Part shown: piece by piece, positions 1-64,000 of the stretch
Position numbering within the stretch: position 1 is the stretch's first letter
How the letters are laid out: each line of letters opens with the position of its first letter
IMG/VR virus record: IMGVR_UViG_3300045988_108162
Coordinates: 12,467-76,466 of that record
Direction: 5' to 3' (one strand)
From: a virus
Length of the DNA: 64,000 bases
Position numbers and translations under genes: made by a program
The notes under the pieces: model-generated
Databases searched by the model: none
Told to the model about the DNA's origin: nothing
Seen by the model: the letters and a program-made list of their open reading frames with translations, nothing else

Positions 1-1
1 T

Positions 2-3000
2 CGATCTAATGTTGCTAATGCTGTGTTTAAGGGGTTGGATGCAGAGGATATAGCAATGGAAGCATCAAATGATATTGCTGATTATGTAAATGACAATAAT
101 TTGTTTGATGATATAAATACGTTTTATTCATTATCAAGTCAAGCTTTTGATACAGCTAATCAGTTAAGGGAATTGCGTAATGAGATCAATGATCTGAATG
201 CTGAAATAGAGAGGTTGGCTACAACTCCGAGAAGAGTAGAGGACGGTAATGATACCGAAGCAGAGGCTATAAAACAAAAAACTATTAAATACGATAATCT
301 TAATAAGGAATATAGAAGGTTGTCAGAAGATCTTCTTAGTAGTTATAAAGAAGTATTTTATTCTTTTGATCCTGGAGTATCAGCTCTTGAGTTGTTTAAA
401 TCCGAAACGATAACTGCTGAAGATATATTAAAAGCTTATGATTCTGTTGCTTCTTTAAGCACTTATATCGAGAACAATAAGGGGAAGAAAGAAGCAGAGG
501 ATTTAAGAAAGATGGTGGTAAAATACCAGCAAGCTATTACCCAATATAAGGTTCTACGGTCATTCATGAACTCCATGCAGGATAAGAAATTTATGAGACA
601 CGATTTTTCTTTATTCTCTAAGTTCTTAAATGATATGGTATCTTCTAATACTGAATCTATAGAAAGTGATCGTTTTTATCAGACAGAGGGTAATAATGTC
701 AGTTTGGATGAAAAAATAAATGAACTCCTGAACAATGGTGAAATAGATTCAGATGAGGCATTTACAATGAAAGTATTTGGTCATTTAAATGATGGTATAA
801 CTCAGAAACCGAAAGAGGATATATTGTCTGATTTTGATTATGAGTTGGCTATGGAAGATCTTTTGTCTGCACCTATAGAGGTTAAAGAACGTATAGTAGA
901 CAAGATATATACAGGTAATCAAGATCTTTTATCTCCAAGAGAGAAGGAGATATATGATAAATACAAGCAGGATATTGATGATTACATATCATTTCTTGGA
1001 GACAGTCCGGCTAAGATGATAAAAGATTTATCAGATAAAGTTAGGAGACTTACTGAGCCTCGATCTGTGTATGAGGATAATAAAGCTATTATTGATATGG
1101 CTAAATCCAATTTGGAACCAGATCAAAGGAAGGAACTTGATGATGCTATTTCTTTGTATGTTGATATAATGAACAGACGAGATAAAGGGGAGAAAGTTGA
1201 CGAAGATAAGCTTGCCGATTCGGTATTTACCATAGAAGATCTTGGCCAGGTTGGAAACATCACGGATCTCCTTCCTTATATCGAACAGAACAGGATTATT
1301 GATAAAGGTCGTATTTCCGAATCTACGTTAAGTAATTTTGGGGAGGATGATGCTAATATAGATTCTCTTGTAAATGAATTAGACGAATCTGATAATACGC
1401 CGGGAGCCAATATAGATAGCGCCCAGAATCCAGAGACGTTGATGGTAAGAAGAATCTCCAACGACGGCAATGAAAGGTATGAAATTGCCGGTCTTAGAGC
1501 CGATAAATTTATATCTTCTATAAAATCATTGGTTCCTATTCAAATAAGCTCTGAAACGAACGCTAATGGCACTAAAAGGTATTCTCTTAACATAGGTGGG
1601 GAAACGGCTACTATAATTAAACTTCCTTATCATGCGAGATGGTCTATAGACAAAGAATCGGCTCGTGTTCTTAATCGCTACACAGATGTGTCTATTCAGG
1701 ACGTGGGTAATTCCTATTCTTTGGTTTATAAGCGTCTTGATTCAGATGAGTTGGTTCCGTACAGAACGGGTGTCGGATTCGGAGATAATGAGGTAGATAA
1801 AATAGATCAGGAAGCATTATCTTCTTTGAAAAAAGGAGATAAGGTTAATCTCGAAATAGATGTAAATGATACCTATAATCAGTCTCTTTTTGCCGAATAC
1901 AATGATGCTGTTCAGTCCGGCGATAAAAAAAGAATAGAATCTGCTGAGAATAAACTGGTGTCCAATATGGTTATCAAGGTCATGAGTGGAAACAGATTCG
2001 TTTCTGTTGTAAAAGCTGACACAGGAGGCATAGATGGTATAAGTAAGATAAGAAGAACGGCTTTTAACAAGTGGAAGAAGGACGCCGGCCGGTCGGCTAC
2101 CATCGGCGTCGGCACGCATGTTGTTGCCCAGACCCTTCCCGGAAGACCGGTGTTTAACATGAAGGTGAACGGTCAAGGATATGGCCAGGTAGAAAATCTC
2201 CCTATTACCGAAAAAGGTGCTGAAAAAGTATCTGATGTCGGATATGTATTAAATGGCAAAGTCGTGCTTAAGAACGGATCTAAATACACAGGCTTCCCAT
2301 TTGCTTATTCTATATTAAATGACAAGGGGAATAATTACAAAAATGTAAGAGTTCCGGTAGTTGTCATCAAAGGTAAAAACGGTCTTAATTATCTTTTCCC
2401 AGTTAGCCTGCGTTCTGTGGAATCAGAGGAAGGGCGGAAATGGATGTCTTTTATAGATATGCTGCTTGAATCCGGTGATTCTGAATTGCTACAGATGGGT
2501 CAAGATGATATACAAGATCTTAATGCGTATCTAACCAAGTTAGGCCTTGATCCGGCTTCGTATCAAGTATCGTATTTGAATCCTATTTCAGGGCTTAGAA
2601 AAGCTCGTGAGGCTATAGAAAAATTATCTACGGTTCCTGATGTTGTTAAATGGGTAGAAGATGAAAGCAGGAATGTGAAAGACATTGTGACGTCTGAAGT
2701 AGAATCTGGAATAGATTTCGAAGGTGAGATGTTTGTCGCTCCTAAGATCAGGATTCAGTTTGGTAAATCATCTTCCAGACCTAAATCACTTATAGAGGAT
2801 GATCTTCCTTTCTCTGATGAGGGTAAGACCGTTACTTCTAAAGAATACGTGGATGTTTATGAAGAGGAAATGCCAGAGGAAGGGGCTGCCCGGGAGACTC
2901 AGACGGCGCCATTAGCTCAGCCGGCTCCTGCGGCACAAGCTGCGCAGTCTTTACCTGGCAAGAAGCGTACCTCCAGGAAAAACTTCTCTCTTATGTTAAA

Positions 3001-4591
3001 CGAAATAGAATCTCATATAGAAAAAGAAGGATTGCCGTCTTATGCTAATATTTTTGATTTTATAGCAAGGAAGATTGTAGGAGGTGATTTGAGGTTTCTT
3101 CGTGAGAGAGGTAATCCTAAAAGCCTTAAGGAAGAAATGGGATTAGAACCTAAAGGAACAGTAGGTGATAAAATATCCACTCCTTCCAGTAAAGGTGGTA
3201 AGACTTTAGAAGAATATGTTTCTTGGCTTCGTTCTCAAACAGATCAGGTGGTGGTTGATTATGTTGGGCCAAGATCTGACGAACAAATTATATCAGAGTT
3301 GAAAAACTTTTTGAAATATATTAATTTTGTTCCAAGCAAGGCTTTGAATTATTCTCTTAGAGTCAATGGCATGGATACCCTAAAAGAATATGGCACAAAA
3401 GAGGAAGTAGAAAAAATGGAATCTGATATCAATAGTTTGGTTTCTAAAGTTTTGCCTACGGTGGATAATAAAACTGTAGAAGATGTTTCTACTGCAATAA
3501 AATCAAACAACTTGCCTGCCATATGGGAGCCCGTGGAAAGCCTTGATATGACAAACGAGGAAAAAATAGAGTTTTTGAATAACGTAGCAGATTTCCTTAG
3601 CGGCATACCAGAGTATGATGCTGTCGTGGAGTCTATAGAGTCAGAATCAGATAATATTTTAAATGATGGAAAAGAAGGAAGTGCAGAAGGCGGTGCAGTA
3701 CGCACTGAGGAAGATGGCGATAAAAAGGGAGATGGAGAAGGCAAAGGACAATCCAGAACAAATGTCGAAGTTGAAAGAAATGTCGAATTACCTGGATCTG
3801 AAGAAGGAAGAGTAGATAACTATAGGAAGAACGGAGATAAGTTCTCTGACATTGCTGAAGTTACTTTATGGCTACTTAGAAGGGCTGCCGGCATAACCTC
3901 TATCCCGGAAGGAGAAGAGGTTTATGTAGAGGGAGATGAGGTTAATAGTATTATGACCGATATGGAATCAAGGTATGGTATAGACACCATCAATCACTCG
4001 CATACGACTAAGGCTATAAGGGACCTTAACGGCGTATCAGGTTATAAAGTAGAATACGGCTTAACCTTTTTGACATACGATCCTTTTATTAGAATATCCA
4101 ATCTAAGGAAAGGATCTAAGGCTGCGAAAGACGAACCTCGTATATCCGAAGAGTCGCTTACTCACATATCAAGGGTGACAACCCCTTATTTCCTGTACGG
4201 CGGTGACGAAGCATATACATCTGTTCCGGCTAAAGTAGAACCTATACCGGAGAAGATAATGGGTCGTAATGGTATTAAATTTGGTATGAGTGTAGTCGAG
4301 CTAACCAAATTAGGGTACAAAAAAGCTGGTGGAAACTGGATATATAAATTATATATGAACTCAGGTGTGTATGATTTGTATAATATCAGTACCGGTGAAG
4401 CGTTTAGGGCAAAACCGAATCTTGGAGTTAAGATAAGTTCCAGTGCATTCATCCGCTCTTTATCTCAATCTGGTAGAAAAATACAAAATATGATGAGTAA
4501 TATGAGCCAGGAAGAGATAGACAGGAATAAGAATCTCGTAGAAGGTTCTGATAATTCGGATTCGATAAATGAGTTAAATAAAGAGTGTTAA
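2..4591 (+). CDS. Giant virion-associated/structural-module protein, C-terminal 1522 aa; 5' end lies upstream of the window
   Basis: The frame is open from the first window base to TAA at 4589-4591, about 4.6 kb uninterrupted in AT-rich DNA. It has acidic/Lys-rich low-complexity stretches and an Ala/Pro-rich linker near 2880-2950. No catalytic motif recognised, so the function is an inference from size and context. Confidence 0.7.
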   Translation, partial: RSNVANAVFKGLDAEDIAMEASNDIADYVNDNNLFDDINTFYSLSSQAFDTANQLRELRNEINDLNAEIERLATTPRRVEDGNDTEAEAIKQKTIKYDNLNKEYRRLSEDLLSSYKEVFYSFDPGVSALELFKSETITAEDILKAYDSVASLSTYIENNKGKKEAEDLRKMVVKYQQAITQYKVLRSFMNSMQDKKFMRHDFSLFSKFLNDMVSSNTESIESDRFYQTEGNNVSLDEKINELLNNGEIDSDEAFTMKVFGHLNDGITQKPKEDILSDFDYELAMEDLLSAPIEVKERIVDKIYTGNQDLLSPREKEIYDKYKQDIDDYISFLGDSPAKMIKDLSDKVRRLTEPRSVYEDNKAIIDMAKSNLEPDQRKELDDAISLYVDIMNRRDKGEKVDEDKLADSVFTIEDLGQVGNITDLLPYIEQNRIIDKGRISESTLSNFGEDDANIDSLVNELDESDNTPGANIDSAQNPETLMVRRISNDGNERYEIAGLRADKFISSIKSLVPIQISSETNANGTKRYSLNIGGETATIIKLPYHARWSIDKESARVLNRYTDVSIQDVGNSYSLVYKRLDSDELVPYRTGVGFGDNEVDKIDQEALSSLKKGDKVNLEIDVNDTYNQSLFAEYNDAVQSGDKKRIESAENKLVSNMVIKVMSGNRFVSVVKADTGGIDGISKIRRTAFNKWKKDAGRSATIGVGTHVVAQTLPGRPVFNMKVNGQGYGQVENLPITEKGAEKVSDVGYVLNGKVVLKNGSKYTGFPFAYSILNDKGNNYKNVRVPVVVIKGKNGLNYLFPVSLRSVESEEGRKWMSFIDMLLESGDSELLQMGQDDIQDLNAYLTKLGLDPASYQVSYLNPISGLRKAREAIEKLSTVPDVVKWVEDESRNVKDIVTSEVESGIDFEGEMFVAPKIRIQFGKSSSRPKSLIEDDLPFSDEGKTVTSKEYVDVYEEEMPEEGAARETQTAPLAQPAPAAQAAQSLPGKKRTSRKNFSLMLNEIESHIEKEGLPSYANIFDFIARKIVGGDLRFLRERGNPKSLKEEMGLEPKGTVGDKISTPSSKGGKTLEEYVSWLRSQTDQVVVDYVGPRSDEQIISELKNFLKYINFVPSKALNYSLRVNGMDTLKEYGTKEEVEKMESDINSLVSKVLPTVDNKTVEDVSTAIKSNNLPAIWEPVESLDMTNEEKIEFLNNVADFLSGIPEYDAVVESIESESDNILNDGKEGSAEGGAVRTEEDGDKKGDGEGKGQSRTNVEVERNVELPGSEEGRVDNYRKNGDKFSDIAEVTLWLLRRAAGITSIPEGEEVYVEGDEVNSIMTDMESRYGIDTINHSHTTKAIRDLNGVSGYKVEYGLTFLTYDPFIRISNLRKGSKAAKDEPRISEESLTHISRVTTPYFLYGGDEAYTSVPAKVEPIPEKIMGRNGIKFGMSVVELTKLGYKKAGGNWIYKLYMNSGVYDLYNISTGEAFRAKPNLGVKISSSAFIRSLSQSGRKIQNMMSNMSQEEIDRNKNLVEGSDNSDSINELNKEC

Positions 4592-4593
4592 GT

Positions 4594-5124
4594 ATGAGAA
4601 GGAGATTTTTTAATGCTGCGGATAATTTTGTGGGAGGATGTTATAATAAGTTATCCAATGAAGATATAAAAAGGCTTGGAGGAAAAAGACCTTATGTATG
4701 TCAGTTTAATAAAATTCATATACATATAGGGCCTGTATTAAAAGATCATGATTCCGATGTCAGTGATATAGTGTTTAATAGTGACTGGAATTATGGTAAT
4801 TATGAATCTACGGTTTATCATCATAGCAATAATGGTATTTTTATATTAGGTGGAAATAAAATTGGTAATATAGAAGACCATATGCAAGATCTAACATATT
4901 GGTACGAATATGATCCGAGTCTTAATGAAAATTATTGTTATTATTATTATGAAGCTGATAATAGTGGAAATGCTATTAAGTTGAATGGTGAGTTTAGTGA
5001 TGTTAGCACTGTTTTTAACATTCCCAGTTTGAAGGTTACCACTCTTCGTGATGGCAGTTTGAGTTTTTCAGAGATTTATATAGAAGGAGTTTGGGATCCG
5101 TCATTGTATAAGTCGATTTTATAG
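4594..5124 (+). CDS. MRRR-leader family protein A (N/Y/G-rich small protein; possible host-recognition or virion accessory protein)
   Basis: ATG at 4594 starts MRRRFF; the ORF track begins at an in-frame GTG at 4585. It lies 3 nt after the giant ORF's stop and sits inside the 47-bp repeat at 4560-4606. Confidence 0.6.
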   Translation: MRRRFFNAADNFVGGCYNKLSNEDIKRLGGKRPYVCQFNKIHIHIGPVLKDHDSDVSDIVFNSDWNYGNYESTVYHHSNNGIFILGGNKIGNIEDHMQDLTYWYEYDPSLNENYCYYYYEADNSGNAIKLNGEFSDVSTVFNIPSLKVTTLRDGSLSFSEIYIEGVWDPSLYKSIL

Positions 5125-5209
5125 TTAATTTTGAAAAAAGTTAATTATTATGGGTGTCAAATGTCAGATAGAAAAATTCGATAAATGAGTTAAATAAGGA
5201 GTGTTGAGT

Positions 5210-5788
5210 ATGAGAAGGAGATACGAAGATGTTTCAAGTTTTGTTCAGTATCAGTTGAAGACCAATCAGCAGGGGAATATAGAGGTTTATGTTGATGACA
5301 GGTTTGTTGGAAACGTAAGTGAAGGAGTCTGTAATTGGAAGGATATTGAATACAAGAGTAAGGTTACTATATCTTTGAAAGGAGTCGAGGATAAGGCTAA
5401 AACTTCAAGTAAAAGAGTCGGTCCTTATTGTCACATTTATAGCATATTTGGAGGAAATGAATCTTATCATGCAGGTCCGGATAGTAATATAAAAAAGAGT
5501 CCGGTTACCACCTTTATAATGTATTGTTATAAAAATGGGGATATTACAATTACCACTACTTATACTAAAAATTTATCTGGAACTCTTCAGATAGGTAAAA
5601 CACAATTGACTATCAATTACAAACAAAGTAAAAGTCAGTCTTTCTCCGGTGGTTCTGGAGATTATGTAACATCCGTATCTGATTTCCATTTTGTTACTGG
5701 TCCAGGAAATGATAGCGTTGAGTTCGAAGGAGAGGGAAGATTGATAGTTGAGACAGAGGCTTCGCATTATGAAATAGAAGTTTCATAA
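5210..5788 (+). CDS. MRRR-leader family protein B (S/T/G/Y-rich; body unrelated to A)
   Basis: ATG at 5210 starts MRRRYEDV. The second 47-bp repeat copy (5176-5222) precedes it and carries an AAGGAG ribosome-binding site created by an A-to-G change. Confidence 0.6.
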   Translation: MRRRYEDVSSFVQYQLKTNQQGNIEVYVDDRFVGNVSEGVCNWKDIEYKSKVTISLKGVEDKAKTSSKRVGPYCHIYSIFGGNESYHAGPDSNIKKSPVTTFIMYCYKNGDITITTTYTKNLSGTLQIGKTQLTINYKQSKSQSFSGGSGDYVTSVSDFHFVTGPGNDSVEFEGEGRLIVETEASHYEIEVS

Positions 5789-5803
5789 TTTCTATTTTTA
5801 TAC

Positions 5804-5811
5804 TATCTTTG
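5804..5811 (+). promoter_or_regulatory. Bacteroidota-type -7 promoter box TAnnTTTG (TATCTTTG) 19 nt upstream of the ATG at 5830
   Basis: TATCTTTGTCT here shares the core CTTTGTCT with the box upstream of the 2148-aa gene (16147-16154). Confidence 0.35.
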
Positions 5812-5829
5812 TCTAAAATATTTATCACT

Positions 5830-8088
5830 ATGGGTGTCAAATGTCAGATAGAAAAAAAGGAAAATGAAATAAAACGGGTTAAGGCTCCTAACGGGGAGCC
5901 TTCCGTTCTTTACGAAAGTGCTTTAAAAGTATTAGGAAACAGCGAGCGGGCCCTTCAGGTATGGGCTAAGGCTTACACTCCTGGTTTTTTGTCGTATTAC
6001 GGTCATTGGAATAACCCGGCTCCAGGGGAGATGTTTAACACCGATCCCAATGGCGAACCTCTTTTAGAAGATGTGCTGTCGTATATGAAGCGTCAGACTT
6101 ATTTTGCTGATCCTTTAACGGCTCAGGATGTTAAGGATGTAAGGGATTTCCTTTTGTCTACTCATTATTTTTTCAATGCGTCTTCATTGTCTAATGCTAT
6201 TCTCTTCGATTTTTATGTAGATGGCAGTTTGATACTGAATGAGCAGAAATTAAGGAGATCCGGTTTGTATGATGAAACAGAAATAAGTCGTATTTTATCC
6301 GATCCTTCTGTTTTAAACGAGGTTTCGACTTCCATGAGAAAGTTAATAGATTCTTCTATTAACGAACATGATAGGGAAAAAGATAATTATTTTATGTCTA
6401 TTGACTATCAGTATGGTCCTATTGTTTACAAGGAGGGAGTGTTTAACCAATTTGGTAAAAAAGTACCATATAATCCTTCTGAGCTTTATTATGCTATGCG
6501 TAAAACAGTAGCCGGCATAAAAAACTTTTCTGAATTTTCATCTGCTTTTGAATCGTTGAGAAATTCATATCCTGAACTGGTTGAGAAATTCGTTTCTGAT
6601 AAAGAATTTGCCGAATCTATGTTTGATGAGTTCTCATCTACGAATAAGATTCCGGTAATAAACATAGAAGGGGATGATGTGGTGGAAGGCAAGAGAAGAT
6701 CTTTGTCTAAGCTACAAGATCTTTCTTATTACAATTCCGGCAAAATAGAGTTCCTAAGAGCTCGTATATCAGCTTATTTACATAGGGCTAATGCCGACAC
6801 CGAATCCGATTTAAGAAGCATGATATGGGATATAGAAGAGGCTTGTACGTGGTTTGGCATAGATATAATAGGGACATCGGAAACTTATGATGGCACAGAA
6901 GAATCTTTGAATAAGATAGATAATTTGATGCTGGATCTTGATATTTATGTGGCCAGGCATAATGATGTAAATTATGCTCCAACGCTGGCATCTTCTATAG
7001 ATGATGTTCTTGGTGATAGTACAGACTATTATTTTGGATTATTGCCGGAGTATATGGATAATTTGAATATCGTTTATTCTGAATCCGATATAGACCCAGT
7101 AGAGGCATTTGAGAAACATTCATTGCTTAAGGTAGGAGATAATCTATATCAAAGGATTAGCAAAGATGATCTTAACGAGATGTATCAAATATCAACAGTA
7201 TTAGCCAAGCACAACCTAACTCATTTTTCTACTAAAATATATCCTGAATCTTGTTTTAAGAACGGCGTTTTGGATAAAGAGAAAGTACGGAACGTAGATG
7301 ATAATACGCTCATGGCTTCCATTAAAAAATACGTCAGATCGTTCATGGATTCTCAGAACACAGAGGACATGATAATGACCAGGATGGCGTTTGGGCACCC
7401 TGCGGTACTTGACGTTCCTTACGTGGATGTGGATCGGGAGTATAGTCGATACATGAACAAAAAACAAGATAGCGAAAACCCATTATCCTTATTCGATTTA
7501 TACCAATCTTACCTTGACAACAAACTCCATAAAACAAAATTATATGATAATGCCTATAAGTATCTTGACTTCAAACCTGGTCCATCTTTGGGTCTTATTT
7601 CTGATGATCCTGATATTTTGAAATCAATAGAATTATCTTTATCTGGAAAAGACAGGTTGATGTTGTTTGATTATAGCATGACCAGTACCGACCCTTCTTT
7701 ATCAGAATTGTTTTATTTGGAGAGGTATGACCCTTCGTATGCTGGGAATGATTTTGAACACTATTTTTACACCAGGCACCCGTATTTGTTAAAAGAAAAA
7801 TCGGGTTCTAATATCGTAGAGCAAGATGGTGTTATAACAGCAGAAGGTATTTATGATAATTTTATAAGAGTAGGTAATAAGATATGGTCTAAAGTAAGCG
7901 AGAGTAGTTCCGGCTCTATCTACCAAAATCTGACAGGAACCGAATCGGAGGTGAAATACGATTCTACTCAGAAGGCTAAGACGGTAGAAACTGATTACGC
8001 TCCATACCAAAACAGATCTGGCTTGACGCAAGACATGACCGTAAGCAAGTCTGAATTGGATGATCTTAACAAATTGGAATGCAGGTAA
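5830..8088 (+). CDS. Hypothetical large protein (752 aa), structural-module context
   Basis: A 2.26-kb ORF. ATG at 5830 (MGVKCQIEK) is preferred over the track's TTG at 5809, which lies inside the promoter box. It begins with the 28-bp repeat 5829-5856. Confidence 0.65.
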   Translation: MGVKCQIEKKENEIKRVKAPNGEPSVLYESALKVLGNSERALQVWAKAYTPGFLSYYGHWNNPAPGEMFNTDPNGEPLLEDVLSYMKRQTYFADPLTAQDVKDVRDFLLSTHYFFNASSLSNAILFDFYVDGSLILNEQKLRRSGLYDETEISRILSDPSVLNEVSTSMRKLIDSSINEHDREKDNYFMSIDYQYGPIVYKEGVFNQFGKKVPYNPSELYYAMRKTVAGIKNFSEFSSAFESLRNSYPELVEKFVSDKEFAESMFDEFSSTNKIPVINIEGDDVVEGKRRSLSKLQDLSYYNSGKIEFLRARISAYLHRANADTESDLRSMIWDIEEACTWFGIDIIGTSETYDGTEESLNKIDNLMLDLDIYVARHNDVNYAPTLASSIDDVLGDSTDYYFGLLPEYMDNLNIVYSESDIDPVEAFEKHSLLKVGDNLYQRISKDDLNEMYQISTVLAKHNLTHFSTKIYPESCFKNGVLDKEKVRNVDDNTLMASIKKYVRSFMDSQNTEDMIMTRMAFGHPAVLDVPYVDVDREYSRYMNKKQDSENPLSLFDLYQSYLDNKLHKTKLYDNAYKYLDFKPGPSLGLISDDPDILKSIELSLSGKDRLMLFDYSMTSTDPSLSELFYLERYDPSYAGNDFEHYFYTRHPYLLKEKSGSNIVEQDGVITAEGIYDNFIRVGNKIWSKVSESSSGSIYQNLTGTESEVKYDSTQKAKTVETDYAPYQNRSGLTQDMTVSKSELDDLNKLECR

Positions 8089-8094
8089 TTTTTG

Positions 8095-8108
8095 TATATA
8101 TATATATA
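8095..8108. repeat. (TA)7 dinucleotide microsatellite just after the 5830-8088 stop
   Basis: Sequence tatatatatatata. Confidence 0.8.
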
Positions 8109-8131
8109 GTTTTTTCATAGTTATAATTTGG

Positions 8132-8161
8132 GAAGTGAGGCTTGTGAAAGTCTCACTTTTC
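8132..8161 (+). terminator. Probable intrinsic terminator
   Basis: Hairpin gaagtgag / ctcactt (7-8 bp stem, 12-nt loop) followed by tttcttatat. Confidence 0.45.
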
Positions 8162-8844
8162 TTATATATGCACGTATATCAATAACATACAAGAAAAGTT
8201 AGATTTTCATTGTTTATGAATTATTTTTGTTAAGTTTGCAATATTAGTTTCAGGAAGGGATTATGGAAATAAGGAAAAAGTAAGAACCGAACGTAACTAA
8301 TAACAGTAGGAAATGAGAATCAGTACCATCAAACGTAACAACAGCATTCATCTTATGTATAAAAACATTATGAATGATTTAGGTCAATTAAGAACTGTAG
8401 TTTCAAAATCCTATATTTATAATCTGATACAAAATCAAACCGGATTAAGTATCAGAACTATATCCCATGTACTTAACCATACCAAAGAACAGGATACGGA
8501 TTCTTTGTGAAAAGCATGTATTTTCATACATTTGTTCGTTCTTTAGTTTTAGTAGGGAAAAGTTTTTCATGGTATTTTAGTTTAGATTAGTTGAGGCAGG
8601 ATTCGCAGTGATGCGGATCCTGTTTTGATTTACAGCGCTTTACCCAAAAAAGGAAAAGCGAAAGTTGCTGATTATCAATTTTTACCCATAAATGGGGAAA
8701 ACTACTCGTTGTATATTATATTTCCGTTTTTACTGAAATCCTTCCATTTTATCGGAAACAAACTCAGCCTTGTTCCACCCTGCAATCATGATCTTTGTTA
8801 CGTGCTTCATGCACGTATGTTTAACAATTAAATACTATAAAATT

Positions 8845-9852
8845 ATGGGTGGTGATAAAATCGTCCTTTTAGATGGAGCCGGGGCTAACGGTGGTGGTGC
8901 AGCCACTAACGGTCTTCTTTCAATGATTCCCGGCATGTTTGCTAATTTGATAGGTGGTAATAAAATGGATCCGAATCTGGTGGCGGCTTTGATGAACGGT
9001 CGTAACAACCAGGACGGTTTCGGTGGGGCTAACGGTTGGTGGCTCTGGATAATTGTTTTGTTCTGGCTGTGGGGTGGACGCGGCTTCGGTAACGGTTTTG
9101 GAAATGGCGGTGATTGTTGTGCCAATGGTTTGCCGGCTCAGTTGAATAACGATTACGGTCGTGAACTTTTGATGCAGGCAATTCAAGGTAATCGTAGCGC
9201 CATAGATCAGATTGCTTCTGCTTTGAACTGTTCTACTACTCAACTTCAGAACGCTATCTGCAACGTACAGGGTGCTATTGATAAAGTAGCTGGTCAGGTA
9301 GGTATGACTTCTCAGGCTGTTATCAACGCAGTTCAACAACAAGGTTGTGAAATAGGAAATCAAATCAGCTCTTGCTGCTGCAATCTGAGTTCGTTGATCA
9401 ATCAAAGCACTTGCCAGACTCAGGGAATGATTACTCAGCAAGGTTTTGATAACCAGCTTCGCACGTTGGAACAAACCAATATCTTGCAGAACGGTCTCAA
9501 CCAAGGTCTGGCTAACAATCGTGAGCAAGCTACAAGCCAATTCAATATCTTGTCTGCGAAACTTGACGCCCAAACCGTTATGATCAACGACAAATTCTGT
9601 CAGTTGGAAATGAGGGAGATGCAGAACACTATTGCTCAACTTCGTGAAGAAAAAGCGGCTTTGACAGCTTCGGCATTATCTCAGCAACAAACCCAGAATA
9701 TCGTTGGTCAATTACGCCCGACGGCCGTCCCGGCCTACCCCTCTTGTTCTCCTTACCAGGCTTATACTTGGGGACAGGTATTCGGAGGAGGTTGCTGTAA
9801 TAACGGATGCGGATGTAACAACGGATGTTGCAATAACAACGCTGCTGTCTGA
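8845..9852 (+). CDS. Gly/Gln/Cys-rich membrane protein (one W-rich TM segment, Q-rich coiled-coil, C-terminal CCNNGCGCNNGCCNN tail)
   Basis: Starts at ATG 8845 (MGGDKIVLL); the track starts upstream at 8770. It contains the TM segment WWLWIIVLFWLWGG. The composition is unusual, with Cys doublets and triplets. Confidence 0.6.
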   Translation: MGGDKIVLLDGAGANGGGAATNGLLSMIPGMFANLIGGNKMDPNLVAALMNGRNNQDGFGGANGWWLWIIVLFWLWGGRGFGNGFGNGGDCCANGLPAQLNNDYGRELLMQAIQGNRSAIDQIASALNCSTTQLQNAICNVQGAIDKVAGQVGMTSQAVINAVQQQGCEIGNQISSCCCNLSSLINQSTCQTQGMITQQGFDNQLRTLEQTNILQNGLNQGLANNREQATSQFNILSAKLDAQTVMINDKFCQLEMREMQNTIAQLREEKAALTASALSQQQTQNIVGQLRPTAVPAYPSCSPYQAYTWGQVFGGGCCNNGCGCNNGCCNNNAAV

Positions 9853-9875
9853 TTTTATTAAGAAAGGAGGCTAAT

Positions 9876-10289
9876 ATGGCTTGTGTTTCTAAAATAGGAT
9901 CGTTGTATGAGATGGTTACGAAGAATGTTATTGTCAGTACGACAAATACAGTCTTCGGTATTAACCCACGGGCTTGGATCGCCCTTCCGTGTGAGGGTCT
10001 TATCCTTCTTAAGATAAGGCAAGTAGTCCCCACAGCCGGAAGTGCTCTACCGGTACAGATTGCGGTCCCGGCAAACAGCACAGTTTCAACAGTAGGAGCC
10101 GACACCTGTTGCCCGGTTACGGGAGTGAATGTCGTGAACCCTATTAACGTAGCTGTCACGGGTGCCGCTATGGTAAATGGCACAGAACGCCTTCTGTACT
10201 TCAATAAAGTTCGTGGCGTGTTAAGATTAATGGATTGCTGTGTTCCAGTAGCGGCAGCCCAGGCGTCTGAAGTTAAAGCAGGTAAATGA
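9876..10289 (+). CDS. Hypothetical protein with CC doublets
   Basis: Strong AGGAGG ribosome-binding site 8 nt upstream of the ATG. The 137-aa product contains CCPV and CCVP motifs. Confidence 0.6.
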   Translation: MACVSKIGSLYEMVTKNVIVSTTNTVFGINPRAWIALPCEGLILLKIRQVVPTAGSALPVQIAVPANSTVSTVGADTCCPVTGVNVVNPINVAVTGAAMVNGTERLLYFNKVRGVLRLMDCCVPVAAAQASEVKAGK

Positions 10290-10339
10290 TTTCAGTAGGG
10301 TGATGGAGATCATCACCCTATTTTCACCTAACTAATATT

Positions 10340-10834
10340 TTGATCATGTTTTCAGATTTGAAGAAAGGGTTTCAGGTACATACCCTTGATACTAATACAG
10401 TACCTAAATACGAATTGGGAAAGGTAGTAGCCGTATCCGAACCCAGGTATCTTCCTCCTCAGCCAGGTCAGTATCAGGCGATGCAGACCCGCGTGGTGGA
10501 TCTGACGGTAGAGCTCACTGGCGAAACCAAGACCTATACGGTCCCGGAATCCCAGAATGTGGCTAAGGCTATGGGCATAACATTATCTACCAGCATAGAT
10601 CCGATTATGAACGAGCTGAATGCCATAAAAAGCACCAGTCAGGAAATAATAGACAGCGTAGATGCCCATCGTGCCAAGATAGAGGCTTGTGAATCTATAT
10701 TAGAAGATATCAATCCGGCATTCAAGCAAACGAGAGAGCAGGATCGTAAAATAGCTGGTATAGAAAATAAGGTGAATGACCTTACTGATTCATTCGAAGA
10801 TTTAAAGAAGTTAATTGTAGAACGTTTGAAATAA
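10340..10834 (+). CDS. Hypothetical protein (C-terminal coiled coil)
   Basis: 164-aa ORF tightly packed with its neighbours. Confidence 0.55.
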   Translation: MIMFSDLKKGFQVHTLDTNTVPKYELGKVVAVSEPRYLPPQPGQYQAMQTRVVDLTVELTGETKTYTVPESQNVAKAMGITLSTSIDPIMNELNAIKSTSQEIIDSVDAHRAKIEACESILEDINPAFKQTREQDRKIAGIENKVNDLTDSFEDLKKLIVERLK

Positions 10835-10841
10835 GTATAAT

Positions 10842-11210
10842 ATGATAGTATATGATTTAAATTCAGGACACAGAGAATATCCTGGATATGACGAGATAGA
10901 AGACAGACGAGGTGGAGGCAGAGGCAGAAGCCGGCGTTCTGATGGGACGTACATGGGGTATGGTGGTGGTATTTACGACCATTACGGTATGCATGAGAAG
11001 ATGAAAGAAATGGAAGAGCGCGAAAACGAGCTGGAAGAAAGGGAAAGAAGGCTCGAAGAGCGCGAACGTCGTCATGAAATGGAGGACCGGGAATACCGGA
11101 GGATGGGTTACGAATCCTACCCGACCGATTACTATGGAGACGACAGATACTACGGTGACGGACCTCAGATGCGTAGAGGTCGCGGACGTGGCAGAGGTCG
11201 TTCTTATTGA
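10842..11210 (+). CDS. RGG/RG- and Tyr-rich low-complexity protein with a central ERERRLEERERR coiled coil
   Basis: Contains GGGRGRSRR, ending RRGRGRGRGRSY. It looks like an intrinsically disordered nucleic-acid-binding protein. Confidence 0.55.
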   Translation: MIVYDLNSGHREYPGYDEIEDRRGGGRGRSRRSDGTYMGYGGGIYDHYGMHEKMKEMEERENELEERERRLEERERRHEMEDREYRRMGYESYPTDYYGDDRYYGDGPQMRRGRGRGRGRSY

Positions 11211-11303
11211 GGAGCAGACGCAGAGGATCCAGCTTATCAGAAATATGTAGATACTTACGGCTACCATTTTTCTAATGCTCTCGCTGATGAGGCGGTAAAG
11301 AAG

Positions 11304-11597
11304 ATGGTCAACGTCGATGGATCCAAGAGGATCTGGAAGCAGCCGGAAATAAAAGATATTTTTGAAAAGTGCGGAGCGAAGAAGCCGGATAAAGCGACAT
11401 GGGGCGATGTCCAATATGTCTTTGCAATGTACTATTCGGATGGTTTTCCGAAGGTCTTCAAATGTGAGAACGAGTTGGTGAAAGCTACGTTAATGTATTT
11501 GGATGATCCGGATGCTCCCGAAGGAGTAGCCTTTATAAGATGGCTTGCCGTGCAAGATTACCTCGGCGAAAAAATAAACTGGAAGGATCTGACCTGA
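11304..11597 (+). CDS. Hypothetical protein
   Basis: 97-aa ORF. Confidence 0.45.
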   Translation: MVNVDGSKRIWKQPEIKDIFEKCGAKKPDKATWGDVQYVFAMYYSDGFPKVFKCENELVKATLMYLDDPDAPEGVAFIRWLAVQDYLGEKINWKDLT

Positions 11598-11760
11598 GAT
11601 CCAGATCCAGGTCCTTCCGGTGGTGCGGGAGCCATAGTAAAAAATATGATTCCCGCATTCCCGTTTTTCCCGTTTGGAAAAAAAGGAATAAAAATATTAT
11701 ACCGGTCGGCGGGCAATAGAATACCCGTGGCCGGTTTGTTTCACATAACTTTTTTTTGAC

Positions 11761-11937
11761 ATGAATATAGCACACGAATCTAAATCGAATAAAACCCCAT
11801 TGTATTTAATAGGAGAGTTGATTGGCGTACCGAATACGGTTATGGACTCAGCATTGCATGAACTGAAAGATAGAATAGACAAAGACCCTAAATATAAAGA
11901 TGTTAAAAATTGGCTCGAGTCTTTACCCAAGATCTGA
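11761..11937 (+). CDS. Small hypothetical protein (58 aa, below the ORF-track cutoff)
   Basis: Reads MNIAHESKSNK...LESLPKI. An intrinsic terminator follows about 23 nt later, at 11960. Confidence 0.3.
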   Translation: MNIAHESKSNKTPLYLIGELIGVPNTVMDSALHELKDRIDKDPKYKDVKNWLESLPKI

Positions 11938-11959
11938 ACCTATTTTTTTCAATACCAGG

Positions 11960-11994
11960 CCCGATGCGATTTTAACGTATCGGGTTTTTATTTT
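11960..11994 (+). terminator. Intrinsic terminator
   Basis: Stem cccgatgcg / cgtatcggg (9 bp, one G-T wobble pair), 7-nt loop, then tttttatttt. Confidence 0.6.
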
Positions 11995-12064
11995 AATTTA
12001 TATTGTTTTATTTTAAATCTAATTAATTCATGAATGTCGTACATTTGTTGAAAAACTATTCTAT

Positions 12065-12292
12065 ATGGAAAATAAGGAAGATTACGTTGGTTACGAAGAT
12101 CAAGAACTGTGTAACCGGTATTACAAAGAGGCTGACGCCATGAGACAAAAGCAGGACTGGTCTCGGCTTAGGGCTGTCCCTGCTCCGGCCAAGGGAACGC
12201 CATCGCCCGGCTGGGGACAGCTTGGACGTGGAAATGATGTCCGTGTTAAGTATGTTAGCATCAATTCAGGATTAGGAGGGGACAGGTTATGA
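12065..12292 (+). CDS. Hypothetical protein
   Basis: 75-aa ORF. Its stop overlaps the next start (ATGA), which suggests translational coupling. Confidence 0.45.
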   Translation: MENKEDYVGYEDQELCNRYYKEADAMRQKQDWSRLRAVPAPAKGTPSPGWGQLGRGNDVRVKYVSINSGLGGDRL

Positions 12293-12504
12293 CCGTAGAA
12301 GAATTAGCTAATAAAAGATACGGTGGCGAATTTGTTTTCATGCTTGATCATTTGGAAGGTGTAACAAGATTCGTTTTTGAATGTTTCGATCCCAGACCTG
12401 ATCACGAAGGTAAAAATACTTATATGGTTTCCTATTTTGATAAGCGCATCCGTAGAAGAGACGTAGTAGATGTGCCGTGTTATATGAATATTTTGCCAAA
12501 ATAA
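12289..12504 (+). CDS. Hypothetical protein
   Basis: 71-aa ORF coupled to the upstream gene. Confidence 0.45.
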   Translation: MTVEELANKRYGGEFVFMLDHLEGVTRFVFECFDPRPDHEGKNTYMVSYFDKRIRRRDVVDVPCYMNILPK

Positions 12505-12707
12505 TGAAAATATTAATCTTAAATGTACCTATATTTTCCGGTAATATTATTTCTCCTACCTGGATTAAAGCTGCAAGAGATTTCCAATCTAAATCGAAGG
12601 CAGAAAGAGATTCGTATTGTTCGGTTTGTGGATGTGCGGGAGGGTGTAACTTGTGCGATGATATAAGTAAATATAGGATTTCAGAACAACTAAAATATTA
12701 TATATAA
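12477..12707 (+). CDS. Small Cys-rich protein (CSVCGCAGGCNLCDD)
   Basis: The start is uncertain; MKILIL at about 12507 is also possible. Confidence 0.35.
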   Translation: MLYEYFAKIMKILILNVPIFSGNIISPTWIKAARDFQSKSKAERDSYCSVCGCAGGCNLCDDISKYRISEQLKYYI

Positions 12708-12708
12708 T

Positions 12709-13344
12709 ATGGTTAGAATCGCATATTTCGGAACCGATGGCTGCCCTGGTCATCATGTTATTCCAATACGAGGTAAATTTACGGAAGAGGATGTTAAGGT
12801 AATAGAATCTGTAGATTGTGATGATTTTTATAAGGTGTTTGATGTCATGCGTTTTAAGATAGCTGAGTTTAAAGGATGGACGATATTGGGAATCCCGGCA
12901 AGCTTAGACGATCATAGACCTGGAAGCAAAACCGTTATCTTCATAGAGGGTAAAGCTAACGAAGCTGATTTTATGGAAGTCATACAAGAGTATTCTTTTC
13001 TTAAAAATAATGTAAAGAAACTTGCCGAATTGTATCATGATGGAGAATGGCTTGCGACTGGTAAATTGAATCAAGATCCGCCTACTAACAAGGAGCGGTT
13101 TCAATTTACGTTAGACAAGGATGATGTTATTAACATGATTAGGGGAGTCGATTTAGATCCTTATTCTGATGTGGCGAATGAAATGGAGAAAATCGGATTG
13201 GGATCATCATCTGATTCTTCATATGAGGGTCCCACATGGTCTTGGTTTGTTAACAAAGTAGAACTTTGGCAGAAGAATAATGTATGGGATAGTTTCTCCG
13301 CTGAGTTTTTGTGGGGTTTGTATTGTAGGATAAAGAAAGTATAG
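12709..13344 (+). CDS. Hypothetical protein
   Basis: 211-aa ORF. Confidence 0.55.
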   Translation: MVRIAYFGTDGCPGHHVIPIRGKFTEEDVKVIESVDCDDFYKVFDVMRFKIAEFKGWTILGIPASLDDHRPGSKTVIFIEGKANEADFMEVIQEYSFLKNNVKKLAELYHDGEWLATGKLNQDPPTNKERFQFTLDKDDVINMIRGVDLDPYSDVANEMEKIGLGSSSDSSYEGPTWSWFVNKVELWQKNNVWDSFSAEFLWGLYCRIKKV

Positions 13345-13367
13345 TAACAATTGATTTAAAACAAATC

Positions 13368-14231
13368 ATGGAATTAAAAGATTTTAAAGATGTGATTAGA
13401 GTAATGACAAAAGAAGAGTTCGAATCAACAATCGAAGAAGATATTAAATTCGTTGAGGGATTCAAGAATTTCTTAAAACATGATGATGCCACGAGGATAG
13501 TAGAGCATATCAAGTCTGTGTTAGAAGCATCAGTAGATTACTACTATCCTAATCATCCTGAAGTAGAATTTGAAAAAGATTTTAATATACAATACGATGT
13601 CAATAATATCTTGAACAAATACGGCCACACCGAAATGGGTATGTATAAAATACAGCTCTATATAGAGAATATTTTGGGTAGTATTCAAAACAAGAAGCCT
13701 GTAGACGTGGGAGAAGTCTCTGACGGATACCACACTTTCAATGAATTGTATCGGTATCGCATGTTGTATAACGCTGCCTTCTTTAATCTATTAGCCAGAA
13801 GCGGACAGGTTGAAGTTTGCAAATCAAGGAGACACAGCGACGGAGAAAAATGCTTCGGTTCTGATGATTGGTTTATTGTGATGGCGATCCTACCTACCGG
13901 TCAGGTATCTAATCACTATGAAAGCAAATACTGGGATTTGTTTGATGTTCCTGAAAGAGAAACCGCTTTCGAATACGATGGCCATACACCAAATGAAGCC
14001 TCCGACAGACTTGAAAAGTATCTCAAACTGCCTCGTCATGGCATGACATTCGAACAGGCTTTAGAACGGCTTAAATTAGGTCGTAAGATAAAAAGAATCG
14101 ATTGGGGTAAAAAGTATATCTGTATGTTTGACGTAAATATATTGATGATAGATACAGGTCAAAAAGTAGCATCAAATTGGAATCCAACCGAACATGATAT
14201 TATGTCTAATGACTGGGAGATTGCGGGATGA
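13368..14231 (+). CDS. Hypothetical protein whose C-terminus resembles the phage DUF2829-like module
   Basis: The C-terminus reads FEQALERLKLGRKIKRIDWGKKYI. The resemblance is recalled from memory and weak. Confidence 0.55.
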   Translation: MELKDFKDVIRVMTKEEFESTIEEDIKFVEGFKNFLKHDDATRIVEHIKSVLEASVDYYYPNHPEVEFEKDFNIQYDVNNILNKYGHTEMGMYKIQLYIENILGSIQNKKPVDVGEVSDGYHTFNELYRYRMLYNAAFFNLLARSGQVEVCKSRRHSDGEKCFGSDDWFIVMAILPTGQVSNHYESKYWDLFDVPERETAFEYDGHTPNEASDRLEKYLKLPRHGMTFEQALERLKLGRKIKRIDWGKKYICMFDVNILMIDTGQKVASNWNPTEHDIMSNDWEIAG

Positions 14232-14511
14232 GTTTGTTTGTTTGTTTGTTTGTTCAAAATGTGGCTGTATAGATAATACAGCCACATCCTGTTATTGGGC
14301 TCTTATAAGACCTTGTAAGAATCGTATTTACGATAAGTCGCTAAAGGGATATGAAGGCAAGCCTCTTTGTTCTGAATGTGCCGCTATTGAATATAGTAAG
14401 GGAGACGAAGTGGTGGTAGTTCCTGGAACGTGGCATGGTAAGTTCAAGAAAGAATGGCCTACTGAAGAAGAGAAGAAGCATATTGGTAAAAACGGTATTT
14501 TAAATATGTAA
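14194..14511 (+). CDS. Cys-rich hypothetical protein with an uncertain start (the only ATGs are 14194 and 14209, and the reading frame passes through the GTTT repeat)
   Basis: The ORF overlaps the upstream gene's end. The repeat encodes EFVCLFVCS. Confidence 0.4.
   Translation: MILCLMTGRLRDEFVCLFVCSKCGCIDNTATSCYWALIRPCKNRIYDKSLKGYEGKPLCSECAAIEYSKGDEVVVVPGTWHGKFKKEWPTEEEKKHIGKNGILNM
14232..14254. repeat. (GTTT)5 tetranucleotide microsatellite followed by an 11-bp-stem hairpin at 14259-14287
   Basis: Sequence gtttgtttgtttgtttgtttgtt, then the hairpin atgtggctgta-tagataa-tacagccacat. Confidence 0.85.
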
Positions 14512-14514
14512 ATT

Positions 14515-14820
14515 ATGTGTGATAAGGAAATTGTTGTATGCGCAGCTATATGGGTTCAAGATCACAAGAACAAGCCTCACGGTCCAGTAAACATACCATC
14601 CGGAACCGTATTTTGTGGATTGAGACATTGTTCTATCATTTCTCAGTTTGCAGCTTATGGTATTGCTCATAAAAACCGCAGTGTTCAAGGATTTTTGACG
14701 AGCAAGAATCGGTTTTTAACAAGAGAAGAAGCATCTGAACTTGTTAGAAACAATAATCAGGAAATGGTAGTAGATAGGAGTGCTATTAGAGAACAATTGT
14801 ATTCAGAAGATTTGTATTAA
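14515..14820 (+). CDS. Hypothetical protein
   Basis: 101-aa ORF. Confidence 0.5.
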   Translation: MCDKEIVVCAAIWVQDHKNKPHGPVNIPSGTVFCGLRHCSIISQFAAYGIAHKNRSVQGFLTSKNRFLTREEASELVRNNNQEMVVDRSAIREQLYSEDLY

Positions 14821-14873
14821 CTAAAAAATAAAACAATATGGGATTTATAATCAGAAAGTAAATATTTTATGAT

Positions 14874-15188
14874 ATGATGGACGGCAATCAATTAAAGTAT
14901 GAATTTGACAACAGGGATTTAGATCATATCACATTTAAAGGTGATGGTAAAGAATCTTTTTCATTTAACAGAGCACTTGTTGAAAATTTAATTGAGACAT
15001 TTGAAACCATGCAGGATATATACTCCGATAATTATAGGCTTAAGGTTTATACTGGTAATTGCATAATTCAATTGAACGTAAATCCAAAGGACCCCAGTGA
15101 ATCCTTTTTTGACGTATATGATAGAGATGAGATGAAATTGATATACGGAATAAAGATCAGTATTCTGAAAGAAATGTTTATCATATGA
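14874..15188 (+). CDS. Hypothetical protein
   Basis: 104-aa ORF. Confidence 0.5.
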   Translation: MMDGNQLKYEFDNRDLDHITFKGDGKESFSFNRALVENLIETFETMQDIYSDNYRLKVYTGNCIIQLNVNPKDPSESFFDVYDRDEMKLIYGIKISILKEMFII

Positions 15189-15502
15189 TTACCAAGCAGG
15201 ACATACAAACAGCAGCATCGTATATTTTCCGAAGCAGTTTTGTCTCGGAGGACCAGGCAAGGAAAGCAATGGTAAAAGCCGGCAATAACGCTACCAAGAT
15301 CCTCGTCAAGACCTTTAGAGGCAAGTTGTTCAAGAAAGCTTTTGAAAGAGCCCGTAGAGGAAAGGATATCAGTTCTTTTGAAAGGCAGGAAAAAGAAAGT
15401 GGTTTCAATTTTCTACACAATCCTAATAATGGTCGTATGCAAAGTGGTCATATTATAATAGATGGAATTGGTCTTTTTAAACAAATAATTCATGAAAGGT
15501 AA
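15185..15502 (+). CDS. Hypothetical protein
   Basis: 105-aa ORF; ATGA overlap with the upstream stop. Confidence 0.5.
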   Translation: MITKQDIQTAASYIFRSSFVSEDQARKAMVKAGNNATKILVKTFRGKLFKKAFERARRGKDISSFERQEKESGFNFLHNPNNGRMQSGHIIIDGIGLFKQIIHER

Positions 15503-15660
15503 AAAAGTTGATATTCGTTTAGGCAGAGGTCTGGCGAATCAGATTAAGATAAACAAAACCATCCCAGTGTCTCATAAACCAAAAGAAGAACGTCGAATGA
15601 TGTTTGTTTGTGGTGATGATATTGCTTCTCTTATAAAGCGGTTTGAAAACGAATCAAAGT
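15493..15660 (+). CDS. Small hypothetical protein (55 aa)
   Basis: Reads MKGKKVDIRLGRG...; it overlaps the previous stop and ends just before the terminator. Confidence 0.3.
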
Positions 15661-15667
15661 AATATAA

Positions 15668-15699
15668 AGTCGGACATGTATCTTGTCCGACTTTTTTTA
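15668..15699 (+). terminator. Intrinsic terminator
   Basis: Perfect 9-bp stem agtcggaca / tgtccgact, 7-nt loop, then T7. Confidence 0.75.
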
Positions 15700-15711
15700 T
15701 ATATTTGTGGC

Positions 15712-16035
15712 ATGGCAAGAGGTTATTATTGGATACCACAAACAGATGAAACGTTAAATGGCAGAAGCTATTACGTGGCTAAGATAGTAGGGGATATCAC
15801 GTTTGATACTAAACGAAAAAGAATCGTATTTCAAGCTGATAGGTATTTCCCTGTAGGATCTGTTTTCCATTTTACGCACAATTGCTTCAATTATATCATA
15901 ACTTGCCGACTTCGCAAGCCAGGGCTTTGGTTTGAAGCCAGGAGAGAAGATTCAGGCTCTATTTGCCCTGAAGATATTGAGCGCTTTGAATCGGGAAGGT
16001 TTATTCACCGAGATGGGTACATGCATTACATATAA
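15712..16035 (+). CDS. Hypothetical protein
   Basis: ATG at 15712 (MARGYYW) comes after the terminator. The track's start at 15643 overlaps the terminator. Confidence 0.45.
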   Translation: MARGYYWIPQTDETLNGRSYYVAKIVGDITFDTKRKRIVFQADRYFPVGSVFHFTHNCFNYIITCRLRKPGLWFEARREDSGSICPEDIERFESGRFIHRDGYMHYI

Positions 16036-16146
16036 GCTGAACTTGACGATTTTTCGTCAGATTATAATTTTTTTTCATATCATTTTTAAGCCATCAGACT
16101 GAGAAGTTAGATGACTTTATTTTTTATGATATGCTTGATTTTTAAC

Positions 16147-16154
16147 TACCTTTG
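16147..16154 (+). promoter_or_regulatory. Bacteroidota-type -7 box TACCTTTG, 24 nt upstream of the 2148-aa gene
   Basis: TAnnTTTG; shares CTTTGTCT with the box at 5804. Confidence 0.35.
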
Positions 16155-16177
16155 TCTCATAACAAAAATGTTTTATC

Positions 16178-19100
16178 ATGGTATCAACGTGTATTATTAA
16201 AAGAGATAATAAAAAGAAAGTCGTTTCTGTCTCTACCAGATCAGGGGACAGGTCTATGTTGTTTGATAAAATAGCATCTATTCCCCTTATGGAGAACAGG
16301 GAACGGGCTACTACTGTTTTTAAAACCGTATTTTCCAACAAGTTCTTAAAGGCTTTTGGCGACTGGAGAAAGAGAGTGCCTATCAACAAACAGGCTTATA
16401 ATAAGGTAAAATCCAACATCGATCTTATCCCAGAAGCCTATAGAGAAAGGGTACTGGATAAGGCTTCTAAGATGAGTAATCCTGTTCTTGTGTCAAAATC
16501 AGATGCACCTTATGAAATCCAAGAATCGGGCTTTGGATTTTACAGCCAAGATCTGGGTGATAATATTATGTTGGTAGATGCTATGGTCCCGTCAAGTATT
16601 TCCGTACCGGAAGGACCGGGAATAGACGCAGGGCAGTATCTACAAGATGCTATATCTTCGGACTTCACTCCCGTATCTATGGTACAGGATAAGGGTGTTA
16701 ATTATATGGTTATAAAAGACGGTCTTAAGATATTTAGCCCAGAAGAGCTACCACAGACAGATTCTAATCCTGTGGGTGTAACGTATCAGACCGGAGAGCC
16801 TCGTTTGTTTTTCATGAACGATCGTAGTCAATTATTTGAAGATTACGGAGAAGCTCTTCGCTCTGGCGGAAATGATATTAGAATAGGATTCTTATCAGGC
16901 ACCGTTCAAGAATCTACCGTGGATGGCGTGGCAGACATTACTTACAAGGCTGGAAAGTATGTTCTTAATAATCCCAAATCTTTTATACCGGTCATGACCG
17001 CTTCTGCTTCTACTTCTTTATCAACAAAAGGTGGTATAATTAACTACCTTATAAAGAAAGGTCTTTTGTCAGGATCTAAGATATTCGATCCGGAAACAAG
17101 AAGCTATTATCTTACAGGAGAAGGTCATACAGGACAAATTAGACTTTTCAATTCAGCCTTATCATACACCGAGCTCCGTAATCATTTTGGTTCCGATGTT
17201 TCCATGAACGACCAAGGTATGATAACCATAAGCTCGTTGGATAATAGTAATGTAACTATGAGGCTCGCCACCGGAGGAACGGAAAGGGTTAGCAAAGAGC
17301 AGATAAAGAACGATCTTAAGTCAGGAAGATACAATGAATTGGACGCCAAGTACGATCATTTTGATGCGCTTGTAGTTTCATTCATATTAGAAGACAACGA
17401 TCTTTATGCTGATACTAAAGCTAAGATCGTATCAGATTATAGCAGGCAGGAACGTGATCAACGAAATTCTATTGTCGAGATACTGAAAACTCTTGGCGTT
17501 AGTGTCATAGGTATGACCGATTATATAGAGAAGTACCAAACCAAATACGGGCACGAACCTTCTGCTAAGGCATTGGCGGATATTGCCAATAATGTAATAG
17601 CAGTTGGTGAAGATGCTACTTTATCTGATTTAGTAGAAGAAACAGCCCACTTTCTTGTAGAGGCATACAGAGATCAGAATGCTGTTGAGGCTGTTCTGCA
17701 AGATGTAGAAGGTACGGAAGAGTGGAACCAGTATGCAGGTCAGTATTATAATACATACGGTAAAGCGTATGAAGGAGCTGAGCTTGATAATGCTGTTAGG
17801 AGAGAAATTCTTGGAAAGATCCTCGCCAGGGAGATGCAGGCCGGCACAGCACAGGCGCCGGTAGAGCCCACCTCCTTCCTGGGGCGCGTCCGGCAGCTTT
17901 TCTCTGGAATCGTAAGCTGGCTTAAATCAGCTTTATCAACCCAAAGACAAGATTTGAATAACGTTATTAAAAACATTCGTGATCTTGCCATTACTGACAT
18001 AGATAAAGGATTTGACACCTCTCTGTTAAAGGATAATGACTTTACATTATACTCCCTTTCTTCTATGAACAAGAACAAGTTTCTTGAGTCTAAGATCAGA
18101 TCACTAAGAAAAACATTAAGAGACTTACGTCAGATAAGCTCTGATAGGGCTGTAACTACGTCTATGACCCTTGCGCAGCTTAAGACCATAGAAGATAAGA
18201 TAAATAAGGTAGAGACCGAAATAGACAAGAATGAGATGGCGGCTGCCATGAACAGCATGATCTCCACAGCCGAAGCTCAGGTCAGATACTTAAGCAATGT
18301 GGTGAACACCATCCTTCATGGTGATACCAAAGACGGCAAGCTTCACTTCAATACCAATGATCGAAAGAACGTAGATATTATCAACAATCAGGTTCTTCCG
18401 ATCATGAACGATCTTCGAGGATATATCCGTAACAGAAGTACCGAATTTGATGAACGTGAAAAGCAGGATTATACAAATAGGATCAACACCGTCATTGCCG
18501 ACATCAATGGTATTCAGTCTGATATTAAATCAGTACAAGACCTTGATGAAAGTACGTTGCTTGATAAGTTAATGAACGAACTTCATGTGCCGGCAGATAA
18601 GGTAAAGAGAGTAAAAGAATTTTTCGACAAGGTTCAACACGATGTTTCTTGGATAAGTAGGTGGTTTGGTATATTAGAGCATTCTTCCAGTCCGTTCAAT
18701 AACGCTCTTGGAGCTATGATTGCCAAAGACAATTACAATGCGATGGTGAATGCCCAGCCCGCCATATCCGATTTCCTGGCATATGCGAAAAAGCATGGTT
18801 TTAACAAATCTGAATTTGAAAAACTGCTTCAGAAAGTAGACGGAAAAACTTCTAATTACCTTCGTAGTGCTCTTGATATGGCTAAATACGATCGTAATAA
18901 GAAGCTGGCGCAGATGCGAGCGTTTGCGACTGCCATGAACATAGAGATATCAGAAGAAGAAATTGGTGATGTGGTTGACAATAACCGTAATTACGTATTT
19001 AAAAGAGAAGTAGTTGACAAGGATGGAAATACGGTTACTGAAAACGCTAAATTCAAACCATCGTCTGATAGGGTTAATACCGATATTTTTACCATCGAGC

Positions 19101-22100
19101 AGGAAAAGATCTATACGGAACAGATGGAAAAGTGGGATGCTGAAAATTCGGAACTGGAATTTAGTGAAAGTTATGCCACAAGAATGGAATCCATATACAA
19201 AAAGGCTGAAGAAGAATTAGGGCATCCAGTTTCTCAAACAACCAAAGAATACCTTAATGCTCTATCCAGGCAAAAACGGATACTGAGGCAGCCTTTTATT
19301 GATAGCGGTGGTAATTTTGATGAAGTTGCCTATTTTAAAAGCAGCAATTACGAAGAAGAAGGACTGCTTCGTAAACAACGTAAAGAAGCAGCTTCAGAAT
19401 ACATATATGTAGGAACCAGGAGAGTGGAAAAAACCGGCGACCAACTTAAGATGGCCAAAGAAATACAAGCTATAAATGAAGTTTGGAGAAAGGAATCAAA
19501 TAATGTTACTAATGCCGTATCAGAATCGTTTTTGCAAAAATTGAGAGCGATTCAGAGCGAATCAGGAGGGGAAGCTGCATTGAGAACGCTTATGTTGGGT
19601 GGTCACCTGTCATTCAACGATCGGTTTTGGAATGATATAGAATCGGAACAGTCAGCGCGCACCGAATCAAATAACAAGGCTTCGTATCTCAAAATGGCGC
19701 ATGATATCATTAGTTCTACGACAAGCGATAGAGATGCGACTGACGTGGATTCTATTGTGAAAGATATAGAAAAAAATAAGGCTATTATCAAGGAAATAAT
19801 CGGAAACAATCGCGATGTGGCTGATATCGGAGAAATTAACGAAGCAACATTTACCTCATCCGAAAGAGATGCTTTTAGGGCCGCATCTGAAGCTATTGAA
19901 GCCGATTACGCTATTTTGATAGATTATGCTAAGATGGTGGGTCTTGAAGATATTGATAAGTACCTTACTAAAAGCAATAAGGCTGAAAACGAAGTAAATC
20001 AGTCTTATTTAAATGCTCTTGCTGACTCCAAGGAAGTGGAATGGAAGTTCGTACAACGTCATACTACGGCGAAGAAAGCAAAAAGGATTCAGGCTTTAAG
20101 GGATAAGCTGTTTAAGGCTGCTGATAACCGATATCTGTTTACCGTATCTGAAACCAACTACCTGTCAGAAAAGCTTGGTATAAGCAAAGAATTAGACGGT
20201 AGAGATTTTAGGAATGCTGTTAATGCTAAGATGGCCAGCTTGTTTTTAAATAATACAAGAGAAGAGGGTATAGAAGCTGACATAAAAGCGGGCATAGAAG
20301 AGGCCAATGCTATTGTTAATGAATTTGCCAGGAGCCAGGTCTTTTCGTACTATAAACGCATGGCGCCTACTGGATATGCGGCTATGATCGACAAAATCGG
20401 TCGAGGTGAGATAGATGTGGCGCAGATGGTTAAGGACGTACAAAACGGTACATCCACCCAAGATTATGGCATGGATATATCGTACCTTTCTTTCGATCCT
20501 GCAAGGGCATGGGTGGCTGAATCTGAAGCCGAAAATAGCGGCCGTAATCCTGATTATGTAAAAGATCATGGGTATGGTCATCGAATGCCTAAGAAAAGCC
20601 TGTATCGTGATGAATCGTATTTCAATGACTTTGGCATCAAGTATGATGTTGACGGTAATGAGGTTGCTACTAAAAATGTAGAGCAGTGGAATATGATTCA
20701 AAAACTCAAGGAAATAAAAAGACAATCCCTTGATCTATACAAAGAGCAGAGCCCGAACCTGTATGCTATTCCACAGATATCAAAACAAGACATAGAACGT
20801 ATAGAAGGATTGGGTATTAACTTCAAAAATACGGTTCGTAATTTTGTATCAGATCTGTGCCTGGACAGAGTAGACGATTCTCTATATGGTAAGACCAGGC
20901 AAGGAGAAGTGTATGACCCGGAAGACAGACTTAGGTCTATACCTAAATACTACATATATGAGTTGGAGAACCAAGATGATGTATCTCACGATTTTGGCTA
21001 CTCTTATTCGATGCTTATGATGCAGTCATCGTTATACAACGAAAAGCAGAAGTCTATAGAGCTCGCTCAAGGACTGGAACAGATGTTACTGAACAAGCAA
21101 TTTGAAGGCGGTAAGAAGGCTGAAGCAACCCAAGCATATCAGATGTTCAGAGACTTCTTCAACGATCATTATTATGGCATTAGGATGAACACCAAAAAAC
21201 TTACGGTGAACATCGGAGGATATACGGTAGACCTTACAAGAATTATGATGGCTGTTGAAAGATTTATGTCGGTCATGAACTTGGCACTGTCTCCGTTTGT
21301 GGCAGCTACCGGCGCCTTAACAGGTCATATCAACCTCATCATGGAATCTGCCGTAGGACAGTATATAAGCAAAGACTCCCTTAAATACGCATCGGCTGAA
21401 TTTTCACGCCTTGCTCCATCTTGTATAGCAGAAACCGGAGACATAGATAGGAAAAGCAAATTATATGTCATAGGTGAGAGAATGGGGATATTCAATATCC
21501 GAAATCGTATGTATGGTGCCGGATACAATAGAGCGGCCAGGACCTTAATGCGTTCGCCTATGTATGCTTTTATGGAAATCCTGAACTACCCTCTTGATCC
21601 GCAGGTTATGATTGCTACTATGGACAATGTTCGTTATTACAAAGGCCGGTTCTACACGTTCCAAGATTTCAAGATGGAAAAAGAACGCAATAAAGAACAG
21701 AGTACCATAAAAAGAGAATGGAACGCATTAAAAGATCGTACTTTATGGAGTATGGTAGACGTCGTGGATGGGAAGGTGGTTGTAAAGCCCGGATCAGGTG
21801 TTACTGTTGAGGAAGTTGAAACCCAGATGGCTATAACCAGGAATCAAGTCCGTAGCTTGTCGCAGATATGTAACGGATCTTTGAATGAAGAAAACCGAAC
21901 TGCTGCATCGCGCAACTGGATAGCCAGGTTCATGACCGCCCACCGAGGATGGTTGGTGCTGGCGGCTCAACGTCTGTGGAAAAGACGTGGCTTCAATTTC
22001 CAGACAATGCAAGAAGAGGAAGGGTTGTCAATTACGTTAAAGAATATGATAGCCAAAACATTTAGCCTGGCTTCCGAGTCTGGTATGAAAAACATCATAG

Positions 22101-22624
22101 ATGCCTGGAATGAAAATAAAGACAATATGAATGAGGTAGAAAAAACCAATCTCAAACGTCTCAGTGTCTATGCCGGCACGTTCCTTATCATGCAGGCCGT
22201 ATCTATGCTTCTTGCCGGATGGCGTGATGATGATGAAAACGAAGAAAGTTGGCTTACTCAATTCGGATCCTATGTCGGATTCAGAACCATAAACGAAATA
22301 GCTTCACAGATGCCGTTTATTATGGAGCTTAACGTTGTAGATATCATTAACGACCCGTTTGTTATGGGACGGAAGCTGAAGGATCTTACCGATCTTAGGA
22401 ATTATTCACTTGATAAAGTAACATCCGGTACATACAAGGGAGAGTCTAAGTTATTTAGGCAACTCGCCAAACAGACGTTTATCAAACAATGGTATAACAT
22501 TAAGACGCCGGAAGACGTAGCACGCGCCTATAACTGGTGGCAGCAGACGAACAACAAGTCAATGATGTTCTTCATCGGCGCCACTCCTGATTCGGAAGGA
22601 GACGATGATGTTAGCTACAAATAG
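16178..22624 (+). CDS. Giant (2148 aa) virion-associated protein; candidate internal/ejected protein
   Basis: A 6.4-kb uninterrupted ORF. It has no Walker motif and no double-psi beta-barrel RNA-polymerase catalytic motif (DxDGD) that I could find. It has many coiled-coil-like segments. Confidence 0.7.
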   Translation: MVSTCIIKRDNKKKVVSVSTRSGDRSMLFDKIASIPLMENRERATTVFKTVFSNKFLKAFGDWRKRVPINKQAYNKVKSNIDLIPEAYRERVLDKASKMSNPVLVSKSDAPYEIQESGFGFYSQDLGDNIMLVDAMVPSSISVPEGPGIDAGQYLQDAISSDFTPVSMVQDKGVNYMVIKDGLKIFSPEELPQTDSNPVGVTYQTGEPRLFFMNDRSQLFEDYGEALRSGGNDIRIGFLSGTVQESTVDGVADITYKAGKYVLNNPKSFIPVMTASASTSLSTKGGIINYLIKKGLLSGSKIFDPETRSYYLTGEGHTGQIRLFNSALSYTELRNHFGSDVSMNDQGMITISSLDNSNVTMRLATGGTERVSKEQIKNDLKSGRYNELDAKYDHFDALVVSFILEDNDLYADTKAKIVSDYSRQERDQRNSIVEILKTLGVSVIGMTDYIEKYQTKYGHEPSAKALADIANNVIAVGEDATLSDLVEETAHFLVEAYRDQNAVEAVLQDVEGTEEWNQYAGQYYNTYGKAYEGAELDNAVRREILGKILAREMQAGTAQAPVEPTSFLGRVRQLFSGIVSWLKSALSTQRQDLNNVIKNIRDLAITDIDKGFDTSLLKDNDFTLYSLSSMNKNKFLESKIRSLRKTLRDLRQISSDRAVTTSMTLAQLKTIEDKINKVETEIDKNEMAAAMNSMISTAEAQVRYLSNVVNTILHGDTKDGKLHFNTNDRKNVDIINNQVLPIMNDLRGYIRNRSTEFDEREKQDYTNRINTVIADINGIQSDIKSVQDLDESTLLDKLMNELHVPADKVKRVKEFFDKVQHDVSWISRWFGILEHSSSPFNNALGAMIAKDNYNAMVNAQPAISDFLAYAKKHGFNKSEFEKLLQKVDGKTSNYLRSALDMAKYDRNKKLAQMRAFATAMNIEISEEEIGDVVDNNRNYVFKREVVDKDGNTVTENAKFKPSSDRVNTDIFTIEQEKIYTEQMEKWDAENSELEFSESYATRMESIYKKAEEELGHPVSQTTKEYLNALSRQKRILRQPFIDSGGNFDEVAYFKSSNYEEEGLLRKQRKEAASEYIYVGTRRVEKTGDQLKMAKEIQAINEVWRKESNNVTNAVSESFLQKLRAIQSESGGEAALRTLMLGGHLSFNDRFWNDIESEQSARTESNNKASYLKMAHDIISSTTSDRDATDVDSIVKDIEKNKAIIKEIIGNNRDVADIGEINEATFTSSERDAFRAASEAIEADYAILIDYAKMVGLEDIDKYLTKSNKAENEVNQSYLNALADSKEVEWKFVQRHTTAKKAKRIQALRDKLFKAADNRYLFTVSETNYLSEKLGISKELDGRDFRNAVNAKMASLFLNNTREEGIEADIKAGIEEANAIVNEFARSQVFSYYKRMAPTGYAAMIDKIGRGEIDVAQMVKDVQNGTSTQDYGMDISYLSFDPARAWVAESEAENSGRNPDYVKDHGYGHRMPKKSLYRDESYFNDFGIKYDVDGNEVATKNVEQWNMIQKLKEIKRQSLDLYKEQSPNLYAIPQISKQDIERIEGLGINFKNTVRNFVSDLCLDRVDDSLYGKTRQGEVYDPEDRLRSIPKYYIYELENQDDVSHDFGYSYSMLMMQSSLYNEKQKSIELAQGLEQMLLNKQFEGGKKAEATQAYQMFRDFFNDHYYGIRMNTKKLTVNIGGYTVDLTRIMMAVERFMSVMNLALSPFVAATGALTGHINLIMESAVGQYISKDSLKYASAEFSRLAPSCIAETGDIDRKSKLYVIGERMGIFNIRNRMYGAGYNRAARTLMRSPMYAFMEILNYPLDPQVMIATMDNVRYYKGRFYTFQDFKMEKERNKEQSTIKREWNALKDRTLWSMVDVVDGKVVVKPGSGVTVEEVETQMAITRNQVRSLSQICNGSLNEENRTAASRNWIARFMTAHRGWLVLAAQRLWKRRGFNFQTMQEEEGLSITLKNMIAKTFSLASESGMKNIIDAWNENKDNMNEVEKTNLKRLSVYAGTFLIMQAVSMLLAGWRDDDENEESWLTQFGSYVGFRTINEIASQMPFIMELNVVDIINDPFVMGRKLKDLTDLRNYSLDKVTSGTYKGESKLFRQLAKQTFIKQWYNIKTPEDVARAYNWWQQTNNKSMMFFIGATPDSEGDDDVSYK

Positions 22625-22802
22625 ACGAAGAATATCAGACTTGCATTGTTTTTGTATGATTCCAATATGTTATATTAGCATCGTCAAAGAGTAGATTGTA
22701 CGTTTTTTGTTCTTACTTGAAAAGTTTGTAGGTTTATTTTTTCTGAAATTGTTTTCTTACCGGTTATCAGTCAGAGATGATAGGGAACCGGTTTCTTTTG
22801 TT

Positions 22803-23450
22803 ATGAAAAAAAATAGTATCTTGCAAAAAAAAATGAGAAGAAGATTTCAAATAGGGATGGGGGTAAATCCCTCGCTTATAATCAATAAAGGCATATACAT
22901 CCAACATGTAGATGGAGGATTATATACAAAACAAAATTGGTCTAATAAAGGATATTCCAATGATCTATGCAATGGAATAGCTCTTGTAGATAAAGTGTGT
23001 TTTGTTATAGCCACCGAATATATTGGCACATTTCGTTGGGGTAAGGATGGAGAAATAGACAATATATTTGCACAAGATAGTTCTCATATGGGAACTATTA
23101 AAAAGGATTATTGGGGGCGTGAAAATCAGAATGCGTATCTTGAATATGATACCAGTAATACAGATTACGCTTTTAATAAAGTTAATAGCTATTTATTTAA
23201 AAATGGTCAAAATGGATATGTAGGTGGCGCCGGAGAGTTTTTTTTGATATCATTGTATGCTAATGAAATAAACGAATGCCTTTTAATGGTAGGAGGTACG
23301 ATAATGAGTAATAGAATGTGGACATCCACTCGAAATGAAAAATTTACCTATTCGTGGTATTATGATATAAACATCCAAGGAGATCATTTGGATACAGGTT
23401 CAAGGGGTAGTTCACATTATGTCCGTCCTTTTACTGAATTAATTTTATGA
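22803..23450 (+). CDS. MRRR-leader family protein C (N/Y/G/W-rich)
   Basis: Alternative start at 22833 (MRRRFQIG). The first 11 codons contain an A8 and an A9 tract (MKKNSILQKKMRRRF). Confidence 0.55.
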   Translation: MKKNSILQKKMRRRFQIGMGVNPSLIINKGIYIQHVDGGLYTKQNWSNKGYSNDLCNGIALVDKVCFVIATEYIGTFRWGKDGEIDNIFAQDSSHMGTIKKDYWGRENQNAYLEYDTSNTDYAFNKVNSYLFKNGQNGYVGGAGEFFLISLYANEINECLLMVGGTIMSNRMWTSTRNEKFTYSWYYDINIQGDHLDTGSRGSSHYVRPFTELIL

Positions 23451-23454
23451 AATT

Positions 23455-23550
23455 ATGAGAAGAAGATACGAAAATGATATTAAGTTATACGAATATGTAA
23501 TAAATAGCAACTGTATAGGCGGAACCATATTCGTAGATGGAAAAATGTAG
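23455..23550 (+). CDS. MRRRY leader mini-ORF (31 aa) overlapping the next ORF
   Basis: Starts with the same ATGAGAAGAAGATAC leader. It ends at TAG at 23548, which lies inside a -1-frame ORF that opens at 23508. Confidence 0.35.
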   Translation: MRRRYENDIKLYEYVINSNCIGGTIFVDGKM

Positions 23551-23570
23551 GTGTCGTAAGCTCCAGTCCT

Positions 23571-24182
23571 TTGATTTACGTTACTCCAAAACCAATCATC
23601 TCTTCTATTAGTATCTCAGGGGGATTGCCCTCTGATAATAGAGAATTGATAGATACATATACTGAAAATAGTACAGATATTCAAGGATTAGATAAAATAG
23701 CTATAATTGTTTCTCCACAAAATGGAAATGATTATAATATTCTACACGTTAGTTTGCCTGTCATTAACTTTGTTCTTGTTTCTACTCCTATTACTTACAA
23801 AAAATATAAAGTTTATCATAATCACGCTCCAGAGTCTATTTACAATGTTGTTCCTGGATTATATAACCTGAATTACACCTACGAAATAAAAGAGGAGACA
23901 GATGAAGGGACACCTGGCAGCCCTACCTATAAAGCTCTTTACAAGAATGGTTCAAAATGGAATCTGGGGGTTGTTGATAGCAATGTCAATATAGAAGGTA
24001 GACTTAATAATACAGTATCGTTAAACACTGTTTCTATAATACATATTCAGTCTAATATACAAGATGATAGCTACATAGTATTTAAAGCTGACGTAAACCT
24101 GTGTCTAATAGATCCTTCTGATAGATATAACCCTGTATATAATAATACTATAACCAAACAATTGCGATATGAGTTCAAATAA
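23571..24182 (+). CDS. N/Y-rich 203-aa ORF with no ATG anywhere (the track starts it at a TTG); it may be the body of an MRRR family member D reached by recoding, or a pseudogene
   Basis: The frame is open from 23508 and has no in-frame ATG. It ends 40 nt before the bidirectional terminator. Confidence 0.4.
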   Translation: MIYVTPKPIISSISISGGLPSDNRELIDTYTENSTDIQGLDKIAIIVSPQNGNDYNILHVSLPVINFVLVSTPITYKKYKVYHNHAPESIYNVVPGLYNLNYTYEIKEETDEGTPGSPTYKALYKNGSKWNLGVVDSNVNIEGRLNNTVSLNTVSIIHIQSNIQDDSYIVFKADVNLCLIDPSDRYNPVYNNTITKQLRYEFK

Positions 24183-24222
24183 AAAAATAAGGTGATTATA
24201 TACAACTTTGCACCATCTATAT

Positions 24223-24268
24223 AAAACAGAAGCCGGATAATGATTAACGTATATCCGGCTTCTGTTTT
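24223..24268. terminator. Bidirectional intrinsic terminator at the strand-switch point
   Basis: Perfect 17-bp inverted repeat aaaacagaagccggata ... tatccggcttctgtttt with T/A tracts on both sides. Confidence 0.8.
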
Positions 24269-24274
24269 ATATGG

Positions 24275-24463
24275 TTAAAATTCTTTTTCGTTACCACCTT
24301 TTTTAGAGGTGGTTTTATCAAAAAGAGGGTCGTTAGGATCTGTTTTGGGATTATAGCTAAATACACCTTTAGCTATTCTCTTCATATCCTTCTCTAATTT
24401 TCCACTTTTACTACTTCTGATCGTAGTAGTGGTTGATATTGTGAATTTCTTATTTTTTTTCAT
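24275..24463 (-). CDS. Small basic protein (62 aa)
   Basis: Starts ATGAAAAAAAATAAG, an A8 run right after the ATG. It overlaps the transposase stop by 4 nt. Confidence 0.35.
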   Translation of the reverse strand: MKKNKKFTISTTTTIRSSKSGKLEKDMKRIAKGVFSYNPKTDPNDPLFDKTTSKKGGNEKEF

Positions 24464-25440
24464 GCCGTAATTTTCTTTAGTTGTGAATACCTTAATCGTC
24501 GTTTGGTATTCTGCAAAAATACATCGAATCTTTCAGATTCCGATAGATGTTTCGTGTTATATCTGAAAGATTCGCAATCTACATATCTTTGAAGATGTTT
24601 TCTCGACACCCAGAAATGGGTTCCAGAAATCATTTTCTTCAAATGGCTCCAATATCCTTCGATTGTGTTTGTTGATCTTCTGCCTATTACATACGCTCCC
24701 TTTTTGTGATATACTTTTTGATGATCAAACTTTTCTTTGTCGATCCCGTTATACGCATACCATTCGTCAGAATATATGGTAGAATTAGGGTGAACGGTAT
24801 TGTATATCAAAGGAAGTAAGGTTTTACCTTTTGTGTCTGTAACGACATAAGCGACAACAAATCCTTCTCGTTGGAGTGTCCCAAACACAGGGGTTTTATC
24901 TTTTAAAGATCTCCCCTGTGCATCTTTAACTTTATCCTTACTATGTCTATTCTTGTTTTTGCCACCAATATAAGTTTCATCCACTTCAATCTCGCCTTTC
25001 AAACACGGCTCTTTTATTTCAATACTAAAACAATTATGAATACGTTGAAGCATAAACCAAGCCGTTTTCTGTGTTACTCCCACGATTTTAGACAACTGTA
25101 AAGATGATACTCCTCTTTTCATTTCAACAACAATGCCTTTCCCTTCGATATTGATATACATCTTTCTTCCACCACATCCAAGGCTGTTCCATCCGCTCGG
25201 TACGTTTTCCACCATAGGCTTAAGCACCCAGCTTTCACCGTCTATCCTAATCCATCCAGGATCGTCTTTGTGCTTGTCGTACATATTTTGCCAAAAAGAG
25301 CATTCGTAGCACCATCCCTTGTCTTCCATGATAGTTCTTATCTCACACCTTTCAAATCCATCTGCATCCATCGTGTGCGGAGAATGAGGCTGGTGAGGGG
25401 TGCCACATTTTGGGCATACGAGTTTTAAATTCTTTTCCAT
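24460..25440 (-). CDS. IS1595-family (ISXO2-like) DDE transposase
   Basis: N-terminal CPKCG zinc ribbon. The HTH reads LSKIVGVTQKTAWFMLQRI and the catalytic core reads DETYIGGK...TIYSDEWYAY...NTIEGYWSHLKK...KHLQRYVDCESFRYN. An insert of about 100 aa sits between the ribbon and the HTH. Confidence 0.8.
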   Translation of the reverse strand: MEKNLKLVCPKCGTPHQPHSPHTMDADGFERCEIRTIMEDKGWCYECSFWQNMYDKHKDDPGWIRIDGESWVLKPMVENVPSGWNSLGCGGRKMYINIEGKGIVVEMKRGVSSLQLSKIVGVTQKTAWFMLQRIHNCFSIEIKEPCLKGEIEVDETYIGGKNKNRHSKDKVKDAQGRSLKDKTPVFGTLQREGFVVAYVVTDTKGKTLLPLIYNTVHPNSTIYSDEWYAYNGIDKEKFDHQKVYHKKGAYVIGRRSTNTIEGYWSHLKKMISGTHFWVSRKHLQRYVDCESFRYNTKHLSESERFDVFLQNTKRRLRYSQLKKITA

Positions 25441-25441
25441 A

Positions 25442-25675
25442 TTATTTCACTTTTACGATCTTAATAGAATCTCCGATATTGTATTCCCCTTGGTATCCAA
25501 CGAATTTTATAAATCTATTACTGTTAAATATTGAAAATCTTCCGTCTTCACCATAATACATTATACATCCACCATCTAAAGGACGTAGATCATATATAAC
25601 CCATCCGTCATTAACCCGAATATCATGCGAACATGATGATAACACAAGTGCCATCAATAAAACAAAATACCTCAT
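25442..25675 (-). CDS. Putative lipoprotein (signal peptide plus LSSC lipobox)
   Basis: Reads MRYFVLLMALVLSSC. Its stop is 1 nt from the transposase ATG. Confidence 0.5.
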   Translation of the reverse strand: MRYFVLLMALVLSSCSHDIRVNDGWVIYDLRPLDGGCIMYYGEDGRFSIFNSNRFIKFVGYQGEYNIGDSIKIVKVK

Positions 25676-25682
25676 ATTATTT

Positions 25683-25874
25683 TCAGCATAAAAATTTGTA
25701 ACCTGGTTTTACGGCCTCTGCTTCTTCTCTCGTATCAAACATTAAGGTAGTGACAGCTCCTATGCCTTCACAAACGTAAGATACTTTCACCCACCACCTA
25801 AAAATCCCAGAGCCGTAATCATCATAGTACGGCTCAGAAAGAACCTCTTCTACGTACCCATCTAAGTAATTCAT
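25683..25874 (-). CDS. Small hypothetical protein
   Basis: 63-aa ORF. Confidence 0.35.
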   Translation of the reverse strand: MNYLDGYVEEVLSEPYYDDYGSGIFRWWVKVSYVCEGIGAVTTLMFDTREEAEAVKPGYKFLC

Positions 25875-26587
25875 GATCGTTCCTCCTTGTTTTTAGGTTC
25901 TGCCTCTTCGAGTATGCTGATCACCTTGTCAACAATATCCGAATCAGACATTTTCTCAATAAAAACATCCATTGCCTTAGTTATGTCATTGGCTTCTTTT
26001 TCTTCAAGAGCTATTTCTCCACCGGTAATAGCATCAGATAATAATGTAGATAAGTATCTTATCTTATCAATGCTCATAAACGTAAACGGGTTACCTCCTT
26101 GACCTCCACCCATTTCTTTCATAATCTGATATCCACCTGAAATAAGTCTGCTGGATGTCAGAGCCAAGGAAGACACGATAAGGGCCAGGACCGCCGCTTC
26201 CGTCCGCTCCTCAGACACACCCTTCGACCACACGGCTGCCCTTATAGCGCCAGCCAGGTTGTCTATGTATGGCATGAGGCAGTCTTCCATAACTTGTGTT
26301 ATATCAGCTATAACCTCACTACGCTCTTTATTTATGTAATAGATAGAAGCATTATACCTCTTTATCTCCTTATCCATATCATTTAAAAAGCGCTTGATGT
26401 TGTGCTTATACATAGGACTGCCTTTAATTACCTCCTTCAGTTTAATAATGTAATTATAAGCCTGGTCGTTTACGAACAACGTCATGGTCTCAACCGTTGA
26501 ATGAAGTGTGTTAAGACTGTTAAGAATCTTATCGAAATTGTTTATCAAATAAGCTCTTCTGGCTTTTGCTGCGTAGTTAATCATCAC
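25871..26587 (-). CDS. Hypothetical protein
   Basis: 238-aa ORF; 4-nt overlap with its neighbour. Confidence 0.55.
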   Translation of the reverse strand: MMINYAAKARRAYLINNFDKILNSLNTLHSTVETMTLFVNDQAYNYIIKLKEVIKGSPMYKHNIKRFLNDMDKEIKRYNASIYYINKERSEVIADITQVMEDCLMPYIDNLAGAIRAAVWSKGVSEERTEAAVLALIVSSLALTSSRLISGGYQIMKEMGGGQGGNPFTFMSIDKIRYLSTLLSDAITGGEIALEEKEANDITKAMDVFIEKMSDSDIVDKVISILEEAEPKNKEERS

Positions 26588-27107
26588 ATTCGAATTTTAG
26601 ATTTTCAAGTTCATTCAATTGTTTCTTAGTCAATTCGATCAGGTACGTTCTCCGTTCCTCTGCATGTTTTAAAGCTTCTTCTTTGCTCTCAAAAGCATCC
26701 CTTCCTATTTCATAAGGAGTGATCCTATCAGGAATGTCGGCTAACAAAAGACCACCATACTCTTCTATTTTAGCTTTTACTTTTCTTATTATACCGTCTC
26801 TCATGCACGCATCTGTAATCCATATAAACCTATCACATTCTTCTAATTCCCTTTCGTACAATTCATACCATTCTGGTTTAGGAAATCTTAATGTAAATCT
26901 AATCTCGGTATCTTTTTCTAAGACATTAATATCATACGCCTCCGGCCACAGCTCTTTTATACTGTTCTCGTCTTCAGCATATGCTACCAATACAAATGAA
27001 TTACTGGATTCTGCACTACACCAATATGGATATTTTATAGGCCATTTGACTGGACGGTAATCATTGTTACAGTCATCCTTTCTAATGTAAAATCTTGCTT
27101 TAATCAT
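26577..27107 (-). CDS. Hypothetical protein
   Basis: 176-aa ORF. Confidence 0.55.
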   Translation of the reverse strand: MIKARFYIRKDDCNNDYRPVKWPIKYPYWCSAESSNSFVLVAYAEDENSIKELWPEAYDINVLEKDTEIRFTLRFPKPEWYELYERELEECDRFIWITDACMRDGIIRKVKAKIEEYGGLLLADIPDRITPYEIGRDAFESKEEALKHAEERRTYLIELTKKQLNELENLKFECDD

Positions 27108-27108
27108 G

Positions 27109-27417
27109 TTATTCTACTTTTTTGATTTCGCTTAAATCGTCTTCATGCACCAAATAAGATCCTCTTCCCGGTCTTCCTTCTTTATTAACTTCCTGGATTG
27201 TAAATATAACTGTTCCAGGACTCATGATTTGCACGCTCTTAAAAAAACCAACAAGAGGCTCTTTCGAACGTTTGTAAAAAACGCTCACTTTATCTCCCTT
27301 CTTTAACCCATAAACAGAATCGAAATACTCTTTTTTGATTCTATCAATATTGTCTTTATGATTTCTTATAGCACGAAGCTCTTTTTCCCATAAATAATTT
27401 AGCTGTTCTTTTGTCAT
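27109..27417 (-). CDS. Hypothetical protein
   Basis: 102-aa ORF. Confidence 0.5.
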   Translation of the reverse strand: MTKEQLNYLWEKELRAIRNHKDNIDRIKKEYFDSVYGLKKGDKVSVFYKRSKEPLVGFFKSVQIMSPGTVIFTIQEVNKEGRPGRGSYLVHEDDLSEIKKVE

Positions 27418-27980
27418 TTCTTTTCCTCCTTACTTAAAGGCATTAACCCTTTTCCGTGCTTGTCATACCACAGCATAGCTATACAGTTCCATGCACATTG
27501 TGCAAGATGAAAACATCCTGTATCGGAATCCACTCTTTCCCCTTTCATGTATTCCATTAGGTGTCTAAACATTGCAGCTCGATACCGTTCAAATCCGTCG
27601 TCAAGATTCTGCCAATTATTAGACCCATATTTCTTGGCTCCGGCATGATAGACTCTTACAATGTCTTCAATCTCTTCCATCGGAAGCAAATCCCATCGTA
27701 GTTTGTCGTCAATGATGTCATTTTTCACTGATTTTATTGAAGTACTTTTTTCTGGATCTCCTACACGAATAAGTTCCATAATGTCTGTTTCTATAATAAT
27801 TGCGTCTCCATTGTAATAAACTTCAGCAAACTTGTCATTTTCTTTTATGTTTGTTGCTGAAGTCACTAAAGATCCTTTGTATATTATAGTGTTTTTATCT
27901 ATCTTATCATCTTTCAGTGTTTGAAAAATAGATCCTTTTGGATAAAGGATGTTTTTAGTATTATTGTCCATTTTTTCCAT
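27414..27980 (-). CDS. dATP/dGTP pyrophosphohydrolase-like (phage MazG-like/DUF550-type) domain protein
   Basis: The C-terminal half reads DKLRWDLLPMEEIEDIVRVYHAGAKKYGSNNWQNL...RYRAAMFRHL. This matches the phage dNTP-diphosphohydrolase N-domain signature as I remember it. Confidence 0.55.
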   Translation of the reverse strand: MEKMDNNTKNILYPKGSIFQTLKDDKIDKNTIIYKGSLVTSATNIKENDKFAEVYYNGDAIIIETDIMELIRVGDPEKSTSIKSVKNDIIDDKLRWDLLPMEEIEDIVRVYHAGAKKYGSNNWQNLDDGFERYRAAMFRHLMEYMKGERVDSDTGCFHLAQCAWNCIAMLWYDKHGKGLMPLSKEEKK

Positions 27981-28024
27981 CGTTTTATCGTTGTTTTAAT
28001 CAATTAGTATAATGATATAGTCCA

Positions 28025-28372
28025 TTATTTTTCTTCTTCGCCTATAAAGCGATCAAATTCTTCTCCGCTCATAACAATGCGGTTAATGATAATTATGCCG
28101 TTATTGCTATAATCACCACTTTTAACTCCCATATCATCAAGCTCCTTCTTTAATTCTTCAAATGTGGGACCTGTCTTGCTTTTAAAAAATAAAGTAGCAT
28201 GTACAATCTTTTCGTTGTTTAGTTTTGCTCTCACGGTATAGACATATCCTTTTTCCTCTTCATCCTTTTTGTTGACACCATCAAGGATGCTATTTATCAT
28301 ATCCTTGTCCTCACGTGATAGGTTAGATATAGCGATTCTGCCCTTTAACCTAAATATTTCGTTTTCGTTCAT
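28025..28372 (-). CDS. Hypothetical protein
   Basis: 115-aa ORF. Confidence 0.5.
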   Translation of the reverse strand: MNENEIFRLKGRIAISNLSREDKDMINSILDGVNKKDEEEKGYVYTVRAKLNNEKIVHATLFFKSKTGPTFEELKKELDDMGVKSGDYSNNGIIIINRIVMSGEEFDRFIGEEEK

Positions 28373-28656
28373 AACCTTCCATTTTTGTTGTTTTCAAAAT
28401 ATTGTCTTACGGCTTCTATAGCCTTATCATCATCAAAAGCCTCTTCAAACTCCGTATAGAACCTATCTCGTTCCATGCAGAATGTGTTTTTCCCTTCCGG
28501 TATAGGACGGAACACAACCACCCTCTCTTTGTCGTGATTGGTTCCTATTATGTTATTATCTAAGATAATAGAATACCTTCTTGAACTCTTGTTGATAACA
28601 ACATCATGTTGAAGACCATACAATTTAAGTATTTCCCTTAATTCATTTGTTTCCAT
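28369..28656 (-). CDS. Hypothetical protein
   Basis: 95-aa ORF. Confidence 0.5.
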   Translation of the reverse strand: METNELREILKLYGLQHDVVINKSSRRYSIILDNNIIGTNHDKERVVVFRPIPEGKNTFCMERDRFYTEFEEAFDDDKAIEAVRQYFENNKNGRL

Positions 28657-29013
28657 TTATATTATTCCTTCCAAATTTACTTTAATAGAACCATTTATAG
28701 TTTTAATGCTCCCATCTATGGTTGAAATCACATCATCTAAATAATTTATAATACCTTCCATGTCATCAACCACCTCCTCCATATAAGTTACAGCCTGATC
28801 TGATTCCCAATATCTTTCTGAGTCTTGTAACGATTCAGGTATATTATCTCTCGCCTCAGTCTCTTCGTCTAAAATCATATCAACATCATCTTTGGCTGAA
28901 TTTATGTTGTGCTTCAACTCTGACAACTTTGATTTGATGTATTCAAAATCCGTTTTATACTTATTTACATTGTTAATAACATCCGATATTTTTTTTCTTC
29001 TCTTGTTGTTCAT
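28657..29013 (-). CDS. Hypothetical coiled-coil protein
   Basis: 118-aa ORF. Confidence 0.5.
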   Translation of the reverse strand: MNNKRRKKISDVINNVNKYKTDFEYIKSKLSELKHNINSAKDDVDMILDEETEARDNIPESLQDSERYWESDQAVTYMEEVVDDMEGIINYLDDVISTIDGSIKTINGSIKVNLEGII

Positions 29014-30431
29014 GCCTTTATCCTATTATAATATTCGATAATCTTTTCTTTTCTATCTCCTGGTTTTACTGCCATATTCTCAGCCAAGAACCTAAAATAC
29101 GACACCGGTATGTCCTTGAATCTAATTCCTTCATATTTTCCAAACCACATTATTATACTGTCAAGATCGTCTTCTCTCCTACCATCTCCATTCACAGATT
29201 TAAGCGAGGCTGCCCGGCGAAGGATCTCGTCTTTGGTAATAATATCACCCATCCTTATATTGGACAGAAGTTGATCTCCGGCAAACATACACCAGCCCTT
29301 AGAAGGGAATTGTTCGATTGTCAAGTCTTCTATCCGACCGAAACGCCTCATGTTGTCGCAGCAATCAACTATCAGCGCCTCTTTCTTGTCAGGATGGATG
29401 CGGACGGCGCGGCCTAATATTTGGTAATATGTTGAATATGAGAATGTTGGGCGACCAAACATCACACAATCAAGTTCAGGAAAATCAAATCCGGTAGCAA
29501 GCGTTGAATAATTAAAAACCACCTTCAACTTTCCTTCTTTGAAATCGGATATAATTTGCTCTCTTTTCTTTTTGGTTGTTAGCGATGTTACGACACCGGT
29601 TATGGCTCCCATCTTGGCATTCATGAACTCTGATATTCTATTACATGATTCAATAGAATCCATGCAAACCAAAATGGCTTTACGTTCGTTCATAAGTTGA
29701 AGAAGGCGCTTGTAGATAGAGTTGTTTAAGCCATTTCGTACAATACTTTCTTTAATAGATTCGTTGGTGTATTCAGCTCCGGTGCTGTTCAACATCAGAG
29801 CCGATTCATCAAAAGACCATCGTTCGTACTTAAGTGGACACCAAAACCCTTGAGAAGTTAATTCTTGTATTTGAGTCACATGAACTATTTTCTTGAAGAA
29901 ATTATGCTCGTCTTTCGTCAGCATATTGAGCTTGCTGTAGTTTCCTTCCAGCATGGAACTGTAGGTTCGGAGGCGGCAGGGAGTGGCGGTGAAGCCCAGC
30001 ACCTTCGCCTCTGGGAACCTGTTCATAAACTCCATAAATTCAGAACCTTCTTCAGGAGAATACCCGCTATGCACCTCATCTATCAATAATGTGTCTATCC
30101 CTATATCTTTCAACCTTGCTACGTCTTTCTTTATGCTTTTAAGTGTAGCATAAGTCATAGCCGATAACTCTTTTTTTTTACATGAAGCAGAATATATGGT
30201 AGGTTTAGAACCGAATGATACAGCCTTCGCATAATTCTGCTCCAGAATCTCTTTAGATGGCTGTAATACAAGGATAGGTCTTTTTAATTCATGAGCTATC
30301 TTGCTAATTATCAAAGACTTCCCCGCTGCACACGGCAAGACTTCTATGCCAGGCTTCTTAGATCTTCCTGTAAGGAACTTAAGCCCGGCATCTACTGCCT
30401 CTTTTTGGTAAGGTCTAAGTTCAAAGCCCAT
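29010..30431 (-). CDS. SF2 DExH-box DNA helicase
   Basis: Motif I is LPCAAGKSLI, motif II is LIDEVH, motif III is GFTATP, and motif VI is YQILGRAVR. Confidence 0.85.
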   Translation of the reverse strand: MGFELRPYQKEAVDAGLKFLTGRSKKPGIEVLPCAAGKSLIISKIAHELKRPILVLQPSKEILEQNYAKAVSFGSKPTIYSASCKKKELSAMTYATLKSIKKDVARLKDIGIDTLLIDEVHSGYSPEEGSEFMEFMNRFPEAKVLGFTATPCRLRTYSSMLEGNYSKLNMLTKDEHNFFKKIVHVTQIQELTSQGFWCPLKYERWSFDESALMLNSTGAEYTNESIKESIVRNGLNNSIYKRLLQLMNERKAILVCMDSIESCNRISEFMNAKMGAITGVVTSLTTKKKREQIISDFKEGKLKVVFNYSTLATGFDFPELDCVMFGRPTFSYSTYYQILGRAVRIHPDKKEALIVDCCDNMRRFGRIEDLTIEQFPSKGWCMFAGDQLLSNIRMGDIITKDEILRRAASLKSVNGDGRREDDLDSIIMWFGKYEGIRFKDIPVSYFRFLAENMAVKPGDRKEKIIEYYNRIKA

Positions 30432-30798
30432 CGCAATCTATTTTACTGTTTTTTGAAAGTTCTATTATCGCCTCTTTCAACATCTCCCTTGCTTTATCTT
30501 CGTTATCTTCAAGCAAGCATACACTGCACGATATGCCCATACGATCCCCATAAGCCTCGGCATTACCTAATGTGAATGCGCAGCAGTAATCATAATCCAT
30601 GTTTTTTGCTACGGCAATAAACTGATTATCTTCTATCAGTACAGCATATTCAGCATCAGTTTCACACATGATAATGGCTTTATCTTTTTTTATAGACAAT
30701 ACCTTGTTTCTAAAAAGTCCGTTATAAATCCATAGTTCCTTTCCTGCATTTTTATAAAACGCAACCATATCTTCCTTGATTGTAACTTCTTTTTTCAT
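30421..30798 (-). CDS. Hypothetical protein
   Basis: 125-aa ORF. Confidence 0.5.
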   Translation of the reverse strand: MKKEVTIKEDMVAFYKNAGKELWIYNGLFRNKVLSIKKDKAIIMCETDAEYAVLIEDNQFIAVAKNMDYDYCCAFTLGNAEAYGDRMGISCSVCLLEDNEDKAREMLKEAIIELSKNSKIDCDGL

Positions 30799-30801
30799 GA
30801 C

Positions 30802-31158
30802 TTACTTGTGTTTAACATCAGTAATTAAAACATATCTTTTAACAATATCTTCAAGACTCACAGAAGAACGTATATATAGTTTTTCTTCGTACTCATATAG
30901 AGCGTACCCTTCTTTTATGTCTAATATCTTAATCACATGCTTGCCTCTTTCAAATGGATCCTCAAAGTAGTTCTTATGTTCGTATCTTTGACCTACTTTG
31001 ATTTTGTCAGTTTTCTTCTTCATCTTATAACGATCTACTGCTCTACCTGTTTTTATGAAAGCTGTCGTGAGTAAGTATAATAAAACTAAATACAAAAGGA
31101 TCGCTACTCCACATATTAGATCTTCTTTCATTACACTCCTTTTAAATAGTTGAACCAT
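30802..31158 (-). CDS. Hypothetical membrane protein
   Basis: 118 aa with one TM helix. Confidence 0.5.
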   Translation of the reverse strand: MVQLFKRSVMKEDLICGVAILLYLVLLYLLTTAFIKTGRAVDRYKMKKKTDKIKVGQRYEHKNYFEDPFERGKHVIKILDIKEGYALYEYEEKLYIRSSVSLEDIVKRYVLITDVKHK

Positions 31159-31297
31159 ATATCCTCCAGCTTCTCCTGAAGCTCAAACGCTTTCTTGAAA
31201 TTCCCGCATCGTACAGCAACTTCTCTCATGTATGTCAAGTTTATAACTTCCGGATCTTGCCGGTATTTTGTTCTTAACTTTTGAACATCATCGTATT

Positions 31298-32317
31298 TCA
31301 TCGTTTTATCTTTTTAGACGGATCCCAATCCGAAGAGAAAGGGCATTCGTTTTTGTTATGTAATCCAAAGTCGCAATAATAACACAGTGCTGACGGGCAG
31401 GGTAGCTTGTTTTGCGAAACAGGCTGGCTTAGGGTGGCACGCCGCTTGCTATACCTGGCTCCTTCTGCTCCCTGGATGTACGCTTGAAATGATTTTACAC
31501 TATTATCTTCAAAATCATACATTTTAGATAAAGTGTCATTTAGCATTTCTATAGATTTTGTTTTACGTTCCTCATCCACCTTAACCTTTTGGTACTGCCT
31601 GGTCCTGGTAAAGAAATAGATGTTCATATCTGGTAGAACCCCACCATATCTTCTATAGATGTAAAACGAATATATAGGATGCTGTAAATTTGTTTCCAGC
31701 TTTTTAGAATCAAAAATTTTATTACCTGATTTCCAATCTATGACATAATGATGGATCACCCCTTTGCTCTTTATAGCCAGATGAAGGTCTACTGATCCTA
31801 CTATGTACACATGTGTATGAACGTCACCATTTATATCAACAGGCTTAGGAAGACGATACGGCAGCACAAAATCTTCTTCTACTCCAACTATAGCACCGTG
31901 TCTGATAAGTTTCTCACAGGGATTAAGATCACTATCAGCTATCATAAACCTATTGCCGTCTTTTTTGAACAGATCCACAATCCAAGCAAGAAGCTCCCCA
32001 GATTGTTTCATGGCTATCATCATATTTTCTGGTGATTGCCAAGGTATGTCTTCTTGATAGGAATAGTAACTTATCGCTTCTCCAAGGTCTTTACCAGAAG
32101 GCTGTCTTCCGTTCTTAAAGAAGTATTCCAGTGTTTTATGGATAACCGTACCATAAGATGTAGCTTCTTGTTTTTCTGTAGACCTTTTACCCTCTACGTA
32201 AGTCTTATACCATTTCATTGGACAAGTAAGAAACGTATCTATCTGGGAATAAGATATGGCAAGACGTTTCACACCATTAAACTCCTTATATAGCAAATGT
32301 GTTTCCGGGACCATCAT
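31298..32317 (-). CDS. Cas4/RecB-like PD-(D/E)XK exonuclease with Cys cluster
   Basis: The N-terminus reads SQIDTFLTCPMKWYKTYVEG. IDWKSG supplies the catalytic Lys, and the C-terminus has the Cys cluster CPSALCYYC...C. Confidence 0.7.
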   Translation of the reverse strand: MMVPETHLLYKEFNGVKRLAISYSQIDTFLTCPMKWYKTYVEGKRSTEKQEATSYGTVIHKTLEYFFKNGRQPSGKDLGEAISYYSYQEDIPWQSPENMMIAMKQSGELLAWIVDLFKKDGNRFMIADSDLNPCEKLIRHGAIVGVEEDFVLPYRLPKPVDINGDVHTHVYIVGSVDLHLAIKSKGVIHHYVIDWKSGNKIFDSKKLETNLQHPIYSFYIYRRYGGVLPDMNIYFFTRTRQYQKVKVDEERKTKSIEMLNDTLSKMYDFEDNSVKSFQAYIQGAEGARYSKRRATLSQPVSQNKLPCPSALCYYCDFGLHNKNECPFSSDWDPSKKIKR

Positions 32318-32673
32318 AAGTCATTGTCTTTAAATCCTTCCGGGTAATATACGACATACTTCTTACCGTCTTCTGGTGTCATGGCAAACTGCATGTAGTT
32401 ATTACGATTACGATGCTTACCATCTAATCCTCGCTTCCAATACAGAATCCCGTCTATATCCACATAAGACCGTCCGCGTTCGGCTCTAACTACGTCCGTG
32501 TGCAGCAGATACCCGTCGGAAGACACAATCCATACTTTATCTCCTTTGTTTAAATAAGATATTCTTTTTCTTACAACAACCTTTTTCTTATTATCCAATA
32601 CAAATTCCTCGTCAGTCATACTCTTCGTCCTCCTCTTCTTCTGTTTCAAAATCAATTCCATAACACTGATCAT
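32314..32673 (-). CDS. Hypothetical protein
   Basis: 119-aa ORF. Confidence 0.5.
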   Translation of the reverse strand: MISVMELILKQKKRRTKSMTDEEFVLDNKKKVVVRKRISYLNKGDKVWIVSSDGYLLHTDVVRAERGRSYVDIDGILYWKRGLDGKHRNRNNYMQFAMTPEDGKKYVVYYPEGFKDNDL

Positions 32674-32826
32674 AATGCTTGGTCAGTTCTTCTGGTTCTA
32701 AATCTTGTCCAAAATCCATGTTAAAAATATCGTAATTAGTAAAGCACTGTTCCTGCCGGCAGGAAATCTATGAATGCTGCTTTTATTTCTTCAATTAGGC
32801 CCAAGTGTAACCTTGGGCCATTGTAT

Positions 32827-34527
32827 TTATTTTTTGTCATCTCCTTTTAGCTTCTTTAAAGTATCTGCAATCGGAAGCTGATCAATGACTCCCAATGCCG
32901 GAGCGACGGTCTTAACAACATTGTTAAGGAAATTACCGGTACTGTTCTGACCGCCGTCAAATACCGTGATATTTCCGAGGTTAATGTGCTCAAATGCCTT
33001 AACCTGTTCTCCAGCAATTTCTTTCCACTGATTAACCATCTTGTACTGGATGGCTATCTGAGGATTGGATTCTGCTGCTTCCACCATAGCCTTAAATCCG
33101 TCGGCTTCTGCCATTAACGACTTTTTCTTACCTTCGGCTTCTGCTTCCAACTTCATCTTAATAGCCTTTGCTTCGGCTTCTGCTTTTGCCAAATTGGCTG
33201 CTGCTTCAGCGGCAGCCCGGCGTTTAATCTTTTCTGCTTCAGCATCAGCTTGCAAGATAGCCTCTTCCTTCTGGGTTTCAGCCGGCACAATCTTTTCAGC
33301 CTTAAGCGCAGCCTGAACTTTCTTAGCCTTAGCTTCTTCCACTTCTTTGTCGGCAAGCTCTTTTGCTGTTTTTACAGCCGCTTCCGATTTAACTTTTTCT
33401 TCTCCGGCCTTCTTTTCTGATTGAGCTTTGATGATCTGTAGTTCTGATACTGACACAGCAACCTCCTTCTGGGCATTGTTGTATCCTATAGACGCATTTT
33501 TCTCAGCCTCAGCCTTCTTAATCTGAGCTTCAGAGTCTTGTATTGCTATAGCCGCTTCCTTGTCAGCTTCAGCCTTATTCTTTCCGACTTCTTCCATTCT
33601 TTCAGCCTCAGCTTTGTTTACCTCAAGTTCTGCCTTAGATCTTGCAATCGCCGATTCTTTGTCAGCCAAAGTCTTTGCAATAACCGCAGCCCTATCTCTA
33701 TCGGCTTGAGCTACACCGATCTGTTTTTCTTTATCGGTTAAAGCCAAAGCTACTTCTTTTTCTTTCTTTGTTTCAGCTACTACCGTTTCCTTTTCTTTTT
33801 CAGTATAGGCAATTTGAATCTCTTGCTCTTTTTGGGTATTAGCTACAGCCGTTTCTTTTTCCTTTTGCTGTACAGCAATCTTAATAGCACCCAGCTTTTC
33901 CTGTTCTTCGATATTAGCCTGTGCTTCGTTCAGGGCCTTACTTTCAGCTTCTTTGCCAAGATTCATGATATAGCCGGCTTCGTCTCTGATGTCACTGATG
34001 TTGATATTTAGGAGGTAAAGGCCTAACTTATTAAGTTCGTTATCAATGTTTTTTCTTGCCTTATCCAAAAACTCATCCCTGTCAGAATTAAGTTTTTCAA
34101 TCGTCATTTCAGCAATGATCAAACGCATTTGGCCATAAACGATATCCGTAATAAGATTTTCAGTAGATTCAGTATCCATCCCCAAAAGCCTTTCTGCTGC
34201 ATTCTGCATAATTTCAGGATTTGTGCTGATTGCTACTGTAATAGTAGTAGGTACATCCACTCTGATATTTTGAGACGACAAAGCACCGGTGAGCCTACAA
34301 TCTATTTGCATAGGCTCCATAGACAAAATATCATAGCTTTGAATAATAGGCAAGACGAATGCCGCTCCACCATGATATAATTTCGCCGATTTCTTTTCCC
34401 CACCTGTCTTACCATAAACGACCAAGACTTGATTAGGCTTACATCTACGATACCTTGATAAGACTCCGATGATTGTCAAAATAATCACTACAGCTAAGAT
34501 AGCTGACACGTACATGATTGTTGTCAT
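32827..34527 (-). CDS. floT: FloT-type flotillin (SPFH/band-7 domain protein with a long EA-rich flotillin repeat region)
   Basis: N-terminal TM segment, then YRRCKPNQVLVVYGK...GGAAFVLPIIQ. The mid-region reads YIMNLGKEAESKALNEAQ, followed by AEAEK/EA repeats and a C-terminal ITVFDGGQNSTGNF. This is co-linear with B. subtilis FloT as I remember it. Confidence 0.85.
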   Translation of the reverse strand: MTTIMYVSAILAVVIILTIIGVLSRYRRCKPNQVLVVYGKTGGEKKSAKLYHGGAAFVLPIIQSYDILSMEPMQIDCRLTGALSSQNIRVDVPTTITVAISTNPEIMQNAAERLLGMDTESTENLITDIVYGQMRLIIAEMTIEKLNSDRDEFLDKARKNIDNELNKLGLYLLNINISDIRDEAGYIMNLGKEAESKALNEAQANIEEQEKLGAIKIAVQQKEKETAVANTQKEQEIQIAYTEKEKETVVAETKKEKEVALALTDKEKQIGVAQADRDRAAVIAKTLADKESAIARSKAELEVNKAEAERMEEVGKNKAEADKEAAIAIQDSEAQIKKAEAEKNASIGYNNAQKEVAVSVSELQIIKAQSEKKAGEEKVKSEAAVKTAKELADKEVEEAKAKKVQAALKAEKIVPAETQKEEAILQADAEAEKIKRRAAAEAAANLAKAEAEAKAIKMKLEAEAEGKKKSLMAEADGFKAMVEAAESNPQIAIQYKMVNQWKEIAGEQVKAFEHINLGNITVFDGGQNSTGNFLNNVVKTVAPALGVIDQLPIADTLKKLKGDDKK

Positions 34528-34558
34528 AACTTTTAAAATTTAATTGTTGATAAAAAAA

Positions 34559-35053
34559 TTAGATACTTAATTCTCCTTCTTCATATTTTATATTCGACTT
34601 GTCGCCGTTTTTGTAGGTTTTTCCAGACAAGCATCTTACTCTCATTTGCTCTTGTCTTCCATTTTTCGAAATATTTACCATATAATGATTCTTCCCTGAT
34701 CTAAATACTATCTCCACCTCTCTGCCATTTAAATCTTCCGGACATTCGTACACCATTTCTTGTTTTAACTTAAGAAGTAACTTATATACGTAAAACAAAA
34801 CGATAAAGAAAAACGACCCTATCACAACCCCTACTAAATGGGAACCCGAAAAGTAGGTAGTCCAGCTATATCCAAGAATAAAATGTGTTATGCCCTTGAA
34901 TGATATGATGTCCGACAAAGACATACTTAAATCAGAAGCACTGTCAATGTCAATATCCGTATCCAGATCAGATCCTAATATCGACAACAAAAACTGTATA
35001 ACAAAAGCAAATGACGCTATTAAAGCCATGCATAAAATTATGTCACTTCCCAT
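34559..35053 (-). CDS. NfeD-like short membrane protein (two TM helices plus a C-terminal OB-fold), the usual flotillin partner
   Basis: It lies immediately upstream of the flotillin on the same strand, as in yuaF-floT. The C-terminal beta-rich domain reads EVEIVFRSGKNHYMVNI...RVRCLSG. Confidence 0.6.
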   Translation of the reverse strand: MGSDIILCMALIASFAFVIQFLLSILGSDLDTDIDIDSASDLSMSLSDIISFKGITHFILGYSWTTYFSGSHLVGVVIGSFFFIVLFYVYKLLLKLKQEMVYECPEDLNGREVEIVFRSGKNHYMVNISKNGRQEQMRVRCLSGKTYKNGDKSNIKYEEGELSI

Positions 35054-35294
35054 ACCCTTCTGTTATTATTTTGTAAACAAGATCAGTCATATCTTTGATG
35101 GTCTCCATATCATAATCAATAATAACAATATTGAATTTTTGTTCCACCATCACTTCCAGTTCAATTTGATCAACAGAATCTAATCCAAGTTCTTTAAACG
35201 TCACATCTTCTTCATGAACTATATCTATTTCCGAATTAAGAAACTGAGTAATAATTATATCCTCTATTATCTTTCTGATTCTTACTTTTTCCAT
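35043..35294 (-). CDS. Acyl carrier protein-like (PP-binding) protein
   Basis: Reads FKELGLDSVDQIELEVMVEQKFNIVI; this is the DSL/DSV phosphopantetheine-attachment Ser motif with the helix II pattern. Confidence 0.65.
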   Translation of the reverse strand: MEKVRIRKIIEDIIITQFLNSEIDIVHEEDVTFKELGLDSVDQIELEVMVEQKFNIVIIDYDMETIKDMTDLVYKIITEGYGK

Positions 35295-35995
35295 TGCTTT
35301 CTAATTTTGTTAAATAAATACGTTTTTATGTTTTTCAATCGCTCTTTGTCTGTTTCCGAACTTCCGGTAAACAAATAATCCGGATTTCCTTTAGCCGGCG
35401 GCGTAGGCAATTTAGATACGGCAAACAACCAATCCATTTCCTTATTCTTCTTAGACTCCAAATAAGGCTCGGTAGCGATCTTAAATTTTTCAGCTATTAA
35501 GTCAAAGAGCTTTGAGTTTTTAAGGTTCATATGGACTGAAAAAGCCTGAGAAGGCGGTTTCCATATGAAGTTACATAAGCTCATTGTGTAATCTCCTGAC
35601 TCTGCTATATAAGATTCTGTTACCTGAAGTATGACCTCTTTCTTAAATGAGGTGTTACCCATAAACCAACACAATCTGGATTCCGCTTCTTTTTTGCTGA
35701 CACCTATGTCTTTTGAATATGATTCGTACATTCCTATCATAATCTTCAACGTTTCCAGAACCTCGTCCGTCATTTCCGGTGTCTCTATATAATTCACAAA
35801 AGACGTTCCTTTGTTGGTTAATCTCATCACGCCTGATTTTAATTTCTCAACCAGGCCAAGCTCTATATATCTCCCAGCATCTTCTTCCGGCATGGCTTCG
35901 ATCATAACCGAATCCTTCTGTCTTATGGCAAGAAGATTAGCGAGATCATTAGGAGTCATGTCTGATGCTGCAAGTTGTCTGAAATTGATGTACAT
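35282..35995 (-). CDS. Hypothetical protein
   Basis: 237-aa ORF; 13-nt overlap with the ACP-like gene. Confidence 0.55.
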   Translation of the reverse strand: MYINFRQLAASDMTPNDLANLLAIRQKDSVMIEAMPEEDAGRYIELGLVEKLKSGVMRLTNKGTSFVNYIETPEMTDEVLETLKIMIGMYESYSKDIGVSKKEAESRLCWFMGNTSFKKEVILQVTESYIAESGDYTMSLCNFIWKPPSQAFSVHMNLKNSKLFDLIAEKFKIATEPYLESKKNKEMDWLFAVSKLPTPPAKGNPDYLFTGSSETDKERLKNIKTYLFNKIRKQWKK

Positions 35996-35997
35996 GC

Positions 35998-36204
35998 CTA
36001 ATCAGCTTTAATAAAAATAACATCCTTGTTATCCTCCCTCTCCGCGTGATTACACGGACCTGCAACCACACCCACTGCCCCGCATGTAAAGTAATTAAAT
36101 ATACATCCTTCACATCCTGCATCTGGTGCCGTAGGTTCCACGCATTTTAATCTCACAAGTCCGGCATCAAACACTTCTCCTATTTTAAATTCCTTCTTTT
36201 CCAT
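35998..36204 (-). CDS. Small Cys-rich protein
   Basis: Contains CVEPTAPDAGCEGC...CGAVGVVAGPC. Confidence 0.4.
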   Translation of the reverse strand: MEKKEFKIGEVFDAGLVRLKCVEPTAPDAGCEGCIFNYFTCGAVGVVAGPCNHAEREDNKDVIFIKAD

Positions 36205-36219
36205 ATTTCCTCCTTGTTT

Positions 36220-36822
36220 TTAACTGTTGTATCCTTCTTTGATAATCGAATTTCTACCGGTAGATACCGACTGTCGAAGATCGTCATGTACAGAATCTAC
36301 CGTAGAATACTTGTTTCTGGTTGTAAAAATCACTTCCAGCATCTCCTTGTAATCACCTAAAGCCACTTCGTATCTTGGATCCACTTTGGCTTTTCTTTCA
36401 GCCTCGGCATTACTTTTAGCCAGCTCTCGGTCGAGAAGATCTTCTTTGATTCGGTCAGCAATCATATCAAGTTCTTTTTTAATAACTTCTCCTGCTGCCC
36501 GAAGTTGACCTTCTACGTCACCAAGCTGGTCTTGGACGGTTCCTATTTCTTTCTTTAGGCGATCGTATTCGTTAATCATACCCATATCACCTGCATAGCC
36601 GGAAAAGTCCTTGATTATTCTGGTTCCTTCTTTAAGGAGCTCAATAACTCGTCTTTTACGTTCTCTGCTTATTAAAGACGGAAGACGATAATTCATATCC
36701 GCCACCGCCTTATCATGTATGGAGTTGATTAAAAACATCTCTCTTTCATCTCCTGCAAACTCAGTAAGAACCAAAAGGAACTTACTTATCAGGTATTCGT
36801 TTTCTTCTACTGTCAGTCTCAT
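36220..36822 (-). CDS. Hypothetical coiled-coil protein
   Basis: ATG at 36822 (MRLTVEEN) is preferred. The track extends the ORF in frame to 36975 across the DnaB-like stop. An A9 run lies in the 14-nt spacer. Confidence 0.5.
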   Translation of the reverse strand: MRLTVEENEYLISKFLLVLTEFAGDEREMFLINSIHDKAVADMNYRLPSLISRERKRRVIELLKEGTRIIKDFSGYAGDMGMINEYDRLKKEIGTVQDQLGDVEGQLRAAGEVIKKELDMIADRIKEDLLDRELAKSNAEAERKAKVDPRYEVALGDYKEMLEVIFTTRNKYSTVDSVHDDLRQSVSTGRNSIIKEGYNS

Positions 36823-36836
36823 GGTTCTTATTTTTT

Positions 36837-37970
36837 TTAATACAATGACTGTTCTTCTTTTGTCTCTTGTTCTTGTTCCTGATTGTCCGTAACGTCTTCC
36901 ACAGTATAGAGCTTGGGCGGCGTCGGCGGCTGGTTGGGGTTCACGAACTTCGTCCCGCCCTCCCCGTACATCCATCCATGCCCCGGCAGAATCTCTGGGT
37001 GGATTGTATTAGTAAGCTCTTCCATACTAACTTGCCTTACCTTCAGTATATGATGAAACACCAGTCCGGCTGTCCTGAATGATGTTTTGTTTTCAGTTTT
37101 AAACCTATCAAGAGTCTGATACCAATCTTTCCCAAATATCATATACTTATCCAGCCCGTACCTACGAGGATTGTGCAAACCTATCATTAACGTACATAAC
37201 TGACCCAGCGTATCAGATTGGTAAAAATCAGAAAGACGCGGAGGCTGCTCTTGTGGGCTTTTTATCCTTCCTTCTATCTCTCTGTTGAATTGTGATATGA
37301 TGAGGAAAAATATGTTTTTATATACTAATTTAGCTTCGTTCATAACCGCCACCAAATCATCTATAGCCGACTTAGGATCTAACCCCATTCTTTTTATCAA
37401 AGCAATATGATCGACTTTAAATATTATAAGACGTTTGTCTTTGTGTTTGGTAGCTATATGATACACAGCCGCCTCAAACTCTTTTACCGTACACGGAGCA
37501 TCGATGTATATTATATTATTCCTGATTTCACCTTGAAGGATTTCAAACATCCTCATCTCTTCCACTGTATTAGAATCTTGCCTTCTTAATATTTCAGGAG
37601 CCCGCTTTTTCATATCCTGGCTCATTCTACGAAGAAGAAGATCTTGAGGATTCATTTCGAACTCGCAATTAACAAGAAAATAATCTTCTGCTTGCGGGTT
37701 GATCATCGGATTCATCACATTTTCCAATATCTTTTGGGCCACATACGATTTACCTACAGATGGCCGGGCTCCTATGGCAATAGCATGCTGAGGGAAAATA
37801 CCTCCAAGCAAAGCCTCATCAATATAATCGTATCCGGTTTTAGCGGGGATAAGCTCTCCCCGCCTGTATTTCAAGATATTCTCATACGCCTCTTCCATGA
37901 CCTGTTTAGAGGTCTTGAATATCCTTCTTATATCTATCCTATTTGCTATCTCCTCGTGCATTTTTGTCAC
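36837..37970 (-). CDS. DnaB-like replicative helicase (RecA-fold C-terminal domain)
   Basis: Walker A reads GARPSVGKSY, the DnaB H3-like motif reads ISQFNREIEGR, and Walker B reads IIFKVDHIAL. Confidence 0.75.
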   Translation of the reverse strand: MTKMHEEIANRIDIRRIFKTSKQVMEEAYENILKYRRGELIPAKTGYDYIDEALLGGIFPQHAIAIGARPSVGKSYVAQKILENVMNPMINPQAEDYFLVNCEFEMNPQDLLLRRMSQDMKKRAPEILRRQDSNTVEEMRMFEILQGEIRNNIIYIDAPCTVKEFEAAVYHIATKHKDKRLIIFKVDHIALIKRMGLDPKSAIDDLVAVMNEAKLVYKNIFFLIISQFNREIEGRIKSPQEQPPRLSDFYQSDTLGQLCTLMIGLHNPRRYGLDKYMIFGKDWYQTLDRFKTENKTSFRTAGLVFHHILKVRQVSMEELTNTIHPEILPGHGWMYGEGGTKFVNPNQPPTPPKLYTVEDVTDNQEQEQETKEEQSLY

Positions 37971-38217
37971 CTTTTGTATCCGATTTGGATCCCCTATTAG
38001 CTTTTACTGATTTATACCTAAGACCGTTCTTGGTATGAGAACAATCCTTTCCTTTTCTCCAGCCCTTACCCTTCTTCTTGTCCGTTTCGTAGTTTTTACG
38101 ACCAAGCTCTCGGCGTTTGGCTTTCTGTTCCGGTCTGGCATTTATCTCCTTGTCCTTTTTAGCCTTTTTCTTCCTGGCTTCGGGATGAGTCCTGTAGTAC
38201 TCTGTTGATCTGCCCAT
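37939..38217 (-). CDS. Lys/Arg-rich basic protein (histone-like composition)
   Basis: 92 aa, very basic, with KKKAKKDKE and KKKGKGWRKGK. It overlaps the DnaB-like start by 32 nt. Confidence 0.4.
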   Translation of the reverse strand: MGRSTEYYRTHPEARKKKAKKDKEINARPEQKAKRRELGRKNYETDKKKGKGWRKGKDCSHTKNGLRYKSVKANRGSKSDTKGDKNARGDSK

Positions 38218-38269
38218 GTGCTTATATTTTTTTTGATTAATAATAGCACAAAGATAGGCAATTCGCGCC

Positions 38270-38836
38270 CTATTTCAACCTGCCGTAGCTCATATCAGGA
38301 TCACACCAGACATGTCCGTCTTTCTCATCATGAAGATACTCAGGACATCCTCTACATGCGCTACTGCCTGACACTATTTGATTGTTTTTATTAGGGCACT
38401 TATCTCCAGGCTTATGCCATTCTATTCTCGAACCTGATCGCTCTTTGTTTACATGACAGAACTGAAAGATTTTCCCCATCGTCTTCTCTCCGAACATACC
38501 TATATGTGTGTACTCTTCCGGTATAGAGAGAAATTCAGATAAATCTTTATACACCCTTTCCCGTTCCTCCGGCGTAGACCATAGTCTGTCAAGTTCGGCA
38601 TGGACTCTTATCTTAAGAGACCTCAGTGATGGCCCCGCAAGCCGGCCTTTAGCTTTTCCCTTATTCGGCCCTGATTCATGAACACCGACATAAGCATTGC
38701 ATGGTTTACACATCATAACCATCCCTAATCCTTTTCTGTTATATATTTTATCGGCATTGACCAGCTCGGTTTCTTTTCCGCAATAAGGACAAATTTCGCC
38801 TCTTAAAACCCGTTGTTGGCGCTCATTAAGTTCCAT
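38270..38836 (-). CDS. Zn-ribbon protein (CPYCG...CKPC)
   Basis: 188-aa ORF. Confidence 0.5.
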   Translation of the reverse strand: MELNERQQRVLRGEICPYCGKETELVNADKIYNRKGLGMVMMCKPCNAYVGVHESGPNKGKAKGRLAGPSLRSLKIRVHAELDRLWSTPEERERVYKDLSEFLSIPEEYTHIGMFGEKTMGKIFQFCHVNKERSGSRIEWHKPGDKCPNKNNQIVSGSSACRGCPEYLHDEKDGHVWCDPDMSYGRLK

Positions 38837-39078
38837 ACCCTATTCTTTTGTTTTTCTTTAAACTTTTCATACAAACTGCTTTCAGTTTCCATTTCCGAAA
38901 TCTCTACCTCTACGTCCTCTCTTTTGAAAATTACTTTCTTGGCTGTCGGATATGCACATTTAGAGATACGAATAGCATTACGAATAGCGTAAACAAAATA
39001 CGTTTCTGGTGACGATTCGATCACCACTACCTCATTTAAAGTGTTTTTGTAATTTTCCATATTATCTGCTTGCTTCAA
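38803..39078 (-). CDS. Hypothetical protein
   Basis: 91-aa ORF. Confidence 0.45.
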   Translation of the reverse strand: MKQADNMENYKNTLNEVVVIESSPETYFVYAIRNAIRISKCAYPTAKKVIFKREDVEVEISEMETESSLYEKFKEKQKNRVWNLMSANNGF

Positions 39079-39416
39079 TTATATAACCAGGATGATCTTC
39101 ACACGCCTCTTTGTATTCGATAAGAAACTTAAGAAATGAATCATAAGACCCCCATCCGTTTTCTGGTTCGTATCTCAAAAGACTCTTTCTCTTGGAGATC
39201 ATAATATATATACCTTTTGTGAGTATCTTCACCATCTCCTTAGTATCTATTTCCCTACCCAATTCTTCCGGTCTCCAAACATAATCGTATAGTGTTTCTT
39301 TGTTTTCTGATACGAATATTTTTTTGTGCCATCTTGTTCATGTTGTGGGTGATGTTTGCAACCCATTTACGATCCTCTTCTTTCTTCTTGCTCTTAATAT
39401 AAACGTCCAGGCTCAT
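39062..39416 (-). CDS. Hypothetical protein whose frame is split at an A7 tract (39319-39325); the track sees only the 39062-39262 part
   Basis: ATG at 39416 gives MSLDVYIKSKKKEEDRKWVANITHNMNKMAQK. After deleting one A the frame continues as ...ETLYDYVWRPEELGREIDTKEMVK into the 39062-39262 ORF. Confidence 0.4.
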
Positions 39417-40407
39417 AATATTTCTCTTTTACTTTGTTATTAATTATCAAATCTGCCACATCATCTCCGTCCCCTACATTCTCAACACTCTGAAGATAGT
39501 CCGATACTTTTATCCTTGACTTCATCATCATCCCATCTATCTTTTTACTCCATGTGTCAAATGCTTGTCCTTTGTCCGGAAAAGCTACAGTCTTTCTATC
39601 TTTTAAAACATCTATCACTTCCGGCCTTAGATTCTGCAACCCACCGGTAGCTACAAATAACTCATCCGGTTTATTCACAGCGCATATAATAGCCGTCTTT
39701 TCTGATTCCACCAAATTAACCACCTTATCCGGATACTGGCTTAGAAGATGTTCTCCGAACAGGCATTGTCTAAACAAGAAGTCTCTTGCATGCAACGAGT
39801 GATAAAACATGACATGAGGCCGCTCATTGTCACCGTCTTTTTCTTTCACTCTTTTTACATCAATCTCATTCCCCTGGCTGTCGGTCTTTATATAAAAATC
39901 CATGATCTTGCCGGTTCTACATACAAAATCTTTGTCTATCTGCCAGAATATACAACACCCTTTCCATCCCCATAAGTCCATTGTTCCGACATGATACCTC
40001 CTGAATACATCAGATACCCTTTCTTTTCCCCATAGAGACGATAAAAATCTAAATACGGTGTTTCTGTCGTCTGGAACCACAGTCCTCTCAAACTCGCTAA
40101 AAGGTATGTAATTTACAACGTCAGGATTTACAGGAGGACGATAAGCTCTTATACACTTGTTTCCCGAAATCCAAAGATCTTTGTCACCTACATCCTTACC
40201 AGTAGGTCGTTTATCGTAACCGCAAGTCCGTTCATGATCGCATCTTCCGAACTCGTTGCCAACAACCTGACCTGTTGCCACATCAATATAAGGAGTGAGG
40301 CACCGGCTTTTTCCGCAAGCCGGGCAGGTTAGCTTCAGCCGGCTCCTTCCGGGCCTGCGGTCAAGTTGAAACCGGGGTACGTTTTCGTATCTTCTGAAAT
40401 CAAGCAT
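39394..40407 (-). CDS. Primase-like protein (N-terminal Cys4 zinc ribbon plus a Toprim-like region)
   Basis: The ribbon reads CPACGKSRC...CDHERTC. The Toprim-like E is in VNLVESEKTAI and the acidic cluster in TVAFPDKGQAFD. Confidence 0.5.
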   Translation of the reverse strand: MLDFRRYENVPRFQLDRRPGRSRLKLTCPACGKSRCLTPYIDVATGQVVGNEFGRCDHERTCGYDKRPTGKDVGDKDLWISGNKCIRAYRPPVNPDVVNYIPFSEFERTVVPDDRNTVFRFLSSLWGKERVSDVFRRYHVGTMDLWGWKGCCIFWQIDKDFVCRTGKIMDFYIKTDSQGNEIDVKRVKEKDGDNERPHVMFYHSLHARDFLFRQCLFGEHLLSQYPDKVVNLVESEKTAIICAVNKPDELFVATGGLQNLRPEVIDVLKDRKTVAFPDKGQAFDTWSKKIDGMMMKSRIKVSDYLQSVENVGDGDDVADLIINNKVKEKYYEPGRLY

Positions 40408-40750
40408 TTTTAACTCCTCTCATTGCTTCTATGATTCTATCCGCTATAGTTATAGACCATGACACCACATCTGGTATATATACTCCGCAATCTATTTCTC
40501 CTTTTCTATCTTGCATTTTAATGAACTCAATAGAATAAGCCTTAACAAGATCGAATCTACGTTGTTCCCAGTCTACATCTTTGTTCTCATCATCCACAGG
40601 AAGGGTATCGAGATAATAATTTAAACTCTCATTTATCACACTTCCGTTGCTGTCATAGAATTGTATTTGGTCATAGTCGCTTCTTATAGTTGAACCACTG
40701 AAGGTGATTACGTCTATTATCTCCCCGGTTCTTCTAATTTTTCTTTTCAT
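40400..40750 (-). CDS. Hypothetical protein
   Basis: 116-aa ORF. Confidence 0.5.
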   Translation of the reverse strand: MKRKIRRTGEIIDVITFSGSTIRSDYDQIQFYDSNGSVINESLNYYLDTLPVDDENKDVDWEQRRFDLVKAYSIEFIKMQDRKGEIDCGVYIPDVVSWSITIADRIIEAMRGVKNA

Positions 40751-40980
40751 ACTATTCTTGTGTTTCTAACCAGTATAGGCATTGTCACATTAACAGTCTT
40801 GCCATATTTCTCGTAAGATGTGAGTATGCATATTGCATACTTATCCCCTATTTTCAAATCTTTCGATAATCTTAATCTTGAACCCCTTTTGATGTTAATA
40901 AAACAATTACCAAAAGGATTGATACATATCGGTTTTACGATTTCCACATAATCTCCTTTAGGAATAACAATATCACTCAT
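40747..40980 (-). CDS. Hypothetical protein
   Basis: 77-aa ORF. Confidence 0.45.
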   Translation of the reverse strand: MSDIVIPKGDYVEIVKPICINPFGNCFINIKRGSRLRLSKDLKIGDKYAICILTSYEKYGKTVNVTMPILVRNTRIV

Positions 40981-42293
40981 ATTACGAATCTTTTAGACAT
41001 TTCCTCAGCAATATCATATACGACAATATGATCCTCTTCATTGTACGGCTTATTGATATTCAGCACTCCTTTTCTCACTTTAAACTTCTTATCTTTTCTA
41101 AGGTGATTCAACATACCTTGTTGGAACACACAGTCCGCCTTTTCAAGTGCTACACTGTCTTCTGTCCATTCTTTCAGCGTATATCCTTTACTGCTCGTGC
41201 TTTTTGGAGAAAAGTTCATAATACGTGCATCAATGCCATACCATGCTTTAACCATTCTTCTTTCAGCTTCCAATTGGAATGCATATGATTCCCATATTCC
41301 TCCCGATTTAAAGTCAAGAATGACCACTTCTTCTTTTTCCACTTCTCTTACTTCCTTCTTCGGATCACCTTTTTTGAACTGTCCGGTAGCCCTTTGATAC
41401 ACGGCTCCAAAATAACCTTCTTCTTTGTATTTGAATGTCATTTTAACCATCGCATCAATAGGTGTTGCTACAAGGTAATCCTCTAAAGAAAGGATTCTTT
41501 CTATCATCATCGGTTTCACCTTGTAATCAGAACAGAATTTGGCAAACTTCATGACCCTGACAATCATATCGTCAAGATCATCTATGCTATTAAAGAACCG
41601 ATCAAGATTTTTCTTAGATATCTTCAGCTTGCCTTCTTGCACTGTCTTAACCACAAAGCTTCGATTTAAGACCATATCTCTACCTGTTAGGTACAATCCG
41701 TATAAGTAGTGCATGATCGTTCCCTTATCGGCTTCATACTGCGCTACCTCTTCTGGATTGCGACCAAGCATCTTTATCTCTTGCTTCCATTCCTGAAGTG
41801 CTGTCTTATCATCTACATACCCATCTTTGATTAAAGTTGTTACCGAAGCATATATCTTAGCCGTCCCATCATCCATCTTTCTTACATAAAAACGATTATC
41901 GTCTAATGTCAATCTTACGAATTTGGGGGTCTCAATCTTCTTTAACTCATCACAGATATAAAACGGCTCTAATGTTTCCTGATTTTCTGTAAACGGATTC
42001 GAATCTTCTTCTCCAGGGTTAGGAGCGGCTTCCTCCGCCTGAGCTTCCGGTTCCTCCTTCTGGGCCTGCTCTGGCTCAGGCGCCGGCTCTTCAACTATTG
42101 GAACCTGCCCGCCTCTTTCTGCTATGTCTCTGTTCTTTATTAAAGACATAACCTCCTTCTTCAACTGCTCTGGTGTTTGGTTAGGATCTGACACCGACAT
42201 CACAACATCGTTCATTCTAAACAATGTATTTCCTTCTCCTTCCACCATAGGGACAAACCCTAAATCTGTCAATATTTTTATTTTCTCTTTCAT
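40977..42293 (-). CDS. PD-(D/E)XK family nuclease (YqaJ/lambda-exonuclease-like C-terminal domain), acidic Pro-rich N-terminal linker
   Basis: Reads VVILDFKSGGIWESYAFQLEAE, a D..K core. The call rests on the motif alone. Confidence 0.45.
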   Translation of the reverse strand: MKEKIKILTDLGFVPMVEGEGNTLFRMNDVVMSVSDPNQTPEQLKKEVMSLIKNRDIAERGGQVPIVEEPAPEPEQAQKEEPEAQAEEAAPNPGEEDSNPFTENQETLEPFYICDELKKIETPKFVRLTLDDNRFYVRKMDDGTAKIYASVTTLIKDGYVDDKTALQEWKQEIKMLGRNPEEVAQYEADKGTIMHYLYGLYLTGRDMVLNRSFVVKTVQEGKLKISKKNLDRFFNSIDDLDDMIVRVMKFAKFCSDYKVKPMMIERILSLEDYLVATPIDAMVKMTFKYKEEGYFGAVYQRATGQFKKGDPKKEVREVEKEEVVILDFKSGGIWESYAFQLEAERRMVKAWYGIDARIMNFSPKSTSSKGYTLKEWTEDSVALEKADCVFQQGMLNHLRKDKKFKVRKGVLNINKPYNEEDHIVVYDIAEEMSKRFVI

Positions 42294-42475
42294 GATCTTC
42301 CTCTAATCAATTCTTCTTTAATACAATGTAACACTGTTTCCACTTCATCTTTATCTCTATCTTTCACTGCGATAGCTATATCCTTGCCATAACTCTCTCT
42401 TTGTATGTGAGCATAAAAGATAGTTTCATCGTCAGCTTCTATTCTTATTTTATAAAGTTTTCTCATATCTGTCAA
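42290..42475 (-). CDS. Small hypothetical protein
   Basis: 61-aa ORF. Confidence 0.35.
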   Translation of the reverse strand: MTDMRKLYKIRIEADDETIFYAHIQRESYGKDIAIAVKDRDKDEVETVLHCIKEELIRGRS

Positions 42476-42974
42476 TTATTTCAATAATTAATCTACCTCT
42501 TTCTTTAATCATTCCCTTGTTTTCCATATCCAGCACCTTCTTTACCGCATACTTCCACACAAAAGGAAATTCTGTTTCAAGTTTATCAAATTCCATCCGG
42601 TCAAGATACATGTCGAATACCGTATGCTCCGATTCATGAAGGAAAACTATATTATCCCTGCAAGTAGCAACCGACTTATATATCCTTTTCGGAAGTATGT
42701 GACAGACGTTGCATACTGTAGGAAAATGAATAGCCTTACCGGTCATAGACATTCGAATAGCACTCAACTCCTCCAACATAAGACGAAAAAACCCGGATAA
42801 ATCCGGGTTCTCTAACTTTTTCTTCTTGCTGCTGTTTTTAATGGATGTAATTCTGTCTTTTTTCTTCGGAGTCAACTCTTTGCTCCTGCAAGCCTGGCAT
42901 AAGCCATGACTTCTTATCATTACTTTTCGTCCGCATTTTTCGCAGACGTATAGCTTCTTTTCCTTGCTTTCCAT
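42450..42974 (-). CDS. Zn-ribbon protein, possible HNH-like fold
   Basis: Contains CEKCGR...CQAC and CNVCH...N...H; this is weak evidence. Confidence 0.4.
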   Translation of the reverse strand: MESKEKKLYVCEKCGRKVMIRSHGLCQACRSKELTPKKKDRITSIKNSSKKKKLENPDLSGFFRLMLEELSAIRMSMTGKAIHFPTVCNVCHILPKRIYKSVATCRDNIVFLHESEHTVFDMYLDRMEFDKLETEFPFVWKYAVKKVLDMENKGMIKERGRLIIEIIDRYEKTL

Positions 42975-43159
42975 TCGAATAATAATGATATTATTGAAAA
43001 GAATAATCCCGCTGAAGCTAGTAGATAAGGTACGTTCATTAATAATTTAGATACCTCGTCTGTCTTAATCACTATCAGAAGGAAAGCGCCTGCTGAAAGC
43101 AATGATATTATCGCCACAACAAGCGCTATGTTGGAAACTACATCAGCCTTACTCTTCAC
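42920..43159 (-). CDS. Small membrane protein
   Basis: Two predicted TM helices. Confidence 0.4.
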   Translation of the reverse strand: MKSKADVVSNIALVVAIISLLSAGAFLLIVIKTDEVSKLLMNVPYLLASAGLFFSIISLLFEWKARKRSYTSAKNADEK

Positions 43160-43619
43160 TCTTCTTCTCGCCTAATTTTTCAGCTCCCTTCTGAAGATCG
43201 TATTTAAACACTTCAATGATTTTCGTTTCCACAATAGACTCGCAATTCCAGTCTCCTAACGTACCCTGCATACCTTTAGTCAACACAGCTTCGGCATCCT
43301 TAGGATTGCCGGCCTGGATATACATATAGCATGGAGTTTTCTTTTCTTTACCTTTCTTTTCATCCAGTGTAATGTAATTCACCTTACACTTATACCAGTA
43401 CTCAGCTTCTCCGTTGAAGAAGATTTCCGACACTTTAATAGGATTAATTTTTACAACCTCGAAAGAATTGTACAAATCCTTGAAGATCTCCAACGATCTT
43501 GATTCTGCCTCTGTGTAAGACAAGGCATCCACTAAATACTTTTCAGTTACTTTCTTTTTTTTGCCGTTCTCGATATTATCAATCTCGGCTTTTACCGTAA
43601 TTTCAAACCAGCGATTCAT
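43149..43619 (-). CDS. Hypothetical protein
   Basis: 156-aa ORF with an in-frame A8 (KKKK). Confidence 0.5.
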   Translation of the reverse strand: MNRWFEITVKAEIDNIENGKKKKVTEKYLVDALSYTEAESRSLEIFKDLYNSFEVVKINPIKVSEIFFNGEAEYWYKCKVNYITLDEKKGKEKKTPCYMYIQAGNPKDAEAVLTKGMQGTLGDWNCESIVETKIIEVFKYDLQKGAEKLGEKKSEE

Positions 43620-43630
43620 TGTATTAATAT

Positions 43631-43885
43631 TTAATTAGTTGATTTCTTTCCTTTCTCTATACTGTTTTTAAATCTTTCAGAACACCACTGCAAAACGTCC
43701 ATCATCATCATCTCATTATTAGATAAGATACCTTTTATAACTAACGCCAATTGATGCTGTGACATTCGTTGGCTCATATCAAATCTTCTTTCCTCTTCAT
43801 TTACTATCGTAGCCACGAAATACTTACACCCCTCTAAGTGCGTCAGAGCCTCAATCATAGCTTCTTTTATCTCTTTTTCTTCCAT
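43631..43885 (-). CDS. Hypothetical protein
   Basis: 84-aa ORF. Confidence 0.45.
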   Translation of the reverse strand: MEEKEIKEAMIEALTHLEGCKYFVATIVNEEERRFDMSQRMSQHQLALVIKGILSNNEMMMMDVLQWCSERFKNSIEKGKKSTN

Positions 43886-43966
43886 CCTGTTTGTTTTTTT
43901 TTGGATAAAGATATGTCTTTTGATAATAAAAAAGATTCAAAATTATTTAATTTAGCTTAATTGCTG

Positions 43967-44641
43967 CTATTTTAATTCGTCAGGTATAGGAACTGGTATA
44001 GACATGTCGAACTTTTTTCTGATAAACACCTCTGTTTCTTCATTGAATGGATAGGCCTCCTTGATAAAATTCATAGCCACCTCCATGTCGCCATCTGCTA
44101 TATCTTTATACCTCTCAAAGATGCCAACCATGTCGTTGTTATATGAACGCTCTTGTTTTATATTGTACACGTATTTCAATACCCTATCTTTGATTTCATT
44201 GGCTTTTTTCACGGTGTCATTGAAGGTGTTTATACTTGTCAATTCAGGGTTTTTATTTTTCTCATCTATCTTATCAAACTCTTCCTTGCTATATCCTGTT
44301 TCTCCTTTAACAGCCGGGCAAACACCCTCCTTCATGATCCAAAACTGTTCATACGATCCTGCCAGATATCTCGATTCTGTTTTAAATGCATTATACTTGA
44401 CAAGCAAATTAGCCACCTCTGTTGCACCTTCTATGGTTCTAAAACCGATGCCGATATCTTTTAACATAAATACCGGAACTCCCATTCTTGGATACACGAC
44501 TTCTTTTTCGTTCTTTATATTCCAGTTTTTAGCTTCAATTGGAATACCTTTACCAGCAAGCTCTTTGTCTATATACAGATATATCTCTTTGCATGTCAAT
44601 GATACAATCTCATCCCTGCTTAAATCAAAAACTGTTTTCAT
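43967..44641 (-). CDS. Hypothetical protein
   Basis: 224-aa ORF. Confidence 0.55.
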   Translation of the reverse strand: MKTVFDLSRDEIVSLTCKEIYLYIDKELAGKGIPIEAKNWNIKNEKEVVYPRMGVPVFMLKDIGIGFRTIEGATEVANLLVKYNAFKTESRYLAGSYEQFWIMKEGVCPAVKGETGYSKEEFDKIDEKNKNPELTSINTFNDTVKKANEIKDRVLKYVYNIKQERSYNNDMVGIFERYKDIADGDMEVAMNFIKEAYPFNEETEVFIRKKFDMSIPVPIPDELK

Positions 44642-44841
44642 TTTTCTTTATTTATTAAATTAAACAACTTACTTCTTTGTTCAGGCTCCGTATATTCTAC
44701 CCATATATCGGCTGCCACATTTCTAAGAAATTCCATAAAGTCTTGATGATCTCTGTATTCAGTAGAATCGACTTTTCTCACAAAACTTAGAATTTCCTTT
44801 AACATCTTATTGTTTTCTTCAAGAAGTTCTCTGTCAGTCAT
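44638..44841 (-). CDS. Hypothetical protein
   Basis: 67-aa ORF. Confidence 0.4.
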   Translation of the reverse strand: MTDRELLEENNKMLKEILSFVRKVDSTEYRDHQDFMEFLRNVAADIWVEYTEPEQRSKLFNLINKEK

Positions 44842-44949
44842 AACCTTTCAAATTTTCTTCTTAAGCCTTTACCTGCCCAGATATCATGTCTTTTTCTTGA
44901 TAAATCTTTGCTGCTTTTCCAATATCTTCTCTCTTCATAATTTTATACT

Positions 44950-45210
44950 TTAATCTAACACTCCAATAAAATCATCGGGAGTTATATATCCTGCTGATTC
45001 CATACAGTCTATAATCTCATTCGCATTCATTTCTGAACAGTTCCATTCAAGCATGATTTCATTTCCTGGAGTCATGCTCAAATTAGGCTCAATATCTCTA
45101 AATCCTGAGAAAGCAAGATGTTTCCAAATGGATTGCAGTGCAAGGTCTGCTTCATTTTGTTTGTTTTCTGCTTTCTTTATGGCATTTCTTAATCTTTTAT
45201 TCATTATCAC
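44950..45210 (-). CDS. Hypothetical protein
   Basis: 86-aa ORF. Confidence 0.45.
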   Translation of the reverse strand: MIMNKRLRNAIKKAENKQNEADLALQSIWKHLAFSGFRDIEPNLSMTPGNEIMLEWNCSEMNANEIIDCMESAGYITPDDFIGVLD

Positions 45211-45466
45211 CCCCTCCCTCTTCTTCTTTGCATGGGAGCAAGTCTTCGATGTATGCCCAGCGCATATAATGATTCTTTTCCGAAAGTTCTTCCCATGGCT
45301 TGCTCTTGGTTAAAAAATAGACCAAATCATAAGCACTGTCAATATCCTCCACAATGAGCAGCTTCCCTTTGTCTGGCTTTTCTCTTGCATCGTGCCACAC
45401 GCTGTTAATGCGCCATTCTGCACCAGCTTTAAAAAGAGGAACAGCATATTCTATATCTTGTTTCAT
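45197..45466 (-). CDS. Hypothetical protein
   Basis: 89-aa ORF. Confidence 0.45.
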   Translation of the reverse strand: MKQDIEYAVPLFKAGAEWRINSVWHDAREKPDKGKLLIVEDIDSAYDLVYFLTKSKPWEELSEKNHYMRWAYIEDLLPCKEEEGGGDNE

Positions 45467-45510
45467 GTCTTATTATTGTTTAATTAATTTAAATATTTTT
45501 AGTTTTGAAA

Positions 45511-45758
45511 TTATTTAATATGCTTATCGGCTGGATTGATTATCAATCCATCGTCACATGAAGGGAATGATATGTTAGATTCTCCATTATCAAGATTAGT
45601 CAGTTTAACCGTTCCAGCATATTCATCATCCACAAAAAAAACAATTGACCCGAAGAAACCACAAACCTGCATTGATATGCATTCATCATTGCTCCAAGTT
45701 GTCTAATCTTAGTTTTAATCTCTAAAAGTTGAGCGTTGTTGATTATATTCTTATTCAT
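45511..45758 (-). CDS. Small hypothetical protein split at a T8 tract (plus-strand A8 at 45634-45641); a -1 shift would join the two halves
   Basis: The 57-aa N-terminal part MNKNIINNAQ...SSGQLFF ends soon after the run. The -1 frame continues as VDDEYAGTVKLTNLDNGESNISFPSCDDGLIINPADKHIK. Confidence 0.3.
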
Positions 45759-45911
45759 ATTTTATTAAAGTTTATCTATTATTTTGTCATCCATTTCCTG
45801 CCATTCATCACTCACGCTTATAACCAATCCTATGACAGTGAATGATAATAGCAACGTAAAAATAAGCCATAACAGAAAGCAGATAAAAACACATACATAC
45901 CTCATGATTTT

Positions 45912-46658
45912 TCAGTTGTTAGATAAAAGCAAAATCGGTTCATTTGACTCCGCAATTGCTTTTATTTGTTCTGGATTGATAAAACTCTTGACTTGTTCGC
46001 TTATATTACAAATGGACTTGATCATATCAACGAATAATTTCGAGGTACATTCGTTACACTCCACTTCCATTATCTGTTTATGTCTATTGTATGATATGCT
46101 CGTTACACAATTCAGCCAGTGCGCATAGGTTCCTTTTTCTGTATTTAACCTGCTGTATTCTACTTTTGTCTCTCCATTTCCATATTCAATTACTCTTTTT
46201 AGAAATGGTTTTGCATAAACACTAAAACCGAAAGGTTCGGCATTTAAAGCATCTAAACGAGAAGTTCCATCTCTCCATTCTCCATTCTCATAGTTCCCTG
46301 TCCATTCCACAGAGGGGTTAGGAACAATGTTTCCGTTTTTGTCATAGGCAAATGAACATAGAGTTTCTAACTGATACTTAATAACAGGTACTTCTTCTAC
46401 TATTTTATAACTCAAACATCTCTTCAGAACTTTCCTGATTTGACTCACTAGATCAGAAAATGATGTGCTATTGAAATATCCTTCGTTACCTAATCTGTTT
46501 GTAGGTAATTTGATCCCATAAGAACGAATCTTATCCACATCTTCTTTTGATAAAGTAGTGGTAAGCACTCCTTTTTGGGTGATATTCACTTTAACAGTTA
46601 CAGATAAACTGTTGTTATCATTCTTTTCCGTTATATTTAGTGTTGTTAATACTGCCAT
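45912..46658 (-). CDS. Hypothetical protein
   Basis: 248-aa ORF. Confidence 0.55.
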   Translation of the reverse strand: MAVLTTLNITEKNDNNSLSVTVKVNITQKGVLTTTLSKEDVDKIRSYGIKLPTNRLGNEGYFNSTSFSDLVSQIRKVLKRCLSYKIVEEVPVIKYQLETLCSFAYDKNGNIVPNPSVEWTGNYENGEWRDGTSRLDALNAEPFGFSVYAKPFLKRVIEYGNGETKVEYSRLNTEKGTYAHWLNCVTSISYNRHKQIMEVECNECTSKLFVDMIKSICNISEQVKSFINPEQIKAIAESNEPILLLSNN

Positions 46659-46676
46659 AATAAGATCTTTTTGAAA

Positions 46677-46928
46677 TCAATTCGAATAAATATAATGCAT
46701 TCCTGCTTCATATACCCTATGTACATCAGGGTCATTCTTGTCTTCCGGTTCCAATTCACTTTCTTCACGAGTATAATTCCATTCAGAGTTGTAGTACATA
46801 TCCTCATTTGTTTTCTCCAAGGAGCAATCTTTCATCAAATTCATATTTTCTCCCCAGACTGCAACTTCTTTCTGTTGCTCTTCTTCTGTCATAAGAGATA
46901 TTTTGTCTTTCAATTCTTTCCAGGTCAT
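46677..46928 (-). CDS. Hypothetical protein
   Basis: 83-aa ORF. Confidence 0.45.
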   Translation of the reverse strand: MTWKELKDKISLMTEEEQQKEVAVWGENMNLMKDCSLEKTNEDMYYNSEWNYTREESELEPEDKNDPDVHRVYEAGMHYIYSN

Positions 46929-46952
46929 GATTTTTAAAAGATGATTAATAGT

Positions 46953-47336
46953 TTATTCTACATCAAAAAGTTGATCTAACACTAATAATTCGGCATCCAT
47001 GTCTTCATCTTTCGGGAAACGAACTTTTATATTTCCAAACTTAGATGTCTTAAACAAGATGTAGGGGTTCATATCTTCGGCAGTCACCGGCTTATACTCC
47101 TTAACTTCCGACATCTTGAGATACCAGTCACCTATTTTTACAAACCCAGAAAAGATAGAACACAGATGCGCTTTTACAGACTGTATCTCCTTTTTATCTT
47201 TGAAAGGTATAATTTCGTCCTTTCCCCTTATCCTGATTGACAAGAAAGGACGAATGTTATCTGTTTCATTTTGAAATTTGAAGCCTGTTATGGCTTGCTT
47301 GGGGATTCTTCTTCCCATTAATATAAAATAGCTCAT
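46953..47336 (-). CDS. Hypothetical protein
   Basis: 127-aa ORF. Confidence 0.5.
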   Translation of the reverse strand: MSYFILMGRRIPKQAITGFKFQNETDNIRPFLSIRIRGKDEIIPFKDKKEIQSVKAHLCSIFSGFVKIGDWYLKMSEVKEYKPVTAEDMNPYILFKTSKFGNIKVRFPKDEDMDAELLVLDQLFDVE

Positions 47337-47647
47337 TGTGATAAGTGATTTTGTTTTATATCAGGTAAGTAATTTGTAATAACATCAAGTGATATCCATA
47401 ACTCTGGCTCTATGCTGTTTTTTATTCTATCACTGAAAAGAGAATTATCATCACAATCACAATGAGAGATTGTGATATAACAATCTTGATAATCCCACCA
47501 ATGAGCCGATTTAAAATCGTCTCCTCCATTCCAAAACCCTATTCTTATACCTCTTGGGTTGAAATCTTCATCTATCCAACTTGGGTGATAAGCCAACACT
47601 TCTTCTCCCTCTGAAGGTTTTTCCTCTTTGAATTTCTTCCAGTTCAT
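47333..47647 (-). CDS. Hypothetical protein
   Basis: 104-aa ORF. Confidence 0.5.
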   Translation of the reverse strand: MNWKKFKEEKPSEGEEVLAYHPSWIDEDFNPRGIRIGFWNGGDDFKSAHWWDYQDCYITISHCDCDDNSLFSDRIKNSIEPELWISLDVITNYLPDIKQNHLSQ

Positions 47648-47747
47648 CTCACCTTTAATTAATTAGACACAAATATACAAGTTTTACTAAGATGCCCTTC
47701 TGTCATCTCTTTGACATACTCCCACACCTAAAGTTCGCGGTAGTATG

Positions 47748-48092
47748 TCAATCTATTGATTTCTTCCCAATCTTTTTAATCTTTGTTGGTCTTGACAATC
47801 GATAATCCTTTTCTATCGGCCTATCGAATACGTCATTCCTATATCCTTTCTCGTAAATACTAACCCTTGCACAAAACTCAACCACATCGCCTGGTAATAA
47901 ATCGGCGCTTTCGAATCCTTTTGTCAAATCAAACCACAAATGATCTGTTACTATTTTACCATCGAGTAACACGTCTTGTAAAAGTATTGTCTTTACAGGT
48001 CCTTTATACCCATCCCTGAATCCAAAACGAATGAATGTCGCTGTAAATACGTGCCGATCTCTTGATCCTATTATTTTCAGTTCTTTTCTCAT
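47748..48092 (-). CDS. Hypothetical protein
   Basis: 114-aa ORF downstream of the ATPase. Confidence 0.5.
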   Translation of the reverse strand: MRKELKIIGSRDRHVFTATFIRFGFRDGYKGPVKTILLQDVLLDGKIVTDHLWFDLTKGFESADLLPGDVVEFCARVSIYEKGYRNDVFDRPIEKDYRLSRPTKIKKIGKKSID

Positions 48093-48098
48093 TCTCTT

Positions 48099-48905
48099 TC
48101 ATTTATTTGTTTCACTTATGAAATTGACAACATCCTTTAGATATCCTTCTGTCATCTCTATGAAATTCACACAATCTAATTTGCTTAATTTGTAAATCAA
48201 TGCCGGATTGTGTACTATGGCTATAATTTGCGTTTGTGGTTTATGGAATGACAATACATTATAAATTTGCATTATATTGTCAATGTCAAGATTCCTGTCT
48301 GGCTCATCCATGAGAACCGTGTATTCAAAACTGCTTTCTGTTAATGTTATGCGGTTTCTTTTATAATACTTCAACAGACTATCAATTCTTTTAATCCAAA
48401 ACGCATTTGATTTTTTCTTGTATTCTACAAGATCTTGTATTGGAAACGTATAATCCTTTTGACCGAACATTAAATTGAAAAGTGATTCCAATGATAACAC
48501 CACTTTCTCTCCATAAGATCTTCTAATATTATTCACATACAAATCTAAGTTGCTGATGTTTTTCAATACGCTATCTCGATTCATCTCCGCCGATGGCAAT
48601 AAACGGAATACTTTCCCTGCATAATCGGATGATATATCAATCCCATCAAGAACCTTATCATCATCATCAAACATAGGTGGAAAATCCAGTGCCTCGGTCG
48701 GTATTTCAGAGCACATGGACTTCTCGCATAACGCATACATTGACATGATGTTAAGCAAAGTTGATTTTCCACTACCGTTTTTACCTATAATTACATTCAC
48801 TCCTGGCTTGAAAATAAATTCTCTACCATTTTCAAACGCTTCTATGTCAGAAGCATATTCAAATGGAGTTTTTGTATTGTCTTTTATTTTTACCGATGTT
48901 ATCAT
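48099..48905 (-). CDS. Small ABC/SMC-type (AAA_21-like) ATPase
   Basis: Walker A reads GKNGSGKSTLLN, Walker B reads VLMDEPDRNLD, and the H-loop reads IVHN. No LSGGQ signature motif seen. Confidence 0.7.
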   Translation of the reverse strand: MITSVKIKDNTKTPFEYASDIEAFENGREFIFKPGVNVIIGKNGSGKSTLLNIMSMYALCEKSMCSEIPTEALDFPPMFDDDDKVLDGIDISSDYAGKVFRLLPSAEMNRDSVLKNISNLDLYVNNIRRSYGEKVVLSLESLFNLMFGQKDYTFPIQDLVEYKKKSNAFWIKRIDSLLKYYKRNRITLTESSFEYTVLMDEPDRNLDIDNIMQIYNVLSFHKPQTQIIAIVHNPALIYKLSKLDCVNFIEMTEGYLKDVVNFISETNK

Positions 48906-48917
48906 ATGTAATCCTTT

Positions 48918-49754
48918 TTAAAAATCAATTACCGCCCGAACCCTGTAACTATTGTACTCAATGTTGCTGTGCGTGCCGCCATTGGAGAAGCTCACGAACC
49001 ATGCGCTGACCTTGCTGTACTCGGTACTGGACCAATACCGCGCCGAGGAGAGGGGAGATGCCGAAACATAAGCGAATGCTTTGTTTAGTTCGTCCATATG
49101 ATGGGCCATTAAATTTAATTGACCAAGAGATGGTATATACTCGTCATCTTCCAGCAGATTTCTCAATTTTGGATTTCTGGCTACAAGGCGTTCCGTATTG
49201 CCGCGTCCGTCAATATCAAACAGCGCATCACATTCACGTTCGTAATATGTCTCACTTCCGGATTCTTTACGGCTATCATTGTCAAGCAACCGTACACTAT
49301 CATGCTCCTCCAGCGAGATAGCAAACGATACGTCTTTGTGTTTTAATCCGATATAACGCACATTCTCTTTAATATTCTCTCCAGTAAACGGCTCAGCGTG
49401 TCCGTTTCCGTAGATTAGATACAAACCATCTTTTCTTGATGGTACTCTATTTTCACATACGCATCTTTCATTTTTTGGTCTTACAATTATGTTCAACTCA
49501 TTCAACACATGATCTTTTATGACTTCCTTGCTTATTCTTTCTACAAAACCATAATTCCTTTGTTTAAGCTCATCATTTACCATACATCTGATCCAATTTT
49601 CTATCTGATTGTTTCCTCCGTATGTATTATGCATGCACCTTTTTACAAGCTTTTCCAATAATGATTCTATGTTTTTGATTATATCTTCTTTGGTAAGGTG
49701 AAGTTCATTTAGTATGCAGTTTCTTACCGCCTTGTATTCTTTACTTGTGCTCAT
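48918..49754 (-). CDS. Hypothetical protein immediately upstream of the ATPase (possible partner)
   Basis: 278 aa, 13-nt spacer to the ATPase. It has a GC-rich 3' end. Confidence 0.55.
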   Translation of the reverse strand: MSTSKEYKAVRNCILNELHLTKEDIIKNIESLLEKLVKRCMHNTYGGNNQIENWIRCMVNDELKQRNYGFVERISKEVIKDHVLNELNIIVRPKNERCVCENRVPSRKDGLYLIYGNGHAEPFTGENIKENVRYIGLKHKDVSFAISLEEHDSVRLLDNDSRKESGSETYYERECDALFDIDGRGNTERLVARNPKLRNLLEDDEYIPSLGQLNLMAHHMDELNKAFAYVSASPLSSARYWSSTEYSKVSAWFVSFSNGGTHSNIEYNSYRVRAVIDF

Positions 49755-49908
49755 AATATATCCACTTAATACTGTAAATTATATTTTTTCTCTCTCCCAC
49801 TGTCTTCCCCTATAGGATTATTCCATCCATATTTTACAGCCGTAGCTTTAAATAGAGGAAGTCCATAAAATCTATAATCATTCTCAAGATGAGCATATAC
49901 TGTTGATT

Positions 49909-50571
49909 TCATTTCAGCTCTTTAATTAAAGCATCCGCATATATTACAGCTAATTCAGCCGCCTTATCACACGTCTCCAATATTAATTCACCGTGAGGTC
50001 CACGCCCTGATACGGATGTGATCGGAAGCATGGTTTTTGCCATCTCGTATCTACGTTGTTCCCAATCTACATGGGTGTTACACGGTTCTTGATTGACCTG
50101 TATATATCTTCCTTCAATATTAGAAGATCTTAATGTTTCCGCATTCTCTTCGCCGAATGCAACCAGAATAGACCCACATCCTGGACTTTCACCTATTGTT
50201 CCATCTTCTCTGTGGAATTTTATCCTTCCTTTCATGAACAATATACCTTTTGCTTTCGGGAATACAACATCCTGAAACATCTTATTGTCAAGACGATTAA
50301 AAAGAAGAGCTATTCCATTATTGTGCTCTACCATACGAGCAATAAAATGCTCTATAGTCGGTCTTGAATAAGGTGGGTTTAACCATACCCTTCCTTCCCA
50401 TTTTTGTTTTAATCCATCTTGCTCTTTGTTATACATAACCCTGGCTGTCCTCCATAACGGACGCATAGGCGCACATGGATCTAAATCAAATTTCCCTAAA
50501 GCGTCTATAATTTCTTTAGGTGTGTACCATTCATCTGTACTGTTTTTAGATTTCTCAAATGATGTATTCAT
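49909..50571 (-). CDS. dam: Phage Dam-family DNA N6-adenine methyltransferase
   Basis: Reads DEWYTPKEIIDALGKFDLDPCAP, then WLNPPYS; both are diagnostic of the phage Dam family. Confidence 0.75.
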   Translation of the reverse strand: MNTSFEKSKNSTDEWYTPKEIIDALGKFDLDPCAPMRPLWRTARVMYNKEQDGLKQKWEGRVWLNPPYSRPTIEHFIARMVEHNNGIALLFNRLDNKMFQDVVFPKAKGILFMKGRIKFHREDGTIGESPGCGSILVAFGEENAETLRSSNIEGRYIQVNQEPCNTHVDWEQRRYEMAKTMLPITSVSGRGPHGELILETCDKAAELAVIYADALIKELK

Positions 50572-50589
50572 ATATCTATGTTTTATAAG

Positions 50590-51252
50590 TTAATCCCATC
50601 CTCCAGTAGTGTACAAAGATACATCTTCCTCCTCTACGTTTACACCTTTAATAGCCTGTAGAAGTTTTTTCTTTGTCTCCCGGCACATATTGTAACCATA
50701 TCCTTTATACCGATATGAGCGCTCCCATGTGCTTACTGGAAAAGGAATATTTTCGTCAATGACCAGCCTCTTCATATGAAGATGTTCGAAGAATTTCTCA
50801 TGATAGAGTAGTTTGTACTCGTATGCTACTATGCTTGCGGATGAGAATGGAAAATAATCATCTTCTTTTTCTTCGTATTTGGGCTCCTTATAGTAAGCCA
50901 TTTTTGTCACAGTAAAATCGAAGCTCCTAAGAATCTCTTTCGGCTTTCCAAACTCTGACTCTATGAACTCTATCCATACCTTTTCTCCCTCTTTCTGGAA
51001 CGCACATACCTTCTCATTTCTGTACTTAAATTTCCATCCTTCTTTCTGATGTTTTTCATCATTGAACGAATCAATAGCCTCCTGAAAATCGCTTTCACTT
51101 TCAAAGAAAATATCAATGTCTTTTACTCTTTCTCCGGAAAGGATATTTTTAAAACATCCACCAGCTATGAATCCTTTGTGGCCTTCCATATACTTGTCAA
51201 GCCATCTTATTTGCCAGAAATTATCTGGAGTATCTATTACAAAATTATTCAT
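50590..51252 (-). CDS. Minimal nucleotidyltransferase-fold (Pol-beta-like) protein
   Basis: GGCFKNILSGERVKDIDIFF matches the hG[GS]...DhD pattern. A third acidic residue probably lies in RSFDFT. Confidence 0.5.
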   Translation of the reverse strand: MNNFVIDTPDNFWQIRWLDKYMEGHKGFIAGGCFKNILSGERVKDIDIFFESESDFQEAIDSFNDEKHQKEGWKFKYRNEKVCAFQKEGEKVWIEFIESEFGKPKEILRSFDFTVTKMAYYKEPKYEEKEDDYFPFSSASIVAYEYKLLYHEKFFEHLHMKRLVIDENIPFPVSTWERSYRYKGYGYNMCRETKKKLLQAIKGVNVEEEDVSLYTTGGWD

Positions 51253-51270
51253 ATTGCTTATGTTTTGCCG

Positions 51271-51525
51271 TTACCAAGCGAGATAAAAATTCCGCTTCAC
51301 AATAATACAATGAGTGTAATTACTCAGGTCGATTCCGTTGTCCGTAAATGCATCCAGGACCCGTTTTTCCACGTATTTGAGTTTTACTGTTATCCCCTTC
51401 TTAAACACTTCTATTAACTTCTCATTGCACTCAATAGGTCCAATAAGACAGTATCTATTCGAAGGACTGTCTGATATACAATATGTCTGACATCCTAACA
51501 TGTTGCTTAAAATTACTTCGTTCAT
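51271..51525 (-). CDS. Hypothetical protein
   Basis: 84-aa ORF. Confidence 0.45.
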   Translation of the reverse strand: MNEVILSNMLGCQTYCISDSPSNRYCLIGPIECNEKLIEVFKKGITVKLKYVEKRVLDAFTDNGIDLSNYTHCIIVKRNFYLAW

Positions 51526-51532
51526 AATTTCT

Positions 51533-52009
51533 CTATGATTCTAATATGGTGTCTACAAACTCCGTTATTTTATCAACGGATTCTTTTGATAAGGTATATC
51601 TTCTCCAATCCCATCTAAAATGCGCTTTTGGGAGATTTTTAGTAGAATATTTTTCATTTCCGTCCTTGTTAGTCCATTCGTAATTATCCTCTGGATCCGC
51701 CACTTTTATCCCCGATTTAGGTCCGTTACGAAAGCTATATAGCATTCTTATAACCGATTCAAAATCCGAACCTATATCAAATAGCATATGATACACCTTG
51801 TTTATTAAAGCCCTATCAGCTTGTTCCAAGTCTTCACCAAACAACTCTCTTACGCTCCAATTTTTCATTTCTGAATAACGAATGAAATTAAGTTTCCCTT
51901 TTTCTATATTAGGATTTTTTCTTGATAATACAAGCTCCAAATCTTTCACAAATGATTCTTTTAGCTTCTGTTGTCCTAACAAGGCGGTGTATTTGCTTAC
52001 TATATCCAT
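51533..52009 (-). CDS. Hypothetical protein
   Basis: 158-aa ORF. Confidence 0.5.
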   Translation of the reverse strand: MDIVSKYTALLGQQKLKESFVKDLELVLSRKNPNIEKGKLNFIRYSEMKNWSVRELFGEDLEQADRALINKVYHMLFDIGSDFESVIRMLYSFRNGPKSGIKVADPEDNYEWTNKDGNEKYSTKNLPKAHFRWDWRRYTLSKESVDKITEFVDTILES

Positions 52010-52233
52010 TATCCAAAGTTTTTTAATATTGCTTCAAACGAATCATATTTAATCCCTAATGTATCATGCGCCTTTTGGGATCCACATTCACATTCTCCTA
52101 CCTTATGTTCTGATCCACAATCGCATAAGTCGATCCCCAAATGGTTGACGCAGTGGTCGCAGCAGCAGGACTGGTGAAGCCATGTGGCATCACCAGCATC
52201 CAAATCCAATTTTTCAAATGTTTCCCAAAACAT
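52009..52233 (-). CDS. Small Cys-rich (Zn-binding-like) protein
   Basis: Contains CCCDHCVNH...CDCGSEHKVGECECG. Confidence 0.4.
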   Translation of the reverse strand: MFWETFEKLDLDAGDATWLHQSCCCDHCVNHLGIDLCDCGSEHKVGECECGSQKAHDTLGIKYDSFEAILKNFG

Positions 52234-52303
52234 GCTATTCGAAGCTCCATTATCAAATCTGATAGTGACTGCACTGCATTTACATTTTGTATGTATTCTA
52301 TTT

Positions 52304-52552
52304 TCATATATGTTCCATTTTCAAAATTTCTGGGGACAGATATTCTTGTAACTCCAATTTGCGTATTGGAACAAGACAATCCAGATGTTTAGCATCCATT
52401 TCTTGCTTATCTTCATCTACCCACGTTAAAGTACCTTCACTGCTACATTCCGGGCATTTGTCAGCTCCACATGGAAGAAGCATTTGTGCTCCACATAAGA
52501 CACATCTTACCCAGTCTCCGTGCTGCACCCCTTCGTATGTTCTTGTTTTCAT
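52304..52552 (-). CDS. Small Zn-ribbon protein
   Basis: Contains CVLCG...CPEC. Confidence 0.4.
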   Translation of the reverse strand: MKTRTYEGVQHGDWVRCVLCGAQMLLPCGADKCPECSSEGTLTWVDEDKQEMDAKHLDCLVPIRKLELQEYLSPEILKMEHI

Positions 52553-52554
52553 AT

Positions 52555-52749
52555 TTATTGTTTATCATTTATAACATTTACTTCTTTACTCCACAAACGT
52601 CTCTTATATATCGGAGTGATGCCGATCAGAATACCACTATCTTCACCCCAATACTGAAGTGTTTTGGACTCAATTTTATGATGCAATTCCTGTATCCCTC
52701 CTTTGTTTCTGTCATAAGGATAAAAATCAGATAATTTTACCATTTTCAT
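52555..52749 (-). CDS. Small hypothetical protein
   Basis: 64-aa ORF. Confidence 0.35.
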   Translation of the reverse strand: MKMVKLSDFYPYDRNKGGIQELHHKIESKTLQYWGEDSGILIGITPIYKRRLWSKEVNVINDKQ

Positions 52750-53483
52750 TTTTCTGGATTTTCAGTAGTTCCTAAAAGACATTCATTACCCTCAAAATGA
52801 ATACAATAATCCCATAATGTTCCATTGGAACATTCGTACTTATAAGGCAATCCATTATAATCGTCCACAATTTCCCTTGCAAACAAACTGATATTCCATT
52901 TTTTATTTCCTTCTTTTCTTACCAGCACTTTGTCAAACGGCTTAAAATCATATTTCAGCTTTTCTTCAATCCCAAAGAAGCGTTTCAGATACTCTTTAGC
53001 TTCAGGTTCTTTGCTTGCCTTTAATGCGTCAACCAACTTTTGTCTTTCGGATTCAGTGGCAAATCTGTATTTTTCTATCTTATTTTCCCAAGCAGATAAA
53101 CCATCTTCTATTTTAAGAATACCTTTTTGATTTAAAGAGGCATAAAAAGACGTTAAATATTTCCCATGTGTATTTAAAATAAAGATATAGCTACCATCTT
53201 TATTACTTAACACCTCTCCATCTTTAAACGTAGTATATTCTGGAACTTCAAGAAGGAGTCGATTTGCGCTACTAAGTGCTTTTCCTGTAGCAGAAAACCA
53301 GTCTGCCGATACAGAAATCGAATGAATTACAACCAATAACGGACAATTTGACGAATTGTCTTCATATACGATTTCTGCTCTATTTTGTCCTTTCTCTGTC
53401 ACAATACGACCTGCTATTTCCCCTATGTTTATTTTTTTCGCCGTTTCTAAATCAAACGGAATTGTTGCTGTTCTCTGTTCCAT
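52746..53483 (-). CDS. Hypothetical protein, intact copy of a tandem paralog pair
   Basis: 245 aa. It shares an N-terminus (PFDLETAKKI) and a C-terminal DFKPFDxVLVR...LFAR...YKYEC...GNExLLGT domain with the next gene. Confidence 0.55.
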   Translation of the reverse strand: MEQRTATIPFDLETAKKINIGEIAGRIVTEKGQNRAEIVYEDNSSNCPLLVVIHSISVSADWFSATGKALSSANRLLLEVPEYTTFKDGEVLSNKDGSYIFILNTHGKYLTSFYASLNQKGILKIEDGLSAWENKIEKYRFATESERQKLVDALKASKEPEAKEYLKRFFGIEEKLKYDFKPFDKVLVRKEGNKKWNISLFAREIVDDYNGLPYKYECSNGTLWDYCIHFEGNECLLGTTENPEK

Positions 53484-53487
53484 GATC

Positions 53488-54232
53488 TTATTTGCTTTTA
53501 TTAGTTCCTAAAAGATGCTCATTTCCTTGGTATGGGATACACTCTTTGTATCTCAAACCTCCCAAGCATTCATATTTATATTCTTCTTCTCTTACTCTGG
53601 CAAATAAGTGTAGATTCCAATTTTCCAAATTGCTTGCTCTCACCAAGACTTGATCGAATGGCTTAAAATCGCATTTCTTTTCTTTAGTCAGCAAGTATTC
53701 GTACTCACTTAGATATTGTTTTATTATTCCTGCTTTTTTAAGGTTTTCTGTATTAGCAATTCTTTCAGCAAAAGATTTTTTCTCTTCCTCTGTGGCTAAT
53801 CTAACATACTTGGATTTATCCTCACCACACACACTTGTCCATATTGGAGCTTCTTCAGATGTAATCTCGCCATATGCCGATATACCATATATGCATCCCA
53901 TATCTCCTTCTCTATTAATAATACCATTATATATAAATGGGTTCCCAAGCGTGCTTATTAATACATCTCCTTTCTTAAAATACGCTCCAGCCTCTACTTC
54001 CAATTCCAGAACGTTGTTGAAAAAAGTACGACCTTCTGTATCGGCATATATAGCACTTATCCCAGATTCATCTTTTTTTTACAAAAAGTAAATTATAACG
54101 ATCTGCACAGTCTTTTGACTCATATACAAATTCTATTTTAATATTACCAATTAATACTGAACCTTCTATTTCTCCGCTTTTAATTTTTCTCGCCGTATTT
54201 AAATCAAACGGAACAATAATTGAATTTTCCAT
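53488..54232 (-). pseudogene. Frameshifted paralog of the 52746-53483 gene, interrupted at a plus-strand T8 tract (an A8 in the minus-strand coding sense) at 54070-54077; alternatively a slippage-dependent gene
   Basis: ATG at 54232 gives MENSIIVPFDLNTARKIKSGEIEGS...LLFVKKR, then a stop. Deleting one A fuses it in frame to the track ORF 53488-54003, giving about 247 aa co-linear with the paralog. Confidence 0.45.
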
Positions 54233-54274
54233 ATTTTTCTTATTTTTTAGTTGTTATGAAATAAGATGAGTTAC

Positions 54275-55339
54275 TTAAACCCATCCCAGTTGTTTTGCTA
54301 TTCTCTCCATTTCGTCATATGCTATCCTATGACATCCAGCGGTTAGCAAATCGTTTTCGTACCGATTTAGACTCCACTGGTGACCGGTGACGTCCTCCAC
54401 CAGACCGTGCCGAAACTCGGCGCCCCGGTGCATTGCCGACACAGCCCGCCACAGTTTTCTGGCTTCTGCTACTCCAATCTTTATCTGTTTACTTGTCTCA
54501 ATAATATTTCTTTTTATACGGATCCAGGCGTTAGGTTTTTCACCAGGAATATAGAAAGGTGTATTCAAGAAATTTATTTCTCCTGACTTCCACTCTTCCA
54601 GTTTTTCATCAAAATCCTTGTAACGGGCTTCTTCTTCCTTTCTTAATCTCTCTAATTTTATTCTTTCTCTTTCTTCCTCACCCTTTCTCCATCTTTCAGA
54701 TCTTTCTGAATACTTAATCCATGTACCTTCCCCGCAAACTTCATCTACAATCACATTAACGGTTCCAAGGACTTCCAGTGCTTGATGATTCAACAATATC
54801 TGGAAAATGTGTTTCAATTCACGGACATACTCACGTTTAATCTTATCTGATTTCCGTGATAATTCATGGTTAGTTCCAAGCCATTCGTTTGCGCTCTTTT
54901 TAAGAAGACGCCGGGGAGTCCCCATATCGAAGAACTCAATATAATCCATCAGATTTTTAAACGTTTCCCAAATATCTCGATAGGACAATTCGGTTCTTGC
55001 TTTTTTGTATTTTTCAATAGCATCTTTAATGGATTCCAACATATTGGTAACAAAGAGCATGTTACCGATACAATATGACATATTACATTCAACATAGAAC
55101 ACCTTTGAACCAGTTGGTATTGCTTCACGAACATAATATTGATGCTTGCTTGTAGTAGAAGAATAGTATGTATCATTAATCAAATACGCCTTTTCTCCAC
55201 GCTTGTTTCGCACGATTCTTCCGACCTCAAAATGTCTTCCATAGGAATAAATACTTTCACCTTCAAAATAGAAGTTACTACCATGCGCTGATTCTTGCTT
55301 TTCGTTTGCCCATAAGTGAGCGACCATTGAATTGTTCAT
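54275..55339 (-). CDS. Hypothetical protein
   Basis: 354-aa ORF with a GC-rich atypical segment near its 3' end. Confidence 0.55.
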   Translation of the reverse strand: MNNSMVAHLWANEKQESAHGSNFYFEGESIYSYGRHFEVGRIVRNKRGEKAYLINDTYYSSTTSKHQYYVREAIPTGSKVFYVECNMSYCIGNMLFVTNMLESIKDAIEKYKKARTELSYRDIWETFKNLMDYIEFFDMGTPRRLLKKSANEWLGTNHELSRKSDKIKREYVRELKHIFQILLNHQALEVLGTVNVIVDEVCGEGTWIKYSERSERWRKGEEERERIKLERLRKEEEARYKDFDEKLEEWKSGEINFLNTPFYIPGEKPNAWIRIKRNIIETSKQIKIGVAEARKLWRAVSAMHRGAEFRHGLVEDVTGHQWSLNRYENDLLTAGCHRIAYDEMERIAKQLGWV

Positions 55340-55351
55340 ATAAGTATGTTT

Positions 55352-55759
55352 TTAATTGTTTAACTTGCTTCTATTATATGATTCTCTTTGTTCATATTTT
55401 TCAATGCGTTCGGTTATCATATCGCAGAAGACTTGCCCCTCTTTTTCGGAACCTCTGAAGTAACCAACCATCTTCAGGATATTTCCGTCAAATTCATGGA
55501 CAAACTTGTTATAATAATGTTCACCCATTACCCGTCCGTATTTTTCTACGAACAAATCCTTGTCCAGTGATTCATCCTTAAAGCAACGGTTGTAATCCCA
55601 TCTTACGATACGAAACAATGTTTCAAAATTCAATCTTTCCATATCTTGTATTTTATGAATTTCCTCACATTCTTCATCCGTTAATCCAGTGTAATCATCA
55701 TTGATTAACGGACAAGCCCAATAAGATGGCAACCTGTATCTTATTACTTTTATGCTCAT
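55352..55759 (-). CDS. Hypothetical protein
   Basis: 135-aa ORF. Confidence 0.5.
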   Translation of the reverse strand: MSIKVIRYRLPSYWACPLINDDYTGLTDEECEEIHKIQDMERLNFETLFRIVRWDYNRCFKDESLDKDLFVEKYGRVMGEHYYNKFVHEFDGNILKMVGYFRGSEKEGQVFCDMITERIEKYEQRESYNRSKLNN

Positions 55760-56148
55760 AGTTTTATTAATCTACAGTTACTATCTTCAAATACCGGAAC
55801 CTTCCCTTGTTCTCTAAAATAAGCAGTGGCCACCTTGAAAGCATAAAGCGGATTTACTTTCTGGATTTCTCGTTGTGATTTATAGAAAGATACTGGCTGG
55901 CATACATAGAAGTTTTCATTGCCAAGACTCCCAAAAAGCCAATCCATACTACCTTCATCACAATTAGTGCCACCCAGTATTATTAAATCACATCCGGTCT
56001 TCCGGGTCCCTAAGATGAATGTCTTGTTCTTATTCTCTGGCCGCATAAATATCTCTTTATCAATATTAAACCAATCACTTTGGCAACTTTCTACATCCCT
56101 TAGAACGATCTCGTCAATCTCACGGGCATATTCTTCTTGTGTTTTCAT
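55756..56148 (-). CDS. Hypothetical protein
   Basis: 130-aa ORF. Confidence 0.5.
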   Translation of the reverse strand: MKTQEEYAREIDEIVLRDVESCQSDWFNIDKEIFMRPENKNKTFILGTRKTGCDLIILGGTNCDEGSMDWLFGSLGNENFYVCQPVSFYKSQREIQKVNPLYAFKVATAYFREQGKVPVFEDSNCRLIKL

Positions 56149-56160
56149 AAGGCATGTTAT

Positions 56161-56703
56161 TTAAAAGAAACTCCAACAATATGTCACAATAAATTCCCTC
56201 ATTCCGTATTCAGCAAGCTGCTGAAACGATTCTATCCCATTACAATAATAAAAAACATTATCATTATCATCATCGTTGATACTCAGCGATAGTTTGATTG
56301 TCACTCTTTTATCGTCTCCTGTTTCTTTCCACACAATCTGACATTCTACGTATTCAGGCTCCTTACCTGTTCTTTCTACAAATTCAAGGAATCTTAAATC
56401 AATTTCATATTTGACTCCTTCAACATTAGATATCACTACCTCGTTTTCACAATCACTGCAAATAGCATGCATGAAAGCTCCATCAAAATAATCTATTATT
56501 TTTCCGGTATTCGGATTTACTATAGCTTCACAGGCGACATTTGTTCCACCACATCTTGTACATATATATCCCATAATTATCTGTTTTTTAAAATGTTCAA
56601 CAATTTCATCTACTGTAGCCTTACGCCACGCAAAGCAGGCCCCGTCTCCCCTGAACCGGAGCTCTTCGCACTTTACCCACCTGTCTCCTGTGGCGTCCGT
56701 CAC
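56161..56703 (-). CDS. Hypothetical Cys-containing protein
   Basis: 180-aa ORF. Confidence 0.5.
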   Translation of the reverse strand: MTDATGDRWVKCEELRFRGDGACFAWRKATVDEIVEHFKKQIIMGYICTRCGGTNVACEAIVNPNTGKIIDYFDGAFMHAICSDCENEVVISNVEGVKYEIDLRFLEFVERTGKEPEYVECQIVWKETGDDKRVTIKLSLSINDDDNDNVFYYCNGIESFQQLAEYGMREFIVTYCWSFF

Positions 56704-56719
56704 TATCAGCCATTATAAC

Positions 56720-57634
56720 CTATTCTTCTAAGCCATTCTCTATCATGACTTCCTTTATCAATTCATCTGTCTCCTCGTAACATCCCCAGCAAGAATCAAC
56801 CTCTTCCCATTCTTCACAATCTTCATCCTCCCTTGATTCGTCTTTGTATTTCTTGGTAAATGCTACCTTCTTTTCAAGAACGTACCCTTTTACATCTCCC
56901 CACATCCACATACCTATGGACTTTACTTCATCATCTATAATCTTGGCACAATCTTCTTTCCAATCTCCTTCTTTGTCGCAGACTTCATTATCATATTTTT
57001 CTTTTGTAGCGTATGCTATCCCTTTTATATAATCACCTTGACTATAACCCCTTGTTGACCACTCTATAGCCACCACATCTTTTCCGTATTTGGATATGAT
57101 ATCTAACAAATCTTCGTCATCCAGATCCTCTATTAATTCTCCTCTGTAATCAAAGTCCGTCAAATCACTTGGAAAAAACTCTTGACCTATATATGGACTT
57201 GTCTTATGCTTCAACTCCCATACATTGTCACCTCTGTTGTATGTAAATGAGATCTCATTCGCTTCCCCTTTCTTTAAATATTTTACAATGTCTTTCTGTT
57301 TTATATGCTTCATTACAATAGCATCAATAACATCTCTAAGATCATGCTTGTTATCGTAGAAGAAAGTTTTCCAATTGCATTCATCATGCAATCGATGCGT
57401 ATCAGAGTATTCAAAAAAGAATGACCCAAACAAACCCCAATTAGTTATAGGGCATTCTGAATCATGACAATAATACACTTTAATGCGATAATCGCCTACT
57501 TCTTTTGTTGTAATAAGATCGTCTTCCATGTCTTTATATTTTAAGATATAATATACTACATTACCGTATAAATCCACTCTTTTTCTTTCCTGTATGACTA
57601 CCTCGTAAGGCATTTCCTTGTCTCTTTTCTCCAT
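56720..57634 (-). CDS. Hypothetical acidic protein
   Basis: 304-aa ORF, D/E-rich. Confidence 0.55.
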   Translation of the reverse strand: MEKRDKEMPYEVVIQERKRVDLYGNVVYYILKYKDMEDDLITTKEVGDYRIKVYYCHDSECPITNWGLFGSFFFEYSDTHRLHDECNWKTFFYDNKHDLRDVIDAIVMKHIKQKDIVKYLKKGEANEISFTYNRGDNVWELKHKTSPYIGQEFFPSDLTDFDYRGELIEDLDDEDLLDIISKYGKDVVAIEWSTRGYSQGDYIKGIAYATKEKYDNEVCDKEGDWKEDCAKIIDDEVKSIGMWMWGDVKGYVLEKKVAFTKKYKDESREDEDCEEWEEVDSCWGCYEETDELIKEVMIENGLEE

Positions 57635-57708
57635 CTTTATCCTCCTTTCTTAAAAAAAACGACACCTATCTTCACAGACCAGTGCCGGCAACTAACTTAC
57701 ATGGAAAA

Positions 57709-58119
57709 CTACTTAACCTCAACTAATTCTACAGAGCTGTAGAATTTAGTGAAGCTACCAACAAATTCTCTTATATTTTTATATTCTTCTGGTCGTTTTC
57801 TGTTACCGTCTTTTATATAATTTACCCACAGTCTATCCTCTATGTTCTTAACCGCATTCTCTATAGTAAATTCGTCGCTGACACACATTAAACACGAAGA
57901 CCCGGTTTTCTTATGTGGTTTATACACCCTTGAAAAAGACCACATTTTTATCCTGTCGTATATATATCCGTTGTTGGGATAAACGAATCCTATTCGTTTA
58001 TCACCTTCTTTGGCGTAAAATACACCCGGTTCCTTTCCTCCCTTTCTATATACCACAAATCCTTTTTCTTTTAGGATCTTAACTACTTTATCTAATTCAT
58101 TTTCTACGTTCATTTTCAT
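57709..58119 (-). CDS. Hypothetical protein
   Basis: 136-aa ORF. Confidence 0.5.
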   Translation of the reverse strand: MKMNVENELDKVVKILKEKGFVVYRKGGKEPGVFYAKEGDKRIGFVYPNNGYIYDRIKMWSFSRVYKPHKKTGSSCLMCVSDEFTIENAVKNIEDRLWVNYIKDGNRKRPEEYKNIREFVGSFTKFYSSVELVEVK

Positions 58120-58558
58120 GCAAAAATTTAAAAACGACCCTCATTACATCTCCAAAGTTCTCCACTTTAACCCACTCATGAGCTACTGCTCTAAGTACGG
58201 ATGTTTCGTATGTTGGAACATTGTCTTCTTCAACCACCTTACAAGAAGCCAGAACCCCTTCGGCACGGTCATGCAGCTCGCAGAGACCGTCCGGCCGGCG
58301 GAATGCGCACCACCCATCTTTCACTGTCGGCTGGATCATCGCTATTGGTTTTTCTTTCACTGCAAGATACCCTACCATCCACATTGTTTCTTTTAGCCTG
58401 TCAGCGTATCCGGCATCTATGATAGCTTCTATGTCTTTTGGCGTACCAATACAAGGAACCTCACACATGTTCTTGCATTTATCACATGTACAAGGCTGCT
58501 CCCATCTATTATGATCTATGCCAACCAACCTCTTTATCCGTTCTACTTCCTCTTTCAT
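58097..58558 (-). CDS. Hypothetical Cys-cluster protein
   Basis: 153 aa, with CTCDKCKNMCEVPC. It carries an internal GC-rich island. Confidence 0.5.
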   Translation of the reverse strand: MKEEVERIKRLVGIDHNRWEQPCTCDKCKNMCEVPCIGTPKDIEAIIDAGYADRLKETMWMVGYLAVKEKPIAMIQPTVKDGWCAFRRPDGLCELHDRAEGVLASCKVVEEDNVPTYETSVLRAVAHEWVKVENFGDVMRVVFKFLHENERRK

Positions 58559-58559
58559 A

Positions 58560-58844
58560 TTATACTGTCTCTGTTAGTTTTTCATAATACAACTTCATTT
58601 CCGGTGAAGCGTATTCCATGAACGCTTCGAATAAGCGAGGCACCTCTATTATCATATTCACATTACAACCTTCTGCCTGTGAAAGCGATTCAAGATCATT
58701 ACTGTATGAACATGTTACATGAGCTCCTACATTAAACACATGTAAATCTAATCTTACATATTCCATACATAAATCTAACGCTTTAAACAAGTTCTTTACT
58801 TCATTCTTGTCAAAAAGTTCTACAAATTCTCTCAACCCCATCAT
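58560..58844 (-). CDS. Hypothetical protein
   Basis: 94-aa ORF. Confidence 0.45.
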   Translation of the reverse strand: MMGLREFVELFDKNEVKNLFKALDLCMEYVRLDLHVFNVGAHVTCSYSNDLESLSQAEGCNVNMIIEVPRLFEAFMEYASPEMKLYYEKLTETV

Positions 58845-59224
58845 TTTACTATCCTTTCTACGTGTTTAATTAATACTACTGCTATTCCCTTACCGGTTTT
58901 TATCGCACATTCCGATCCTTTTATCCATTCTACACACCCTACATACTTTTCCGTAGCATGAAATCCGGGATTGTATTTTCCAGATGTACTGAACTCTACC
59001 GTATCCCCTACCTTCAGATCATCAAAAGCGACAGACCATGTGGTCCAAATTCTATCATGTCTCCCAGGCTGAATGGCCCCAATTACGCCCTTCTTACGAC
59101 CGTTTTTTATTGCCCTTAGTATTATCTTCCTATCACCTTCGATAAGGCTGCAAAAGCGCCCGTAAAAGGTCAAATCAACCTGTTTTCCTCCTATTTCTTC
59201 TCTTATTTTTGTTATTCTGTTCAT
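58841..59224 (-). CDS. Hypothetical protein
   Basis: 127-aa ORF. Confidence 0.5.
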   Translation of the reverse strand: MNRITKIREEIGGKQVDLTFYGRFCSLIEGDRKIILRAIKNGRKKGVIGAIQPGRHDRIWTTWSVAFDDLKVGDTVEFSTSGKYNPGFHATEKYVGCVEWIKGSECAIKTGKGIAVVLIKHVERIVK

Positions 59225-59468
59225 TTTCTGATTTTGTTTTATTTTTTTCTTTGTTTTTTCTATCTTCTATAGAAGATGATAATAACATTATCTTTTCTAT
59301 GTTACTTTTTGACTGTAAAAAAGAATCGCATTTCATTACTACTACCACCTTCTTAAGTTCCCCATTATCATACAGCGATACACGCATCATGTTTTGCACC
59401 TCGTCCACTATCAGACCTGGAGTAGTCTTAGCCATTTTGCGTAGCTTATTATACTCCGGTCTTTTCAT
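59175..59468 (-). CDS. Hypothetical basic-tailed protein
   Basis: 97-aa ORF. Confidence 0.4.
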   Translation of the reverse strand: MKRPEYNKLRKMAKTTPGLIVDEVQNMMRVSLYDNGELKKVVVVMKCDSFLQSKSNIEKIMLLSSSIEDRKNKEKNKTKSENEQNNKNKRRNRRKTG

Positions 59469-59733
59469 TTCCTCTGTTTATTACTCTATAGTATTTATCC
59501 TTATCCCCTTCTTTCAACTTCTCCAGATAGAAAATTCCATCATGTAAATGAGACAAACAAAACCTGTATCCGTATTTCTGTACTCTTCTTACATGATCCC
59601 GCAGTCTTATCTCTTCATTTTTGTCTTGTACTTTGATTTTAATACTGTCTCCTTCTTTGATTGTGTATAAAATAGTTTGAATCTCTTCTTTTTTCATCTT
59701 ATAAAATATTTTAACGGCAGCACCTATACTCAC
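59449..59733 (-). CDS. Hypothetical protein
   Basis: 94-aa ORF. Confidence 0.45.
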   Translation of the reverse strand: MSIGAAVKIFYKMKKEEIQTILYTIKEGDSIKIKVQDKNEEIRLRDHVRRVQKYGYRFCLSHLHDGIFYLEKLKEGDKDKYYRVINRGNEKTGV

Positions 59734-59760
59734 GCACCACTACTGCCTTATGTTTAACAA

Positions 59761-60570
59761 TTAAATACTTAACTCTTCAATGGTCAAGCCTTTTTCTTTT
59801 GCCCATTTTAACATTGAGCATAATTCTGTTTCTGATTTATATTTCGGATCACGCCACGCCCATCCGAATTTATCCAGGACATGATGATATAATTCGTCGG
59901 CCTTTGCCGTGTAAATGTCTTTGAATAAATGCTCCGAACCTTCTGGTATAAGCATCTCTGTTGTTGCAAAATCAGAATACGACAAACATCCGTAAGCGTA
60001 TTCTGTTATTTTACTCCACGCTTCTCCGGCTTTAAATCCAAATTCTTTTACAAAAGCCAAAGTTAGATACATATTTAATAATATTGTTACATCATATCCC
60101 GAATCTGACTTTCTTTCTATTATTTCCTCTTCAAATTCCTTTAAATCTTCAGGCCCAAAAAAGATGTATCCTGGTACCGACCGGTAATTAGCCTCCGCAT
60201 ACTTCTTGCATTTATCATCATTGACAATCTTACCAATGTTAAATAACATCTTTTGCCTCCATTCATCACAAAACTCTACCTCTACGTTCATCCAATCGGT
60301 ACCATAATTGTATTCTTTTGGATGTCCGACCGATGTTACCTTTATGTTATTTACGCCATATCCGTAAAGGTATTCACTTACCTCATTCGCCCATTCCTGT
60401 ACAAAAGGAATAAACTTATTGCAATAAGAATCAAAATCAAAATCCGATTCTTCCTCATATTCCGGCATCTCTTCATAATCTTGTTCAAAGAAATAGCGAG
60501 GATCCGCTATTGTTTCATAGAAACTTACGTTAATGAAACAAAACTCGTTGGTTGTCGTTTTTAATATCAC
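59761..60570 (-). CDS. Hypothetical protein
   Basis: 269-aa ORF. Confidence 0.55.
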   Translation of the reverse strand: MILKTTTNEFCFINVSFYETIADPRYFFEQDYEEMPEYEEESDFDFDSYCNKFIPFVQEWANEVSEYLYGYGVNNIKVTSVGHPKEYNYGTDWMNVEVEFCDEWRQKMLFNIGKIVNDDKCKKYAEANYRSVPGYIFFGPEDLKEFEEEIIERKSDSGYDVTILLNMYLTLAFVKEFGFKAGEAWSKITEYAYGCLSYSDFATTEMLIPEGSEHLFKDIYTAKADELYHHVLDKFGWAWRDPKYKSETELCSMLKWAKEKGLTIEELSI

Positions 60571-60821
60571 AGCTTTTTGTATTTACGTACATTTTTCGTG
60601 CCATAGAATCTACACATGGCACGAATCTGACTATAAAATACTTTTGTCCTCCTGGCCTCAAAGTATTTAAACATTTCTTCATTCTTTGTTTCCCACACGT
60701 AATCCGTTTGGGAACTCATGTGATTTTTGTCCTTGCGTGAATAATGGTAATATGATACCACAACACGTTTCGCACCATTCTTTATAGGTACGATATTCAC
60801 ATCTATGTTATTATCTGTCAT
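60567..60821 (-). CDS. Hypothetical protein
   Basis: 84-aa ORF. Confidence 0.45.
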   Translation of the reverse strand: MTDNNIDVNIVPIKNGAKRVVVSYYHYSRKDKNHMSSQTDYVWETKNEEMFKYFEARRTKVFYSQIRAMCRFYGTKNVRKYKKL

Positions 60822-60940
60822 CTTATTATTGTTTTATGCATTATATAAATACAAAGAGCGCATACCTTCACAGGCCGGCGCTCCTTTCAATAAAAATGAA
60901 AAAACTAACATTACATAAACATATTGTTTTTTAATCTTTA

Positions 60941-61174
60941 TTACAATACTTTTGTTCCGCAATTATTATATCTTCCGTACTCTTTTTTCGTATCATTCAA
61001 GATTTCAAAAACCATCTTCTTGTGATCTTCGTTTGGTAACCTATCCTTAACAGCCGATATTACGCCCGCTATAGACGTAAAGCCTGAATCTGTTATTGAA
61101 CACAGCAACACACCTCTGTCGGCTCCGGTGCTTATTGCTGACGCCTTTATAATATCATTCTTGTATATTCTCAT
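60941..61174 (-). CDS. Hypothetical protein
   Basis: 77-aa ORF. Confidence 0.4.
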   Translation of the reverse strand: MRIYKNDIIKASAISTGADRGVLLCSITDSGFTSIAGVISAVKDRLPNEDHKKMVFEILNDTKKEYGRYNNCGTKVL

Positions 61175-61352
61175 AATCTTTCGTTTTATTATCTACAAAC
61201 TTATCTATATCGTCTCTTATTCTTTTTAGCACTCCGGCTATAATTGTCGGCATTTCTCCTCCGGTACGGTTCAGAGTTTCTATCACCCCGTCAATCTTAC
61301 CCATTTGACGCCATAAGAAATTGGCGTCTTTCGCATTAAATTCCCCCATCAT
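61155..61352 (-). CDS. Hypothetical protein
   Basis: 65-aa ORF. Confidence 0.4.
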   Translation of the reverse strand: MMGEFNAKDANFLWRQMGKIDGVIETLNRTGGEMPTIIAGVLKRIRDDIDKFVDNKTKDYENIQE

Positions 61353-61584
61353 GTCTTATTTTACAGTAAACAACTTGCTTTTTTAAGCACCAGTCTTGCG
61401 ATTCTGAGAGTGAACACCGTCCTGTGTTGTTAAAAAATATACAATCTTTGCAGAACATAACAGGCTCTTCGTCGTCACTAACTACTTTGACCTCATACTC
61501 TATGCCATACAATTTTAATCTAAATACATCCCCTGCTTCTTTAGAAGACAAATCCATGTTCGGACCGAATGTTATTACTTCCAT
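61336..61584 (-). CDS. Hypothetical Cys-containing protein
   Basis: 82-aa ORF. Confidence 0.45.
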   Translation of the reverse strand: MEVITFGPNMDLSSKEAGDVFRLKLYGIEYEVKVVSDDEEPVMFCKDCIFFNNTGRCSLSESQDWCLKKQVVYCKIRHDGGI

Positions 61585-61604
61585 ATAATTATGTTTTATT
61601 GTTT

Positions 61605-61698
61605 GTGAGATGCCCAGAATCGAACCAGGACCGGCACATACGCACCGGCACGCCGCGTCATCCCTCTATGATACAGAAATAGGCATGTCTATCCTCAC
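61605..61698 (-). tRNA. tRNA-like element A (about 93 nt, type-II-like length); canonical T arm but a non-canonical acceptor stem
   Basis: In minus-strand sense the T arm reads CCUGG-UUCGAUU-CUGGG, followed by CAUCUCAC. The 5' partner GUGAG(G)AU pairs with it only if one G bulges. It sits in a 170-nt gap between minus-strand genes. Confidence 0.4.
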
Positions 61699-61757
61699 GA
61701 ACCGACATGCCAAAACCCAAAACTTAATTTGATGAATAAAATAGATTAACAAAAATA

Positions 61758-62072
61758 CTATTCTAATTCTTTTATAATATCTTTCACAATATTCAGCCTC
61801 ACCTCCTTCGTTTCTGGACTAAGACAACCAAACCACCCATAAAACGTTCTTGTTTCCTCTGGTTCTGTGGCCATACTTATCTTCTCCTCCAATTCCGGGA
61901 AATATATTCTCACCATTTCGTCTGAACTAAACTCATATATATTTTTATGTGTTTTGAAATACATAAACACTACATTTCTTAACGCAACACATATGTATTC
62001 CCCATCCTCTAACCTATCAATCATCTCATATACCTTTTTCCATATGAATAATCGCTCTTCTTTTGTAAACAT
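61758..62072 (-). CDS. Hypothetical protein
   Basis: 104-aa ORF. Confidence 0.5.
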   Translation of the reverse strand: MFTKEERLFIWKKVYEMIDRLEDGEYICVALRNVVFMYFKTHKNIYEFSSDEMVRIYFPELEEKISMATEPEETRTFYGWFGCLSPETKEVRLNIVKDIIKELE

Positions 62073-62086
62073 ATCCTTCTTTATTT

Positions 62087-62428
62087 TTATGGTATTATTT
62101 GACTGTATGCAGACTTTTCCATGTACACAACACTATGTTCCTGTCCAAGTATTTTCTTTGCTGCTTCTTTCTTTATCGCGCAATATCTCCCTGTACGATA
62201 CGGATTCTTTTGATCTGATCCATCCTCGACTTCGATAATAAAACAACCTCCGTCATCTATTATCTTTTTGCAATTGTCACATATTTCTCCCGTGCATATA
62301 TGATGCGGCGCCTGCCCTTTGATGTTATTCCCTAATAAAGCAATCCCCATCTCTTCGCCACATATCATGCAGACTTCTATAGACGGATTCAATCCGTGTT
62401 CTGGATGTAATGTAATACCATCTTTCAT
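62087..62428 (-). CDS. Zn-ribbon-like protein
   Basis: 113 aa, with CMICG...CDNC. Confidence 0.5.
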   Translation of the reverse strand: MKDGITLHPEHGLNPSIEVCMICGEEMGIALLGNNIKGQAPHHICTGEICDNCKKIIDDGGCFIIEVEDGSDQKNPYRTGRYCAIKKEAAKKILGQEHSVVYMEKSAYSQIIP

Positions 62429-62829
62429 TTTCTTTCCTCCTTCATTAATTCTATTATAAACTTTTTATCTTGTTCCCACAATGGCAGCCCTTCTTTTACT
62501 GTGTATGCCACTGTTTCCCTCTCTCCTATTAATCGCACGGCAATCTCTCTTGCTTTCAAGTCATCCTCCTCATGCGATTTATTTATTAAATCATAGGCAC
62601 ATGATTCCACCTTTTGCCTTTCGATTATTATCGAACCCATTAACTCGCTTATATACGATCCTAAAAACGATAAGACATTAATAGCTTTCCCAATATCATT
62701 TGAAATAGCACTTGCTAAATACATCTTATCCATATACTCCGGCAAAGCCTCGTATGCCGTTTCTATGTTTTTATACTGATTTTCGTTTACCTCCCTTTTA
62801 ATCAGTTCTTCAAATTCTTCTTTTAACAT
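62425..62829 (-). CDS. Hypothetical protein
   Basis: 134-aa ORF. Confidence 0.5.
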   Translation of the reverse strand: MLKEEFEELIKREVNENQYKNIETAYEALPEYMDKMYLASAISNDIGKAINVLSFLGSYISELMGSIIIERQKVESCAYDLINKSHEEDDLKAREIAVRLIGERETVAYTVKEGLPLWEQDKKFIIELMKEERK

Positions 62830-62852
62830 GTTCTTCCCTATTTTAATGTTGT

Positions 62853-62925
62853 GTGAGATCGCCGGAATCGAACCAGCCTACCGCACCATGAATCCCATAA
62901 AGCAAATGCTCCGATCTTCGCAGAC
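62853..62925 (-). tRNA. tRNA-like element B; same conserved 3' module as A (GGUUCGAUUCCGGC-GAUCUCAC), 5' half poorly defined
   Basis: T arm GCUGG-UUCGAUU-CCGGC pairs with one G-U wobble. The best 5' acceptor candidate, GAAGAUC, pairs at only 5 of 7 positions. It sits in a 225-nt intergenic gap. Confidence 0.3.
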
Positions 62926-63053
62926 GGGAGCATTCTGTCTAAAGCATAAGAAAATTAATGAAGAAATTTTTCTCACTTACGCCATAGCATCTAAAATAGC
63001 TATCAGCACTATTTCTATGACAAACATAATAGAAAATATCTTAAATGCCTTTT

Positions 63054-63380
63054 TCATATCGCTATCTCCTCCTTCTTCTTTATGTTTATAGTTCTTCTAT
63101 ATAGGACCTCTCCGGTCGTAATATTCTGTGCGCTTACACTAATACGAACACAGTCCTTTAACCAACTCGGTCTGTGTTTAAGCAATTCTTTAGCACTCGT
63201 TCTTAATATCATCTCTTTGGCATCTGATACCGGCATAGACCTGTTGCTTATTAGTCTACTACTTTTCGAACCTGTAGAAGATACCCAATTTATCCAAATA
63301 TAATGTATTGTTCTTTCCATCTTTTTTCTTTTTACGTTCCACAATAAACTGTCCTGGCTCTGCTCCGACCTACGTTCCAC
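63054..63380 (-). CDS. Hypothetical protein
   Basis: 108-aa ORF. Confidence 0.5.
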   Translation of the reverse strand: MERRSEQSQDSLLWNVKRKKMERTIHYIWINWVSSTGSKSSRLISNRSMPVSDAKEMILRTSAKELLKHRPSWLKDCVRISVSAQNITTGEVLYRRTINIKKKEEIAI

Positions 63381-63395
63381 CTACAACCGCAGGCC

Positions 63396-63674
63396 TTAGC
63401 CCAAGGCGCCGCCTACTCCCCCCTCTATGGCAGCCTGTTCGTACCTACAAAGCCAGTCTCCATCTACACAACTATCACTACGCGATAATAAACATTTATC
63501 CTTATAACAATCATAAAAAATACACCTATCACAACTGTAATCCTTAACGTCTACACAGCTAACTACCTTAGCATATACTATACCATCACTGCCTTCTATT
63601 CCTTTCACCCCAAAAATAGAACCTTCTACCTCCTTACTCAAATCTAAGTCAGGCGCAAAATCATATACGTTCAT
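63396..63674 (-). CDS. Hypothetical Cys-rich protein
   Basis: 92 aa. It is the first gene of the minus-strand module and has a GC-rich 3' end. Confidence 0.5.
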   Translation of the reverse strand: MNVYDFAPDLDLSKEVEGSIFGVKGIEGSDGIVYAKVVSCVDVKDYSCDRCIFYDCYKDKCLLSRSDSCVDGDWLCRYEQAAIEGGVGGALG

Positions 63675-63718
63675 GTTGTTTATATTTTAATTGTTAAACA
63701 TTTCACTTACTACCAGCC

Positions 63719-64000
63719 TATGGAATACTGTTTTAAAACGCTATCATACTTTATTTTGTTGGAAAACCTACAGAATACTGTCTTAAAACGCTGTAAGTCT
63801 TATTTAAAACGCTGTAAGTCTTAATTTTGTTGGAAAACCTACAGAATACTGTCTTAAAACGCTGTAAGTCTTAATTAAAACGCTGTAAGTCTTAATTTTG
63901 TTGGAAGACCTACAGAATACTGTTTTAAAACGCTGTAAGTCTTAATTAAAACGCTGTAAGTCTTAATTAAAACGCTGTAAGTCTTAATTTTGTTGGAAGA
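63719..64000. repeat. Nested tandem repeat array (truncated by the window end): units of about 71-92 bp made of a head, 2-3 copies of a 21-bp sub-repeat, and a tail
   Basis: The head is tacagaatactgtyttaaaacgctgtaagtcttaatt. The 21-bp sub-repeat is aaaacgctgtaagtcttaatt. The tail is ttgttggaaracc. There are at least 4 units, plus a degenerate first unit at 63719-63768. Each unit carries a TAATTTTG box. Confidence 0.9.

Follow-up and report, generated by a model that had tools for sequence, protein, structure and literature searches.

In cultured Campylobacter phages, hypermutable polyG tracts located in receptor-binding genes reportedly vary in length and give rise to phenotypic subpopulations, in work attributed to Sorensen and colleagues in 2021. 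Bacterial simple-sequence-repeat phase variation proceeds through slipped-strand mispairing in coding homopolymers, which toggles the reading frame, and its classical loci combine longer conserved tracts with demonstrated reversible switching and known phenotypes (PMC11868660). The closest described counterparts in phages are the A9 run of T2 agt and the A6 run of T4 rIIA, for which Gomez, Barrick and Waters documented +/-1 slippage that yields reversible null alleles and escape from host defence, with trade-offs of TgvAB against McrBC and of lysis inhibition against RexAB (bioRxiv 10.1101/2025.10.21.683753). In Citrobacter rodentium tssM1, an A11 run stands just before a premature stop codon, the downstream ORF lies in another frame and it is the out-of-frame arrangement that is conserved and functional (PMC4256274).

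Here we analyse a comparable run of adenines in gene B of an uncultivated human-gut phage of about 150 kb, using a window of 64,000 nt (37.6% G+C) that constitutes the whole stretch of DNA under study. Like T2 agt and T4 rIIA, gene B holds an A-run of at least 6 nt in an apparently non-essential ORF and presents +/-1 frameshift nulls at high frequency, and, as in the T2 and T4 study, runs in putatively essential genes are devoid of surviving variants. Unlike in that study, which measured reversion rates and the trade-off by laboratory experiment, the variation at gene B is consensus-level polymorphism across metagenomes, and it involves two tandem paralogs, each with a variable run. The locus shares homopolymer length variation with the Campylobacter phages, but the repeat is an A-run in an early-region gene. 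It similarly shares a coding homopolymer with the classical bacterial loci, but its tract is short (7-8), unconserved in distant orthologs and viral. As in tssM1, the run immediately precedes a premature stop and the remainder of the gene continues in another frame, but here the out-of-frame state is an 8-nt minority allele. Finally, gene B carries a single disabling indel like any ordinary homopolymer-frameshift pseudogene, with second lesions or deletions in some relatives; unlike such a pseudogene, the same site has been struck many times, by gains and losses alike, throughout a large natural population, and most off alleles are otherwise pristine. We describe the gene B tract as working like a contingency locus; its actual membership in that class is possible and clearly the less probable reading.

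Genomic setting of the tandem paralogs

The only relative of this phage detected in the phage collection was csAssE-Sib (OR575929.1, 151 kb, 87% identical), a name for which a literature search returned no paper and in which the corresponding region is wholly annotated as hypothetical proteins. Over 12.5 kb, the window matches scaffold_58 of ENA ERZ28624104 (sample SAMN06165019) at 100% identity, and a scan for the locus in GTDB genome contigs gave no match, and hence no prophage or host evidence. The plus-strand arm encodes a huge virion structural protein, and the minus-strand arm encodes a helicase, a DnaB-like protein and exonucleases, followed by a variable block of small accessory genes that includes a Dam-like methyltransferase, an AAA ATPase, a protein with a precomputed Gad2 match and genes A and B (Table 1). 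A and B thereby belong to the early, replication-side arm. All the genes around the pair in this part of the window lie on the minus strand, with gene A starting 4 nt past the stop codon of gene B. Promoter and terminator scans around the pair yielded nothing above shuffled expectation, and no such signal was found between the two genes.

Table 1. Location of the genes, open reading frames and homopolymeric runs discussed in the text, in window coordinates; run composition is given in the coding sense.
Feature	Positions	Strand	Description
IS1595/ISXO2-type DDE transposase	24460-25440		Pfam E 4e-42
A9 control run	30171-30179		Inside the 473-aa ResIII/DEAD helicase gene; length kept in 33/33
A8 control run	36831-36838		Shared between the TAA stop codon of the DnaB-like gene and the spacer ahead of the next ATG
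Dam-like N6-adenine methyltransferase	49909-50571
220-aa protein	50590-51252		Adjoins the methyltransferase; annotated in csAssE-Sib as polyA polymerase or nucleotidyltransferase
Zinc-ribbon ORF	52304-52552		82 aa, after the 64-aa ORF
ORF downstream of gene A	52555-52749		64 aa, ATGA overlap
Gene A	52746-53483	minus	Intact 245-aa ORF, full-length paralog of B
A5 run at the end of gene A	52749-52753	minus	CCAG-A5-TGA; ATGA stop/start overlap with the next ORF
A7 run of gene A	53432-53438	minus	Encodes part of T-A-K-K-I-N; in frame in the window
Gene B, whole locus	53488-54232	minus	Split by A8; with A7, one 247-aa ORF
Gene B stop codon	53488-53490	minus	End of the +1-frame 3' part
Gene B, 3' part	53488-54072	minus	+1 frame, 194 codons plus stop
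ORF called in the 3' part	53488-54003	minus	171 aa, TTG start (gene callers)
T6 run of gene B	54020-54025	minus	Second hot spot, weaker than the A-run
TGA stop ending ORF1	54068-54070	minus	Premature stop of gene B
Gene B, 5' piece (ORF1)	54068-54232	minus	54 aa: native residues 1-53 plus Arg, then TGA
A8 run of gene B	54073-54080	minus	T8 on the plus strand; frameshift site, codons 51-53
Upstream gene (phrog_7247)	54275-55339		354 aa
Run in the upstream gene	55001-55006

Several features of the neighbourhood deserve mention in their own right. Counterparts of the 220-aa protein in related contigs carry the precomputed match to PF26128 (Gad2, anti-Gabija), which was not reproduced with a local Pfam copy. 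At the end of gene A, many relatives, including csAssE-Sib, present A6 together with a change at the second junction, and in A6 relatives A is fused to the downstream ORFs as a single protein of 393-402 aa (P0121, P0127). The end of gene A is a one-base fission/fusion polymorphism. In one relative (L438), a change from A6 to A7 in the run of the upstream gene splits its 354-aa product into 127 aa and 224 aa, which indicates that homopolymer knockouts hit several genes of the accessory block. Another relative (L380) carries a 99%-identical copy of the window transposase about 3 kb upstream of gene B, and similar transposase genes were called in two more (L384 and L437); these observations suggest that an active IS may be moving within these phage genomes.

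BLASTP aligned the products of gene A and repaired gene B end to end (85/266 identical residues, 32%, E 9e-30), and a tblastn search of the window recovered no third copy besides these two. A and B are hence paralogs, as an initial annotation made from the sequence alone had proposed, and the motifs that this annotation had singled out as shared (PFDL-TA-KI at the N-terminus and DFKPFDxVLVR...YKYEC...GNExLLGT at the C-terminus) proved to be aligned and conserved across 33 homologs. Profile searches against Pfam, PHROGs and PDB returned no match for either protein. Homology searches recovered 1389 homologs for gene A, and the A/B family encompasses 3578 representative clusters at an E-value of 1e-3 or better. 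The dN/dS ratio of gene B relative to csAssE-Sib is 0.33, compared with 0.07-0.23 for adjacent genes. Given this ratio and the size of the family, gene B can be regarded as a real gene. Its AlphaFold model (pLDDT 84) predicts several small beta-barrels with a helical linker between them, and comparison of the model with known folds returned weak Tudor/PWWP/Sm-like matches only.

The locus is also rearranged in many relatives. Some B orthologs (among P0061, P0104 and P0080) possess a C-terminal domain or tail of the A type, suggestive of exchange between the tandem paralogs through recombination or gene conversion. Chimeric proteins are encoded at the locus (P0040, P0041, P0087, P0105 and P0120), and in many relatives deletions join B to differing downstream genes. 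The A/B block is a recombination hot spot.

The gene B lesion and its states in relatives

In the window, the A8 run is read as GTA-AAA-AAA-AGA-TGA, so that the first ORF ends in ...LLFVKKR followed by a premature TGA stop. The A7 reading, GTA-AAA-AAA-GAT-GAA (V K K D), leads instead into the 247-aa ORF. The statement of the initial annotation that shortening the run by one base rejoins both frames of gene B is therefore correct, and only its placement of the tract at 54070-54077, which is off by 3, requires amendment. Reading of the TGA codon as Trp was also considered and rejected, as frame 0 then reaches a TAA stop 35 codons on and misses the conserved C-terminal domain. Relative to its intact orthologs gene B thus carries a disabling lesion, as expected of a pseudogene, and the signs of further decay that an older pseudogene might show were not found at the protein level: outside the tract, the repaired product is identical to that of an intact 247-aa allele (P0272) recovered from public contigs. 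Since the rest of the ORF is unchanged, the lesion is young, and the recent pseudogenisation contemplated by the initial annotation gains support from this identity.

The state of the tract in relatives was established by means of a flank-anchored pattern scan. The closest complete phage, csAssE-Sib, has A7 at this site in the alignment, and its ortholog of B (246 aa) is intact. Among 79 relatives from IMG/VR, the tract was A7 in 65, A8 in nine, A6 in two, A10 in one and AAGAAAA in two, and the corresponding figures for JGI/ENA metagenome contigs were 34, seven, one, one and one. A7 is hence the commonest state, accounting for about 80% of relatives, and out-of-frame states make up about 15%. 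The A8 state was present in JGI/ENA contigs assembled at 21x and 28x coverage, and sequencing runs with A8 alleles include SRR15417058, SRR13924455, SRR15417112, SRR35966528 and ERR13262040. In all, 19 of 114 fully covered relatives have a frameshifted tract, and a further 14 carry deletions fusing B downstream, other frameshifts or replaced ends, leaving about 29% of relatives without an intact gene B. Two features by which contingency loci are recognised, an intragenic repeat of 6 nt or more and +/-1 indels far above other mutations at the locus, were hence observed in gene B, the first in its A7/A8 run and the second, at the population level, in the 19 frameshifted relatives.

Exact-sequence look-ups in JGI, ENA and Logan, public collections that overlap (the same samples, processed by several pipelines) and whose contig counts do not equate to independent events, located the broken window haplotype on 21 contigs for its 54-aa 5' piece (P0240) and on 19 contigs (48 index blocks) for its 171-aa 3' piece (P0255), and the intact version of the same haplotype (P0272) on 283 contigs (490 index blocks). 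Under the same counting, a sister haplotype was found intact on at least 1000 contigs (P0271), with A8 on 308 (P0285), with A9 on 14 (P0292) and with a T6-to-T7 frameshift 50 nt downstream of the tract on 26 (P0291). Five contigs (P0296) pertain to the second, T-run hot spot of gene B, at which T7 or T5 in some relatives (L038, L375, L378 and L380) results in truncation to 85 aa or 78 aa.

These length changes recur. A8 was found on at least three flanking haplotypes, and in a neighbour-joining (NJ) tree of the gene, built with the tract masked, it never marks a deep clade. Fitch parsimony on this tree requires 14 state changes in 79 sequences, a count that frequent recombination at the locus can inflate, and the low resolution of the tree, together with recombination, leaves the direction of the changes unpolarised. 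Comparisons between close relatives convey the same picture. One genome (L377), with 99.87% identity to the window across 9.4 kb, carries A6, and another (L378), with 99.68% identity, combines A7 with the T7 lesion; together with the A8 of the window, three loss-of-function lesions of B are found on one near-identical background (>=99.7%). Both genomes encode the exact 171-aa piece of the window, as does L380, which combines A9 with T7. Two further relatives (L035 and L049) share 99% identity across 6.2 kb, with a sole indel that falls at the gene B tract. Three others (L061, L006 and L004) show several +1 homopolymer differences each and might be lower-quality assemblies.

The A10 allele of L415 is in frame and contains an otherwise intact 248-aa ORF. 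Its sequence is compatible with restoration of the frame; reversion is not proven by it, and no case of off-to-on reversion was demonstrated among the relatives. An argument for frame-restoring selection based on the presence of A10 and the absence of A9 was dropped, as A9 alleles do exist (in L380 and, on 14 contigs, in the sister haplotype). Overall, the sequences identify the tract as a natural, recurrent +/-1 hot spot with alleles from A6 to A10. The phase-variable switch invoked in the initial annotation is a plausible term to the extent that it describes such a hot spot.

A probable slippage knockout and possible adaptive switching

Gene B, a dispensable and rapidly evolving accessory gene, was very probably knocked out in recent times by replication slippage, at a tract with the behaviour of a phage contingency locus. 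We infer that the heritable +1 insertion of the window, from A7 to A8, was produced by strand slippage during phage DNA replication. Translation now stops after 54 residues, within the first small beta-barrel domain, and the truncated product would presumably have lost its function, so that gene B would be off. About 580 nt past the stop are left untranslated directly before gene A, on which the lesion could exert a polar effect. The A-run is the most mutable site of gene B, at which off alleles recur and segregate at roughly 10-20%, and the recovery of so many disrupted alleles suggests that gene B is dispensable. Second lesions were observed in 6/19 frameshifted alleles vs 14/95 others (p = 0.10), a trend only, in the direction expected if the downstream part of B is no longer protected.

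The main alternative retains this slippage mechanism and adds selection for switching. It postulates that the A-run is maintained, or at any rate used, to turn the gene off and on reversibly, so that B-off (and A-off) variants would be present in phage populations at all times, would escape host defence or some other pressure exerted via these proteins, and would revert whenever B is useful. We regard this as possible, and clearly the less probable account. It draws on the full A6 to A10 allele series, including the in-frame A10 allele with its 248-aa ORF, on the three different lesions of a single near-identical background, and on the fact that 13/19 off alleles are otherwise intact. However, B is also lost through deletions, fusions and double lesions, as would be expected of plain decay, and the absence of any demonstrated off-to-on reversion weighs against reversible switching.

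Gene A provides a second line of argument, as its coding A7 tract also varies, with A8 or A6 in its place in about 13% of relatives. Frameshifts of the two genes tend to be found together (7/14 vs 4/71; 2x2 table 7/7/4/67, Fisher p = 1.6e-4), but this association stems mostly from one lineage and is phylogenetically non-independent. The neighbourhood contains accessory genes related to defence, namely the Dam-like methyltransferase and the product with the precomputed Gad2 match, and T2 agt (A9) and T4 rIIA (A6) afford a direct precedent with respect to restriction and Rex systems (bioRxiv 10.1101/2025.10.21.683753). Against this, no trade-off is known for gene B. Furthermore, neither the KK codons nor the run are conserved in more distant orthologs, which present VRK, VKE or VTG, and, with AAA representing 58% of Lys codons and GTA 36% of Val codons in the genome, an A7 run needs no selection to occur. 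The broader proposition that the runs in both paralogs are wild gut-phage contingency loci, switching A and B, often together, against host defence, is likewise speculative and rather unlikely. The available evidence cannot tell the two accounts apart, fitting neutral or mildly deleterious recurrent loss and selected switching alike.

Control runs and the weaker alternatives

A very unlikely alternative is that A8 is itself functional, with full-length B produced through transcriptional slippage (loss of one A) or +1 tRNA-Lys slippage and the 54-aa peptide as a second product. The frame would be restored exactly by the loss of one A from the mRNA or by a +1 shift on AAA-A, the downstream ORF is intact in the window and some leaky rescue at A/T runs has been documented (PMC5009743, PMC6260861). 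Programmed sites, however, are conserved, whereas the out-of-frame arrangement of gene B is a minority state of about 15%, with about 80% of relatives at A7 and the run absent in distant orthologs. Programmed sites also rely on a sufficiently long run or a stimulator. By comparison with the literature, A8 falls short of known programmed slippage, which uses longer runs such as the A11 of tssM1 (PMC4256274), and it is short for bacterial RNA polymerase slippage, with the Escherichia coli enzyme slipping on at least 7 T and on A only above that number (PMC6260861). The AGA codon that follows the run is the commonest Arg codon in the genome and provides no hungry-codon stimulator, and additional lesions are found downstream in about one in three frameshifted alleles. 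The slippage switch of the initial annotation, understood as programmed expression of B, consequently lacks support in view of the A7 majority, the unconserved KK codons and the short run. Some leaky slippage rescue of B from A8 may nonetheless take place.

Homopolymers are classic sites of indel error and most relatives carry A7, so we also considered that A8 might be an assembly or sequencing error, with a true state of A7 and an intact gene B in the window phage. Runs elsewhere in the same genomes served as controls. In addition to the A9 run of the helicase gene, these included a coding A8 run in a DUF4494 gene (43555-43562), which was unchanged in 123/124 sequences, the lone change being a substitution and length changes amounting to 0/124, and a coding A7 run in the gene for the 2148-aa virion protein (19770-19776), whose length was kept in 47/47. 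The A8 run at the end of the DnaB-like gene, which falls on a stop codon and intergenic spacer, served as an unconstrained, non-coding control. In relatives its length was 7 in four contigs, 8 in 41, 9 in 68 and 10 in six, with the commonest allele reaching only 57%, and this variation may alter how far the stop lies from the following start codon.

An artefact would be expected to be irreproducible across samples and assemblies, and to be accompanied by similar length errors at equal or longer runs of the same genomes, and the data depart from both expectations. The exact broken products were recovered on 19-21 contigs from three collections (JGI, ENA and Logan), and A8 occurs in many unrelated samples, including contigs at 21-28x coverage. 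The coding A8 and A9 runs elsewhere showed zero length changes in 157 observations, and contigs with a variant gene B tract carry normal control tracts. The homopolymer sequencing error that the initial annotation had listed first is hence strongly disfavoured, as about 20 contigs share this A8 allele and encode identical protein pieces. Judged from these contigs, the A8 of gene B appears to be real and an assembly error virtually ruled out, its probability being marginally below that of programmed recoding. The least probable reading of all is gene fission into two functional proteins of 54 aa and 171 aa, both of which are called as ORFs in many contigs, since the break falls inside the first predicted beta-barrel, the 171-aa ORF begins at a TTG within a predicted strand and skips 22 residues, and other lesions (A6, A9 and T7) yield different 5' pieces.

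The control runs bear equally on the slippage knockout. Length variation affects 0% of sequences for runs in conserved genes, about 15% in the A/B accessory pair and about 50% in non-coding sequence. The fixed length of the coding controls and the variability of the non-coding A8 run indicate that length change arises everywhere and survives where selection allows, and the long A9 run of the helicase gene is notable as one held in frame by selection. The split gene should be annotated as one frameshifted (off) allele of a 247-aa gene, and annotation should neither "correct" the A8 run nor call two genes.

The A/B locus provides a clean natural example of selection filtering homopolymer slippage in phage genomes. 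If the runs of both paralogs did turn out to be contingency loci, they would supply population-scale metagenome evidence for a phenomenon that a preprint has shown only in cultured laboratory phages, and would mark a family of this size as a defence-interaction factor. Should switching prove both reversible and beneficial, the contingency-locus concept would extend from laboratory coliphages to wild gut phages, and the locus would provide a way into a large and uncharacterised family of phage proteins.

Follow-up and report, generated by a model that had tools for sequence, protein, structure and literature searches.

Elements A and B, which lie in the genome of a gut epsilon crAss-like phage, carry a conserved RNA fold of miniature tRNA-like form whose pairing is under selection, and they are not decoding tRNAs. 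The module that contains this fold is composed of a hairpin, a short spacer, a mini tRNA-like core and an A-rich spacer of 20-26 nt leading to a start codon. Precisely, in the core an acceptor helix of 6-7 bp stacks on a canonical T arm, and there is a GG-containing D-loop-like linker, sometimes with an extra arm that a tetraloop caps. As regards their role we propose, tentatively and with slightly less than even confidence, that the modules are a tRNA-like "punctuation" of a polycistronic early transcript, which would be cut there by RNase P and RNase Z.

The stretch of DNA that we analysed, hereafter the window, consists of 64,000 nt of the IMG/VR record IMGVR_UViG_3300045988_108162 (positions 12,467 to 76,466). 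In the window both elements occupy intergenic gaps between minus-strand genes, as the earlier note on this DNA had described. These genes form an array of co-directional small early-type genes, with which the elements are co-oriented. The shared 3′ module that it had reported, GGTTCGATTC-N5-ATCTCAC, was found exactly twice in the window, both times on the minus strand (61605-61626 and 62853-62874); no occurrence was expected by chance and 0 of 100 shuffled sequences matched it. A descriptor scan of the 64 kb recovered only A and B, with one partner position each, and a relaxed descriptor returned only noise (about 30 sites vs 28.8 in shuffles). A third copy, element C, is located about 2 kb upstream, just beyond the window, giving three copies per genome. 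The module is carried by more than 120 related IMG/VR phage contigs; we recovered 95 copies of type A and 103 of type B, and all modules end 20-26 nt ahead of the next ATG, with the A-rich spacer in between.

Table 1. Positions, in the window, of the parts of modules A and B and of a phage gene possibly associated with them
Feature	Position	Strand	Description
A upstream hairpin	61682..61711	-	8-bp stem GGCAUGUC/GACAUGCC, 1x1 G.A mismatch
A hairpin apex	within 61682..61711	-	4-bp stem GUUC/GGAU, GUGA (GNRA) tetraloop
A spacer	61666..61681	-	16 nt, UAUUUCUGUAUCAUAG
A tRNA-like core	61605..61665	-	61 nt, without anticodon loop
A acceptor 5′ strand	61659-61665	-	AGGGAUG; 6/7 with CAUCUCA, A.A mismatch at 1:72
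A linker	61650-61658	-	ACGCGGCGU
A extra arm	61630-61649	-	8-bp arm, GUAU tetraloop; missing in variants L041 and L074
A T arm	61613-61629	-	CCUGG-UUCGAUU-CUGGG, well formed
A acceptor 3′ strand	61606-61612	-	CAUCUCA
A discriminator	61605	-	C
A A-rich spacer	61585..61604	-	20 nt; leads to start codon 61582-61584 of an 82-aa ORF
B upstream hairpin	62905..62934	-	8-bp stem AAUGCUCC/GGAGCAUU, 1x1 C.C mismatch
B hairpin apex	within 62905..62934	-	4-bp stem GUCU/AGAU, GCGA (GNRA) tetraloop
B spacer	62898..62904	-	7 nt, UGCUUUA, from hairpin to core
B tRNA-like core	62853..62897	-	45 nt, without anticodon arm, without encoded CCA
B acceptor 5′ strand	62891-62897	-	UGGGAUU; 7/7 with GAUCUCA, unique partner
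B D-loop-like linker	62878-62890	-	13 nt, CAUGGUGCGGUAG
B T arm	62861-62877	-	GCUGG-UUCGAUU-CCGGC, well formed
B acceptor 3′ strand	62854-62860	-	GAUCUCA
B discriminator	62853	-	C
B A-rich spacer	62830..62852	-	23 nt; leads to start codon 62827-62829 of a 134-aa ORF
Mini class II tRNA nucleotidyltransferase-like gene	50590..51252	-	220 aa; same gene block, 10 kb downstream of A

The canonical T arm noticed earlier in both elements was borne out, the sequence being GG-UUCGAUU-C followed by xAUCUCA-C, well formed in the two cases. It had also been stated that neither tail has a clean 7-bp acceptor partner. In fact, a nearby partner exists and is unique in each element, with pairing at 7 of 7 positions in B and 6 of 7 in A. 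Since no more than 13 nt in B, or 29 nt in A, separate this partner from the T stem downstream of it, the two elements have miniature tRNA-like cores of 45 and 61 nt. We discarded a more distal candidate partner of B, GUGAGA (at about 62970, 120 nt upstream), which has no equivalent in A and is replaced, uncompensated, by GUAAUA in L034.

The 8-bp stems of the upstream hairpins had been recognised correctly, with coordinates that were 1-2 nt off the true ones (61682-61711 and 62905-62934). Their 14-nt loops, previously taken as open, close into a 4-bp stem with a GNRA tetraloop, with a gain of 4.3 kcal/mol in A and 5.9 kcal/mol in B, and natural variants with GUGA, GCGA or GAGA keep the pairing. 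The A hairpin has 100% of its cells paired among 41 variants; the B hairpin is part of the minimum free energy (MFE) fold, variants of its stem keep the pairing and variants of its apex keep both the pairing and the GNRA loop. Thermodynamic support for the fold is weak in these predictions, with z-scores of -0.34 for the A core and 0.02 for the B core; the acceptor helix of B is absent from the MFE fold, and the T arm is outside it in A, in C and in the element of Salibacter halophilus considered below.

Diverse cores were analysed by a descriptor scan and by manual parsing. For the 41 variants of the A core, 99.1% of the pair cells were paired, vs 27-51% when the 3′ partners were slid. Variant alleles in the stems kept the pairing in 29 of 35 cases vs 40-58% expected (pooled P from 5e-7 to 6e-3), and the overall diversity within the elements was about that of third codon positions. 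Between A and B, the T-stem pair 49:65 changes from C-G to G-C, the pair 7:66 from G-C to U-G, and seven of the eight hairpin pairs are changed on both sides. In element C a T-stem pair changes from C-G to U-A, with 95 of 95 cells paired, and the acceptor variants UGAGAUU (L171) and UGGGGUU of B also keep the pairing.

The distant members of the family were found with a pattern that fixes the tail sequence, hence they represent a biased sample. Among them, the syntenic orthologues of unrelated phages (L035, L169 and L126) have different T stems, GGUGG/CCACC vs UUUGG/CCAAA, and hairpins and arms that are fully different in sequence, yet paired. The element of L126 folds spontaneously as a mini cloverleaf (z = -2.3). 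The hairpin directly adjoins position 1 in both L035 and L126, in favour of the punctuation model; against it, 16 nt in A and 7 nt in B separate the hairpin from the predicted cleavage site. The complementary 5′ acceptor strand that each element possesses and the compensatory substitutions are what indicates selection on the RNA fold. Some variants are without the hairpin (L013) or without the extra arm (L041 and L074), and some copies have a G.A mismatch at 7:66, so that either these parts are dispensable or the copies in question are defective.

Real tRNAs with odd acceptor stems, one of the explanations offered by the earlier note, did not survive the comparison with known tRNAs. ARAGORN predicted 0 tRNA or tmRNA genes in the window, and the Rfam tRNA model (RF00005) gave no match at A or B, either at the gathering threshold or at E<=10; no other Rfam family was called there either. 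As for tRNAscan-SE, the genome of the phage crAssE-Sib, 93% identical, has been annotated with it and with RAST, and that published annotation has six tRNAs elsewhere and none at A or B. A canonical anticodon arm (5-bp stem and 7-nt loop) is absent: only 13 nt separate the acceptor from the T stem in B, and the extra arm of A has a 4-nt loop, unlike the 7-nt anticodon loop. What the elements do have is a tRNA-type T arm (GG-UUCRAnY-C) stacked on an acceptor of 6-7 bp, in which 1:72 is unpaired in A. The description as tRNA-like RNAs was right in spirit; the pseudoknotted form suggested with it found no support.

We also considered other RNA classes with tRNA-like parts. The YrlA class (RF02553) has in common with A and B a T arm, a D-like region, an acceptor helix and the lack of an anticodon. 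However, its order is permuted (Ro motif, V, T, closed acceptor loop, D), whereas in A and B the parts follow one another as in a normal tRNA (acceptor 5′ strand, D-like linker, T arm, acceptor 3′ strand) and the ends are open, and the Rfam YrlA model gave no match on 61400-63200 even at E<=10. The tRNA-like domain of tmRNA, which also lacks an anticodon arm and whose D loop is reduced, likewise comprises an acceptor helix and a T arm, and it has the G.U at 3:70 in common with A and B (many family members have A-U there). It differs by its A73 and CCA end, whereas A and B have discriminator C and no CCA, and neither a tag reading frame nor pseudoknots; the Rfam tmRNA matches covered only the 17-nt T arm, with 9.8-12.4 bits vs gathering scores of 47-84. 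Nor do the elements resemble the tRNA-like structures of plant RNA viruses, being internal to a DNA phage genome, with a plain acceptor helix and no CCA; the viral structures stand at the 3′ terminus of an RNA genome, have a pseudoknotted acceptor arm, end in CCA and are aminoacylated.

The closest likeness is with t-elements, the MALAT1 mascRNA and MEN-beta, which are likewise non-decoding tRNA folds in a longer transcript, here assumed, at the boundary of a functional unit. MALAT1 also has a stabilising structure immediately upstream of its tRNA-like element, comparable to our hairpin. These systems are eukaryotic or organellar, whereas A and B are in the operon of a DNA phage, with predicted cleavage, and B is without an anticodon arm. 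The principle is that of the "tRNA punctuation" of mitochondria. In phage T7, RNase III processing hairpins stand between genes, and cleavage by the host endonuclease leaves a stabilising 3′ hairpin on the upstream mRNA; these are inter-cistron structures as here, with another nuclease and a long imperfect hairpin instead of a tRNA mimic. Phage T4 makes two stable RNAs, species 1 and 2, with tRNA-like ends, which are matured by the tRNA machinery; we liken them to A and B by description only. Their genes belong to a tRNA cluster, and at about 120-140 nt they exceed our elements in size.

The acceptor/T-arm minihelix with the elbow is the part of a tRNA that is recognised by RNase P, RNase Z and CCA-adding enzymes; recognised in this way by the tRNA-processing enzymes, the modules would punctuate the polycistronic transcript. 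We infer that transcription proceeds through the modules and is followed by cleavage and CCA addition. Precisely, RNase P would cut at the 5′ side of the core, for B at a predicted site at the 3′ end of the 7-nt spacer, and the upstream mRNA would then end near the protective hairpin. A 3′ tRNA-processing nuclease would cut after the discriminator and the downstream mRNA would be freed with a short unstructured leader. A tRNA-like RNA of 45-61 nt would be released, possibly receiving its CCA from a host enzyme or from the phage mini nucleotidyltransferase. Processing of tRNA-like structures by RNase P and RNase Z is documented for MALAT1/MEN-beta and for plant mitochondrial t-elements (PMC4919922), and the YrlA RNA of M. 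smegmatis is cut by RNase P and has CCA added (PMC4201824).

The mini nucleotidyltransferase (Table 1), which has the head and neck of a CCA-adding enzyme or poly(A) polymerase, is possibly associated with the elements. Its product is 97% identical to WOZ57379.1 of crAssE-Sib, annotated as polyA polymerase/CCA-adding enzyme, and it matched the nucleotidyltransferase PHROG 1614 (E=1.5e-8) and the PolyA_pol head domain (E=0.044). A sequence search of the PDB with it found nothing. The alignment-based AF2 model had a pLDDT of 74.9 (33 from the single sequence), and the top 32 Foldseek matches of this model in the PDB were all A-, CC- or CCA-adding enzymes or poly(A) polymerase (best 1vfg_A, E=3e-5). 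The ten ORFs around the elements had no Pfam match and only PHROGs of unknown function. In the unrelated contigs, which are short stretches only, neither Ro60 nor the nucleotidyltransferase was found.

The main rival of the punctuation model, possible if rather unlikely in our judgement, is a free-standing tRNA-mimic small RNA whose function resides in the released RNA. This could be a decoy or ligand for defence toxins that attack acceptor ends, for the mini nucleotidyltransferase or for modification enzymes; in another form, it would be a new non-permuted Y-like RNA bound by the phage Ro60. The phage genome in fact encodes Ro60, a PNK/phosphatase, an NrnA-like enzyme and the CCA-adding-type enzyme, and three copies per genome would fit a role in dosage or as a decoy. 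The T loop GGUUCGAUUC and the acceptor sequence GRGAU/AUCUC are strictly conserved, more than a mere cleavage signal needs; this conservation beyond the known requirement of RNase P could point to a specific protein partner. Bacterial Y RNAs have anticodon-less tRNA-like domains whose topology differs between YrlA and Yrn1, YrlB possesses a T arm, and YrlA RNAs occur in Ro60-encoding phages (PMC4201824), the lineage studied here being one that encodes Ro60. The apex of B, GCGAAG, is close to the Ro-associated motif GNCGAAN0-1G, which Y RNAs have near the 5′ end (one N short); however, the apexes of A (GUGA, in GUGAGG) and mostly of C (ACAA, in ACAAG) depart from it. Besides the negative YrlA search at A and B, location speaks against the Y-like form: YrlA RNAs lie within 4 kb of the Ro60 gene rsr on the same strand (PMC4201824), whereas A, B and C are about 75 kb from it on the opposite strand (in crAssE-Sib, the + strand carries rsr at 73091-74725, and the - strand carries A and B near 148.6 and 149.8 kb). 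Moreover, a separate YrlA-like RNA of the phage precedes rsr by about 390 nt on that gene's strand, with the proper order T, acceptor-loop, D (Rfam YrlA, 28.5 bits, E=0.0024). Against a free small RNA in general, no promoter or terminator of the elements' own was detected, with 0 intrinsic terminators (GC-rich hairpin and U tract) in 61300-63400 and sigma-70 promoter matches near the elements only at the shuffled background level, and the constant place just upstream of a start codon suggests a role in cis. Since a released RNA could carry such a function, this rival is compatible with the processing model.

According to the earlier note the elements could be tRNA 3′ fragments kept at the DNA level as attachment or recombination sites, here bounding exchangeable gene cassettes, and we regard this as very unlikely. 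It would account for the variable gene content between B and A (the spacing is usually about 854 or 1249 nt, also 504 and 2209 nt), for the mosaic gene content among related phages just downstream of A (pi = 0.29) and for one contig in which B and A are fused into a chimera at their common T loop. However, a matching 5′ acceptor strand and covarying stems matter only in RNA, and the sequences that an integrase core would require in common are not alike in the three copies. No integrase or recombinase was detected by Pfam among the ten neighbouring ORFs, and crAssE-Sib has no integration module according to its authors (PMC11054128). Recombination between copies is in our reading a side effect, an expected by-product at 22-bp repeats. 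Attachment sites would also imply a bacterial tRNA gene ending in GGTTCGATTCCGGCGATCTCAC(CA) or in the A or C equivalents; our scan of bacterial genomes used a pattern with a gap of 12-42 nt, outside which full-length tRNAs fall, and none of its matches overlapped a tRNA. Decaying tRNA genes that have lost the anticodon arm and have no present function are a highly improbable explanation. The 5′ half of B, UGGGAUU-CA-UGGUGCGGUAGG, does look like an acceptor strand and D-loop region fused to a T arm, as after an internal deletion, several deletion variants show that such events arise readily, and nucleotide diversity is at the level of synonymous sites. Yet under a neutral model stem substitutions would break pairs far more often than was observed, the fold is retained through fully compensatory changes in three paralogues and in orthologues from unrelated phages, and positions relative to start codons are fixed in the more than 120 contigs. 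To a regulatory switch, in which the hairpin loop would pair with the 3′ tail in competition with the acceptor helix, we give hardly any credence. The loop-to-tail complementarity already noticed is literally there (GUGAG(G)AU with AUCUCAC in A, AGAUC with GAUCU in B), and the 3′ half of the loop resembles the acceptor 5′ strand. It is nothing special, since shuffled loops were as good in 851 of 5000 cases for A (17%) and 521 of 5000 for B (10%), the chance level. In addition, A and B do not pair in the same register, each of the two partners is already taken up by a local helix of greater stability, and L013 is entirely without the hairpin. Covariation in relatives, suggested as a check together with the pseudoknot, upheld the stems, which are compensated; the loop-tail pairing is absent in L035 and L126.

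An element resembling the phage ones, also without anticodon, is present in the rRNA operon of Salibacter halophilus, between tRNA-Ala and 23S rRNA, where processing is the expected role; this is a hint that such a device might be in use in the host phylum as well. In the bacterial genome scan, 12 of the 14 matches were chance ones, with broken T stems in coding DNA. A wider reading, which we consider quite unlikely, is that of an undescribed and widespread phage RNA class with a counterpart in Bacteroidota rRNA operons, in which a single mimic would both punctuate transcripts and yield a small RNA. The latter would be completed by the mini CCA-adding enzyme of the phage and act as a toxin decoy or as a non-permuted Y-like partner of Ro60, an extension that we hold to be equally doubtful.

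In the literature we found no earlier description of such elements, or of such punctuation, in phages or in crAss-like phages. If the punctuation model is correct, crAss-like and other phages would cut and stabilise their polycistronic transcripts by tRNA mimicry, using the tRNA-processing enzymes of the host. The epsilon crAss-like phages are an uncultured group that is abundant in the human gut, and the RNA biology of these phages can be approached by tests on the present lineage, in which the elements occur along with a mini CCA-adding-type enzyme, Ro60 and a YrlA-like RNA. Neither tRNA finders nor Rfam detect the elements. At present GenBank overlays them with spurious "hypothetical protein" calls.

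We consider it very probable, as a structural description, that elements A and B, the two minus-strand tRNA-like elements at 61605-61711 and 62853-62934, are anticodon-less tRNA mimics within a composite, repeated module. The window has two copies of their shared 3′ module, GGTTCGATTC-N5-ATCTCAC, at 61605-61626 and at 62853-62874 on the minus strand, against none expected, and the 8-bp hairpin stems and the T arms of the earlier note can be read directly from the sequence. That note had seen no clean acceptor partner in either element. The 3′ tail does have one. It precedes the T stem by 13 nt in B and by 29 nt in A, where a real tRNA has about 41 nt, and it was overlooked because of these distances. 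Precisely, a match had to combine a T loop, a T stem without mismatches and, within 6-75 nt, an acceptor helix with no fewer than 6 of its 7 pairs, and over the 64 kb this descriptor returned exactly two sites, A and B, with one partner position apiece. The 14-nt hairpin loop, previously taken as open, is closed by a 4-bp stem with a GNRA tetraloop, which adds 4.3 (A) and 5.9 (B) kcal/mol. The complementarity of this loop with the 3′ tail is present, but 17% of shuffled loops for A and 10% for B equalled or exceeded it, and it is no special feature, its register differing between A and B and the pairing being absent from relatives. Overall, the earlier observation was partly confirmed and its interpretation partly supported.

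Sequence parts of the three modules, and the candidate enzyme gene
Feature	Position	Strand	Description
A upstream hairpin (RNA)		minus	GGCAUGUC-G-GUUC-GUGA-GGAU-A-GACAUGCC, then 16-nt spacer
A core (RNA)		minus	AGGGAUG, ACGCGGCGU, GCCGGUGC-GUAU-GUGCCGGU, CCUGG-UUCGAUU-CUGGG, CAUCUCA, C
B upstream hairpin (RNA)		minus	AAUGCUCC-C-GUCU-GCGA-AGAU-C-GGAGCAUU, then 7-nt spacer
B core (RNA)		minus	UGGGAUU, CAUGGUGCGGUAG, GCUGG-UUCGAUU-CCGGC, GAUCUCA, C
C core (RNA)	crAssE-Sib OR575929 about 509-572 (whole module about 509-640; locus L161)	minus	Found with the descriptor; UGGUUGU, 32-nt arm region, UCCGG-UUCGAUU-CCGGA, GCAACCU, C; then 23 A-rich nt and ATG
Nucleotidyltransferase-like ORF, 220 aa	50590-51252	minus	10 kb downstream of A, same block

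The last 3.5 kb of the window are 93% identical to the end of crAssE-Sib (GenBank OR575929, where the name is spelled "csAssE-Sib"), a 151-kb epsilon crAss-like phage of human gut origin, annotated by its authors with RAST and tRNAscan-SE and reported to have six tRNAs (PMC11054128). In the GenBank record these are at 6.7-7.0 kb and 72.8-73.0 kb, and no RNA feature is annotated at the positions of A and B. The 52-aa "hypothetical protein" CDS that overlaps element A (WOZ57404.1; crAssE-Sib 148558-148716, L001 4093-4251) is probably spurious. Applied to the complete crAssE-Sib genome, the same descriptor matched annotated tRNAs with fitting T loops, a YrlA-like RNA and an unannotated third module, element C, partly overlain by the CDS WOZ57218.1. 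On the circular map C has the orientation of B and is located 1.8-2.3 kb upstream of it, just past the window end, and it was found in 35 IMG/VR loci among the contigs examined.

Thermodynamics alone was not convincing as support for the fold: folding z-scores were -0.34 for the isolated core of A and 0.02 for that of B, and the acceptor helix of B is not part of its minimum-energy fold. The case rests on sequence comparison. IMG/VR was scanned for the 3′ module and at least 120 contigs matched; among the matches listed plus the window there were 95 A-type and 103 B-type copies, usually one of each per contig and usually about 854 or 1249 nt apart, with 42 (A) and 33 (B) distinct sequences among the copies recovered. 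For 41 distinct A sequences and a structure of 31 pairs, 99.1% of cells were paired, against 27-51% when the 3′ partners were slid by 1-3 columns; a shuffle control on these variants was uninformative because every change is a one-sided wobble-type transition. Pairing was kept in 29 of 35 variant stem alleles, against 40-58% under a neutral model (the range reflects transition bias), with a pooled P between 5e-7 and 6e-3. Nucleotide diversity in the elements (0.03-0.06) is about equal to that of third codon positions in neighbouring ORFs (0.05-0.09), which therefore points to selection on pairing and not on sequence. Between A and B the changes are double-sided (C-G vs G-C at T-stem 49:65, G-C vs U-G at 7:66), and 7 of 8 hairpin pairs differ, yet the apex is conserved as GUYY-GNGA-RGAU. 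In element C, over 19 distinct variants, 95/95 T-stem cells were paired, a change from C-G to U-A being truly compensatory, and so were 76/76 cells of the inner arm, with three pair types at one position; the hairpin apex of C, GUAC-NNNN-GAAC, has a loose likeness to those of A and B, 11 variants having an ACAA loop and 8 a GNRA loop. Natural variants of A were also observed (IMG/VR loci L013, L041, L074 and others), in which the hairpin is missing, deleted into the upstream ORF, or duplicated, or the extra arm is missing, deleted between GCCGGT repeats; a single B/A chimera has a broken T stem.

Similar elements turned up in unrelated contigs, viral and metagenomic, when pattern scans were designed to leave out the sequences of A and B. 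Because the AUCUCAC tail was fixed in these patterns, and GRGAU as well for some of the relatives, the sample is biased and the conservation of these motifs among relatives is by construction. Three groups of loci (L035/L144, L169 and L126/L128) are syntenic, with a Cas4-like nuclease gene and a 153-175-aa protein ending in ...QLGAxKP(V); in all of them a 9-10-bp hairpin adjoins position 1 or is 2 nt from it, the tRNA-like core follows, and the next ATG is about 25 nt away. Between these orthologues the T stems (GGUGG/CCACC vs UUUGG/CCAAA), the extra arms and the hairpin stems differ with pairing retained, and the L126 element folds unaided as a mini cloverleaf, with tetraloops where the anticodon loop would be. 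About 40 nt downstream of it (L126 3415-3490, minus) ARAGORN called a "tRNA-???" with a 2-nt anticodon, possibly a tRNA whose anticodon loop is abnormal; in another contig, a gene whose product has an acidic C-terminal tail is followed by two T-arm elements in tandem (L125 13650-13860, minus), neither called by ARAGORN. In one scan of bacterial genomes, with a pattern leaving out full-length tRNAs, 12 of the 14 matches were due to chance and lay in coding DNA; of the other two, one was from a phage fragment in a Veillonella MAG and one was a 52-nt element of Salibacter halophilus (Bacteroidota; L160 1972-2024, NZ_WACR01000016.1). The latter, without an anticodon, combines a T arm and a D-like hairpin with an acceptor helix (A.A at 1:72) and is located in an rRNA operon between tRNA-Ala and 23S rRNA. 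Among 14 distinct members, T-stem pairs 49:65, 50:64 and 51:63 show 4-5 pair types with zero mismatches, 7:66 covaries (G-C, U-G, G-U, U-A) and is mismatched in three members, and 1:72 is unpaired in 11.

Several known classes were considered and rejected. ARAGORN called no tRNA or tmRNA anywhere in the window; Rfam gave nothing at gathering thresholds, and at permissive thresholds the tRNA and YrlA models remained silent and weak tmRNA matches were confined to the 17-nt T arm. A and B are not decoding tRNAs (the anticodon loop is absent, and B is without any arm at that place), nor tmRNAs (no tag region, no pseudoknot, C as discriminator), nor terminators (no U tract follows the hairpins). 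In YrlA-type Y RNAs the order is permuted (Ro motif, V, T, closed acceptor loop, D), and they lie <4 kb from the Ro60 gene rsr on the same strand (PMC4201824), whereas A and B keep to the normal order of a tRNA and are ~75 kb from the phage Ro60 gene, on the opposite strand. A separate YrlA-like candidate is ~390 nt upstream of that gene (28.5 bits, E=0.0024, below the Rfam gathering score). In crAssE-Sib (72560-74725; L162 22560-24725) the Ro60-related gene is preceded by the YrlA-like RNA and two atypical tRNAs (Tyr and Lys) with mismatched acceptor ends, a repeated GGUGAUGG/GGUGAGG leader precedes each, and structural genes surround the cluster.

The best-supported reading, which we hold tentatively and at slightly less than even confidence, is that the modules punctuate a polycistronic transcript; we infer every step beyond the fold. 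The three modules of this one gene array are all co-oriented, all end 20-26 nt before a start codon and all come after a stable hairpin. What is conserved in them is a canonical T arm on which an acceptor helix stacks, plus a linker containing GG, from which the D-loop side of the elbow could come; in tRNA, it is the acceptor/T-arm portion that RNase P, RNase Z and CCA-adding enzymes recognise (PMC4919922, PMC4919913). Cleavage by RNase P would fall at the 5′ edge of the core, so that the upstream mRNA would carry the hairpin near its 3′ end, and a 3′ nuclease would cut after the discriminator, by which the downstream cistron would be left with a short A-rich leader and a tRNA-like RNA of 45-64 nt would be set free. 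Plant mitochondrial t-elements and MALAT1/mascRNA are precedents (PMC4919922), and the Salibacter rRNA-operon element fits the same processing logic. The literature searches turned up no earlier account of phage modules of this kind, which are apparently undescribed, the principle being known elsewhere.

The main alternative is that the released RNA is itself functional, either as a decoy or ligand for tRNA-binding proteins or as a non-permuted Y-like partner of the phage Ro60. The unusually strict T-loop and acceptor sequence and the B apex, which reads GCGAAG, are hints of this, but the apexes of A and C do not match, Rfam matches are missing and the elements are distant from rsr; such a function would be compatible with processing. 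That the elements are pseudogenes is contradicted by the stem substitutions, which preserve pairing. As for recombination or att sites, also suggested in the earlier note, the repeats do recombine, as is seen from the B/A chimera, from several variants with deletions and from the mosaic gene content (pi = 0.29) on the downstream side of A; the covarying 5′ strands, however, favour a function at the RNA level and argue against this explanation.

A link between the elements and the 220-aa nucleotidyltransferase-like protein is only a possibility. CCA is not encoded in any element, nor in the two phage tRNAs whose 3′ flanks were read, and phage enzymes of the CCA-adding type are usually read as tRNA-repair factors (PMC7824862). 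The protein is 97% identical to a crAssE-Sib protein annotated as polyA polymerase/CCA-adding enzyme, with weak sequence evidence (PHROG "nucleotidyltransferase", 1.5e-8; PolyA_pol head domain, 0.044). An alignment-based AlphaFold model had a pLDDT of 74.9 overall and about 90 over residues 1-160, and each of its 32 best PDB matches was either a class II A-, CC- or CCA-adding enzyme or poly(A) polymerase; the predicted fold comprises head and neck and lacks body and tail domains. In public assemblies, homologues are frequently given a length of 311 aa and a precomputed PF26128, which our Pfam search did not report.

A and B occupy intergenic gaps, on the minus strand, of a long co-directional array of small ORFs, which gave no informative family matches. 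The 82-aa ORF downstream of A (61336-61584, minus), swapped for other genes in many related phages, is paralogous to the 92-aa ORF upstream of B (63396-63674, minus; 36% identity, E=3e-7, conserved Cys pairs). The most conserved segment of the region is an AU-rich stretch directly upstream of the A hairpin (61711-61757, minus; pi = 0.006, below any nearby codon position), which could be a promoter or a protein-binding site; a YUUCAUYAAWUU-like motif is common to the stretches upstream of both hairpins. The 3.9-kb contig of the "Veillonella sp." MAG (L154, NZ_DXLG01000138.1) bears elements C and B and is evidently an epsilon crAss-like phage fragment binned there, at most a weak hint of the host. 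Bacteroidetes-associated carbohydrate-binding domains are present in crAssE-Sib tail proteins.

Follow-up and report, generated by a model that had tools for sequence, protein, structure and literature searches.

A copy-number-variable tandem array of a non-coding 50–52-bp module near the predicted genome end of CrAssE-Sib-like epsilon phages

Genomic context of the array

The window, that is, the whole 64,000-nucleotide stretch of viral DNA analyzed here, corresponds in reverse complement to the initial 64 kb of the ENA scaffold MEHT18-1_SAMN06165019_METAG-scaffold_58 (L152; 76,438 bp). Its last 2 kb are ~95% identical to the human gut phage CrAssE-Sib (deposited as csAssE-Sib, OR575929, 151,256 bp) and, judged by its sequence, the source phage is an epsilon crAss-like phage. 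The window closes with a tandem repeat array whose counterpart in CrAssE-Sib occupies positions ~150,465–150,615, within a long run of minus-strand genes and in a non-coding region that ranks among the genome's largest. Two features border the array on its left side:

63675–63719, minus strand: DNA separating the start codon of the first ORF from the array, a spacer or 5' leader that is conserved within each lineage
63396–63674, minus strand: first ORF on the left side; Cys-rich ORFan of 92 aa with no Pfam or PHROG family

The 92-aa ORFan has a paralogue in an 82-aa ORF at 61336–61584 (36% identity, E = 3e-07). Further left, ~20 kb of small ORFans separate the array from the replication genes, which in CrAssE-Sib lie more than 20 kb away. 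Directly right of the array, a conserved GC-rich tract of ~190 bp is found that is polypyrimidine on the plus strand and variable in length. It is followed by a minus-strand ORF for a 55-aa membrane protein with two helices, which reads as a real gene: it is intact in 23 genomes, with 13, 4 and 25 variable sites at the three codon positions. Beyond this ORF lie AT-rich DNA with short repeats, two 19-bp direct repeats and the end of the record, and across the genome end the relatives carry ~17 kb of further minus-strand genes. The array had initially been annotated as heading a minus-strand module, upstream of the replication genes. Neither placement holds, as minus-strand genes continue past the array on its right side and the genes next to it on the left are ORFans. 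Ten ORFs were tested, namely the nine window ORFs by the array and the 55-aa ORF of the relatives; none matched a Pfam family, and the two that matched PHROGs did so solely with families of unknown function.

PhageTerm (p = 1.5e-22; PMC11054128) was used by its authors to fix where the CrAssE-Sib record begins; this is a single call in one related genome, with the end type unreported. The genome end predicted in this way lies ~0.64 kb right of the array, at a distance that is fixed at 627–643 bp in 23 genomes. A second hypervariable array is located 2.7 kb from the 51-bp array, ~2.1 kb past the genome end, and contigs break at both.

Architecture of the array

Positions 63720–64000 of the window form a two-level tandem repeat of four units, one degenerate and three nested:

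63720–63769, no strand: unit 1, degenerate, 50 bp, ATGGAATACTGTTTTAAAACGCTATCATACTTTATTTTGTTGGAAAACCT; both conserved blocks kept
63770–63840, no strand: unit 2, 71 bp; a head (ACAGAATACTGT) and a tail (TTGTTGGAAAACCT) around two 21-mers
63841–63911, no strand: unit 3, 71 bp; a head and a tail (TTGTTGGAAGACCT) around two exact 21-mers
63912–64000, no strand: unit 4, 89 bp up to the contig end; a head and three exact 21-mers, with TTGTTGGAAGA last
63785–63989, no strand: span of the 21-bp sub-repeat, seven copies of AAAACGCTGTAAGTCTTAATT in one tandem run for each of units 2 to 4 (2, 2 and 3 copies)

Tandem Repeats Finder describes the outer level as a period of 71 with 3.3 copies (63733–63968, 95% matches), and the inner level as a period of 21 at 63783–63823, 63854–63897 and 63925–63989, with 100% matches. 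All seven matches to the 21-mer with at most one mismatch fall within 63785–63989, against a chance expectation of 0 (none of 100 shuffles contained a match). The initial annotation had read the sub-repeat copy numbers 2, 2 and 3 correctly; its count of at least four units in addition to a degenerate first one reduces to three nested units and one degenerate unit, four in total.

The copies within the array are not identical. In the first 21-mer of unit 2, CTTATTT replaces CTTAATT, and further differences set GTCTTAAAAC against GTTTTAAAAC and GGAAAACCT against GGAAGACCT. The variant junction of unit 2, CTTATTTAAAACG, is found in the source assembly only. A quasi-palindrome, GTCTTAATTAAAAC, arises at the junctions of adjacent 21-mer copies. 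The degenerate unit scores 34.8 at 63720 with the position weight matrix (PWM) of the unit; it is identical in two assemblies (L053 and L152) and recurs with two changes in four others (L028, L051, L054 and L150). The GC content of the array is 32%, compared with ~38% for the genome.

The array is non-coding, with five to eight stops in each of its six frames, and no Rfam or tRNA match was found in the array, its flanks or the relatives. The minus strand of the window array folds with a z-score of -5.35, a value that stems from its private 21-mer junction palindromes. Twelve canonical arrays give mean z-scores of -0.8 (plus strand) and -0.9 (minus strand), and a role of the array as structured RNA was rejected. 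The GC-rich element folds better as minus-strand RNA; on this strand, 98.9% of cells pair versus 98.8% in shuffles, with one compensatory pair and no covariation.

The unit is confined to this locus. No copies were found elsewhere in the window or in the 151-kb genome, and dispersed copies acting as promoter or operator were rejected. Searches of plasmids revealed no similarity, those of other phages retrieved CrAssE-Sib only, and those of 185,579 species genomes retrieved chance singletons and one mis-binned phage contig. Full-text searches of the literature, the CrAssE-Sib paper and Yutin et al. 2021 yielded no description of the array.

Reliability of the nested layout

The nested layout of the window is read from a single contig end. 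Over 4 kb the source scaffold and the window do not differ (100% identity); the scaffold has this array too and terminates at the very base at which the window does (...TTGTTGGAAGA), which truncates unit 4; the array is therefore cut by the assembly, and not by the window alone. Since the arrays of all relatives end in ...TTGGAAGAGAGTGCCC, however, the last bases of the window could equally represent the true end of the array. Breaks at this position are common: the 92-aa neighbour protein is identical on 23 contigs, eight of the ten listed among them stop within the array, and so do roughly 20 of the 49 IMG/VR loci with the 21-mer.

It is a possibility of some substance, and still a doubtful one, that the 2, 2, 3 layout is a short-read artefact at the contig end and that the true array of this phage consists of plain 51-bp units. 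The 21-bp nesting register of the window occurs in this assembly only (one of 159 loci compared), at its extreme end, and the 21-mer junction pattern has no match in the JGI metagenomes. A Logan contig (L150) with a flank that is 99.92% identical over 4 kb contains two plain units in place of the four units of the window. The termination of so many contigs within the array points in the same direction, as does the length of three exact 21-mers, which at 63 bp exceeds common k-mer sizes. Against an artefact, the sequence differences among the copies give unique paths that require read support, and similar nesting sits deep inside many other contigs. This alternative concerns the window's own nested layout, not the class of arrays to which it belongs.

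Conservation and variability among relatives

An array of 50–52-bp units is present at the same locus in more than 100 independent assemblies, which disposes of the suspicion that the array as such is purely an assembly artefact. The 21-mer was located at 49 IMG/VR loci and a conserved 19-mer of the flank at more than 119. Comparison of array lengths across isolates, as the initial annotation had proposed, was possible at 78 loci that reach from the first ORF across to the GC-rich element; these contain 61 distinct arrays of 114–552 bp, with 1 to ~10 units, and no arrayless locus was found among them.

The generic unit can be written as ACAnnATrCTGTTTTAAArCnnTG(6 variable)T(T/G)AATTTTGnnGGnAgAnnnT. 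It consists of two conserved blocks at a fixed distance, ATrCTGTTTTAAArC and T(T/G)AATTTTGnnGGnAgA, separated by ~12 variable bases. Diverged unit types A, B and C follow one another in the same order in many genomes and differ in their spacers while keeping both blocks, as seen in the information profile and the unit list; retention of the blocks in these diverged paralogues speaks for constraint on every copy. The array is also polar. The unit adjoining the GC-rich element is always complete, with a fixed junction, GGAAGAGAGTGCCC, and the degenerate unit is the one proximal to the gene, an arrangement that suggests a function tied to the right-hand side.

Copy number varies at both levels of the repeat. 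Where the flanks are at least 99% identical, the array length differs by 28–51 bp in three of four locus pairs, and the pair formed by the window and the Logan contig behaves likewise; exact copy numbers are soft, because short-read assemblies may miscount repeats. This behaviour of the copy number is what would be expected of slippage or unequal crossover, which the initial annotation had read from the differing sub-repeat counts of the units. A nested 21-bp sub-repeat (TTGAATTTTGTTGGnAGnGAG, two to seven copies) occurs in at least nine loci, and nested periods of 22 bp, 31 bp and 39 bp occur in three, one and one loci, respectively. The head-to-tail arrangement of one unit, detected by Tandem Repeats Finder in the window and seen in the 50–52-bp units of the relatives, together with copy-number differences between near-identical genomes, defines a variable-number tandem repeat. 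On the sequences compared, the array is thus a repeat of this kind, built of a non-coding 50–52-bp module and specific to CrAssE-Sib-like epsilon phages. Attempts to reach distant epsilon lineages through TerL (GenBank phages) or the NrnA-like protein (IMG/VR) retrieved phages of the same genus (at least 93% identity) or unrelated ones only. The array as a class is genuine: it keeps its position, evolves under some constraint and is hypervariable in copy number.

Promoter-like boxes

Each of the three nested units contains a plus-strand box that resembles the -7 element of Bacteroidota promoters (TAnnTTTG); the scores given refer to the PWM of the phage's own promoters described below:

63822–63829, plus strand: TAATTTTG, -7-like box of unit 2, followed by TTGGAAAA; PWM score 8.8
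63893–63900, plus strand: TAATTTTG, -7-like box of unit 3; PWM score 7.9, 99.96th percentile
63985–63992, plus strand: TAATTTTG, -7-like box of unit 4; downstream context lost at the contig end

A box had been claimed for each unit; this stands for units 2 to 4, while the corresponding sequence of the degenerate unit 1, TTATTTTG, does not fit TAnnTTTG.

The source phage clearly uses host-type promoters. The TAnnTTTG box is ~8-fold enriched on the sense strand of the gaps upstream of plus-strand (late) genes, where it is found in 19 of 32 gaps, and the promoter consensus of these gaps is TAT(C/A)TTTGT(G/T)GAAAAA. Over the whole window the box is not enriched (66 found versus 70.9 expected). It occurs in only one of the ten gaps of the ORFan module at 132–150 kb, a scarcity that fits reading by another polymerase, as has been reported for the early genes of phage phi14:2 (10.1101/2020.03.07.982082).

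A PWM was trained on 16 sense-strand boxes from the gaps upstream of the plus-strand (late) genes. With this matrix, the array boxes reach the 99.8–99.97th percentile of the genome, yet each of the 16 training promoters scores higher. When only the flanks are scored, the values lie at the 92nd to 97th percentile; for the box at 63822 the values are the 99.97th percentile for the whole site and the 97th for the flanks. The array block TAATTTTGTTGGAAAA resembles the extension TTTGT(G/T)GAAAAA of the late promoters. The chance of a TAnnTTTG match within one 51-bp unit is roughly 5%, and of the 136 units of the clade only 72 have the exact box. In 48 of 61 arrays, the box next to the GC-rich element reads GAATTTTG. 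What is invariant is the core AATTTTG, which takes in the two positions that are free in the consensus, rather than TA..TTTG. A -33 TTTG at the proper spacing (18–21 nt upstream) has no match inside the array; the 16 candidate promoters of the phage itself also lack a -33 element, so its absence from the array weighs little.

The boxes lie on the plus strand and face away from the adjacent minus-strand genes. No conserved plus-strand ORF was found right of the array, the sole ORF there being on the minus strand. The -7 box is missing from the second hypervariable array, at a distance of 2.7 kb, so a promoter is not required for the DNA of this region to be unstable.

Functional interpretation

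The function of the array is best explained, as a guess held with low confidence, by a reiterated promoter-like or protein-binding control module that faces the genome end; an iteron-type origin comes second, a neutral minisatellite third and a terminus-associated site fourth. The second block of each module would constitute the core of a promoter for the host RNA polymerase, or a similar protein-recognition site. The promoter reading derives from the -7 box held by this block and from the T(T/G)GAAAA downstream of it, which is like the start regions of the phage's own late promoters. The modules would fire rightward on the plus strand, and transcription would enter the GC-rich element and run antisense to the conserved gene of the 55-aa membrane protein, in opposition to leftward transcription that would come from the genome end into the (probably early) ORFan module. 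Beside the GC-rich element, one complete module is always retained, and further whole modules of 51 bp, as well as part-modules of mostly 21–22 bp (approximately two helical turns), are gained and lost by slippage or unequal recombination, a process that may be favoured by the location of the locus 0.64 kb from the physical DNA end. Two further observations count against a promoter. Everything rightward for ~17 kb lies on the opposite strand, so that no protein gene would be driven, and the phasing of the 21–22-bp sub-repeats is equally typical of iterons.

The latter observation leads to the second candidate, an iteron-type replication origin or a part of one, which we regard as rather unlikely. 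The 21–22-bp part-modules and the 51-bp modules would bind a phage initiator or helicase loader, and the neighbouring polypurine/polypyrimidine tract and AT-rich DNA would aid unwinding or priming. Direct repeats in non-coding DNA at the head of early genes are a classic layout of a phage origin. The array is found only once in the genome, in one of its largest non-coding stretches, and is poorer in GC than the genome as a whole. Direct repeats of 17–22 bp in helical phase, expected at three or more copies in an iteron region, are present as 21-bp runs of two to three in the window and as runs of two to seven with periods of 21–22 bp in at least 12 relatives. The sub-repeat periods of 21 bp (at least nine loci), 22 bp (three loci) and 31 bp (one locus) correspond closely to whole numbers of helical turns, a feature shared with tandem iterons. 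Moreover, CrAssE-Sib, itself an epsilon crAss-like phage, has no DNA polymerase (PMC11054128), and phages of this kind must recruit the host replisome.

Several other properties expected of such an origin are missing. No DnaA box (TTATCCACA, at most one mismatch) was found in the ~0.9-kb array region (L028, positions 500–1500), and the DNA immediately beside the array is GC-rich rather than an AT-rich unwinding element. Pfam and PHROG comparison recognized no initiator among the ten neighbouring proteins, although an unrecognized one may be present among these ORFans, and the replication genes are distant. Some apparently complete genomes have one or two modules, few for the cooperative binding of an initiator, and a copy number that varies between near-identical strains is unusual for origin iterons. 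The GC-skew analysis suggested in the initial annotation revealed no inflection at the array: the cumulative skew has its minimum at 17,716 and its maximum at 110,658, both at strand switches, and shows no turn at 150.5 kb. This is a weak test, because the skew of this genome follows gene orientation. A search for iterons at the 17.4-kb divergence point was negative.

A more elaborate version, in which the array and the polypurine/polypyrimidine tract together form the origin of a polymerase-less phage, is a long shot when all of its steps are taken jointly. Transcription running leftward from the genome end would produce a G-rich RNA. At the tract, this RNA would remain stably hybridized, as it does at ColE1 or mitochondrial origins, and be extended by a host polymerase. 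The 21- and 51-bp repeats would serve as landing sites for a phage helicase loader, and the rightward promoter-like boxes would set the firing frequency of the origin. If this were the case, a change in copy number would represent fast-evolving replication control.

Less probable than a simple iteron-type origin is a largely functionless minisatellite, in which at most one module matters and the extra copies and the nesting are neutral products of slippage. The circulation of arrays with 1 to ~10 units, the different array lengths between identical or near-identical flanks and nesting registers that vary by lineage (21, 22, 28, 31 and 39 bp) are all consistent with neutrality. It is opposed by the stable A-B-C order of diverged units across many genomes with both blocks kept in each, by the majority of sub-repeat periods lying near whole helical turns, and by the presence of the array in all of the 78 spanning assemblies.

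A reiteration associated with the genome terminus is improbable. The array would then serve as a site for the terminase, an end-binding protein or an ejection-related protein, or would be no more than reiterated DNA close to the end. The initial annotation had listed a terminus or packaging repeat among its possibilities, and the vicinity of the genome end is borne out: the PhageTerm-set start of CrAssE-Sib is close, the distance from array to end is constant in the 23 genomes, and the second hypervariable array lies across the end, with contig breaks at both. The packaging part is not, as the array lies neither at nor beside the predicted cut site and is far from terS, which maps ~20 kb from the genome start of CrAssE-Sib (20.1 kb). 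Known pac and cos sites lie nearer the cut than 0.64 kb. The 19-bp direct repeats AGTTTCGTTTTAGACCAAT, ~25–115 bp from the end, are better candidates for terminase recognition, and the end itself derives from the single PhageTerm call mentioned above.

Two further candidates found no support: a CRISPR array or repeat mimic, as the units are contiguous, lack an Rfam match and are absent from the species genomes except for the mis-binned phage contig, and a partition centromere, as the GTTTTAAAAC palindrome is broken in GC(A/T)-type units and no Par-like family was found among the neighbours.

Significance and comparison with known systems

The human gut commonly harbours epsilon crAss-like phages, which are uncultured and devoid of a DNA polymerase. 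The array marks the putative main non-coding control region of the genome, near the predicted DNA end, which makes it the obvious place to seek origin, promoter and packaging signals. Since short-read assemblies break at both arrays, contigs that start and end inside an array may mimic terminal repeats. The copy-number differences among near-identical genomes may also provide a strain marker for tracking between people or over time.

Tandem iterons, such as those of the R6K gamma origin (7 x 22 bp), pPS10 (4 x 22 bp) and the lambda origin (four iterons), share with the array head-to-tail direct repeats of ~21–22 bp, helical phase and a single non-coding locus. The array differs from them in the lack of an adjacent initiator, DnaA boxes, an AT-rich unwinding element and a skew signal, in its bipartite 51-bp unit, in its strain-variable copy number and in having no plasmid similarity. 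The sopC locus of the F plasmid (12 x 43-bp units, one of which is enough) resembles the array in its tandem units of ~40–50 bp with a short palindrome (GTTTTAAAAC in the array), and one unit appears to be the minimum in the array too. Unlike sopC, the array has no neighbouring ParA/ParB-like genes, and the palindrome is missing from some unit types.

The 'a' sequence of herpesviruses, in which DR2 and DR4 lie beside pac1 and pac2, likewise contains strain-variable tandem arrays a few hundred bp from a DNA end. Herpesviruses and crAss-like phages belong to the same realm, Duplodnaviria. There is no sequence or gene relationship between the two arrays, however, and that of the phage lies 0.64 kb from a predicted end rather than within a demonstrated terminal repeat. 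Within the crAss-like phages, phi14:2 has large non-coding regions as well, and abundant non-coding RNAs arise from its long intergenic regions, from the earliest time point sampled onward (10.1101/2020.03.07.982082). Unlike the source phage, phi14:2 contains no comparable tandem array.

A parallel to a reiterated control module facing the genome end is offered by phage T7, which likewise has several promoter-like elements less than 1 kb from a DNA end, namely A1–A3 at the left end and phiOR facing the right end. The T7 promoters are neither exact tandem repeats nor variable in copy number, and the promoter activity of the array is inferred only. phiOR nevertheless provides a precedent for a promoter that points to a genome end and not to a gene.

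Tandem arrays and contig ends

A second hypervariable tandem array is found outside the window (L162:7037-7415, equivalent to 2066-2176 of the CrAssE-Sib record; L-numbers denote loci of related contigs or CrAssE-Sib segments, in their own coordinates). The array follows directly after the terminator of an NrnA-like gene and comprises 2 to 12.5 copies of a 27-33-bp unit, e.g. TGTTTATGTGATGGGAGAGAGGGTAAAAGA in gene sense. It is located about 2.1 kb beyond the predicted genome end, that is, the start of the CrAssE-Sib record as set by PhageTerm (PMC11054128), on the side opposite to the 51-bp array.

Contig breaks are equally frequent at both arrays, with 20 at the second array and about 19 at the 51-bp array (43 truncated loci). 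Near-full-length IMG/VR contigs were found that start and stop within tandem arrays, for example:

Contig 105159 (loci L005/L094), both ends inside tandem arrays
Contig 129625 (loci L026/L102), both ends inside tandem arrays
Contig 133813 (loci L039/L164), both ends inside tandem arrays
Contig 102995 (loci L018/L216), both ends inside tandem arrays

In some cases, a near-complete contig appears to extend from array to array by the long way round, leaving out the 2.8-kb segment that bears the genome end. Completeness calls could misread end overlaps that consist of array units as direct terminal repeats.

Region between the 51-bp array and the genome end

In relatives, the region to the right of the 51-bp array includes the following features:

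L028:740-926, GC-rich element directly right of the array
L028:927-1094, minus strand, conserved 55-aa ORF at a distance of about 190 bp from the array
L028:1268-1286 and 1342-1360; L001:7177-7195 and 7251-7269, pair of identical 19-bp direct repeats, AGTTTCGTTTTAGACCAAT

The GC-rich element opens with a (CCCTCT)n mirror-repeat tract, polypyrimidine on the plus strand and polypurine on the minus strand, whose length varies and which is expanded in L049, L088, L091 and L137. The consensus fold of the minus-strand RNA reaches -39 kcal/mol versus -14 kcal/mol for the other strand, and is without covariation support.

The 55-aa ORF encodes two hydrophobic helices and a basic tail (MWWFLLVADLYFLSVGIRSMLEYGPDQYNIVMVFCFSFLALIIGLNIYLDRRSRR), and has no family match in Pfam or PHROG. 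It is intact in 23 genomes, with 13, 4 and 25 variable sites at the first, second and third codon positions, respectively. A plus-strand transcript from the array, if any, would be antisense to this ORF.

The 19-bp repeats are spaced 74 bp apart and lie approximately 25-115 bp away from the genome end as set by PhageTerm, and form a plausible candidate for a terminase or end-recognition site.

ORFan module and promoter-like boxes

The minus-strand module left of the array contains these features:

63396-63674, minus strand, Cys-rich ORFan of 92 aa, the first ORF next to the array
61336-61584, minus strand, 82-aa ORFan, three genes downstream of the 92-aa ORF
62864-62874 and 61616-61626, minus strand, motifs resembling a tRNA T-arm, GGTTCGATTCC and GGTTCGATTCT

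The two ORFs are paralogues (36% identity, E = 3e-07), and the C-terminus of the 92-aa protein differs among strains. The T-arm-like motifs, which gave no call by ARAGORN or Rfam, sit in GC-rich spacers separating the small ORFan genes, and relatives carry a comparable motif to the right of the genome end. They may represent degenerate tRNA-like processing signals.

The Bacteroidota -7 box, TAnnTTTG, was surveyed over the whole CrAssE-Sib genome (L002, L055, L056, L052, L057, L001). Sense-strand boxes are enriched about 8-fold in intergenic gaps upstream of plus-strand (late) genes (19 of 32 gaps), where they follow the extended consensus TAT(C/A)TTTGT(G/T)GAAAAA, often 14-23 nt ahead of the ATG. 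By contrast, they are nearly absent from the ORFan module at 132-150 kb (1 of 10 gaps), which suggests that this module is read by a different polymerase than the late genes.

Terminase relatives

L055:14406-17219, TerL of CrAssE-Sib

In a TerL search of the GenBank phage collection, no further crAss-like record passed the 1e-20 cut-off. The nearest cultured relatives are the TerL proteins of Cellulophaga phages phi4:1 and phi17:2, whose genomes measure 145 kb; the alignments cover 58% of the protein at about 33% identity.
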